DNA from: Capsulimonadales bacterium
Lineage (GTDB): Bacteria; Armatimonadota; Armatimonadia; Armatimonadales; Armatimonadaceae
DNA length: 37,751 bases
Direction: 5' to 3'
NCBI GenBank assembly: GCA_033762295.1
Contig: JANRLW010000011.1
Span: forward strand, 1-37,751
Shown here: piece by piece, positions 1 to 37,751 of the stretch
How the letters are laid out: every line of letters begins with the position of its first letter
Position numbering within the stretch: the stretch's first letter is position 1
Position numbers and translations under genes: made by a program
Notes under the pieces: model-generated
The model's database searches: none
Told to the model about the DNA's origin: nothing
The model's input: only the letters and a program-made list of their open reading frames with translations

Positions 1-1
1 A

Positions 2-163
2 CATGGTCTCAAACGGATCGATGTTCACGTCAAGGGGCCCGGTTCCGGTCGCGAGACCGCCATTCGCGCACTGGCGCAGGTCGGATTGGAGATCAATCTG
101 ATCCGCGACGTCACGCCGTTGCCGCACAACGGATGCCGCCCGCCGAAACGCCGCCGCGTCTGA
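2..163 (+). CDS. rpsK: 30S ribosomal protein S11, 3' part (5' end outside window)
   Basis: Manual translation of frame 2: ...[15 protein letters not shown]...[22 protein letters not shown], the canonical S11 C-terminus; lies upstream of rpsD. Confidence 0.97.
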
Positions 164-263
164 TCGTTTCTTATCGTTCGACGGACGACCGTTCGTCGGC
201 ATTTCCGTCGACAACCGATAACGACTCGTAAACCCGTCGTTTGGGACGGGGAGGAAGAGATAT

Positions 264-923
264 ATGTCCAAATCGCCTAACTCGGTCAGCGGCGACGCTC
301 GTTGCCGCCAGTGCCGACGCGCCGGAGAAAAGCTGTACCTCAAGGGTACTCGCTGCTATACCAAGAAATGCGCCGTCGAGCGCCGACAGTCCCAGGGGAA
401 CGTTCATCCCCCCGGACAGCACGGCAACTCCGGTCGCCCCGCCAAGATCACCGACTACGGAATGCAGCTGCGCGAAAAGCAGAAGATGCGCCAGGTCTAT
501 CGCGTTCTCGAAGGGCCGTTCCGCACCTATGTCGAGGAGGCCACTCGCCGCAAGGGCGTTACCGGCGAAAACCTGATGCAGCTTCTGGAAATGCGGCTCG
601 ATAATGTCGTCTATCGACTGGGCTTTGCGTCCTCGCGAGCGCAGGCCCGACAGCTGGTGAATCATGGCCACTTCCTGGTGAACGGCAAACCGGTCGATAT
701 TCCCTCGTATCAGGTCCGACCCAACGATGTCATCACGGTCACCGAGAACTCCCGCCGGATCACCACCATTCAGGAGTCGCTCGGCGGCGGTTCCGGGAAA
801 GCGCCGGCCTGGCTGACCGTGAATCCTTCCGCCTTCGAAGGACGGGTGCTCTCCGCGCCGCGCCGCGAAGAGGTCGACACCCAAATCAAGGAAAACACCA
901 TCATCGAGTTCTACTCCCGCTAA
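264..923 (+). CDS. rpsD: 30S ribosomal protein S4 (Zn-binding Cys-containing form)
   Basis: CRQCRR...LYLKGTRC...KC, YGMQLREKQK, LEMRLDNVVYRLGFA, IIEFYSR; SD GGAGG upstream. Confidence 0.98.
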   Translation: MSKSPNSVSGDARCRQCRRAGEKLYLKGTRCYTKKCAVERRQSQGNVHPPGQHGNSGRPAKITDYGMQLREKQKMRQVYRVLEGPFRTYVEEATRRKGVTGENLMQLLEMRLDNVVYRLGFASSRAQARQLVNHGHFLVNGKPVDIPSYQVRPNDVITVTENSRRITTIQESLGGGSGKAPAWLTVNPSAFEGRVLSAPRREEVDTQIKENTIIEFYSR

Positions 924-1036
924 TTCCGGTGGCTCACGGTCTGCGGTCCGCCGCCGAAACGATCGGTTCGGACGGCGACGCGATCCCGCCGCGGGAGTCC
1001 GCGGACGGTCCAACACCGACCACACAGGAGAAAATA

Positions 1037-2047
1037 GTGCCAACACAGACCATGGACGCAACGACACCGCGCATCGAAACGGTGGAACAGACACAGACGT
1101 TCGGCAAATTCGTTGTCGAACCGCTGGAACCGGGCTACGGCGTGACGCTGGGAAACTCGCTTCGACGCGTTCTCCTCGGATCGATCGAAGGTGCGGCCAT
1201 TACGATGGTGCGAATCGAAGGCGTGCAGCACGAGTTTCAGACCATTCCGGGACTGAAAGAGGACGCGACCGAACTGCTGCTCAACCTGAAGGAACTCTTC
1301 CTCAAGGTGTATGACGGCGAGAGCGAACTGTCCAACGGCCCGCGCATGGTGCGGATCGAGGCGCGGGGCGCCGGTCGTATCACCGGAGCGGACGTCATCT
1401 GCCCACCCGATGTTGAGGTTGCCAACCCGGACTGCTACATCGCGACGATCTCCGATGAAACCGCCAGTCTGTATATCGAAATGCAGGTCGATAAGGGGCG
1501 CGGCTACCGGATGCCGGAACGCTCCCCCAACCGGAACGAAGTGATCGGCGATATCTATGTCCCGTCGGCCTTCAGCCCGATTCGGAAGGTTTCGTTCCAG
1601 GTGGACCCGACCCGCGTCGGCAATCGGAACGACTTCGAACGACTCGCGATCGAGATCACGACCAACGGGACCATCGTTCCGGCAGAAGCGCTGTCGCAGG
1701 CGGCTTTTACGCTCTCACAGTACTTCAACCGGTTCGTGGAGTTCCCCGGCAACGTCACCCGCGCGATCGCAGCGGCGACCAACAACTTCGGCACCGGCAC
1801 CAATGCCCCGGATGCCCGTATCGAGGAGCTGGATTTCTCGGTACGAACTTACAACTGCTTGAAGAAAGCCAATATACTGACCGTCGGCGAGCTGACGCAG
1901 ATCTCCGAAGTCGACCTGATGAACATCCGGAACTTCGGAAAGAAGTCGCTGACCGAGGTCAAGGAAAAGCTGGCCACCATGGGTCTCGCGCTGAAGGATT
2001 CGCCGGAAGGCACCTACTTCGGCGGGGACGACGACGACGACGAATAG
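1037..2047 (+). CDS. rpoA: RNA polymerase subunit alpha
   Basis: EPLEPGYGVTLGNSLRRVLL, alpha-CTD IEELDFSVRTYNCLK...RNFGKKSLTE; start moved to GTG 1037 behind AGGAG (1026-1030), ATG 1052 is an alternative. Confidence 0.97.
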   Translation: MPTQTMDATTPRIETVEQTQTFGKFVVEPLEPGYGVTLGNSLRRVLLGSIEGAAITMVRIEGVQHEFQTIPGLKEDATELLLNLKELFLKVYDGESELSNGPRMVRIEARGAGRITGADVICPPDVEVANPDCYIATISDETASLYIEMQVDKGRGYRMPERSPNRNEVIGDIYVPSAFSPIRKVSFQVDPTRVGNRNDFERLAIEITTNGTIVPAEALSQAAFTLSQYFNRFVEFPGNVTRAIAAATNNFGTGTNAPDARIEELDFSVRTYNCLKKANILTVGELTQISEVDLMNIRNFGKKSLTEVKEKLATMGLALKDSPEGTYFGGDDDDDE

Positions 2048-2114
2048 TTTTGAGAACGGTATGTCGGCCGGAAGAGACTCCTTTTGAGGTCGTCCGGCCG
2101 TCCGGAGATAAAAA

Positions 2115-2492
2115 ATGCGACATCGTATCGGCGGAAGGCAGTTCGGACTGCCGTCCGATCAGCGCCGGGCGCTCCTGAAGGGCCTCGTCCGCTCGATGAT
2201 AATCTATAAACGGATCGAAACCACGGAGACGCGGGCGAAGGATGTTCGCTCGATCGTGGAAAAGCTGGTGACACGCGCCAAGAACGAGCCGGACAGCGTG
2301 CATGCTCGCCGAATCGCGCGTACCTATCTCGGTGGCCATAGCGCGAGCGATGAAGATGTCGTGAAAGAACTCTTCACCGTCATCGCGCCCCAGTTCCGAG
2401 CCCGCCCCGGGGGATATACCCGTATGGCGAAGGTGGGTCAGCGACGCGGCGATGGCGCCCCGATGGTGCTGCTCGAGTTCGTCAACGAATAG
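2115..2492 (+). CDS. rplQ: 50S ribosomal protein L17
   Basis: MRHR..., IETTETRAK, RPGGYTR, RRGDGAPM; follows rpoA. Confidence 0.97.
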   Translation: MRHRIGGRQFGLPSDQRRALLKGLVRSMIIYKRIETTETRAKDVRSIVEKLVTRAKNEPDSVHARRIARTYLGGHSASDEDVVKELFTVIAPQFRARPGGYTRMAKVGQRRGDGAPMVLLEFVNE

Positions 2493-2498
2493 CGGGGA

Positions 2499-3332
2499 AT
2501 GCAGCGCGTTCGCCTGACGCTGGAGTACGACGGCACGGAGTTCGCCGGTTTTCAGCTTCAAGGGAAGGGCGAACGAACGGTCCAGGGGGTTCTGGAAACG
2601 GCGATCGAGCGATTGAGCGGGGTTCCGACCCGTCTGCATGGCGCCGGTCGCACCGATGCCGGAGTTCATGCCTGGGGGCAGGTGGCCCACTTCGATACCG
2701 AATGGACAATTCCGGAAAGCCGGATCGCCGCCGCGCTCAACAGCGTTCTGCCCTCGGATCTCTCGGTCCGTGACGGACGACGGGCCGAACCGGGGTTCCA
2801 TGCGCGTTACGACGCCACGGCGCGGGTCTACCGTTACACGGTGTTGAACCGTGTGAACCCGAGTGCGCTGCTGACCCGATATGCCTGGCATGTGCGGGAA
2901 CCGCTCGACCCGGCCGCGATGCGGGCGGCGGCGGGAGAACTGACCGGAACGTACGATTTTGCCGCCTTCGGAACGCCCGACGCACCCGGCAAGTCGACCG
3001 TCCGCCGGGTGGATCGGCTCTCGGTCACGCCGCGCAAGGACTGCCTGTTGATCACGGTTCGTGGGAACGCCTTCCTGCGACAGATGGTTCGGGCGTTCGT
3101 CGGGACGCTGGTACAGGCAGGGTCTGGGCGTATCACGCCGGAGTGGGTTCGGAGCCTTCGGGAGAGCGGTGACCGCGCCCGCTGTCCCGGTATCGCCCCG
3201 CCCCACGGGCTTTGTCTGGTGAAGGTGGAGTATGACGGTTCGCGAAACCGTCGGGAATTAACGGAATTATCGGATCATATCGAGAAATCACAGGAAACCG
3301 ACCATGAAGACCTATTCGGCGAAGCCGAGTGA
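2499..3332 (+). CDS. truA: tRNA pseudouridine(38-40) synthase
   Basis: YDGTEFAGFQ, AGRTDAGVHA, FHARY, GNAFLRQMVR; position between rplQ and rplM. Confidence 0.96.
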   Translation: MQRVRLTLEYDGTEFAGFQLQGKGERTVQGVLETAIERLSGVPTRLHGAGRTDAGVHAWGQVAHFDTEWTIPESRIAAALNSVLPSDLSVRDGRRAEPGFHARYDATARVYRYTVLNRVNPSALLTRYAWHVREPLDPAAMRAAAGELTGTYDFAAFGTPDAPGKSTVRRVDRLSVTPRKDCLLITVRGNAFLRQMVRAFVGTLVQAGSGRITPEWVRSLRESGDRARCPGIAPPHGLCLVKVEYDGSRNRRELTELSDHIEKSQETDHEDLFGEAE

Positions 3333-3798
3333 AATACAGCGGGACTGGGTGGTACTGGACGCGACAGGCGTGCCGGTAGGCCGTCTGGCGGCGGAAGCGG
3401 CCAAGATCCTTCGCGGCAAGCATAAAGCCATCTTTACCCCGCATGTGGACACCGGCGACCATGTCATTATCATCAACGCGGAACGCGCGATCTACACCGG
3501 GAACAACAAACCGGACGAACCGATCTACCATCATACCCATTACCCGGGCGGCTTGAAGATGGTGCCGAAAGGCGAGTTCCTTTCGAAGCGTCCGGAGGAT
3601 GCGATCAAGCGGACGATCTGGAAGATGTTGCCGCATAACTCGCTCGGCGCGAAGCAGTTGACGAAGCTTCGCGTCTATAAAGGGGCCGCGCATCCGCATG
3701 AAGCCCAGGTGAAAGGCACCGCCTCCGCCGAACGCGCCGAGAAAATCGCGACCCTCGCCACCCGCGCCATGCGCCGACGTCAGGAACCAGGAGTTTAG
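3304..3798 (+). CDS. rplM: 50S ribosomal protein L13
   Basis: [39 protein letters not shown]. Confidence 0.97.
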
Positions 3799-3803
3799 GA
3801 ACC

Positions 3804-4202
3804 GTGTCCGATACACAGCAACGATACTATGCGACCGGCAAGCGTAAAAACGCGGTCGCCAAAGTCTGGATTGTTCCCGGGGATGGCAGCATCACCGTCA
3901 ACAAGAAATCGACGATGGACTACTTCCAGCGGCGCACCCTGGAAGCTCTGATCAATCAGCCGTTCGAAATCACGAACACGGTGGGCCGATACTCGGTGAC
4001 CGCGAAGGCGCTCGGCGGGGGGATCGCCGGACAGGCCGGCGCGCTTCGTCACGGCATCTCCAAGGCGTTGATCGAAGCCGACCCGGAACTGCGCCCGGTA
4101 CTGCGCCGCAACGGATACCTGACCCGCGACCCGCGCGTCAAGGAGCGGAAAAAGTACGGCCGCAAACGCGCCCGTCGCGGATTCCAGTTCTCCAAGCGTT
4201 AA
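3804..4202 (+). CDS. rpsI: 30S ribosomal protein S9
   Basis: [36 protein letters not shown]...FQFSKR; GTG start. Confidence 0.98.
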
Positions 4203-4220
4203 GTACCACCCGGAAGTCAT

Positions 4221-4304
4221 CGGACCGGGCCTGTACAGGCCCGGTCCGGGTATCGTTCCGTTCTTTCCGACTTTCTGCGGGTCCGGAAGCCGTCGGCTTC
4301 CGGA
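4221..4304. terminator. Two GC-rich hairpins between convergent rpsI and dxs
   Basis: Perfect 28-bp palindrome CGGACCGGGCCTGTACAGGCCCGGTCCG (4221-4248) and TCCGGAAGCCG-T-CGGCTTCCGGA (4282-4304); no strong U-tract. Confidence 0.6.
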
Positions 4305-4313
4305 GGCGATCGG

Positions 4314-6230
4314 CTAACGAATCACCGTCTCTATCGGCGTTTCGGCGGCTAGGTCACGGCCGAGCAGTACGCCCGCCTCCGCGATAACCCCCAGCCGGTC
4401 CATACCACAGAGGTTACGCAGGATCGGGATCGAGCCATGCTCGACAAAATGATCGGGAATGCCCAGTGTGCGGACGCGCACGCCGGTGATCCCGTGCTCC
4501 ATCAATCCTTCCAGAACCGCCGAACCGAAACCGCCCTTGACGATTCCGTCTTCCAGCGTGATTAAGCGGCTGGTACGCGCGGCGGACGCCCCGATGGTTT
4601 CCATATCCAGCGGACGAACGAACCGGGCGTTGATCACCTCGGCGTGGATTCCATGCGTTTCCCGCAGGTAGTGCGCCGCTTCCAGAGCCTCATGGACGAT
4701 CGGGCCGTACGCTGCGATCGTCAGATCGTTCCCGCGTAGCAGCACCTCCGCCTTGCCCAGCCGTACGGGTTCGACCGTCTCGGAGAGGGTCTCCCCCGCC
4801 CCGCGCGGATAACGAACGGCGATCGGACCCTTCCGGTAATTCAGAGCGAAACGGACCATTTCGCGCATTTCCGGAATGTCCTTGGGCGAAAGATGAACCA
4901 TGTTGGGAATCGAGCGCAGATAGGCGATGTCGAAAACCCCATGGTGCGTCCCGCCGTCGTCGCCGACCAGTCCCCCCCGGTCGATACCGAAAATAACGGG
5001 CAGGTTCTGCAGACAGACGTCATGCACGATCTGGTCGTAGGCTCGCTGAAGGAAGGTGGAATAGATGGCGCAGACCGGAAGAAAACCCTCACAGGCGAGT
5101 CCCGCAGCAAACGTGACCGCGTGCTGCTCGGCGATACCGACGTCGAAATACCGATCCGGGAATTTCGCCTGGAACTTAGCGAGACCGGTTCCGTCCGGCA
5201 TGGCGGCGGTAATTCCGACGATTTTGTCGTCCTGAGCGGCGACGTCGTTCAGCACCTCGGCGAACGCCTGGGTGTAGGTCGTTCCGCTGGGTTTTTTCTC
5301 CATCTTTCCGTCTTCGACCGTGAACGGCGTGACCGCATGGAAGGTCCGCTGGTCGGCTTCCGCGGGGTCGTAGCCCTTCCCTTTGGTCGTCAGAACATGG
5401 AGAAGAACGGGGCCTTTCAGCGCGCGGGCGTGTTCGAAAACCTGCACCAGAAAATCGACATCATGACCGTCGATCGGGCCAACATAGGTAAAGCCAAGTT
5501 CCTCGAAGAAAAGGCCGGTGTTGGCCGGGGCAGCGAAATGGGTGGCGGCATGTTTCGCGCCGGACGCGGTTTTATAGATCAGGCTGTCGCGCGGCACCTT
5601 TTTCTTAAAGGTATCTTCGGCCTTCTGGTACGCCGTCCAGAGTCGTAATTTGGCCAGGTAGGTCGCCATCGCACCGACGTTTTCGGCGATGCTCATCTTG
5701 TTATCGTTAAGCACCACAGTCATGTCGGTGCGCAGGTCACCGATATTGAGCATCGCTTCGAGGGCCATTCCCCCGGTAAGCGCCCCGTCCCCGATGATCG
5801 CTACGATCTTTTCCGGGCTCTGGCGCAGGTCGCGGGCCTTGGCGAATCCCAGGGCGGCGGACAGGGACGTGGACGCGTGTCCGGCTCCCCACTGATCATA
5901 GGGGGATTCATCCCGGCGAAGGAATCCGGAGATTCCGCCGTATTGCTTGATGGTTGCCAGTCGGTTCCAGCGCCCGGTGAGCATTTTATAGGGATAGCAT
6001 TGATGGCCGACGTCCCAGATCACTTTGTCCTGCGGGAGATCGTACGCTTTGCAGAGAGCGACGGTCAGTTCGATCACACCGAGGTTCGGGGCGAAGTGTC
6101 CACCGACTCGTGAAATCGTGCGAATCAACCCCTGACGTAACTCATCGGCGAGGGAGCGAAGCTCCTCGTTCGACATCGCTTTGAGGTCGCCGGGACCGGC
6201 CAAGCGGTCCAGCATCGGGAAATCGGTCAT
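4314..6230 (-). CDS. dxs: 1-deoxy-D-xylulose-5-phosphate synthase
   Basis: GGH..PNLGV.ELT, WDVGHQ.Y, GHASTS, ThDP motif GDGALTGGMA.EA...LNDN, DVGIAEQHAVT, YSTFLQRAYDQ; ATG 6230 behind AAAGGA. Confidence 0.97.
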   Translation of the reverse strand: MTDFPMLDRLAGPGDLKAMSNEELRSLADELRQGLIRTISRVGGHFAPNLGVIELTVALCKAYDLPQDKVIWDVGHQCYPYKMLTGRWNRLATIKQYGGISGFLRRDESPYDQWGAGHASTSLSAALGFAKARDLRQSPEKIVAIIGDGALTGGMALEAMLNIGDLRTDMTVVLNDNKMSIAENVGAMATYLAKLRLWTAYQKAEDTFKKKVPRDSLIYKTASGAKHAATHFAAPANTGLFFEELGFTYVGPIDGHDVDFLVQVFEHARALKGPVLLHVLTTKGKGYDPAEADQRTFHAVTPFTVEDGKMEKKPSGTTYTQAFAEVLNDVAAQDDKIVGITAAMPDGTGLAKFQAKFPDRYFDVGIAEQHAVTFAAGLACEGFLPVCAIYSTFLQRAYDQIVHDVCLQNLPVIFGIDRGGLVGDDGGTHHGVFDIAYLRSIPNMVHLSPKDIPEMREMVRFALNYRKGPIAVRYPRGAGETLSETVEPVRLGKAEVLLRGNDLTIAAYGPIVHEALEAAHYLRETHGIHAEVINARFVRPLDMETIGASAARTSRLITLEDGIVKGGFGSAVLEGLMEHGITGVRVRTLGIPDHFVEHGSIPILRNLCGMDRLGVIAEAGVLLGRDLAAETPIETVIR

Positions 6231-6558
6231 AATTCCTTTTTCACTCCCACCGACGGTCAATGAAGCAAATTCCGGCGAGCGGTAATCCGTCTATCCCGCA
6301 CTCGGTAAAATTTTACTAATACTGAAACCACTATACACCATCTTTTCGGGATTTTACTAAAAACCAGTTACTTTGCGGTGCAAAGTAGTGTATGGGCAAA
6401 CCGTGGTTCTGTCAATCACCGGCCGGTCCCCGTCGATGGACCATGACTCTTGCAACGCATGGTCTGCCCGTTGGTTCCCGGTTCCGCCGGTCGTCGCTGA
6501 CGGTCGATCACCGTTCCTTTCGCATTTCCCGTGCCGCGCGGCGTTCGGGGAGGCGCGG

Positions 6559-7353
6559 CTAGGAACGCGGGGTCATAAAGAACCATTGTTGCGGAGGACG
6601 ATATTCGCCGACCGCCGTTTTTCGTTCTTCCGGGGTCAGAAAGTCGAGGGCGGGCCAGTCCCCGGGATTGCGTTCCCGGCTGGAAAACTCCCGAATATGG
6701 TGCGAACCGTCGAAATTTCGCCGGAGTGTCGACGAGATGGCGGGATCGAGGTGGTCATGAAGTTCGACCAGGAGATCTCCGGTCCGGAACGGCGGAACCC
6801 GGTTCGGGTCCAGAAGGAATGCTTCGCAACCATCGCAGTCGCAGACCGTCAGTGTTTTCCCGCGCAGGACTTCGCTGAGCGTGGCGAAGTCGGCGGCACC
6901 ACGCACTTCCACACGATCGGCGACCCGGTTAAGCGTCGCCATTTCGTTACACAGTCGCCGGGCATGGTCGTCGGTATCGAACGCCACCACCCGGGCACCG
7001 GGAAACCGGCGGGCGAGTCCGACCGCGTAATACCCCTCCGCACAGCCGATATCGACGATGGTGTCGTAGGACTGAGCGAAAATATGGTCAAGAGCGGAGG
7101 CGACTTCGATCTCATAAGACCCCAGAAGTTTGGGAATCAGCACGCTTCCGGTCGATTCGCGAATATAGTCCATTCCCTCGAAGGGGCCACCGATCACCTT
7201 TCGACCATAGCGGGCCGTGAACTTTTCGGTCAACGTCGGTAACCCGAGCGATTCCTCGAAACGTCGGATATGGCGACGACGCCACGCCCGCTGCATGGAT
7301 TGCGCCGGTCCCGGCATCAGCGTCATCAATATTTTCTTGGCGATTTCTTTCAA
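6559..7353 (-). CDS. Class I SAM-dependent methyltransferase
   Basis: Motif I VDIGCAEGYYAVG, acidic motif II VAFDTD, CDCDGCE; TTG start at 7353 behind GGAG is inferred. Confidence 0.75.
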   Translation of the reverse strand: MKEIAKKILMTLMPGPAQSMQRAWRRRHIRRFEESLGLPTLTEKFTARYGRKVIGGPFEGMDYIRESTGSVLIPKLLGSYEIEVASALDHIFAQSYDTIVDIGCAEGYYAVGLARRFPGARVVAFDTDDHARRLCNEMATLNRVADRVEVRGAADFATLSEVLRGKTLTVCDCDGCEAFLLDPNRVPPFRTGDLLVELHDHLDPAISSTLRRNFDGSHHIREFSSRERNPGDWPALDFLTPEERKTAVGEYRPPQQWFFMTPRS

Positions 7354-7496
7354 CGTCGTCTCCGATGGTGGCAGACAATAAGGACAGTTTACCTGAGAGA
7401 AGGAAGGAATCGGCGGGAAGAGAAAAAAGATGGAGGGCAGACAATCTCGCGTAGAAAACGGCAACAGGACCGGAATCGATCGAAAGGAAACGTAGT

Positions 7497-8579
7497 TTGG
7501 GACGGGTTTTCACCGTTATTCGGAACGGCGACGAGCCTTACCGGGGAGCGCCCGACCAAGACCACCCGATGGTTATGGTTATTGACGTCGGCGCCCTGTT
7601 CGGGAAGACCCTGCATAGCCATGACATGGATAACTTTCTCGCGGCGTTGGGCGATGCCAGCGATCTCCTTCGTTCCGATCTCCCTCCCTTCCAATTCCTG
7701 ACCATCGACCTCTCCAACCTGACCTATGTGACACCGTCCGGACTCACCTGGCTACTCGTCGCCCTTCATGCACTCCGAAACCCAAATCGACGGAAGCAAG
7801 AACCCTCTATTGACATACCGACGTCGGAGGGACGGCAGCCTGCCACGAACCCGACCGTTCGAGTCATCCCGCCCGGTCCGCCTCACCAATTACATTACTG
7901 GTTGAAGTGGATGGGGTTCTTCGAATTCGTCGAAGAACATGGCATCGCCTGCGATTGGGAAAAGCCGAAAGTGGCCCTTCCTCCCGACGCGGAGCGGCGA
8001 TTGAAATCGCAGACCGTTCTGGTCCTGACCGAACTGCGTACCGGCGTGGACGTCGCCCGTGTGGTACGCGAGGTCACCGGGAGTGTCGCAACACTTTTGC
8101 AGAACCATCTCGGCTACACCGGATACGACGTAGCGATCCTCGGGATGATGTTATCGGAGGCCTGTCATAATATCCTCGACCACGCCGGTGAAGACGCCTG
8201 CGGTCTGGTCGCGGCGCAGGTCATCCGGCGGAGCAAACAGCTTCCGTATGTTCAGATCGGAGTGGCCGATAACGGAATCGGAATACGATCGAGTCTCAGC
8301 CGTGCCCACCCCGACGCATCGACCTGGCCCCATGAGCAGGCGATCCGTGAGGCGCTCAAACGGGGCGTCAGTGGTGTCCCGGAGGAGGATCGCGGGCTGG
8401 GCCTCTGGAGCATCGTGGACAAAATAACGGACTACCAGGGTACTCTTCATCTGCGATCGGGAGATGCACGGGTGCGGGTCAAGGCCAGGGAGGATGGTTC
8501 CGTGGACTATAACGTCTACCCTTCCCATGCGTCCGTTCCGGGAACGATGCTCTGCCTGACGCTACGCAAGCGAACATAG
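7497..8579 (+). CDS. STAS-like + GHKL (HATPase_c) ATP-binding protein, anti-sigma/Ser-kinase-like
   Basis: N-box SEACHNILDHA, G1 VADNGIGI, G2 DRGLGL, terminal PGT; N-terminal IDLSNLTYVTPSGL resembles STAS; no obvious H-box; start uncertain (TTG 7497 or ATG 7569). Confidence 0.75.
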   Translation: MGRVFTVIRNGDEPYRGAPDQDHPMVMVIDVGALFGKTLHSHDMDNFLAALGDASDLLRSDLPPFQFLTIDLSNLTYVTPSGLTWLLVALHALRNPNRRKQEPSIDIPTSEGRQPATNPTVRVIPPGPPHQLHYWLKWMGFFEFVEEHGIACDWEKPKVALPPDAERRLKSQTVLVLTELRTGVDVARVVREVTGSVATLLQNHLGYTGYDVAILGMMLSEACHNILDHAGEDACGLVAAQVIRRSKQLPYVQIGVADNGIGIRSSLSRAHPDASTWPHEQAIREALKRGVSGVPEEDRGLGLWSIVDKITDYQGTLHLRSGDARVRVKAREDGSVDYNVYPSHASVPGTMLCLTLRKRT

Positions 8580-8602
8580 CCCGCATTTCCGCGTCCTCTT
8601 CC

Positions 8603-8640
8603 TTGACATGATTCCGTCTATCGCTCATACTGAATTCAGT
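8603..8640 (+). promoter_or_regulatory. Sigma70-type promoter with overlapping palindrome
   Basis: TTGACA (8603-8608)-N17-CATACT (8626-8631); palindrome ACTGAATTCAGT (8629-8640) covers the -10/+1 region. Confidence 0.65.
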
Positions 8641-9304
8641 GAAAACGATTGATGCACAAAAAGGTTCGGCGCTGTTCCGGTCCGCCCCCCTTTTGCTGGA
8701 CCGCGACCTGGTGCTGTCCGATGGCCAGCCGCTGGTCAGCGGGTCAACGAGCGATCGCCTGATTCTGGTCGGCAGACGGGAGGGCAAGAGGCTGGCAGCC
8801 ACTCTCACACAGAGGATGGAAGCGCTGCCCAGGCGGAGCGTCCTGCCGATCGATTGTCGCCAGGTACATATCATGGATATATCGTTCGGGGACGATGCCT
8901 TTACCCGTCTGGCCAGAGGACGCAAGGACGATGGTCGGTTCTTCGTACTCGAAAACGTCGGTGAGGAGTTGGAGGCCAATCTCGACACCCTGACGAAAAT
9001 CCGAGGATTTTGTTGCCCATGCTGGCTTTCCGACCGTAACCCGTCCGGCGGAGCCGCGCCGGCAAATTTGCCGACCATCCTGGGAGACCTCGGCCAGGAG
9101 ATGCGAGACACTTACGGGGTCGCATGGCAAAGAGGGAGGATTACCGCCCGCGATTTGATCGAGGAGATGCCGGGAGCGAAACTGACCATCGCCGCAGCGA
9201 GCAATCGCCTGAACCGCTTGGCTGATGAAGGCGTACTCGTCGCACTCGAGGTCGAGGCGATCGAAGGGGGAGGTCGGCAAAAGGTCTACGCCCCGATCGG
9301 TTGA
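8639..9304 (+). CDS. STAS-like (DUF4325-like) + winged helix-turn-helix protein
   Basis: PIDCRQVHIMDISFGDDAF...FVLEN (STAS-like); ITARDL...TIAAASNRLNRLADEGVL...GGGRQKVY (wHTH with wing). Confidence 0.65.
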   Translation: MKTIDAQKGSALFRSAPLLLDRDLVLSDGQPLVSGSTSDRLILVGRREGKRLAATLTQRMEALPRRSVLPIDCRQVHIMDISFGDDAFTRLARGRKDDGRFFVLENVGEELEANLDTLTKIRGFCCPCWLSDRNPSGGAAPANLPTILGDLGQEMRDTYGVAWQRGRITARDLIEEMPGAKLTIAAASNRLNRLADEGVLVALEVEAIEGGGRQKVYAPIG

Positions 9305-9315
9305 ACATCGCATTG

Positions 9316-9348
9316 AAAAAAGGCCGCCGTGAAAGGCGGCTTCACTTT
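9316..9348. terminator. Intrinsic terminator-like hairpin
   Basis: A-run + GCCGCC-GTGAAA-GGCGGC + TTCACTTT directly after the wHTH gene. Confidence 0.5.
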
Positions 9349-9412
9349 CCGTTTCGATTACACCGCAATCAGTGAAAACGCAATAAACGATAAGGCTGAG
9401 AGGAGTTTGGAA

Positions 9413-10606
9413 ATGACGAACGCTTTGCGCCAGACACGACGAAAGACGGAAGCGCCGGTTCGAAACACAATGGATCTCACGACCGGAGGGGATTTTTCGC
9501 ATCCCCTGGACACCGTTCTTGATTGCGCAACCGATGCCCGTGTGCCATTGCTTCTTTGGGGACCGCCCGGGATCGGCAAAAGCGCCCTCGTGACCTCCTG
9601 GGCACGCCGGCGTGGATTGCCCTGCTGGACCGTGATCGCATCGCTCCGGGAGCCCGCCGATTTCGGCGGCCTTCCTTTGATCACCCACGGAGGGGACGGG
9701 GAGGCAAGCGTCACCTTTGCTCCTCCGCGATTCGCGCAGGAGGCCGCCCGTGACGGAGGCGTTATTTTCCTGGATGAACTGACCACCGCCCCACCCGCGG
9801 TTCAGGCGGCACTGCTCCGGGCGGTCGTCGATCGTGCGTTCGGTGATTTGCAAATGGACCCCGATAAGGTGACCATTCTGGCCGCTGCGAATCCGCCCGA
9901 GTATGCGGCGGGTGGCTGGGATCTGGCGGCGCCGCTGGCGAACCGCTTCCTCCACCAGACGTTCCTTCCCGACGCAGGAGAGTGGGTCGAGTCGTTTGCC
10001 GGCTACTGGGGACAGCCTCCCCGGTTATCCTTCAACGGACGGGGCGTGAGCGAGACCGCGTGGGCGGATGCCCGCTCTCTCGTTTCCACCTTCCTGCGCT
10101 CCCGTCCTCGTCTGCTCCTGGCGCTACCGGCGGAGGAGAGCCGTCGGGGTGGAGCCTGGCCGTCTCCCCGCTCGTGGGACTATGCCAGTCGCATCCTTGC
10201 CGGGAACCGGGGGCGGCTTTCCGAGATCCTGCCCCTGTTGAGCGGGTGTGTTGGCGAGGGCGCCGCCGTCGAGTTCTGTCACTGGCTGCGGGAAATGGAC
10301 CTGCCCGATCCCGATGAGCTGCTGGCATCGCCGAAGTCCTATATCCACCCGGATCGGGCCGATCGGGCGTATGCGATCCTCTCCTCGGTCACCCAGCGGG
10401 CGATCAGCACGGGCCTTTCCCCGAAACGATGGGAGGCGGCCTGGACCATCCTGGCCAGCGCGGCGGAAGCCGGTGGCGCGGACGTCGCCGCAGCGGCTGC
10501 CAGGGCGCTGGCCCGGTCCCGGGGAGATCGTGAGGACCTTCCTCTTCCCCGACGCGAACTCATGCCGTTTCTTCCGGTGCTTCGCTCCGCAGGAATCCTG
10601 GGTTAG
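9413..10606 (+). CDS. MoxR-family AAA+ ATPase
   Basis: Walker A GPPGIGKS, Walker B IFLDE, sensor I AAN, Arg finger LANRF, SPRSW; ATG 9413 behind AGGAG. Confidence 0.9.
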   Translation: MTNALRQTRRKTEAPVRNTMDLTTGGDFSHPLDTVLDCATDARVPLLLWGPPGIGKSALVTSWARRRGLPCWTVIASLREPADFGGLPLITHGGDGEASVTFAPPRFAQEAARDGGVIFLDELTTAPPAVQAALLRAVVDRAFGDLQMDPDKVTILAAANPPEYAAGGWDLAAPLANRFLHQTFLPDAGEWVESFAGYWGQPPRLSFNGRGVSETAWADARSLVSTFLRSRPRLLLALPAEESRRGGAWPSPRSWDYASRILAGNRGRLSEILPLLSGCVGEGAAVEFCHWLREMDLPDPDELLASPKSYIHPDRADRAYAILSSVTQRAISTGLSPKRWEAAWTILASAAEAGGADVAAAAARALARSRGDREDLPLPRRELMPFLPVLRSAGILG

Positions 10607-10618
10607 GAGGTCGAGGTT

Positions 10619-11953
10619 ATGGTGACAACGGTTAGTACCTTCACGGCATCGGACGCCCGAGCCACCGTCCCGGCTTCGGAAACCCGTGGCGGGACGCAAT
10701 CTCCTCCTCTGGCCGATACCCGGGTATCTGCGGCGCTCCTGCGTCTCTCGGTCGATCGCCCCTACCTTTCTCATGCCCTTTGGTCGCTCCGTCGTATCCC
10801 GACCACGGCGATCGATACCATGGCGGTCGACGCGGACTGGCGACTCTATTACAATCCGGAACGGGTGATGACGGACTGGAGTACCCGGCAGACCGCTGCC
10901 GTTCTGTATCACGAAATCTGTCATCTTCTCAGGGATCACGCCGGACGCGCACCCGCCGAAGCACAAACGGACCAGTGGACAGCGTACCTGTGGAATGTCG
11001 CCGCGGATGCCGAGATCAACGACGATCTCAGGGCGGAAGGACAGGAACTCCCCGGCAGTCCGATCTTTCCCGATACGATCGGCTGCCGGACGGGCCTTAC
11101 CGCCGAGGAGTATTTCGCGGCGGTAAAAAATGTTACGACGCCTTCGCCGGAATCGATTCCGGAATCGATTCCGGAATCGATTCCGGAATCGGGTGCGGGA
11201 CGGTGCGGTTCCTGCGCCCATGGGCACCGTGAGCGGTATGAAAGCATCGCGGCCTCCGCAGGCGTTGACGGTCTGGGAGAGGGCGAGGACCGGCTCATCC
11301 GTCAAAGCGTCGCCATTGCGATCCGCGAAGCATCCGGCGTTGGCGGGTGGGGCAACATCCCCGGCACCTGGCAGCGTTGGGCCGACGCGGTGCTTCAACC
11401 CCCTGCCGTCGATTGGCGTCGGGAACTGGCGGCGAGTATTCGTCAGTCGCTTGCCGAAACGATCGGCTGTGTGGACTATCGGTATACCCGCCCGGGACGC
11501 CGTCAGGCGGCTCTGCCCCAGTTTGTCGTCCCCCGGCTGGTAGCGCCTGTGCCGCGGGTAGCGGTTACGATCGACACCAGTGGCAGCATGGGTGAAGGGG
11601 ATCTGAACCGGGCCATAATCGAGACCGCAAATCTTTTGAAGGCCAACGGCCTGCGAGAAAGCCTGACGGTACTGGCGGTCGATTCGGCGGTACACGGTTG
11701 TTCATCCGTCTTTTCCGCCCGGCAAATCCGGCCTCTTCTCAAGGGAGGGGGTGGTACCGATATGGGTATGGCGATCGCGGCTGCCGAAGGACTGCGTCCC
11801 TGTCCCGATGTGCTGATCGTGATCACCGACGGACTCACGGGCTGGCCGGACAATCCCCCCAGGGGAATCGGACGGGTGATCATTGTGCTGACCCGTTTTT
11901 GCTCCTGGGCAACCCCTTCCTGGGCCAGGACGATCCGGGTGGATACCCGATAG
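10619..11953 (+). CDS. Metallopeptidase-like + vWA domain protein (DUF2201 family)
   Basis: HEICH (HExxH), WNVAADAEIND, MIDAS DTSGSM, GGGGTDM, VITDG; SD AGGAGG; directly after the MoxR gene. Confidence 0.88.
   Translation: MVTTVSTFTASDARATVPASETRGGTQSPPLADTRVSAALLRLSVDRPYLSHALWSLRRIPTTAIDTMAVDADWRLYYNPERVMTDWSTRQTAAVLYHEICHLLRDHAGRAPAEAQTDQWTAYLWNVAADAEINDDLRAEGQELPGSPIFPDTIGCRTGLTAEEYFAAVKNVTTPSPESIPESIPESIPESGAGRCGSCAHGHRERYESIAASAGVDGLGEGEDRLIRQSVAIAIREASGVGGWGNIPGTWQRWADAVLQPPAVDWRRELAASIRQSLAETIGCVDYRYTRPGRRQAALPQFVVPRLVAPVPRVAVTIDTSGSMGEGDLNRAIIETANLLKANGLRESLTVLAVDSAVHGCSSVFSARQIRPLLKGGGGTDMGMAIAAAEGLRPCPDVLIVITDGLTGWPDNPPRGIGRVIIVLTRFCSWATPSWARTIRVDTR
11147..11191. repeat. In-frame 12-bp tandem repeat (CCGGAATCGATT x3.75), self-complementary
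   Basis: Units at 11147, 11159, 11171 and a partial at 11183; encodes PESI-PESI-PESI-PES. Confidence 0.95.
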
Positions 11954-12016
11954 CCCCCGGCATCGACGGATTCAATCAACGAACCGATTAAACCGAATAA
12001 AGTAAACGCGAATGAG

Positions 12017-13273
12017 GTGATCGTAATGAAGGATGAAATGGAATACGATTTCCAGGTGACCGAAGAAGACCTCGAACTGGCCTTCCTTGCTCTGGCGACC
12101 TTTGTCTGCAGCCGCTGCCGCAAGCCCCTGGACCGCACGGTGCCGAGGCCATCCTATGGACGCTCATGGGATGCCCGTAACGACAAACATATCTGCTGCA
12201 ATACCGCCCACTGCCCTTTCTGCGGCAAGCCGTCCACAGCGAGGTGCCGTCACCTGGTAACCAGGCGAGAGTACGGCAAGTGGTTGCTCCGAGGCGTGTT
12301 TCGCAAATGGGACGGGGTGCCGATTCAGCCATTTGCCGCCTGCCACGGTATTCCGGAGACCCGGACGATCGACTTCGACGACGAGCAGAAGCAGGAGGCG
12401 TTCGGTTCTGCCTTTGACTGGATCGACCGGGTTTACGGTGAAGGCTTTACCGTAAAATCTGACGCCGAGATCCCTCTGGCGCCGATTATCGGCCCGGAGG
12501 GCGTCGGAACGGAGCATAGGATGGAAACAAACGCCGCCGGACGCTTCAACCACTATCACTTTTCGCGGAATCCCGAGTCGGTGCGTGATCGGACCCGGCA
12601 AATGATTATTGACCTGAACGAAGGAGCCAAACGAATGAAATCCCATGTCCCTGCCGCGACACGTTTTCTTCTCCATCAGTTGACGCCTGCAGACGACGAG
12701 AGGGGTATCTCGGCGCTTCAGTTCTCCCCGGACGGGCGTCTGCTACTGATCGGGTTACCGGGCAAGGGGCAACTCTGGGACGTTGAAACGGGGCGTCTCG
12801 TACATAGCCTCGCCGTTCCCCAGAGTAACACGAATAGAAGAGATATCACGGCGTCATTCTCGCCGGACGGTCGACGTGTCTCCGTAACTCCTTCGACCGA
12901 ATGGCCCGGTTACTCCAACCCGTCCGGGCACAAGTGGCTGGACGAGACAAGCGTTTTCGATGTCGCGACCGGGCGCCAAATCGGTAAGGTCGAGGCGATC
13001 AACCTGCCGACGGTCCGAACCGGGATTGTCACGGAAGCGCTACTCGCCGGTGGTTCGGTGATCGCCCGGGCACGGGGCCGATTCATCCATCTGGCCCCGA
13101 TCGATAAAGCAGGACAGCAGGTATTGGGAGGCAAGCGGCCCGTCCGGTTGCCCCACCGGACGGTCCTGCGCCACTGCGCCTTCTCACCGGATGGCCGGAC
13201 CCTGGCGACCATCCAGTCCGACCACGGCAACTACCTGAAGCTTGCATGTCACGTGTTGCTGTGGCGCCTGTAA
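12017..13273 (+). CDS. Hypothetical protein with N-terminal Cys-rich (Zn-finger-like) region and C-terminal WD40-like repeats
   Basis: CSRC, CC..AHCPFC..CRH; three FSPDG blades, LWDVETG, FDVATG; start may be 12017 or 12026. Confidence 0.65.
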   Translation: MIVMKDEMEYDFQVTEEDLELAFLALATFVCSRCRKPLDRTVPRPSYGRSWDARNDKHICCNTAHCPFCGKPSTARCRHLVTRREYGKWLLRGVFRKWDGVPIQPFAACHGIPETRTIDFDDEQKQEAFGSAFDWIDRVYGEGFTVKSDAEIPLAPIIGPEGVGTEHRMETNAAGRFNHYHFSRNPESVRDRTRQMIIDLNEGAKRMKSHVPAATRFLLHQLTPADDERGISALQFSPDGRLLLIGLPGKGQLWDVETGRLVHSLAVPQSNTNRRDITASFSPDGRRVSVTPSTEWPGYSNPSGHKWLDETSVFDVATGRQIGKVEAINLPTVRTGIVTEALLAGGSVIARARGRFIHLAPIDKAGQQVLGGKRPVRLPHRTVLRHCAFSPDGRTLATIQSDHGNYLKLACHVLLWRL

Positions 13274-13420
13274 CGCAAACCGGGGCACCGGAACGCGGAT
13301 CGGTCGTAACCGCCGGGGAGCCCTTGCGCAAGCGGAGAAGGGGCATAGGGGGCAACAACTCTCAAAGATCCTGAGGAGCGAAGAAGGCGATGAGCGGGAT
13401 ATCCTGGAAAGGGGGGGAAA

Positions 13421-13493
13421 CGCACCCGGCGAGGTTCGAACTCACGACCTTCTGCTCCGGAGGCAGACGCTCTATCCACTGAGCTACGGGTGC
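13421..13493 (-). tRNA. tRNA-Arg(CCG), CCA not encoded
   Basis: Minus strand GCACCCG TAGCTCAGTGGATAGAGC GTCTGC-CTCCGGA-GCAGA AGGTC GTGAG TTCGAAC CTCGC CGGGTGC G: full cloverleaf with anticodon CCG. Confidence 0.97.
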
Positions 13494-13504
13494 AGTTAAG
13501 CAAC

Positions 13505-13533
13505 AGTATACCGCCGTTTCGAAAGCCTTGCCA
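13505..13533 (-). promoter_or_regulatory. Putative tRNA promoter
   Basis: Minus strand TGGCAA-N17-TATACT, ending 11 nt before the tRNA 5' end. Confidence 0.45.
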
Positions 13534-13557
13534 GAGACGAAACGAATATACCGGCGG

Positions 13558-13594
13558 AAAACGCCGGTAACGGGTACCGTATCCGTTACCGGCG
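13558..13594 (-). terminator. Rho-independent terminator of the AhpD-like gene
   Basis: CGCCGGTAACGG...CCGTTACCGGCG 12-bp stem followed by TTTT on the minus strand. Confidence 0.75.
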
Positions 13595-13600
13595 GGTGCC

Positions 13601-14152
13601 TTACTCCCCTTTTCCGTTGAGAAGGTCGACTTTCGGAAAATCGATCTCGGTCTGCGCGACGTTGTTCAGGTAATTGGTGAAAACGTTCAGGGCGACATGG
13701 GCGACGATTTCCGCGATGTCACCGTCCGTGTACCCGGCCTGCCGAACCTGGTCGAGGGCAGCATCGCGGACCTGACCGCGGTGTTCCAGAACCTCACGGG
13801 CAAAGGTCAGGGCCGCCGCCATCTTCGCATCGGAGGCTTGACCGTTTCGTGCATCGAGCAATTCGGCGTCGTTCAGGCCGACCATCTTGCCAATCGCAGT
13901 GTGGGCCGAGGCACAGTAGCCGCAACCATTGCTTTCGGCGATCATCAGCGCGAGACGCTCGCGAAACTTCGCCGGAAGCCTCCCATGTCCCAGAGCATCG
14001 CTGAGGGCAAGATACCCCTTGAGAGCGGCGGGAGAATTCGCCATCGTCTTTACCAGGTTCGGTACCATTTTCATCTTGGCCTGGGTCGCATCCAGCAGTT
14101 CACGGGCTTCGCCGGTTGCCTGAGCGGGTTCGACGGATGTCAGACGTTGCAT
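13601..14152 (-). CDS. AhpD-like alkylhydroperoxidase / carboxymuconolactone decarboxylase family protein
   Basis: MVPNL...MANSPAAL, E.LAL...NGCGYCASAH, VALNVFTNY.N; ATG 14152 behind GGAGGT. Confidence 0.9.
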   Translation of the reverse strand: MQRLTSVEPAQATGEARELLDATQAKMKMVPNLVKTMANSPAALKGYLALSDALGHGRLPAKFRERLALMIAESNGCGYCASAHTAIGKMVGLNDAELLDARNGQASDAKMAAALTFAREVLEHRGQVRDAALDQVRQAGYTDGDIAEIVAHVALNVFTNYLNNVAQTEIDFPKVDLLNGKGE

Positions 14153-14288
14153 TCGGATACCTCCGTAATTTTTCATACTCTGACCGGATTGTTTACGGTC
14201 CGTCCCATCTACAAACGGCCCCCTGAAATCGTTCCACCCCGGATTCGTTGCGGGATGCACGGACTATCCGAATCACACTGTACCGCTG

Positions 14289-15011
14289 TTATTCGACGTG
14301 CTCGGCGGCGGTGCGCATAGGGCCGACCATCGGGCGGAGAATACCGACAACACGCGTAATCAGGGCCGCCACCTGCGGTAGACGCAACAGGAAACGGAAA
14401 CGGGCCAGCGCATCGTGGCCGACCGAAATCAACTCCTGCGTCGCCTGCTGCGCCTCCGACCGATCCTGCAGCCAGAACAGCACAAGCAAAAGATGGGCGG
14501 CGTAGATCAGGGTCGTCAACTCCTCGGCACGCTGCCCCTTCGCACTGTCCGTCGCGCCGGTGACGACGCCAAAATAGACCTGCCAGACCCGCGTCCGAAC
14601 CGGCGTTGCCTGCGCTCCCAGAACCGCCACCTCCGAATCCGGCATCATGCCGATCCCCGCCAGCGCCGCGAACGCCCCGCGGTACGGTTCGCAACGGCGC
14701 AAATCCGCACGCATGACCGCCGCCACACGGTCCGCCAATGTCCCCGGCGGAAGCAATGCCGCCTCCTCCTCCAGTTCCGTCACCAGTCGTTCGTACAGGG
14801 CGATGACGAACGCTTCCTTGCTGGGAAAATAACGATAGGTCAGGCCCAGCGCGACATCGGCCCGCGCCGCGATATCCCGAAGGGTCGTCGCCTGATATCC
14901 GCGTTCGGCGAACAACTCCAGCGCGGCATTCAATATCTGCTCCCGCGTTTTCTCGGCCTTTCGACCGCGCCGAACGGAACCGGCCTCCGCTTCGCCTGTT
15001 TCACTGCTCAT
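14289..15011 (-). CDS. TetR/AcrR family transcriptional regulator
   Basis: TREQILNAALELFAERGYQATTLRDIAARADVALGLTYRYFPSKE. Confidence 0.93.
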   Translation of the reverse strand: MSSETGEAEAGSVRRGRKAEKTREQILNAALELFAERGYQATTLRDIAARADVALGLTYRYFPSKEAFVIALYERLVTELEEEAALLPPGTLADRVAAVMRADLRRCEPYRGAFAALAGIGMMPDSEVAVLGAQATPVRTRVWQVYFGVVTGATDSAKGQRAEELTTLIYAAHLLLVLFWLQDRSEAQQATQELISVGHDALARFRFLLRLPQVAALITRVVGILRPMVGPMRTAAEHVE

Positions 15012-15032
15012 AGTTGATCCCGAAAATAAAAA

Positions 15033-15106
15033 TGAACATGTTCAAAATTCCTTGACGACCGGGGAGAACCGCGATATCCTGAGTTCATACAAAGTGAACA
15101 TGTTCA
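15033..15106. promoter_or_regulatory. Twin palindromic operators flanking a sigma70 promoter
   Basis: TGAACATGTTCA at 15033-15044 and 15095-15106; TTGACG (15052)-N17-TATCCT (15075) between them. Confidence 0.8.
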
Positions 15107-15161
15107 TTTTATCATGGTTTTGAACGAAACGCCGACCATCCGGCGTCACGGAGGCTTCTCC

Positions 15162-15533
15162 ATGGGCTACGTCGTCGCTACCTACACCGTTTACCTGACC
15201 CTGTCCGTCGTCCTTACCGTTTGGACGGCCACCACCCTGTTCCGTAACGGACGCGTCTTCCTGATCGATGTCTTTCATGGCAACGAAACCATCGCCGACA
15301 GCGTCAATCAACTCCTCGTCGTCGGGTTCTACCTGATCAACCTTGGCTATGTCTGCCTGATGATGCAGGTCGGCGGCGATGTCCCCTACCTGCGCGACTG
15401 CTTCGAAGCGGTCGCCCGAAAGATGGGCCTGGTTCTCCTCAGCCTGGGAGGAATGCACTTCCTGAACCTGTATCTTTTCAGCAAGATCCGCCGCCAGCGG
15501 CTGCTGGAACGCGAACTCTCCCTCGGGCGCTGA
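15162..15533 (+). CDS. Small integral membrane protein of unknown function
   Basis: About three hydrophobic segments; ATG 15162 behind GGAGG; divergent from TetR. Confidence 0.8.
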   Translation: MGYVVATYTVYLTLSVVLTVWTATTLFRNGRVFLIDVFHGNETIADSVNQLLVVGFYLINLGYVCLMMQVGGDVPYLRDCFEAVARKMGLVLLSLGGMHFLNLYLFSKIRRQRLLERELSLGR

Positions 15534-15552
15534 CCCGTGACCGTTCGGTCGA

Positions 15553-15582
15553 GACGGCCTGCCCGGTATCGGGCGGGCCGTC
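15553..15582. terminator. Hairpin between convergent genes
   Basis: GACGGCCTGCCCG-GTAT-CGGGCGGGCCGTC. Confidence 0.6.
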
Positions 15583-15596
15583 AACCCTGTCCCGGA

Positions 15597-18284
15597 CTAT
15601 TCCAGGCTTGCCAATCGGTCGCGAAGCTTCGTCCCTCGTTCCTGTAGATCCGCTGCCTGCGACCGCGCCTTCTCCACGACCGCCGGCGGCGCGGAGGCGA
15701 CGAAGCTCTCATTGGACAGCCGGCCGACCACCCCGGACAACTCCTTTTCCAGCTTCGCCAGTTCCTTCTCGATTCGCGCCCGTTCCTGAGCGATCTCCTC
15801 GGCGGACGCCCTCGGCCGGGGCAGACGAACCTCTCCGTAACGGTTGGGCATGCCGACCGTTTCGCCCGGCACATCGCCGATCGCCAGCGGCGAACACCGT
15901 GTCAAAAACTCGATCAACGGCGCGTTCACCCGGGCGATCTCTCCGAAACCCGGTTCGGACGGAATAAAGTATGCCTCCCCGCCCTTCTTCAGCTGGTTCT
16001 CCGCCTGAACGTTGCGGATCGTCCGGGTTATCTCCTGAACGATCTCCCATTCGGCTTCCGCTTCTTCGTCCCGCCGCGCCACCTCTCCGGTCGGGAACGC
16101 CGCGAACATCAGGTAGCCGGTTCCCGCGTTCGCCTTCGCCCCCGGCAGCGCCTGCCAGATCGCTTCCGTGATGAACGGCATGATCGGATGCAGCAGACGC
16201 AAGGTTCGTTCCAGAACATATCCGAGGACCGCTTTCGCCTCCGCCGCGCCCTCCCCCTGAAACCGGGGTTTCGCCGCCTCGATGTACCAGTCGCAGAAAT
16301 CATCCCAGAAAAATTGATACAGGGCGCGCGCCGCGTCATCCAAATTGTACGTCCCGAATGCGTCCCCCACCGTTTCGGCGGTTGCCGACAGGCGGGACAG
16401 AATCCAGCGGTCCACCAGCGTGGTCGGGGTGGGTTGCCGGTTGTCGCCCATCGGGGCCGCGCCTTCGAGGTTGAGCAGGGCGAAACGGGACGCGTTCCAG
16501 ATCTTGTTGCAAAAATTCCGTGCCTGCTCCACCTGCTCCTGACGACCGTCCTTGATCGGTTTCATCCGAATATCCTGGCGAAGGCCGGCCTGGCTCATCA
16601 GGAAATAGCGCAGAGCGTCCGCCCCGTACAGTTCGATCAGGTCGAGCGGGTCGATACCGTTCCCCTTGGACTTGCTCATGCGACGACCATGCTCGTCCAG
16701 AATCGTCGCGTGAATGTAGACATCGTCAAACGGTTTCTCACCGAGGAACTCCTCGCCGGCCATAATCATTCGCGCCACCCAGAGATACAGAATCTCCTGG
16801 GCCGTGAACAGTCCGTTCGTCGGGTAGTAGTACTTCAGGTCGGCGTCGGAATCGGGCCAACCCAGCGTCGCGAACGGCCAGAGAGCGGACGAGAACCAGG
16901 TGTCGAGCACATCCTCCACCTGCTCGATGTCGGCGGTTCCTGCCTTCTCCTCCGCTTGTTCGCGGGTTCGGGCCGCAACGTACGATGCCTGATCGTCCGG
17001 ATCGCCGCCGGACTTGCGCCAGAGTGGCATTCGGTGACCCCACCAGAGCTGCCGGGAGATCGGCCAGTCGCGCAGGTTCTCCATCCAGGTCAGGTAGATC
17101 TCGCGGTATCGGCCCGGCAGGAAACGCACCTCGTCGTTCCTCGCCGCGGCGATCGCCTTCGACACCATCGGGGTTCCGGTCATCCTGCAAAACCATTGAC
17201 GCGAAAGCAGCGGCTCGATCACCGTCTTGCAGCGATCACAGCGTCCGACCGACTTGGTGTGCGGTTCGGTCTTCACCAGGTAGCCCTGCGCCTCCAGATC
17301 CTCCAGAATCCGCTTTCGCGCCTCGAACCGGTCCGATCCCGCATAGGCGCCGGCGTTCTCGTTCATCCTCCCATCCGGGCCGATCACGATCACGGTCGGC
17401 AGATGATTCCGCACTCCGGCCTCGAAGTCGTTCGGGTCATGGGCGGGCGTCACCTTGACCGCGCCCGTACCGAAATCCATCTCCGCGAAGTCGTCGGCGA
17501 TCAGCGGGATTTCGCGGTGAACGAGCGGCAGCACGAGCGCCTTTCCGATCCGCCCCTCGTAACGGGGGTCCTTCGGGTTGACGGCAACCGCCGTATCGCC
17601 GAGCATCGTCTCCGGGCGGGTCGTCGCCACCGTCACCTCACCCGAACCGTCCGCGAACGGGTAGCGAATATGGTAGAGGAACGACTGCTCGTCCTCTCGT
17701 TCCACCTCGATATCGGAAATGGCCGTGCGATGGAAAGGACACCAGTTGACGATCCGATAGCCCAGGTAGATATATCCCTGCTCGTAAAGGCGTTCGAACA
17801 CCACCATGATCGCGTCCACATAGGGTTCATCCAGGGTGTAGCGGGTCCGCTCCCAGTCGTAGGAACAGCCAAGTCGCTTTAACTGGTTCAGGATCGTATT
17901 GCCATACTGATCCGCCCACTGGTTCACCCGCTCGGTAAACGCCTCACGCCCCAGATCATAACGGGTCAACTTTTCCTTGGCGATATCCCGCTCCACCACC
18001 GATTGCGTGGAAATCCCGCCATGGTCGGTGCCCGGCAGAATCAACGTGTTGTGACCGCTCATTCGCTTCCAGCGTCCGAGGGTGTCCATGATGGTGTTAT
18101 TCAGCGCATGGCCGAGGTGCAGCGCGCCGGTGATATTGGGCGGCGGAATGGTGATGCAGTACCGTTTCGGGTTGTCGTCGGGCACGGCGCGAAAGCATCG
18201 GTCGGCAAGCCACCGTTCGTAAACGGCGGTTTCGGTGGTTGCCGGATCGTAGCGTGTTGGCAGTTCCTGAAAGTGATCGCTCAT
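15597..18284 (-). CDS. valS: Valine--tRNA ligase
   Basis: PPPNITGALHLGH (HIGH), GTDH, ATTRPET, VTPAHD, ISRQLWWGH, DTWFSS, RMSKS (KMSKS), C-terminal coiled coil; ATG 18284 behind GGAGGA. Confidence 0.98.
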   Translation of the reverse strand: MSDHFQELPTRYDPATTETAVYERWLADRCFRAVPDDNPKRYCITIPPPNITGALHLGHALNNTIMDTLGRWKRMSGHNTLILPGTDHGGISTQSVVERDIAKEKLTRYDLGREAFTERVNQWADQYGNTILNQLKRLGCSYDWERTRYTLDEPYVDAIMVVFERLYEQGYIYLGYRIVNWCPFHRTAISDIEVEREDEQSFLYHIRYPFADGSGEVTVATTRPETMLGDTAVAVNPKDPRYEGRIGKALVLPLVHREIPLIADDFAEMDFGTGAVKVTPAHDPNDFEAGVRNHLPTVIVIGPDGRMNENAGAYAGSDRFEARKRILEDLEAQGYLVKTEPHTKSVGRCDRCKTVIEPLLSRQWFCRMTGTPMVSKAIAAARNDEVRFLPGRYREIYLTWMENLRDWPISRQLWWGHRMPLWRKSGGDPDDQASYVAARTREQAEEKAGTADIEQVEDVLDTWFSSALWPFATLGWPDSDADLKYYYPTNGLFTAQEILYLWVARMIMAGEEFLGEKPFDDVYIHATILDEHGRRMSKSKGNGIDPLDLIELYGADALRYFLMSQAGLRQDIRMKPIKDGRQEQVEQARNFCNKIWNASRFALLNLEGAAPMGDNRQPTPTTLVDRWILSRLSATAETVGDAFGTYNLDDAARALYQFFWDDFCDWYIEAAKPRFQGEGAAEAKAVLGYVLERTLRLLHPIMPFITEAIWQALPGAKANAGTGYLMFAAFPTGEVARRDEEAEAEWEIVQEITRTIRNVQAENQLKKGGEAYFIPSEPGFGEIARVNAPLIEFLTRCSPLAIGDVPGETVGMPNRYGEVRLPRPRASAEEIAQERARIEKELAKLEKELSGVVGRLSNESFVASAPPAVVEKARSQAADLQERGTKLRDRLASLE

Positions 18285-18589
18285 TATCGGTTTCCTCCGG
18301 CGCGGAAACCGAAACGGCCCCGCGCCCCATGCAAGAGTTGTTACACTCCCAGGGACGCAGGGCCGTCCGAAAGACGCCTTGCGCGGTACCACCCCGGTTC
18401 GGACGATAACCGTCCGCCCTCTTCTCGCGCTATCGGGCGAAACCCGCTTCGACTCCGGGGCGACGTTCGGCGCGGGTTCTGCGTACGACGGTTTTCAGCC
18501 CTGTCGTGTCCGCACGACAGTCCGTCGCTCTCTGTCGCCGACCGGCAACGCCTACTCTTCCCCTTCCTCGTCGAAGAACGATGAAGTCG
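18285..18589 (-). ncRNA. T-box riboswitch (Val, specifier GUC)
   Basis: Minus strand: GA-motif/AGUA stem I, AGAGAG bulge, GCUGAA loop, GAAC-GUC specifier (18464-18462), T-box AACCGGGGUGGUACCGCG (18399-18382) pairing with CGUCCCUGG; upstream of valS. Confidence 0.92.
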
Positions 18590-18595
18590 TCTTTC

Positions 18596-18625
18596 AGTTT
18601 ATCGCCTGTCGCCGTTTTTCGTCAA
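18596..18625 (-). promoter_or_regulatory. valS leader promoter
   Basis: Minus strand TTGACG-N18-TAAACT just upstream of T-box stem I. Confidence 0.6.
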
Positions 18626-18630
18626 CCGTC

Positions 18631-18670
18631 TCGTTCGCCCCCTTCGATGATTTCCGAAGGGGGTGAACGA
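18631..18670 (-). terminator. Hairpin after carbonic anhydrase
   Basis: TCGTTCGCCCCCTTCG...CGAAGGGGGTGAACGA, 16-bp stem with one mismatch/wobble, 2 nt after the stop. Confidence 0.6.
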
Positions 18671-18672
18671 CG

Positions 18673-19311
18673 CTACTTACCGGTCAGATTATAGATTTTT
18701 TCGATCTCGCGCAGGGCTCCCGGAAAATCCAGGTTGAGGTCCTTCAGGTAGCCGGTACGCAGGTCGAAAATGAGGCCGTGAACGATCGGTAGACCGGTCT
18801 CCTCATAGGCAAGCTGCACCGCCGCCGTCTTGATGACCCCCAGACACTGCTCGAGAACGTTCAGTTCGACCAAACGTTCATAGCGGGCGTCCGGATTCTC
18901 GATGGCATCGAGTTCCTTCTGATGCAGACGGTAGACGTCCCGGATGTTGCGCAGCCAGGGGTTCAGGATCCCCAGGTCGAGCGGTTGCATCGCCGCCTTG
19001 ACGCCGCCGCAGCCGTAATGACCGCAGACGATGATGCTCTTCACCTTCAGGTGACGGACGGCGTAGTTGATGGAGGACATGACGTTCAGGTCGGTGTTGT
19101 TGACAAGATTGGCGACATTCCGGTGGACGAAAACTTCCCCCGGTTCCAGCCCCAGGATCTCGTTTGCGGGAACCCGGCTGTCGGAACAGCCGATGTAGAA
19201 GTACTCCGGCTTTTGTTCGCGGGCGAGGTTTTCGAAGTACGCGTCATCGATCTCGCGCTTGCTGTCGACCCATCGTCGGTTGTTTTCGAACAGCTGCTGA
19301 ATGTCTGGCAT
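18673..19311 (-). CDS. can: Beta-class carbonic anhydrase
   Basis: IGCSDSRVP, FVHRNVAN, CGHYGCGG zinc ligands; start at MPDIQQLFENN. Confidence 0.95.
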   Translation of the reverse strand: MPDIQQLFENNRRWVDSKREIDDAYFENLAREQKPEYFYIGCSDSRVPANEILGLEPGEVFVHRNVANLVNNTDLNVMSSINYAVRHLKVKSIIVCGHYGCGGVKAAMQPLDLGILNPWLRNIRDVYRLHQKELDAIENPDARYERLVELNVLEQCLGVIKTAAVQLAYEETGLPIVHGLIFDLRTGYLKDLNLDFPGALREIEKIYNLTGK

Positions 19312-19367
19312 CTCAATTCTCCCTTGTGACTCTTGTCCGTGACCGAACCGATTTTTAAGCAACACAT

Positions 19368-20396
19368 TTAAAGCAATACATTCTCGACGGGCTGCAGACG
19401 GGGTGGTAGTTCCGTCTCCCCGAGCATCTCTTTCAGGTCCACCTCGATGTTGCGGCAGATGGCCGAGAGCGGCACATCGTTCCCGCCGCCTTCGAACGGG
19501 TCCTCGCTGGCGTCGCCCACCTGTTCCATCGTGTAGAAGACCCAGGCGATCAGCATACTGAAGGGAATGACCAGCCAGGAGGCGTTCCGCCCCAGCGATG
19601 CCATCTCCTTCATCAGGCCGAACGGCAGCAGGAAGATAAACAACTTGACGAACGCGCCGGAAAAGATGGCATACTGGCGGGGGAACGGGAACGACTTGAT
19701 CCGCTCGCAGGCGCCCTGTTGCGCGTAACACTCCGTCACCAGACGCATCAGGTCGCTATGCTCCCAGGCATCGATCCAGCCGTTGTGCTTCAATTCCGCG
19801 ATCTGAGCCGCCTGTTTTGCGAGGAGCGCGGCGGCGACGTTGCTCGGCCGGTTCGGGCCGTTACGCTCGAGCTGGCAGGAAAACTCCGTCAGTATCCGGT
19901 CGATCAGTTCGTCCCCGGCGAGACCGTCCTCCGCGCGAACGTGACGGACCCATTCGATGTGCAGCAGATCCTCCCGCTTGCGCCGATGTGGCGCGGGCCG
20001 CTGCCGAAGCTGGATGCGTAGCGCGTTCGCCCAGGCGATCTGACGGTAGATCAGCTGTTTCACCGTGGCGCGGACGGCCGCGGCGGTCGCGCCGGTCTGC
20101 GGACGATCGACGACGCTCAGAATCAACGCCGCCCAGACGCGACTGGCATTGACGATCGCGCCCCAGATGCGGCGGCCTTCCCAGAGCCGGTCGTAGGACG
20201 AATTGTTCTTGAACCCGACGTAAAACGCGACAGCGGTGCCGATGGTGGCGATCGGAAGAAAGGGAACCGAAAGAAACTTCCAGCCCATCCATTCATATCC
20301 GAAATACACCGCACTGCTGACGGCCGTCGCCTGAAGAAGGTTAGTGCCGGCCCAGAACCAGATGGTTCCGGGTCCGAAACGGTTGCCAACGTACAT
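19368..20396 (-). CDS. Bacterial bestrophin-family anion channel
   Basis: FKNNSSYDRLWEGRRIWGAIVNASR, CERIKSFPFPRQY, LLPFGL, EDPFE...NDVPLSAICRNIE. Confidence 0.92.
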   Translation of the reverse strand: MYVGNRFGPGTIWFWAGTNLLQATAVSSAVYFGYEWMGWKFLSVPFLPIATIGTAVAFYVGFKNNSSYDRLWEGRRIWGAIVNASRVWAALILSVVDRPQTGATAAAVRATVKQLIYRQIAWANALRIQLRQRPAPHRRKREDLLHIEWVRHVRAEDGLAGDELIDRILTEFSCQLERNGPNRPSNVAAALLAKQAAQIAELKHNGWIDAWEHSDLMRLVTECYAQQGACERIKSFPFPRQYAIFSGAFVKLFIFLLPFGLMKEMASLGRNASWLVIPFSMLIAWVFYTMEQVGDASEDPFEGGGNDVPLSAICRNIEVDLKEMLGETELPPRLQPVENVLL

Positions 20397-20554
20397 TCCT
20401 AGCCCGATCTACGGTTGCTGACGGCGAAACCGGTATAAAATAATCCCAGGCGCACTGGTGAATAGTACGTGTGAATTGTACCCGGTATTGCAACCATTTT
20501 GCAGACCAAACCGGTGGCGCGGGTTCCCCGACGGGAAAGGAATCAGGAGGGACG

Positions 20555-21577
20555 ATGCGGACGGTCCGAATCTTCGACAGGCGAACATGCGAAATAGCGG
20601 AACGACCGGACCCGATGCCGAGCGGCGATCTGGTTGTCGTTAAGAATCTGGTGGCGCCGATGTGCACCGAGTATAAATCCTACGATGCCGGCCATGCTTC
20701 CGAGAACCTCGGTCATGAAGCGGCGGGCGAGATCTTGGAGGTCGCGCAGCCGGGCCGTGTGCGGGTCGGGGATCGTGTGGTGGTCATGCCGCAATACCCG
20801 TGCGGCGTCTGCTCCCTGTGCGTTACCGGGGATTACATCCATTGCCAGTCCGGCGTCGATCCCCTGCGAACCAGCGGAAATCGCACCGGCACCGCCACCT
20901 ATGCGACGCATGTCCTGAAGCCCGACTGGCTGCTCCTGCCCGTGCCCGACGACATTCCGCTCGAACATGCCGCGATGGCCTGTTGCGGTCTCGGCCCGAC
21001 CTTCGGCGCGATGCAACGGATGCGGGTGACCGCTCTCGACACGGTGCTGATCACCGGGCTCGGGCCGGTAGGGCTCGGCGGGGTCGTTAACGCCGTCTTT
21101 CGGAACGCACGGGTGATCGGTGTCGAAAGCCATCCCTACCGCGCGCAACTCGCGCTCGAACTCGGGGCCGCCGCGGTCGTCGACCCGAACGACAACCCCA
21201 TACACCGGATTCGTGAACTGACCGACGGTCGGTATCCCTCGGTCGGTATCGACTGCTCCGGGTCGGCGGCCGCACAGCGGCTGCTGATCGATTGCGTCCG
21301 ACGGCGCGGGCAGGTGACGTTTGTCGGCGAAGCGGGAGACCTGACCGTCCATGTCAGCAATGACCTGATCCGAAAAGGGTTGACGCTCCACGGACAGTGG
21401 CACTACAACCTCGGCGAGGCCCCCGCCCTCTTCGAAGTGATCCGTCGTTCCGCCGCCCGGATCGACCGAATGATCACTCATACCTTTCCGTTGGAACGGG
21501 TCAGGGACGCCTTCGAACGGCAGTTGACCGGAAATTGCGGGAAGGTTCTGCTGAAACCTTGGGAGGCTAACGCGTAA
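20555..21577 (+). CDS. Zn-dependent medium-chain dehydrogenase (sugar/polyol dehydrogenase-like)
   Basis: GHE catalytic motif, CGVCSLC...C structural Zn, GLGPVG; ATG behind AGGAGG. Confidence 0.9.
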   Translation: MRTVRIFDRRTCEIAERPDPMPSGDLVVVKNLVAPMCTEYKSYDAGHASENLGHEAAGEILEVAQPGRVRVGDRVVVMPQYPCGVCSLCVTGDYIHCQSGVDPLRTSGNRTGTATYATHVLKPDWLLLPVPDDIPLEHAAMACCGLGPTFGAMQRMRVTALDTVLITGLGPVGLGGVVNAVFRNARVIGVESHPYRAQLALELGAAAVVDPNDNPIHRIRELTDGRYPSVGIDCSGSAAAQRLLIDCVRRRGQVTFVGEAGDLTVHVSNDLIRKGLTLHGQWHYNLGEAPALFEVIRRSAARIDRMITHTFPLERVRDAFERQLTGNCGKVLLKPWEANA

Positions 21578-21581
21578 CCGT

Positions 21582-22550
21582 ATGGAATACCGACCGCTCG
21601 GAAAAACCGGTCTTTCCGTTTCGATTCTCGGACTGGGCGCTTCGCCGTTCGGCAACGTTTTCGGAAACGTGGAACAGGCCGATGCGGACCGCTGTATCCG
21701 CGCCGCCCTCGACGGCGGAATCAACTACCTCGATGTCGCGCCGTTTTACGGATTGACCCGCGCCGAAACCGTCCTGGGAAAGGCATTGAAGGGCGTTCGC
21801 CGGGACCGGTACCTTCTTTCGACCAAGGTGGGCCGGTATGGACCGCTCGACTTCGATTTCTCGGGGGAACGGGTCACCGCCAGCGTCGAGGAGAGCCTGC
21901 AACGTCTGGGCGTGTCCTATATCGATATCATTCTCTGCCACGACATCGAGTTCGGTTCGGCGGATCAGATCGTCGGCGAAACGCTGCCGGCGTTGCGCAC
22001 AATCGTCGACAGCGGGAAGGCGCGATTCGTCGGTTTTTCCGGTCTGCCGTTAACCCTGTTCCCCCGGATTCTGGATCGAGCGGATCACCGACTGGTGCAG
22101 GTCATTCTCTCGTATTGCCACTACACGCTGCAGGACTCCTCGCTTGAGGGATACCTGGCGTATCTGACCTCGCGGGGGGTCGGGATCATCAATGCGTCAC
22201 CGCTCGGAATGGGGTTGCTGCAGGCAAGGCGACCGATAGCGGACTGGCATCCCGCGCCTCCGGAGGTTCGCGACGCCTGTCGGGCGGCGGCGGCGTTCTG
22301 CACGGAGCATGGCGTCGAACTTTCCGACCTGGCCCTCGCGTTTTCCACGGCGCGTCCGCAGATCGCCACCACCCTGGTCGGAGCCGGTTCCGCGGAGGAG
22401 ATCGAACGCAATATCGCGGCGGTGGAAACGACGCCGGACCCGGCGCTCCTGGCGCGGGTCCGGCAGATTCTCGAACCGGTACGCGATCGGTCCTGGGGCA
22501 GTGGGCGTCCGGAGAACGATCCGCTGTACGGCGGCAGCGTCCCGGGCTGA
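21582..22550 (+). CDS. Aldo/keto reductase (L-galactose/D-arabinose dehydrogenase-like)
   Basis: YRPLGKTGL.VS.LGLG, DVAPFYG, STKVGRY, SLQRLG..YID...CHDIE. Confidence 0.9.
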   Translation: MEYRPLGKTGLSVSILGLGASPFGNVFGNVEQADADRCIRAALDGGINYLDVAPFYGLTRAETVLGKALKGVRRDRYLLSTKVGRYGPLDFDFSGERVTASVEESLQRLGVSYIDIILCHDIEFGSADQIVGETLPALRTIVDSGKARFVGFSGLPLTLFPRILDRADHRLVQVILSYCHYTLQDSSLEGYLAYLTSRGVGIINASPLGMGLLQARRPIADWHPAPPEVRDACRAAAAFCTEHGVELSDLALAFSTARPQIATTLVGAGSAEEIERNIAAVETTPDPALLARVRQILEPVRDRSWGSGRPENDPLYGGSVPG

Positions 22551-22569
22551 GACCGCTATTCCGGGATCG

Positions 22570-23742
22570 TTATTTCGACAGCGATAGTTCGCCGGTTCCC
22601 AGAAGCGCCGCATGGAGCGCCTCCAGCACATAGTCCGTGTCTTCCTCCGTCATGTTGGCCGACAGCGGAAGCCGCAGGAGAGACGCGCTGACATGATCCG
22701 TGATCGGCAGGTGCGGTACGGCGTCGCCGAAGTACTCTTGCATATAGGGCGAGGAATGCAGCGGAACATAGTGGAACGTCGCCTCCACTCCCCATTTCCG
22801 CATCCGGGCAAGGACCTCATCCCGGCGTCCGTTCTCGATCAACAGACCGAAGATGTGGGCGTTGTTACTTGCTTTGGGATGGAAATACGGACGCCGAACC
22901 AGACCGTATTCCTCCAGATGGCGAGTTCCGGCGAAGTAACGGTTCCAGATCGTCAGACGTGCGCCATTGATCTCCTCCATCCGTTCCAGTTGCACCTTCA
23001 AGAGTGCGGCCAGCGGGTCGGGCAGGATGAAGCTGTTACCCAGACCGATCCAGGTATATTTGTCCACCTCACCACGGAGGAACGCCGCCCGATTGGTTCC
23101 CTTTTCCCGGATGATCTCGGCTTTTCGCGCCAGCGCGTCATTCCGGGTGAGAAAGGCTCCTCCCTCACCGCAGACGATATTTTTGGTCGCATGGAAGCTG
23201 AAACAGCCGACATCGCCGAACGTTCCGAGCGGTTGGTCGTTCCAGGTTGCTCCGACGGCCTGCGCGGCATCTTCCAGAACGTACAGACCGTTCTCCCGGG
23301 CGATTCGGAGGATTTCGTCCATATCGCAGCCCTGACCGGCGTAATGCACCGGCAGGAGGCAACGGGTGCGCGGCGTCAGGGCTTCCCGGATCTTTTCCGG
23401 ATCGATGTTGAACGTCCGAGGGTCGATATCGACGAAGACGGGACGCGCGCCCTGTCGCAGGACGACATTGGCGGTCGAGGTGAAGGTAAAGCTCGGAAGA
23501 ATGATTTCGTCGTCCGGCTTCAGGTCCATGGCCATCAGCGCGATTTCCAGAGCGTGAGTACAACTGGAGGTGAGAAGCGCGTATGGCACCGCCGTCCGTT
23601 GACGCAGGATGGCTTCCGCCTCCCGACAGTTCGCTCCGTTTCCGGAGAGCGAACCGAACAGCCCCTTTTCCCAGGCCGATTTTTCGTCCGGTCCGATGGT
23701 CGGCGCGGAAAACGGAATGCGCCGCATAGCAATGTGGTTCAT
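22570..23742 (-). CDS. rffA: DegT/DnrJ family aminotransferase, dTDP-4-amino-4,6-dideoxygalactose transaminase-like
   Basis: SCTHALE, PSFTFTSTAN, VHYAG, EDAAQ, SFHATKN..CGEGG, REKGTNR..F.RGEVDKYTW, FHYVPLHSS. Confidence 0.85.
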   Translation of the reverse strand: MNHIAMRRIPFSAPTIGPDEKSAWEKGLFGSLSGNGANCREAEAILRQRTAVPYALLTSSCTHALEIALMAMDLKPDDEIILPSFTFTSTANVVLRQGARPVFVDIDPRTFNIDPEKIREALTPRTRCLLPVHYAGQGCDMDEILRIARENGLYVLEDAAQAVGATWNDQPLGTFGDVGCFSFHATKNIVCGEGGAFLTRNDALARKAEIIREKGTNRAAFLRGEVDKYTWIGLGNSFILPDPLAALLKVQLERMEEINGARLTIWNRYFAGTRHLEEYGLVRRPYFHPKASNNAHIFGLLIENGRRDEVLARMRKWGVEATFHYVPLHSSPYMQEYFGDAVPHLPITDHVSASLLRLPLSANMTEEDTDYVLEALHAALLGTGELSLSK

Positions 23743-23951
23743 TATGCTTGCCCCCTGATGTGTCTCCCTGTCATCGCGCCGGAAATCGTAAAATCGCCAT
23801 TAAATTTCCGGCGGTGCACCCATGATAACAACGAATCGTCCGATCTGCACTGTTCAATTTACTAAATTTTTATTAAATTTTCAATAATCAGGAAGGGGTC
23901 TCGCAAATTTATTTTTCCCGAGTTTACCGGTCGAAAATGTTGCAAAATCCC

Positions 23952-23981
23952 TTGCCGAACGGGCCGGGTTCGTACTATGAT
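23952..23981 (+). promoter_or_regulatory. Putative peroxiredoxin promoter
   Basis: TTGCCG-N18-TATGAT downstream of an AT-rich tract. Confidence 0.4.
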
Positions 23982-24093
23982 GGTCGAAAGGTCCGAACCG
24001 ACCTCCGGGGTCGCCGCGTTTTCTCCTGTTCACTCCTGACGGTGCGGCCCGCCGGGGGAGCGCTGCCGGTCGGATCAACGAAAGGAAACCGAT

Positions 24094-24729
24094 ATGTCCG
24101 TCCGCCTGGGCGATACCGCGCCCGATTTCGAACAGGAGTCGACCGAGGGGGTCGTCCGATTCCACGACTGGATCGGCGATAGCTGGGCCGTTCTCTTCTC
24201 CCACCCGAAGGATTTCACCCCGGTCTGTACGACCGAACTGGGAACCGTCGCCCGGCTCAAACCCGAATTCGACCGCCGCAACGTCAAAGTCATCGGGCTG
24301 AGCGTCGATCCCCTGACCGACCATGCCGGTTGGTCGAAAGATATCGAGGAGACACAGGGAATCGCCCTCAACTTCCCCCTGCTGGCCGATGCCGACCGCA
24401 AGGTGGCCGAACTCTACGAGATGATTCACCCGAACGCCGACAATACCTTCACCGTTCGCTCGGTCTTCGTCATCGGGCCGGATAAGAAGGTCAAGTTGAT
24501 CCTGACCTATCCCGCAAGCACCGGCCGCAATTTCACCGAACTTTTGCGCGTGATCGATTCGTTGCAGTTGACCGCCCGCTACAAGGTCGCCACCCCCGCC
24601 GACTGGCAGAACGGGCAGGACTGCATTATCGTGCCGACGGTCAGCAACGAGGAGGCGCAATCTCTGTTTCCGAAAGGGTATAAAGAGATCAAACCCTATC
24701 TGCGCACCACACCGCAACCGGACCTTTAA
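24094..24729 (+). CDS. 1-Cys peroxiredoxin (Prx6 subfamily)
   Basis: FSHPKDFTPVCTTE, YPASTGRNF.E.LR..DSLQL, ATPADW. Confidence 0.96.
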   Translation: MSVRLGDTAPDFEQESTEGVVRFHDWIGDSWAVLFSHPKDFTPVCTTELGTVARLKPEFDRRNVKVIGLSVDPLTDHAGWSKDIEETQGIALNFPLLADADRKVAELYEMIHPNADNTFTVRSVFVIGPDKKVKLILTYPASTGRNFTELLRVIDSLQLTARYKVATPADWQNGQDCIIVPTVSNEEAQSLFPKGYKEIKPYLRTTPQPDL

Positions 24730-24731
24730 CG

Positions 24732-25325
24732 ATGATTTCCGTTCCCGCCTTTCCCCGTACCGTTTCCGTTGCCCTCGGCCAGGCATGGCGTCCGACCCCG
24801 GAGGAAGGATTCCGCCCCGGAACCGTACGCCTTGCCTGGAAACCCGGCAAGCTGGTGGTCCATGCCGAACTGATCGACGATGCGATCCATACGCGGGCGA
24901 AGGGCTTCAACGAACGGCTCTGGGAACTGGGCGATACCTTTGAAATGTTCCTTCGCCCCCTTCCCGACGAGGCGTACCTGGAGTACCATGTCGCACCCGG
25001 AAACCATGTGCTTCAGCTCCGGTTTCCGAGCGACCGGGTCATTCGGGGACAACGGGACGGTTCCGATCCGCGTCCGCCCGAGGCCTTTCTCATTCCGAAA
25101 AAGGCATTTGAGAGCGAGACGCAGATCGGAAAAGGAAAATGGGAGGTGCGTGCCACCATTCCCGATGCCTCCGTCCGGTTGGGGCGGCAGTGGAAGTTCT
25201 CGTTCAGCCGCTACGATGCCACGCCGCACCGGGAGCACGCCATCCTGTCCTCCACCTCCGCCCATACGGTCGTCGATTTTCACGATCAATCGGCCTGGAA
25301 AACCCTGGTCTTCGCCCAGGAATAA
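24732..25325 (+). CDS. Hypothetical protein, CBM9/DOMON-like sugar-binding fold
   Basis: LWELGDTFEMFL...YLEYHVAP.N, W.V...IP, DFHD motifs resemble CBM9-like proteins. Confidence 0.55.
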   Translation: MISVPAFPRTVSVALGQAWRPTPEEGFRPGTVRLAWKPGKLVVHAELIDDAIHTRAKGFNERLWELGDTFEMFLRPLPDEAYLEYHVAPGNHVLQLRFPSDRVIRGQRDGSDPRPPEAFLIPKKAFESETQIGKGKWEVRATIPDASVRLGRQWKFSFSRYDATPHREHAILSSTSAHTVVDFHDQSAWKTLVFAQE

Positions 25326-25393
25326 AACGTCGGTCCCCGCATCCCTTCGACCCGAAGCGACCGTGACGCCCGGTTTCGGGATATAATCCTGCC

Positions 25394-26650
25394 ATGTTCG
25401 GAAGGGACCGGGCGACCCCGGTGGCGGACACACCCGCCACCCTGCCGCAGATGGCGATGCTGCTCATGCTGGGATGGGCGCTGACCAATATCGCCTACGC
25501 CATTTACGACCTCCCGTTGAAGTTCGTCCTGAAGGATGAACTGGGACTCAACGCACAGCAAATCTCCTCGTTCTTCGCACTGGGCGTCTTTACCAATTAC
25601 ATCAAGCCGCTCGCCGGAACCTTGATCGACAGTGTCCCTCTTTTCGGGACGCGTCGGCGCTGGTACCTGCTGATCAGTCTCTTTCTCTGCGGTGTCGGCT
25701 GGCTGATTCTCGGGGTGGTCCCTCGCCGGTATGACATCATGCTGGTGACGTTCGCGCTGACGTACTCGATGGTCATGGTAATCAGCACCACTCTCGGCGG
25801 TGTGATGGTCGAAACCGCCCAGCGATTCGATGCCGCGGGTCGCCTGACCGCGCAGCGTATCGCCATGTTCCGGGTCGGAACGCTGACCGGCGGCCCGCTC
25901 GGCGGCGTCCTCGCGACTCTTCCCCTCCTCGTGACGCTGTCCCTGTCCGCGGCCTTACACTTCGTTCTGATACCGATCGTCCTGACCCGATTGCGCGAAC
26001 CGCAGGTCGCCCGCGCCAACCCACGGCTCTGGGTCGAGGCGGCAAGTCAGTTCCGGGGGTTGGTCCGTAGTCGAACCGTCCTTGCCGCCGCCGGGATGAT
26101 CTGCCTGATCGCCGCGTCGCCGGGATTCGGGACGCCGTTGCTGTTCTTTCAGACCGACACCCTCAGGTTTTCCAAACCCTTTCTCGGGTTGCTCACACTG
26201 GTCGGCGCGGCATCCGGTCTCCTTGCCGCCGCCGTCTACCACCGGGTCTGCCAGCGACTCAGCATGCGTAAGGTTCTCCTCGGCAGTATCATCGTCCATG
26301 CCGTCGGAACCCTGTTTTACCTCCTCTACCGGGACAGCGTGTCCGCACTGCTGATCACCGTCCTCGAAGGGGTGACACTGACACTGGCGATGCTCCCGGT
26401 CTACGATCTCGCCGCGCGAGGAACGCCGAAGGGGAGCGAGGCGCTGGGTTACTCGGTGATGATGAGCGTCTGGAATCTTACCAACTCCCTGTCGGATTTT
26501 GTCGGTTCGTCGCTTTTCTCCCGGTTCGGCCTCACCTTTTCCGATCTGGTCTGGCTCAATTCCGGGACGACGGCGCTGGTTCTGCTGGCGATTCCGCTGC
26601 TGCCGAAAGCCTTGCTGGACGAACGGGACGGTCACAGGTTATCGTCCTGA
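25394..26650 (+). CDS. MFS transporter (folate-biopterin/BT1-like)
   Basis: About 12 hydrophobic segments; IKPLAG.LIDSVPLFGTRRRWY and PKGSEALGYS..MS motifs. Confidence 0.85.
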   Translation: MFGRDRATPVADTPATLPQMAMLLMLGWALTNIAYAIYDLPLKFVLKDELGLNAQQISSFFALGVFTNYIKPLAGTLIDSVPLFGTRRRWYLLISLFLCGVGWLILGVVPRRYDIMLVTFALTYSMVMVISTTLGGVMVETAQRFDAAGRLTAQRIAMFRVGTLTGGPLGGVLATLPLLVTLSLSAALHFVLIPIVLTRLREPQVARANPRLWVEAASQFRGLVRSRTVLAAAGMICLIAASPGFGTPLLFFQTDTLRFSKPFLGLLTLVGAASGLLAAAVYHRVCQRLSMRKVLLGSIIVHAVGTLFYLLYRDSVSALLITVLEGVTLTLAMLPVYDLAARGTPKGSEALGYSVMMSVWNLTNSLSDFVGSSLFSRFGLTFSDLVWLNSGTTALVLLAIPLLPKALLDERDGHRLSS

Positions 26651-26741
26651 AATTTTCCCTGTTCGATACAGGCAATTTACGCCGGTTAAGGATATAATCG
26701 GCACATCAATCCGAGGACGGATAGATTCGGGGGGAACGACG

Positions 26742-28067
26742 GTGCTGACGATTCGAGGCAACAAGCATCCTTTTTGCGACGGAGTCTCCCGTCGCGAGTT
26801 CCTGACCATCGGTGGCCTGGCGCTGGGCGGACTCTCCCTTCCCCAGTTGCTGGCGGCGGAAGCGCGCGCCGGAGTGAAGCGCAATCACAAAGCGGTGATC
26901 ATGGTCTACCTGCCCGGCGGACCCTCGCATCAGGATATGTTCGACCTGAAGCCCGATGCGCCGTCCGATATTCGCGGCGAGTTCAAACCGATCAAAACCA
27001 ACGTTCCCGGCATCGAGATCTGTGAACATATGCCGAAGATCGCGGCGATGATGGACAAATTCACCATCATCCGGTCCATGGTCGGCACCCGCGACGAACA
27101 CGATTCCCATATCTGCATGAGCGGCTATTCGGTGGCGGAGACCAATCAGAACCATGCCCCCTGCCTCGGTTCCGTCCTCTCGCGCCTCGAAGGTCCGTCC
27201 GACCGGACCGTTCCCCCTTTCATCGGTCTTCAGGGCAAAGCGGGCCATATGGAATGGGCGGACCCCGGCGACGCCGGTTTCCTCGGACTGGCGCATGCCG
27301 CGCTTCGTCCTCAGGGGGAGATCATGGCGGACATGACGCTCTCCGATATCAGCCTCGACCGTCTCGCCCATCGACGCCAGCTGCTCGCCAGTTTCGACCG
27401 GTTCCGACGCGGTGTCGATTCGCTGAAAAGCATCGATGCGCTCAACCGACAGGCGTTCGATATCCTTACCTCGAGCAAGCTGGCAAAAGCTCTGGATGTC
27501 ACCAGGGAGGACCCGAAGGTCCGTGCGCGATACGGAAAAGGCCGGATGGAACCGGTCGATGACGGACTGCCGCTGATCAACGACCAGTTCCTGGCCGCTC
27601 GCCGTCTGGTGGAGGCCGGAGCGCGCTGCGTTACGATCGGATATGGGCGCTGGGACTATCACAACGATAACTTCGGCCAGTTGAAGTCGTACCTCCCGAT
27701 GCTCGATTCCGCCCTGACCGCCCTGGTTCAGGACCTTCACGACCGGGGGATGCAAAACGATGTCTCGGTCGTCGTCTGGGGAGAGTTCGGCCGTTCTCCA
27801 CGCATCAACAAGGACGGCGGACGGGAACACTGGCCGCGCGCCTCTTTCGCCCTTCTGGCGGGGGGCGGGATGCGCAACGGACAGGTGATCGGATCGACTA
27901 ACCGGCTCGGCGAGGAACCCGACGAACGTCCGATCGATTACAAGGATGTTTTCGTTACCCTCTATCACAATCTGGGTATCGATATCGTCAACACGGCGGT
28001 GCCCGATATCACCGGTAGACCGAACTATCTGTACGCCGGTCATGAACCGATCCGCGAGTTGATCTGA
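26742..28067 (+). CDS. DUF1501 family protein with twin-arginine motif
   Basis: SRREFL, GGPSHQDMFDLKP, ARRLVEAG, WDYH, WGEFGRSPRIN...GREHWP; GTG start inferred. Confidence 0.9.
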   Translation: MLTIRGNKHPFCDGVSRREFLTIGGLALGGLSLPQLLAAEARAGVKRNHKAVIMVYLPGGPSHQDMFDLKPDAPSDIRGEFKPIKTNVPGIEICEHMPKIAAMMDKFTIIRSMVGTRDEHDSHICMSGYSVAETNQNHAPCLGSVLSRLEGPSDRTVPPFIGLQGKAGHMEWADPGDAGFLGLAHAALRPQGEIMADMTLSDISLDRLAHRRQLLASFDRFRRGVDSLKSIDALNRQAFDILTSSKLAKALDVTREDPKVRARYGKGRMEPVDDGLPLINDQFLAARRLVEAGARCVTIGYGRWDYHNDNFGQLKSYLPMLDSALTALVQDLHDRGMQNDVSVVVWGEFGRSPRINKDGGREHWPRASFALLAGGGMRNGQVIGSTNRLGEEPDERPIDYKDVFVTLYHNLGIDIVNTAVPDITGRPNYLYAGHEPIRELI

Positions 28068-29401
28068 TGCCCGGCGTCGCTCCGCCCCCGTCCTACCGGA
28101 ACGAGGTGGAACCGATCCTTCGGACCGCCTGCCTGGGTTGTCACGCCGCGCCGATGCCGGCAGGCGGTTTCGCGGTCGCCTCCTTCGCCGAGTTGATGAA
28201 AGGCGGCAAGTCCGGTCCGGCCATCGTCCCCGGCAAAAGCGACGCCAGCCGACTGGTTCGGATGCTGACCGGCGAAACCAAACCGCAAATGCCGCCGGTC
28301 GGCGCACTCAAGGCGAGCGATATCGACATCATCCGCCGCTGGGTCGATGCCGGGGCCAAAGCGGATACCGCTCCGAACGCAGCGGGCAAACTCGTGGCGA
28401 GTTCAAACCGCGTCGCCCCCTCCTCCCGCGCCCCGGTTCCGAAATCTCCGCCCCTGCCCCGTCCTCTGGGGGTTCTTCGACGCCGGACGGCCGCGCCGGT
28501 CACCGCACTGGCGTTCAGCCCGGATGGGAAGATTCTCGCCGTCGGCACCTACCGGCGCGTTCTGCTCTGTGACCCGACAACGCGCCGGGTAAAGTCGGTC
28601 TGGGACGGCATGCCCGATCAGGTACGGTCGCTGGCCTTTTCCCCGGACGGTCGCTGGCTCGCCGCCGGTTCCGGAATCAGCGGAGCGTACGGCGAGGTGC
28701 TGCTCCGCTCCGTCACTTCACCGGAAAAGCCCCGCGCCCTCCGACTGCAGACCGATGCGGTCACCGCAGTCGCGTTCTCTCCGGATGGGAAAACACTCGC
28801 CGCCGCCAGCATGGACCGATCCGTTCAGGTCTGGGAGATGCCGACCGGCAAGCCGCTCCGGACCCTTCGCGATCACGCCGATGCCGTGCTCGGACTCTCT
28901 TTCCGGGCGGACGGAAAATTCCTCGCCACCTGCGGGGCGGATCGAACCGTCAAAGTCTGGGAAACGTCGACCTGGCGTCGAGCCTACTCGATCGCGGCGC
29001 ACGACGAACCGGTGACCGCCGTCGCTTTCGGCACCGGCGACAGTCCGCTGGTCTCCGCCTCCTCCGATCGCTCGGTCAAGGTATGGAACTTCGCCGCCGA
29101 CAACAGCAGCCACGCCCGAACCATCGGCGGCCATTCGCACGGAGTGCAGGCTATTGCCCTGTCCCCGGATGGTCAGACGGTCGCCAGCGGATCGGCCGAT
29201 CGATCGATCCGGGTGCGGAAGATCGCGGACGGTTCGGAGGTCGCCGCCTTTACCGATGCGACCGACTGGGTGTACTGCGTTCGTTTCCATCCGGACGGGA
29301 AACAACTGGTCGCCGGAACCTGGGACGGCAACGTCCTTTTCCGCGACATCGCCACCAAAAAGTCCGAGGGCAACCTTTCGACCGTCACTGCCGGACCATG
29401 A
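28067..29401 (+). CDS. Planctomycete-type cytochrome c domain + WD40 beta-propeller protein
   Basis: PILRTACLGCH, GGKSGPAIVPGK...S.L, QMPP, IRRWVDAGA; about seven WD40 repeats. Confidence 0.88.
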   Translation: MPGVAPPPSYRNEVEPILRTACLGCHAAPMPAGGFAVASFAELMKGGKSGPAIVPGKSDASRLVRMLTGETKPQMPPVGALKASDIDIIRRWVDAGAKADTAPNAAGKLVASSNRVAPSSRAPVPKSPPLPRPLGVLRRRTAAPVTALAFSPDGKILAVGTYRRVLLCDPTTRRVKSVWDGMPDQVRSLAFSPDGRWLAAGSGISGAYGEVLLRSVTSPEKPRALRLQTDAVTAVAFSPDGKTLAAASMDRSVQVWEMPTGKPLRTLRDHADAVLGLSFRADGKFLATCGADRTVKVWETSTWRRAYSIAAHDEPVTAVAFGTGDSPLVSASSDRSVKVWNFAADNSSHARTIGGHSHGVQAIALSPDGQTVASGSADRSIRVRKIADGSEVAAFTDATDWVYCVRFHPDGKQLVAGTWDGNVLFRDIATKKSEGNLSTVTAGP

Positions 29402-31386
29402 AACGATTTATTGTCCGTCTCGGGACGCTTTTTCCGATCCTTGTCTGGACGGCGACGGCGTTGGCACAAACGCTCCGCCCCACGATTTCGACCGTCACTC
29501 CGACGGGCGGACAGCGGGGAACGACCGTGACGTTCGCCCTGCGCGGCATCAACCTCGGTTACGGCACGGCGGTTCTGGTCGACGGTCCGGGCCTGATCGT
29601 CGAATCCGTCGCTCCGGAGACGCCGCCGGCCGGTTCCCGTAATCCCGACAGCAAAATCGACGTTCGTCTTCGTATCGCGGCCGAGACGCCGCCGGGCCGT
29701 TACCCGATTCGCGTCCTGACACCGTTCGGCCCATCCACCACCGGGTACCTCTGCGTCGGAGAGTGGCCGCAGGTGGCGGAAAAGGAACCGAACAACACGC
29801 CGGTCGAATCTCAGCCCGTTTCCGGAACGGTCACCGTGGAAGGGCGCATCGATGGCAATGAGGATGTCGACCTTTTCCGGATCACGTTGAAAAAGGGCCA
29901 GTCGATCGTCTGTTCGGCGGAGGCGGGCAGCATCGGGTCGGCGTTAACCCCGGTTTTGACCCTCAGGAACGCCCGGAAGGCGGAGTGCGCGTTCGGCGCA
30001 GCGCTCAGTCGTTCCGATACGCTGGTATCGTACACGGCCACCGAAGCGGGCGACTACTTCCTGACCCTCAGCGACCTGCGCTATCAGGGTGGGGCGAACC
30101 ACTTCTATCGTCTGACCATCGGCGATGTTCCCGGCGTCACCGGTGTCTTTCCGCTCGGAGGCCGCGCCGGTACCCTGGTCCCTCTGACCCTTTCCGGGGT
30201 GAACCTGCCCGTGAGCGCCAGCCGTCCGATCTCCGTTCCGGTTGAGATTCCGAACGAACCACTGCCGCTTCCGGACTCCGGCAACCGTCGGTTTGCGGTC
30301 GGAACGCTGCCCGAAGTCACGGAGAACGAACGAAACGACACTCCGGGAACTGCGACGGCCGTTGCCGTCCCCTCGGTCGTGAATGGTCGAATCCACCTTC
30401 CGTACTCCACCGCGCCGGATGTCGATTGCTTTCGGTTCTCGGCGATGAAGGGTCAGGTGATTCTGCTGGAGGTGGCCGCGTCCCGCCTGGGAACGCCGCT
30501 CGATCCGGTGTTGACCGTCCTGGACGGCACCGGGAAAACGCTCGTGGAGAATGACGACGCGAACGGTCGGGACTCCGCCCTGACCTTTACCGCCCCGGAG
30601 ACCGGCGAGTACACCGCCCGTCTCGCCGATGTCGCCGGACGAGCGGGCGACGGTTTCGCCTACCGACTGACCATCGCGCCGCCTACCCCCGACTTTACCC
30701 TTTCCTTCAGCCCGGACTGTCTGGCGGTCGGCCCCGGTGACTGCATACCGCTTACGGTCACCGCTCAACGAAAACACGGATTCGACGGCGAGATCGCTCT
30801 CCGTACGGACGGCTTGCCGAACGGTCTCCGCCTGCAGGGCGTTCACATTCTGAAACCGGGGCAGAACGCCGTCACGCTTTTTGCCCTGGCGGCCACGGAC
30901 GGGACGCCCGCCGCGGGCCGTCTTCGTATTGTCGGAACGGCGACGGTGAACGGTACGACCGTCGAACGGACCGCCGGGAGCGTCGAGGTGAACTATCTTC
31001 GGGAAAACGATCAGATCAAACCGTCGATGAAGCCGGTGCCGTTACCGGTCGCGGCGGTCACCGGGCCATCTGATCTTGTCCTGGTCGTTCCTCCGGAGCG
31101 GATCGTGTTGAAGGTCGGCGGAACCGTCGCTTTGAAAGTGTCCGTTCGGCGTAAGGACGATTTTTCGGCGAAGATTCCGGTGCTCGTCCAGGGCTTACCC
31201 GCAGGTGTGTCGGTGTCCGGCAATGAGATCGCTGAAAAGGCGACCGAGGCGACCCTTACGTTCAAGGCGGAGGCCGGCGCGGCTCCGGGCGAAATCTCTC
31301 TGATTGTCGTCGGTCGCAGTCAGGTCGACGAACTCCGCTTTACCGACCATGCGGCCCTTCCGATCTCGCTCATGATCGAAAAATGA
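29398..31386 (+). CDS. Secreted PPC (pre-peptidase C-terminal) domain protein
   Basis: Signal peptide MKRFIVRLGTLFPILVWTATALA; PTGGQRG, EKEPNN, DVDLFR, LDPVL...ENDD; ATGA overlap with the upstream gene. Confidence 0.8.
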   Translation: MKRFIVRLGTLFPILVWTATALAQTLRPTISTVTPTGGQRGTTVTFALRGINLGYGTAVLVDGPGLIVESVAPETPPAGSRNPDSKIDVRLRIAAETPPGRYPIRVLTPFGPSTTGYLCVGEWPQVAEKEPNNTPVESQPVSGTVTVEGRIDGNEDVDLFRITLKKGQSIVCSAEAGSIGSALTPVLTLRNARKAECAFGAALSRSDTLVSYTATEAGDYFLTLSDLRYQGGANHFYRLTIGDVPGVTGVFPLGGRAGTLVPLTLSGVNLPVSASRPISVPVEIPNEPLPLPDSGNRRFAVGTLPEVTENERNDTPGTATAVAVPSVVNGRIHLPYSTAPDVDCFRFSAMKGQVILLEVAASRLGTPLDPVLTVLDGTGKTLVENDDANGRDSALTFTAPETGEYTARLADVAGRAGDGFAYRLTIAPPTPDFTLSFSPDCLAVGPGDCIPLTVTAQRKHGFDGEIALRTDGLPNGLRLQGVHILKPGQNAVTLFALAATDGTPAAGRLRIVGTATVNGTTVERTAGSVEVNYLRENDQIKPSMKPVPLPVAAVTGPSDLVLVVPPERIVLKVGGTVALKVSVRRKDDFSAKIPVLVQGLPAGVSVSGNEIAEKATEATLTFKAEAGAAPGEISLIVVGRSQVDELRFTDHAALPISLMIEK

Positions 31387-31398
31387 AAACCGTGCGGA

Positions 31399-32235
31399 TT
31401 ACCCCCGGGATGGTTCCTTCATGCGCTCACGCGCGGCACGCGCCAGTTCCGCCAGATGGCCGTCATTGGCCATGACCTGTTCCAGGTGGCGCATCCGTTC
31501 CGGGGTGGCGGTCTCGACCATCGCTTCCCCGTAGGCGCGTTCGATCCAGAACCGCGCCGCCCCGGCGAGGTAATCCCGCAGTTCGCCGATCTTCTCCTCC
31601 GGATACCGCTGACACAGGTTGATCGTGAACATACGGCGACGCGATCCCCCGCCAAACGCCGCGTGTTTCAGGTTATGGTGGAACACCACGATATCCCCCG
31701 GAAACGTTTCCAGGGCGACGGCGGGAAGGTCGTCGCCACGCAGTCCCCATAGTTCCCGGCTCTTTCCGATTTCGCGTTGCAACTGTTCGGCATACGGTTC
31801 CCCGATCCGATGGCTGCCGGGAATGACGCGCAGAGCGCCGGTTTCGCGGGTCAAAGGGTCGAGGTAGAACGCGATCTTGATATGGCGAATTTCCGGGTGC
31901 CAGCCGTCGGAGTGCCAGCCCGTGTCGCCGACGTAGTAGTTTCCGTCGCTCCCCATGTAGTTGAAATCGTCGCCGCAGAGTCCCTGAGCGATGGCCAGAA
32001 TGCGGGGATCGTCGATCAGGCTCGCAAGCCTCGGGTCCTGGTCGATGAACGGAACGATACACGAACGCGCGACGCCGTCGTGCGGCTTGCCGTGGTGACC
32101 GCCCCCGTGCGACGTCCAGACCTCTTCGAACACTGTCTGAATCTCACGGATCCGATCGGACAGAAGGCTGGGAAACCCGAGAAACCCGAAGGTTTCGAAA
32201 AACCGTAACTCCGCGTCCGAAAGAACCTTTACCAT
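31399..32235 (-). CDS. Phytanoyl-CoA dioxygenase (PhyH) family Fe(II)/2-oxoglutarate dioxygenase
   Basis: WHSD, GALRVIPGSH, PGDIVVF...LKH...RR. Confidence 0.88.
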   Translation of the reverse strand: MVKVLSDAELRFFETFGFLGFPSLLSDRIREIQTVFEEVWTSHGGGHHGKPHDGVARSCIVPFIDQDPRLASLIDDPRILAIAQGLCGDDFNYMGSDGNYYVGDTGWHSDGWHPEIRHIKIAFYLDPLTRETGALRVIPGSHRIGEPYAEQLQREIGKSRELWGLRGDDLPAVALETFPGDIVVFHHNLKHAAFGGGSRRRMFTINLCQRYPEEKIGELRDYLAGAARFWIERAYGEAMVETATPERMRHLEQVMANDGHLAELARAARERMKEPSRG

Positions 32236-32255
32236 CGATATCCTCCCCGCCTGTG

Positions 32256-33311
32256 TCAGTCGGTAGGGCCGCCGAACTCGTTATTGACCGCCTGAACCAG
32301 CGCTTTCATATACGCGATCGAATAGGCCAGACCGGGTCGATAGCCGCCGATCATCTGCGGAATGTGATCCGGAATGATCGCACCGTCAAATCCGACCTCT
32401 CGCAGGGCACGCATGACGAGATGCATATCCTGATATCCGTCGTCGATAAAGGTCTCCTGCCAAGGTTCCGGCATCGGATTGCTGACGTTCCGGAAGTGCA
32501 CCTTGAAAAGTTTCCTCCGTTCACCGAAATACCGGATCGCCTCGATGACGTCGCCTCCCATTCCCTCCGGACCGCCTTCCAGCCAGCAGCCGATGCACAG
32601 GCAGACGCCGATATTCGGGCTATTCGCCATCTCGATCGCCCGCCGGTATCCGGCGAACGTGCCGAAAACACAACGGGGAATGCCGCCGAGGGCATAGACG
32701 GGCGGGTCATCCGGATGGATTCCGACGAACACCCCCGCCTCTTCCGCGACCGGCGCGACCCGCCGGATCATGTATTCGAAGTTGTCCCAGATCTCGTCCT
32801 CGGTGTACGGGCGTCCGTGGGTCAGTTCGCCTTCGAAAACCTTATCGATCCAGTAACCGCGCGCCTGTCGAATATCCAGGGACCGTGCGGAGACCCCGCC
32901 CCGGCCCTCGACATGTCCGGTACTCCAGATTCCGTTGCCCATGTGGGCGTACGTATGGTATTTGATTCCCGCTTTCCCCAGGTTTCGGAGGAATTGGCAG
33001 AGTTCTTCGATCTTTTCATCGCGCCCCGGCAGTCCCAGGGTGATCTCGGGAACGTTATGAACGGCGTGGTTCGCGATCCGGTAGACCTGTATGCCGAACG
33101 CGTCGAGACGCTCGCGCACACCGAGGTAGTTTTCAACGGTATGGTGTGCCGGTTCGTTGAAGTTGACCATCGCCCAGTCGACGCCGACTTGCTGCAGGAA
33201 CCGGAGATCCTCATCGGAAGCGGTGTAGGAGACCGACGTTCCGATCCCGATTCCCGGACGCGAGCCGAAAAGCCCGGGAACCGCTCGCAACGGATAGGGA
33301 TAGGACTTCAT
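32256..33311 (-). CDS. Mannonate dehydratase (UxuA) family protein
   Basis: GIHPDDPP, VHFRNV, ETFIDDG..DM, IIPDHIP; ATG 33311 behind AAGGAGG. Confidence 0.85.
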   Translation of the reverse strand: MKSYPYPLRAVPGLFGSRPGIGIGTSVSYTASDEDLRFLQQVGVDWAMVNFNEPAHHTVENYLGVRERLDAFGIQVYRIANHAVHNVPEITLGLPGRDEKIEELCQFLRNLGKAGIKYHTYAHMGNGIWSTGHVEGRGGVSARSLDIRQARGYWIDKVFEGELTHGRPYTEDEIWDNFEYMIRRVAPVAEEAGVFVGIHPDDPPVYALGGIPRCVFGTFAGYRRAIEMANSPNIGVCLCIGCWLEGGPEGMGGDVIEAIRYFGERRKLFKVHFRNVSNPMPEPWQETFIDDGYQDMHLVMRALREVGFDGAIIPDHIPQMIGGYRPGLAYSIAYMKALVQAVNNEFGGPTD

Positions 33312-33338
33312 CGCAACATCCCTCCTTGGATGTACCAT

Positions 33339-35777
33339 TCAATGGTTGAAAAGGAACTCTTTTGAATTCAACAGCGCCCACAAAATGTCCTCCGCTTCCT
33401 TGCGTCGATCTTTGGCTGCCGCGAGGTTTACGAGGGCGTCCAGCCTTTCCTCCTCGGTCGGATAGCGTGACAGGGCGGCCAGGTACAGTTCCTCGATCAG
33501 GAGGTTGTCCGGCGTTTTGGCTCCGATCAGGCGCGCGACCCGGCCGTTCTCGGACGCGAGGCGTGCATTGATGTTCTTCCCGTTGACGAAATGAAGCACC
33601 TGACTCAGGTTCGGCGCATCGATCCGTTCACACTGGCAGACGATGTTTCGGGCCGGTCGTCCGAACAGGTCGAGGAAGTAGGACTGGGCGGTGGTATCGG
33701 GCAGTTCCGTGGCGCGAAGACCGGCGGGATACCCGCCGAATTTCTCCGGTACGCCGGTTGCCACGGTCAAAGCGTCGAGGAGCGGTTCGGCGGGAACGCG
33801 TTTGACAAAAAATCGGGAGTAGTATTTCGTATCGGCGGCGTTCGTCGGCGTCTCGATGGCGGAGCGCTGGTAAGCGTCCGAAACCATGATCGTGCGGATC
33901 AGACGGCGGACATCGTAACCGTTGCGGACGAAATCCTTCGCCAGGTAATCGAGCAGTTCGGGGTTGGTCGGCGGGTTCGTGACGCGCAGGTCGTCCACCG
34001 GTTCCGCCAGTCCCTGCCCCATAAAATGTTTCCAGATCCGGTTGACCAGAATGCGGGCGAAAAACGGATTGTCGGGACCGGTCAGCCAATCCGCCAGAGC
34101 GCGGCGACGGTCTCCGGCGAAAGTCGCGGGCAGAGGCGTGGCGTCGAGAGCGGCCGGGGTCACCGCCTGTTTCGTCCTCGGGTGGGTTACGTCTCCGGTT
34201 CCCGCGGTATGGATTACTTTTTCATCCGGGTTCGCTCCGTCCTTGGTTCGAACCCGGGCGAAGAACGCCGCCAGTCGGTAGTACTGATCCTGCTTCCAGC
34301 GTTCGTAGGGATGGTTGTGGCAACGGGCGCACTGAATGCGGACCCCGAGGAAGACCTGCGCGGTCGTTTCGGTGAGCGCTTCCGGGCCGGCCGACGCCCG
34401 ATAGTAGTTTGCGGGGCCGTTATCGAACGTGCTCCCGCTCGCCAGCACCAGTTCCCGCGTCAGACGGTTCCAGGGCTTGTTGGTGGCGACGCTATCCCGA
34501 AGCCACCGGTTGAACGCGATCAGGCCCTTGTCTCCCAGAGCGTTCCGCGAACTCCGAAGAATATCTCCCCAGCGCAGGGTCCAGTAGTCCGTGTATTCCG
34601 GTCGCTCGAAGAGGGCGTCGACCAGTTTCTCCCGTTTCTGCGGATCACGATCGGCAAGGAAGGCGCGAACGGTGTCCGCCTCGGGCAGCGTTCCGATGAG
34701 ATCGAGATAGGCGCGGCGAAGAAAATCCGCATCCGAGCAACGGGACGACGGCTGAAGCCCCAGACCGGCCAGTTTCCTGAGGAGGATGCGGTCGAGAGGG
34801 GTGTTCCCTTTCGGAACCGTTCGCAGGGGCGGAGCGAACGGGGAAACGATCGTCGACGTGGTGACCAGGTCGCGATAACGGACCAGAACCGCCCCCTCCC
34901 CTTTCCCGGTCACCGTGGCCGTTCCGTCCGGCGTAACACTGACAACCGTGCTGTCGCTCCCGCTGAACAGCGTCTCCGAGGTGACATCCCGACGCGTTCC
35001 GTCGGAAAAGCGGGCGAGGACACGAAAACGCTGACGTCCCCCGACCGGGAGCGTGCGAACGGCCGGAACGGCGTCCAGCCCGAGGACCTCCGGTTCGCCC
35101 GCCTTCGGACCGGGCATTCCGGCCCGGATCCAGTCCGCCAGCAGCCGATACTCCGGAGAACCGGCTTCGAGCGCCCTGCCGCCGCGATGCGGCACCGCCA
35201 TCGTCGGTTTACGGAGCAGCAGACTGTTTTCCGGCTGTGCGGGATTCACCCGCCGTGCGCCCGCCGCGCGGGTAATCGACTCATGGTCGGCGTCCGGATC
35301 GTATCCCTGGAGGGAAAGCCGGAACCCGCCTTTTCCGGAGGCCGCGCCATGACAGCCACCCATGTTACACCCGGAGCGGGTCAGGACCGGGAGGACGTCC
35401 GTGACGAATCGAGGGGCCGGATCGGCAACGAGTCCGGTGACCTGCACCGGCACCGTCAGTTCGCGGTCGTCCTTTCGGATAGTGACGGACGTTTCGCCGT
35501 TTCGCAATCCCCGAACGGTTCCGTCCGTAATCCGCACCACGGTCGGATCGGCAATGCGAAACCGAACGGCGTCGGAAACATCCCGTACCGCCGTCCCCTG
35601 GCGATCCTCCACCAGGAAGCGATAGGAGGCATACGGTCCCGCCAGGCGAACGACCGACTCCGCACCGGTCAATGCCAGCCCGTTTCCGGAGGGATGGGCG
35701 GACGTAAACTGCGTCAGGAACAGAAGGAGCGCAAGGACGGTCGAAGCGACGACGGTTTTTACGGGAACGGCTGTCAT
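33339..35777 (-). CDS. DUF1549/DUF1553 domain protein with Ig-like domains
   Basis: Signal peptide; GCNMGGCHG..GKGGFRLSL, FLRRAYLDLIG.LP, IQCARCHNHP.E.W, NRIW...MG.G..EPVDD, WALLNSKEFLFNH. Confidence 0.9.
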   Translation of the reverse strand: MTAVPVKTVVASTVLALLLFLTQFTSAHPSGNGLALTGAESVVRLAGPYASYRFLVEDRQGTAVRDVSDAVRFRIADPTVVRITDGTVRGLRNGETSVTIRKDDRELTVPVQVTGLVADPAPRFVTDVLPVLTRSGCNMGGCHGAASGKGGFRLSLQGYDPDADHESITRAAGARRVNPAQPENSLLLRKPTMAVPHRGGRALEAGSPEYRLLADWIRAGMPGPKAGEPEVLGLDAVPAVRTLPVGGRQRFRVLARFSDGTRRDVTSETLFSGSDSTVVSVTPDGTATVTGKGEGAVLVRYRDLVTTSTIVSPFAPPLRTVPKGNTPLDRILLRKLAGLGLQPSSRCSDADFLRRAYLDLIGTLPEADTVRAFLADRDPQKREKLVDALFERPEYTDYWTLRWGDILRSSRNALGDKGLIAFNRWLRDSVATNKPWNRLTRELVLASGSTFDNGPANYYRASAGPEALTETTAQVFLGVRIQCARCHNHPYERWKQDQYYRLAAFFARVRTKDGANPDEKVIHTAGTGDVTHPRTKQAVTPAALDATPLPATFAGDRRRALADWLTGPDNPFFARILVNRIWKHFMGQGLAEPVDDLRVTNPPTNPELLDYLAKDFVRNGYDVRRLIRTIMVSDAYQRSAIETPTNAADTKYYSRFFVKRVPAEPLLDALTVATGVPEKFGGYPAGLRATELPDTTAQSYFLDLFGRPARNIVCQCERIDAPNLSQVLHFVNGKNINARLASENGRVARLIGAKTPDNLLIEELYLAALSRYPTEEERLDALVNLAAAKDRRKEAEDILWALLNSKEFLFNH

Positions 35778-35889
35778 AGCGTTACCTCAGTCGATGTCCG
35801 GATCGACCGGAGCGAAATACGAAAGCCCGGTAGGGGGTCTTTCGAATTGTATCCCAAAAGCCGCCGAAATTCCGGTAAATCCGAAACGG

Positions 35890-35922
35890 AAAAACCGGAG
35901 AGCGATAAGACGCTCTCCGGTT
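35890..35922 (-). terminator. Rho-independent terminator of the IPT/TIG gene
   Basis: CCGGAGAGCG-ATAAGA-CGCTCTCCGG stem followed by TTTTT on the minus strand. Confidence 0.75.
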
Positions 35923-35942
35923 CGTGCCCAACTTTCCGCGTT

Positions 35943-37751
35943 TTACGGAACGGCTGCGCAGGTCGCCGACGGACTGGCGTTCCCCGCGTTCTGGCTGGCG
36001 TAGGTCAACGTCACCTTCGGTTTGGTTCCCGCCGCCGCTGCGGAGGTCGGGAAGGTCAACGTCACCACCAGAGTTCCCCCTTTGGCGATCGTCTGAGCGG
36101 TCGTCGGAGACAGGGTCGTCTGAGCGGTCGTGTTCAGTTTCGCCCCGGTGAACGTGACCCCGCGGGCGGAATAGTTGCCGTTATTCCTAATCGTGACCTT
36201 TACCGTCAGGGTCGATCCCGATCGGGTGATCGTCGGGGCCGGCGTGGTCACGATTCCGAGGGTCGTATTGCCCATCGCCACCTTGAAGACCGCCGCATTG
36301 CTGACACCGCCCCCAGGTGCGGGATTCGTCACGGTGACCTGGACATCGCCAACCGTCGTCAGCAAACTCGACGGGACACTGGCCCGAACCTGCGTCGCCG
36401 AAAGGTAGGTGGTCGTCAGGTTGGAATTCTTGAACCGGATGACCGATCCTCTGACGAATCCCGTCCCCGTGACGGTCAGCGTGGTCGCTCCGGCGAGTTC
36501 GGTCACCTGGGTCGGCGAGAGGGCGGTGACCGTCGGCGTCGGGTTGTTGATCGTAAAGTCCAACGGTCCCGACACCCCGCCACCGGGTTCCGGATTATTT
36601 ACCGTCACCCGGATGGTTCCGGCGGTCGTCAGTGCGGAGCTCGGGACGGTGGCCGTCAACTGTGTCGCGGATACAAAGGTGGTCGTCAGGGCGGTCGCGC
36701 CGAAGCGAACCTCCGCCCCGCGGACGAAGGCCGATCCGTTCACCGTGAGGGTAAAGCCGCTGGCTCCCGCCTTCGCCGAGGACGGGGCCAGAGCCGTGGC
36801 GGTCGGTAACGGATTGGCGACCGTCAGGACCACGGGTTCGCTGGCTCCGCCGCCCGGCGCCGGGTTGGAAACGGTGAGGTCGAACGTTCCTGCCGTTGTC
36901 AGGGAGGTGGCGGGCACGGCGGCGGTCAGGGTCGTTCCCGAAACAAAGGTCGTCGGCAGGGCCGTTCCGTTCAGCGAAACCGTCGAACCGGAAACGAACC
37001 CGCTGCCATTCACGGTCAGTGTGGCCGCCTCACTTCCGACGGGCACGGTTTCCGGAGAAATACCGGTGACGGCAGGCTCCGGGTTATTGATCGTAAAGGT
37101 GATCGAATTGCTCGGACCACCTGCGTTTCCGGGATTGGCCACGGTGACGGCGCGAGTACCGGCGGTTGCCAGGGCGGTCGCCGGGATCGTTGCCGACAAC
37201 CGGACCGGGGAAACGTAGGTCGTCACCAGATTCGTGGTACCGAACTTGACCGTCGCGCCGGAGAGAAAATTCGCGCCGTCCACCTGAATCGTGGTCGCCC
37301 CGGTCCCGGCGGTCACCACATCGGGCGACAGCGTATCGATTTTCGGCGCGGGTTGACGCACCGTGAACGGGATCGGATTACTCGTCGCCCCTCCATCGGG
37401 CTGAGATTGGGTGACCGTTAACTCGGTGGTTCGGGCGACCGCCAACAGGTCGGCGGTGACATAGGCGGTCAACTGCGTCGGCGAAATCCAGGTGGTCGAC
37501 ACGGCTTGCCCGCCCAGTTTCACCGTCGCATTGGTAAAAAAGTTCGTACCGTTCACGGTGACGGTCGTGTTCCAGCTCCCGGCCATCACCGCATTCGGAT
37601 TCACGGTGGAGACGCTCGGAGCGGTGACCGGCGTCCCGGCGACGGCGATCCGTGCGACGAAGGAACCGCTTCCGGAGAAGAAGTTGGAGGGAGTCCACAT
37701 CAGCCCCGAGGTAAAGGAGACCAGGGTCGCATCCGGGCCGGTCAGAATCCG
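35943..37751 (-). CDS. IPT/TIG-repeat surface protein, 3' part (5' end outside window)
   Basis: Five ~88-aa repeats P....LSP...LTV.G..F..G..V......L.TT.VS.T.L.A.VP...L...G...VTV.NP.PGGG; frame is open to the window edge. Confidence 0.88.
   Translation of the reverse strand, partial: RILTGPDATLVSFTSGLMWTPSNFFSGSGSFVARIAVAGTPVTAPSVSTVNPNAVMAGSWNTTVTVNGTNFFTNATVKLGGQAVSTTWISPTQLTAYVTADLLAVARTTELTVTQSQPDGGATSNPIPFTVRQPAPKIDTLSPDVVTAGTGATTIQVDGANFLSGATVKFGTTNLVTTYVSPVRLSATIPATALATAGTRAVTVANPGNAGGPSNSITFTINNPEPAVTGISPETVPVGSEAATLTVNGSGFVSGSTVSLNGTALPTTFVSGTTLTAAVPATSLTTAGTFDLTVSNPAPGGGASEPVVLTVANPLPTATALAPSSAKAGASGFTLTVNGSAFVRGAEVRFGATALTTTFVSATQLTATVPSSALTTAGTIRVTVNNPEPGGGVSGPLDFTINNPTPTVTALSPTQVTELAGATTLTVTGTGFVRGSVIRFKNSNLTTTYLSATQVRASVPSSLLTTVGDVQVTVTNPAPGGGVSNAAVFKVAMGNTTLGIVTTPAPTITRSGSTLTVKVTIRNNGNYSARGVTFTGAKLNTTAQTTLSPTTAQTIAKGGTLVVTLTFPTSAAAAGTKPKVTLTYASQNAGNASPSATCAAVP

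Follow-up and report, generated by a model that had tools for sequence, protein, structure and literature searches.

The kinase-regulator part of the locus resembles CapK/CapS, the 'controller of associated/adjacent pathways' (Chambers, Rani, Min, Villa and Corbett, EMBO J, 2026, PMC13373217; PDB 9Z71-9Z73). CapK is a kinase activated by single-stranded DNA, which arises from nucleotide-excision repair, and CapS is a repressor phosphorylated by CapK; upon DNA damage, the switch turns on neighbouring defence genes. CapS sites have been mapped between capK and capS and also beyond capS. Of the 443 capKS loci in the published census, 348 had an immune operon behind them and 88 lay downstream of R-M systems. 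The cargos also include 57 of the YegP type and roughly 45 listed as 'Unknown' (PMC13373217), and the presence of CapKS is therefore no proof of immunity. GHKL serine kinases acting with a STAS-domain substrate are likewise represented by SpoIIAB/SpoIIAA and RsbW/RsbV.

Three further systems are relevant to the remaining genes. MoxR-vWA beta-propeller ternary systems have been described in phyla that include the planctomycetes (Kaur, Burroughs, Iyer and Aravind, eLife, 2020, PMC7159879). For the phage pair of a MoxR AAA+ ATPase and a metallopeptidase-vWA protein, the accessible text of Iyer et al. (2021, PMC7824862) proposes a role in virion assembly in group 2.2 jumbo phages. According to the accessible part of Blanchard et al. 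(2017, PMC5552922), ddrTUVWX of Deinococcus is a strongly radiation-induced, DdrO-controlled five-gene operon encoding, among others, a SWIM zinc-finger protein and a VWA CoxE-like protein.

Organization and distribution of the five-gene block

Within the window, i.e., the whole stretch of 37,751 nucleotides that was analysed, the block at 7497-13273 comprises five co-oriented genes, here termed g1 to g5 (Table 1). A tRNA-Arg(CCG) gene is located at 13420-13494 on the - strand, which places its 3' end 147 bp from the g5 stop. Open reading frames, Pfam matches and translations confirmed the five-gene block with intact motifs next to a tRNA that the sequence-only reading had described. Both flanks contain housekeeping genes (rpoA, dxs, ValRS), and the direct neighbours encode a methyltransferase, a CMD-family protein and a TetR protein. 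The GC content of the block is unremarkable against the remaining window. PADLOC returned only partial matches for g1 and g3 and has no model for g2, g4 and g5.

Table 1. Coordinates of genes and predicted regulatory elements of the block (window numbering)
Feature	Position	Strand	Open reading frame	Basis
g1, CapK-like STAS-GHKL serine-kinase-type protein (candidate)	7569..8579	+	7497-8579	Pfam, N-box, phrog
Promoter-like site TTGACA-17-CATACT, g1-g2 spacer	8603..8631	+		sigma-70-like match
Operator-like site 1, palindrome ACTGAATTCAGT	8621..8647	.		27-nt repeat D3 and palindrome I6
g2, CapS-like STAS-wHTH repressor candidate	8639..9304	+	8639-9304	family profile, AF2 fold matches
Terminator-like GC hairpin GCCGCC-loop-GGCGGC	9322..9340	.		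both-strand scan
Operator-like site 2, CACCG-caat-CAGTG, upstream of g3	9354..9380	.		second D3 copy
g3, MoxR-type AAA+ ATPase (AAA_5)	9413..10606	+	9329-10606	Pfam, phrog, PDB match
g4, zincin-like metallopeptidase domain fused to vWA domain (DUF2201_N + DUF2201)	10619..11953	+	10619-11953	
g5, Cys/His zinc-binding N-domain (1-215) and partial WD40-like propeller (213-418)	12017..13273	+	12017-13273	

The same five genes occur in the same order in three genera, that of the window included, with unrelated flanks each time. The identical order in two other genera speaks against a chance arrangement and supports the earlier reading as an accessory block, here also seen to be conserved. Of 24 sampled genomes of the family, 3 contain all five genes; another genome (G001) carries a decayed remnant, and in G017 g3-g4 occur with other partners. 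The block appears to be composed of two joined parts, a switch (g1-g2) and a cargo (g3-g5).

The kinase-regulator pair and its putative control sites

The g1 product matches Pfam HATPase_c (9.9e-07), HATPase_c_2 and phrog_3364 (7e-24), and its orthologue in locus L018 also matches Pfam STAS. The translation contains an N-box EACHN (N225), a DxGxG motif (D258) and a GLGL motif, and the N-box Asn, DxGxG and further GHKL residues are invariant in all eight g1 homologues with a g2-like gene directly behind them. In each of these eight pairs (the window and 7 of 42 loci examined), the g2 gene lies directly 3' of an intact g1. The longest g1 reading frame begins with TTG at 7497; translation probably starts at ATG 7569, because this is where homology to the orthologues begins. 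A search of the g1 profile against PDB gave no match. Unlike CapK, g1 has no N-terminal HTH detectable by Pfam and in this respect resembles the VapK-type homologues (PMC13373217).

The sequence of g2 alone has no Pfam match; its family matches DUF4325/STAS_2 and MarR_2. In the AF2 model (pLDDT 89.9), residues ~10-131 adopt a STAS fold that superposes on RsbV (6m36_B, Z 8.8, 92 residues aligned) and TM1442 (1sbo_A, Z 8.9), and residues 148-221 form a winged helix (Z 9-10.6). The profile of the g2 family (41 members) matches the CapS crystal structures over almost the full length (9z72/9z73, 8.1e-13; 9z71, 6.5e-11), as does a profile of the eight kinase-linked members (3e-09 and 4.9e-05). However, phmmer with g2 of the window did not find CapS, and the two are linked at the profile level only, g2 being very distant in sequence. 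S82 of g2 is invariant in 8/8 members; in both HMM alignments the conserved serine is placed one residue later than S54/S58 of CapS (D-x-S-F versus D-S-x-F). Together with the gene order, a STAS-containing GHKL kinase followed immediately by a STAS-wHTH protein, these matches make g1-g2 look like distant members of the CapK/CapS family. In contrast to SpoIIAB/SpoIIAA and RsbW/RsbV, the pair lacks a sigma factor, g2 carries its own DNA-binding domain and the kinase its own STAS domain.

The g1-g2 spacer contains the best sigma-70-like match between 7300 and 13600 (10 of 12 positions), which is positioned to drive g2, possibly from a nearly leaderless mRNA. L014 and L016 keep its TTGACA and TATACT-like boxes, and L013 does so in part. 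Operator-like site 1, which shares nucleotides with both the -10 box and the GTG start codon of g2, is kept in all three of these loci. A terminator-like hairpin directly follows the g2 stop, its GGCGGC arm being invariant in a three-locus alignment, and operator-like site 2 is located between this hairpin and g3, with the core TTACAC-G...AGT-A kept in L013 and L014. Thus, motif, promoter and hairpin are conserved across genera. The two sites are 78% identical, and the motif ACYG-N4-CAGTGAAAAC has exactly two matches in the window, which are also the only two in the 5.16-Mb genome. The two copies lie where CapS sites would be expected, one between the kinase and repressor genes and the other beyond the repressor gene. 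The motif itself differs: CapS recognizes TTAA half-sites at narrow and wide spacing, whereas here yACyG-N4-CAGTG has equal spacing at both sites. The family relationship and the duplicated motif indicate that the pair is most likely an expression controller, as had been suggested.

As in CapK/CapS, such pairs head variable cargo operons. In sampled genomes of the same phylum, related pairs precede Multi_ubiq/CEHH/JAB/E2-E1 genes, i.e., Bub (L039), an HD-S24 gene with a SMODS/DncV-like gene, i.e., a CBASS-like operon (L016), and cyclases with E2-E1 (L019). Immune-type cargo thus follows three of the four other pairs with visible downstream DNA. The L016 pair and its cargo lie directly downstream of BREX PglZ/BrxL. 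This arrangement agrees with the capKS census with regard to immune operons and R-M proximity.

An ATPase, a zincin-vWA protein and a zinc-propeller protein as proposed cargo

The g3 product matches Pfam AAA_5 (8.2e-10) and phrog_1297 (5.5e-52), and its best PDB sequence match is to the midasin AAA domains (6.5e-13). Walker A (GPPGIGKS) and the Walker B DE (D149/E150) are intact. The longest g3 reading frame begins with GTG at 9329, within the conserved hairpin; the start is probably ATG 9413, preceded by GAGGAG 7 nt upstream. g4 matches DUF2201_N and DUF2201/VWA_2 (3.1e-36 and 8e-17) as well as phrog_1314 (7.8e-41); a sequence search found no relative of solved structure. Its zinc motif HEICH...H (H98, E99, H102, H107) and its MIDAS (DTSGS with D319, S321 and S323, in addition to T380 and D404) are invariant in four g4 orthologues.

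MoxR-DUF2201 pairs are common in bacteria and phages, and metagenomic loci and phage records bore out the statement that they are common but uncharacterised. The ATPase gene precedes the vWA gene in 70 of 80 related metagenomic loci, and 9 of the other 10 have no room upstream. g1, g2 and g5 are absent from all 80 of these nearest loci; the downstream sequence spans 1.3 kb or more in 44 of them, and the upstream sequence 2 kb or more in 30. The genes beside the pair are of mixed kinds and, as a rule, not defence-like. The sequence-only reading would have been contradicted if the regulators and the WD40 gene never co-occurred with MoxR-DUF2201: they do so in two further genera, but in none of the 80 metagenomic loci. 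By tblastn, g4 relatives were found in 30 phage records, from N4-like Pseudomonas phages, jumbo PA5oct-type phages and cyanophages. g3-g4 share with the phage pair (DUF2201_N+DUF2201; phrog_1297+phrog_1314) the same core, the MoxR gene directly upstream and intact Walker, HExxH and MIDAS motifs. Unlike the phage pair, they are chromosomal and headed by a CapK/CapS-like switch, and unlike the 80 loci and the inspected phage records, they are accompanied by a regulator and by the rare Zn-ribbon/WD40 gene g5.

g5 has weak Pfam WD40/PD40 matches; in its AF2 model (pLDDT 84.2), residues 213-418 match WD40 propellers (Z 10-12). Within the motif CxxC...CCxxAHCPxCG...CxH, C66, C69, C77 and H79 do not vary, and C60 and C61 hardly do. 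A search of 1.84 billion representatives gave just 19 relatives of the N-domain (E<=1e-3). g5 is the rare and fastest-evolving component of the block, with 43-46% identity between genera versus 72-76% for g3 (to L014 and L013) and 62-76% for ValRS and Dxs.

The sequence-only reading had also pointed to the MoxR-vWA-beta-propeller ternary systems. Both these systems and g3-g5 consist of MoxR, vWA and a propeller-bearing third protein, and in both the third component evolves fast. However, by the defining features compared through Pfam and motifs, g3-g5 do not belong to them. The ternary vWA protein needs a C-terminal propeller, whereas in g4 the vWA domain forms the C-terminus and a zincin occupies the N-terminal part; the MoxR P-loop is often GXXXTAKS, but GPPGIGKS in g3, which scores 23.7 bits with Pfam bpMoxR, below the 27-bit cut-off; and a membrane segment and TPRs are present in the third protein, whereas g5 contains a zinc module but gave no TPR match (PMC7159879). 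ddrTUVWX, as described in the accessible part of its report, likewise combines zinc-finger and vWA proteins and is damage-induced via a dedicated repressor, a likeness by description; its vWA protein is CoxE-like rather than DUF2201, its zinc finger is of the SWIM type and its regulator is IrrE/DdrO (PMC5552922).

In the accessible portion of Dataset EV2 (PMC13373217), MoxR, DUF2201 and Zn/WD40 cargos are not among the cargo names, and the terms MoxR, VWA, AAA, ATPase, peptidase, metallopeptidase, WD40 and Planctomyc have zero occurrences. As far as this portion goes, the ATPase/protease/zinc-propeller module represents an unstudied cargo without earlier report for a CapK/CapS switch.

Proposed function and alternative explanations

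The best explanation, and a reasonably probable one, is by analogy a CapK/CapS-type switch (g1-g2) that controls the cargo operon g3-g5. That g1-g2 regulate g3-g5 appears quite likely in itself. Given such regulation, a role in anti-phage immunity falls somewhat short of an even chance, and a non-immune role in the DNA-damage response is possible but more doubtful. We infer a module that is induced by damage and acts in proteolysis or remodelling, and slightly favour immunity over damage repair as its role. The steps of this model all derive from what has been published on the mechanism of CapK/CapS and from how the locus is built. As long as the cell is unstressed, g2 dimers would occupy the two inverted-repeat copies, one over the promoter of g2 itself and the other between the terminator hairpin and g3, and keep g2 and g3-g5 low. 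g1 would be activated by the single-stranded DNA that damage or phage replication generates and would phosphorylate S82, the conserved serine opening STAS helix 2 of g2. Phosphorylated g2 would leave the DNA, and g3-g5 would be produced. A g3 MoxR hexamer may then use ATP to remodel or release a ligand of the g4 MIDAS, thereby gating the zincin protease domain. Targets might be chosen by g5 through its zinc module and propeller, and the output would be a cleaved or remodelled phage or host protein.

Alternatively, the cargo behind the same switch might be a DNA-damage tolerance or repair module that clears or remodels proteins on damaged DNA. This would agree with the response of CapK to ssDNA from nucleotide-excision repair, with the pairing of zinc-finger and VWA proteins in radiation-induced ddrTUVWX, as far as described in the accessible text, with the position of the nearest MoxR-DUF2201 loci outside obvious defence islands and with the lack of PADLOC matches for g4 and g5. 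However, the ddr vWA protein belongs to another type, and the patchy distribution with unrelated flanks and a decayed copy, the fast evolution of g5 and the Bub, CBASS-like and cyclase cargos of sister pairs agree better with conflict systems than with repair, so that we consider this alternative unlikely.

g3-g4, with or without g5, might also be a chromosomal remnant of phage or mobile-element equipment, e.g., an assembly chaperone with a maturation protease. The phrog matches, the phage relatives of g4, the location of the LUZ7 ATPase and DUF2201 genes (gp37/gp39) beside replication genes and the proposed virion-assembly role would be in line with this. Yet identity to the phage relatives is only 24-27%, the block is not flanked by an integrase, capsid or terminase gene or by an att-like repeat, the tRNA end is not repeated, all five genes are intact with their order kept in three genera, and a host-type regulatory switch heads the block, which makes a remnant very improbable. 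Slightly less probable still is that g1-g2 and the MoxR triad are independent neighbours, the former being a sigma-less partner-switching pair with another target. In another family, 27 of 27 genomes keep STAS-wHTH relatives beside a PRC-barrel gene with no kinase gene adjacent, and the fold therefore has other uses; in addition, MoxR-DUF2201 normally occurs without a g1-g2 pair. Against independence, however, adjacency and order are retained in three genera despite differing flanks, the second motif copy directly before g3 is conserved, and the layout of pair followed by cargo agrees with that published for capKS (PMC13373217).

The five-gene block and its conservation

The five genes of the block (g1 to g5) encode a STAS-GHKL kinase, a STAS-wHTH protein, a MoxR ATPase, a zincin-vWA protein (DUF2201) and a Zn/WD40 protein. 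We infer, for all mechanistic steps, that a CapK/CapS-type DNA-damage switch formed by g1 and g2 probably controls the remaining three genes, a MoxR / zincin-vWA / zinc-ribbon-WD40 operon. The sequence-only reading was confirmed with regard to the ORFs, their order, the position of the tRNA gene and the motifs it had named, all of which were readable. The start of g1 is most likely the ATG at 7569, and that of g3 most likely the ATG at 9413, with a GAGGAG placed 7 nt before it; the GTG at 9329, with which the longest g3 frame begins, falls within a conserved hairpin. The gap between g3 and g4 measures 12 nt.

Features of the block and its immediate surroundings
Feature	Coordinates	Strand	Remarks
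Class-I SAM methyltransferase-like gene	6559-7464	-	divergent upstream of g1; weak Pfam matches only
g1, longest ORF	7497-8579	+	ORF call
Promoter-like site TTGACA-17-CATACT	8603-8631	+	best promoter-like site of the region, 10/12 positions
Operator-like repeat	8621-8647 (site 1) and 9354-9380 (site 2)		27 nt, 78% identity between copies
g2	8639-9304	+	ORF call
GC hairpin	9322-9340		after the g2 stop; motif copy 2 lies between hairpin and g3
g3, longest ORF	9329-10606	+	ORF call
g4	10619-11953	+	ORF call
12-nt tandem repeat inside g4	11147-11194		unit CCGGAATCGATT, about four copies
g5	12017-13273	+	ORF call
tRNA-Arg(CCG)	13420-13494	-	3' end 147 bp from the g5 stop

In GC content (0.565-0.658) the block stays inside the range of the window. 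One flank carries rpoA and dxs followed by the divergent methyltransferase gene, which is not kept beside the block in the two other genomes that have it, and the other flank a CMD-family gene, a TetR gene and ValRS. A repeat search found no att-like or tRNA-derived direct repeat around the block, and none of the five proteins reached a cut-off in NCBIfam.

Among 41 related genomes, strong orthologues of g4 occurred in G020 (66%), G010 (58%) and G017 (48%). All five genes are present in the same order in G020 and G010, where the identities to the window's proteins amount to 54% for g1, 50-51% for g2, 72-76% for g3, 57-63% for g4 and 43-46% for g5, and where the flanks are unrelated both to those of the window and to one another. 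Compared with ValRS (76% in G010 and 62% in G020) and Dxs (75% and 72%), g3 thus evolves at housekeeping pace and g5 much faster. As a unit, the block is kept in a small clade only. PSCyt/PSD1 genes, a possible sign of planctomycete affiliation, occur in relatives. Of the block, G017 has g3 and g4 only (L015:8365-14224, a locus fetched from this genome), and its MoxR gene comprises two overlapping frames and is apparently frameshifted. A decayed copy of the cargo was identified in G001 (L152:9104-10893), in which a frameshifted piece of g3 (residues 20-311) directly adjoins a g5-like piece (134-397), g4 and the zinc module of g5 being deleted.

The putative kinase-repressor pair and its operator-like sites

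Single-stranded DNA (ssDNA) activates CapK, an HTH-STAS-GHKL kinase whose target is a serine on STAS helix 2 of the STAS-wHTH repressor CapS; once phosphorylated, the CapS dimer falls apart, and repression of capS and of the operon behind it is lifted (Chambers et al., EMBO J 2026, PMC13373217). The g1-g2 pair is a distant member of this family. The strongest evidence for the switch is context, as sister pairs in other sampled genomes of the phylum head recognised immune-type operons. A g2-like gene lies directly downstream of the kinase gene, on the same strand, in the window and at seven fetched loci (L013, L014, L016, L018, L019, L039 and L049). At L039, genes for Multi_ubiq+DUF2604, Metal_CEHH, Prok-JAB and Prok-E2_C+ThiF come after the pair and make up a Bub/6E operon, the most frequent cargo among the mostly proteobacterial loci of Chambers et al. 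(PMC13373217). At L016 (3870-12808), BREX PglZ and BrxL directly precede the pair, and an HD-Peptidase_S24 fusion and a SMODS/DncV-like nucleotidyltransferase follow it. At L019 (5049-11043), two cyclases, the first a cNMP-binding adenylate/guanylate cyclase, and a Prok-E2_B-ThiF fusion come after the pair, and at L018 (3299-8896) four co-oriented ORFs (328, 324, 186 and 852 aa) with no Pfam match. In the published set, a known or predicted immune system was found downstream in 348/443 capKS loci, and 88/443 pairs were located downstream of R-M systems (PMC13373217).

Two of these loci have further features of their own: the L016 cluster forms a compact defence island in a relative, and at L019 an rve integrase adjoins genes whose mix of cyclases and E1/E2 components is unusual.

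The kinase g1 matched the Pfam families HATPase_c and HATPase_c_2, and its homologue at L018 matched STAS and HATPase_c_2. Its N-box (EACHN), DxGxG and GLGL motifs are present; N225, H229 and D258xGxG are invariant in 8/8 homologues, with the N-box Asn and the G-boxes kept. The family therefore combines a STAS domain with a GHKL domain carrying the catalytic N-box Asn, which is N218 in CapK. A tryptophan (W85 in SGLTWLL) is kept in 5/8 homologues; the ssDNA-binding aromatic residue is W68 in CapK and F54 in VapK (PMC13373217). Pfam showed no HTH family at the N-terminus of g1, and little sequence precedes the STAS-like motif; CapK homologues of the VapK type also lack the HTH, and deletion of the HTH was without effect (PMC13373217). 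The g1 protein matched phrog_3364 (7e-24), its profile had no relevant match among PDB sequences, and tblastn against plasmids and phages returned one weak plasmid match (a Phaeobacter 'ATP-binding protein', 26%) and one phage GHKL fragment.

For g2, a profile of three orthologues found relatives in 41/401 sampled genomes of the phylum, and all of these loci were fetched. While g2 alone had no Pfam match, the 41 family members matched DUF4325 (STAS-like) in 30 cases, MarR_2 in 29 and STAS_2 in 24. A profile of all 41 matched the CapS structures of V. cholerae and E. roggenkampii (9z71-9z73; PMC13373217) over nearly the full length (8.1e-13 for 9z72/9z73 and 6.5e-11 for 9z71), as did a profile of the eight homologues adjacent to a g1 gene (3e-09 for 9z72 and 4.9e-05 for 9z71). 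At profile level, g2 is accordingly a homologue of 9Z71/9Z72 with an N-terminal STAS domain and a C-terminal winged HTH; phmmer with g2 alone found no CapS match among PDB sequences. In the AF2 model of g2 (pLDDT 89.9), VIA-align comparison matched the STAS domain to RsbV (6m36_B, Z 8.8, 92 residues aligned), TM1442 (1sbo_A, Z 8.9) and a Planctomyces STAS protein (3t6o_A, Z 8.6), and placed a winged helix at residues 148-221 (Z 9-10.6). A Foldseek comparison of the model with the PDB gave weak winged-helix matches (E >= 4e-3), with no CapS among the matches listed. The phospho-acceptor serine of CapS, at the start of STAS helix 2, is S54/S58 (PMC13373217). In g2, S82 (D-x-S-F-x-D-E) is invariant in 8/8 kinase-linked members and Ser is found in 36/41 of the wider family; in HMM alignments it falls one residue after S54/S58 (D-x-S-F versus D-S-x-F).

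In the g1-g2 spacer, the palindrome ACTGAATTCAGT stands directly after the promoter-like site and is followed by the GTG start of g2, so that the g2 mRNA may have almost no leader. The window contains the motif ACYG-N4-CAGTGAAAAC twice without mismatch (0.36 expected by chance; 4/100 shuffles reach two), a count that is no independent test because the pattern was derived from these same two sites. In the whole 5.16-Mb genome only these two matches are exact, two more have one mismatch, and a reversed control pattern has none. Promoter, motif and hairpin are kept in the orthologous spacers of other genera. By ChIP-seq, CapS occupies two positions, its own promoter and the stretch before the cargo (PMC13373217), and the layout here is alike, with candidate sites in the g1-g2 spacer and downstream of g2. 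However, the CapS operator is TTAA-based, whereas the motif here is not and has equal 4-nt spacing in both copies. The pair further appears to differ from CapK/CapS in the conserved serine of g2, which is shifted by one residue, and in g1, on which no N-terminal HTH was seen.

The MoxR-DUF2201 cargo and its possible role

The g3 protein matched Pfam AAA_5 and carries the P-loop GPPGIGKS and a Walker B DE; among solved structures, its sequence matched the AAA ring of midasin best. The g4 protein combines DUF2201_N (3.1e-36) with DUF2201/VWA_2 and has the motifs HEICH...H and a MIDAS of DTSGS, T380 and D404; a search by sequence found no solved relative. These g3 and g4 motifs are invariant in four orthologues. 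With an AAA_5 MoxR gene with intact Walker A/B directly upstream of a DUF2201_N (HExxH) and DUF2201 (MIDAS) gene, g3-g4 is a member of the MoxR + metallopeptidase-vWA pair family. The 12-nt repeat inside g4 encodes (PESI)n in the linker between peptidase and vWA domain; orthologues are without it, so the linker length may vary.

As the sequence-only reading had held, such pairs are common and uncharacterised. Both proteins matched phage families (g3 phrog_1297, 5.5e-52; g4 phrog_1314, 7.8e-41), and tblastn found g4 relatives in 30 phage records at 24-27% identity, among them N4-like Pseudomonas phages, PA5oct-type jumbo phages, cyanophages and Thermus phage phiFa. The genes for an ATPase (gp37) and a DUF2201 protein (gp39, annotated 'HNH endonuclease') stand next to the helicase and polymerase genes in LUZ7. 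The pair was noted in group 2.2 jumbo phages, where a role in virion assembly was proposed (Iyer et al. 2021, PMC7824862); this was a bioinformatic observation, and the available part of the literature contained no functional study of DUF2201.

A metagenome scan with the g4 profile yielded 398 relatives, of which the best 80 were kept. An ATPase precedes the g4 homologue in 70 of these best 80 of 398; of the remaining ten, nine offer no more than 216 nt of upstream sequence and one has RecJ in that position. Neighbours among the best 80 of 398 were DUF1275 (four times), an SF1 helicase, a SNF2 helicase with DUF3232, an AbiEi/DUF559 protein, a STIV_B116-like protein and many ORFs that matched no family. 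No g1, g2 or g5 homologue (E <= 1e-3) occurred in the best 80 of 398 loci; the sequence reaches 1.3 kb or more downstream in 44 of these 80 and 2 kb or more upstream in 30. The supposed association of the kinase, repressor and WD40 genes with MoxR-DUF2201 therefore stood for G020 and G010, and did not extend to these metagenomic loci.

The third cargo protein, g5, had weak WD40/PD40 matches in Pfam. Its AF2 model (pLDDT 84.2) shows a partial WD40-like propeller at residues 213-418, which aligned with seven-bladed propellers over about 170 residues (Z 10-12), and its N-half carries a conserved CxxC...CCxxAHCPxCG...CxH cluster. A search of 1.84 billion representatives with the N-domain (residues 1-215) gave 19 relatives at E <= 1e-3, most of them 370-440 residues in length and of the same architecture; in the ESM Atlas the best score of the N-domain was 0.79, below a meaningful level. 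Beyond the generic WD40 part, g5 was found in six places in 401 genomes of the phylum, namely three full-length genes, a lone paralogue in G010, a fragment in G340 and the G001 remnant (residues 135-402). A scan of 185,579 species genomes returned only two loci already known, and as it rests on two peptide patterns, distant relatives would be missed.

Membership in the MoxR-vWA-beta-propeller ternary systems, to which the block had been likened, was not borne out. In those systems the vWA component strictly has a C-terminal propeller (Kaur et al. 2020, eLife, PMC7159879), whereas the vWA domain of g4 runs to residue 441/444 and its only extra domain is the N-terminal DUF2201_N. Their MoxR often has a GXXXTAKS P-loop (PMC7159879), in contrast to GPPGIGKS in g3, which scored 23.7 bits against PF20030 (bpMoxR), below the 27-bit cut-off. 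The third component there joins a variable N-region with a membrane segment to TPRs and a propeller (PMC7159879); in g5, a distinctive N-region stands beside part of a propeller, and no TPR match was obtained. The vWA architecture, the P-loop and the bpMoxR score rule this identity out.

Provided that the regulatory link holds, anti-phage immunity comes close to an even call as the role of the cargo. It is favoured by the patchy distribution, the unrelated flanks, the decayed copy, the fast-evolving third subunit and the immune cargos of the sister switches, all of which speak against a non-immune DNA-damage response. The latter is, within the same link, a sizeable minority possibility, and unlikely when taken overall. 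It gains from the fact that no defence-database model matched g4 or g5, PADLOC giving only partial matches of g1 to part of the DrmA model and of g3 to RtcR AAA parts, and that the nearest MoxR-DUF2201 pairs stand in non-defence contexts. It also has a precedent in Deinococcus, where the DNA-damage-induced operon ddrTUVWX joins a vWA protein to a zinc-finger protein (Blanchard et al. 2017, PMC5552922). The available part of Dataset EV2 of Chambers et al. (PMC13373217) contains no MoxR, VWA, AAA, ATPase, peptidase, metallopeptidase, WD40 or Planctomyc entry and about 45 rows labelled 'Unknown', and a literature search on CapK, CapS and STAS together gave nothing beyond that paper and its preprint.

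More specifically, and only tentatively, the triad could be an unrecognised DNA-damage-triggered effector. An ssDNA sensor of the CapK/CapS type would switch it on, the rapidly evolving zinc-finger/propeller subunit would aim an ATP-gated metalloprotease, and the protease would destroy a phage or host target, resulting in direct anti-phage proteolysis or abortive infection. If so, this would provide the first functional handle on the MoxR-DUF2201 pairs abundant in bacteria, N4-like and jumbo phages, for which the available literature yielded no experimentally shown function; a copy behind a DNA-damage/ssDNA-sensing switch would make that function directly approachable. On the main reading, a known type of switch, here in a new sequence variant and with a new cargo, is coupled to a known but uncharacterised machine. 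The locus would thereby widen the cargo list and taxonomic reach of CapK/CapS beyond the mostly proteobacterial set, and the variant operator and shifted serine are relevant to the evolution of the switch. Induction by damage may be a wider property of MoxR/vWA/zinc-finger operons, with Deinococcus ddrTUVWX as a possible case, and the locus could help to explain it.

Related genes outside the block

A second, lone g5-like gene is located in G010 (L150:9788-11023); its 412-aa frame matched the g5 N-domain, and no MoxR, DUF2201 or CapK/CapS gene lies within 9 kb. In G017, three paralogous ORFs (374-398 aa) stand in tandem after the DUF2201 gene at L015. As they did not align with the g5 family and had no Pfam match, they were ruled out as relatives of g5; they may represent an alternative third component.

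A STAS-wHTH paralogue (D-Y-S-F-A-D-E) with no adjacent GHKL kinase was present in 27/27 sampled genomes of another family of the phylum (among loci L020-L054; e.g., L023:9482-10117, L026:9383-10273, L036:9372-10178 and L042:9358-10014), with a PRC-barrel gene nearby in the four loci inspected. This CapS-like paralogue seems to belong to the core genome and to receive some other input. The window's own family includes one genus (L044:8778-9437, L046, L048:4932-5624 and L051) whose g2-like gene adjoins LptF/LptG, as seen in L044 and L048. Here, Ala-Val replaces Ser-Phe at the conserved position, which excludes phosphorylation of the protein at this site.
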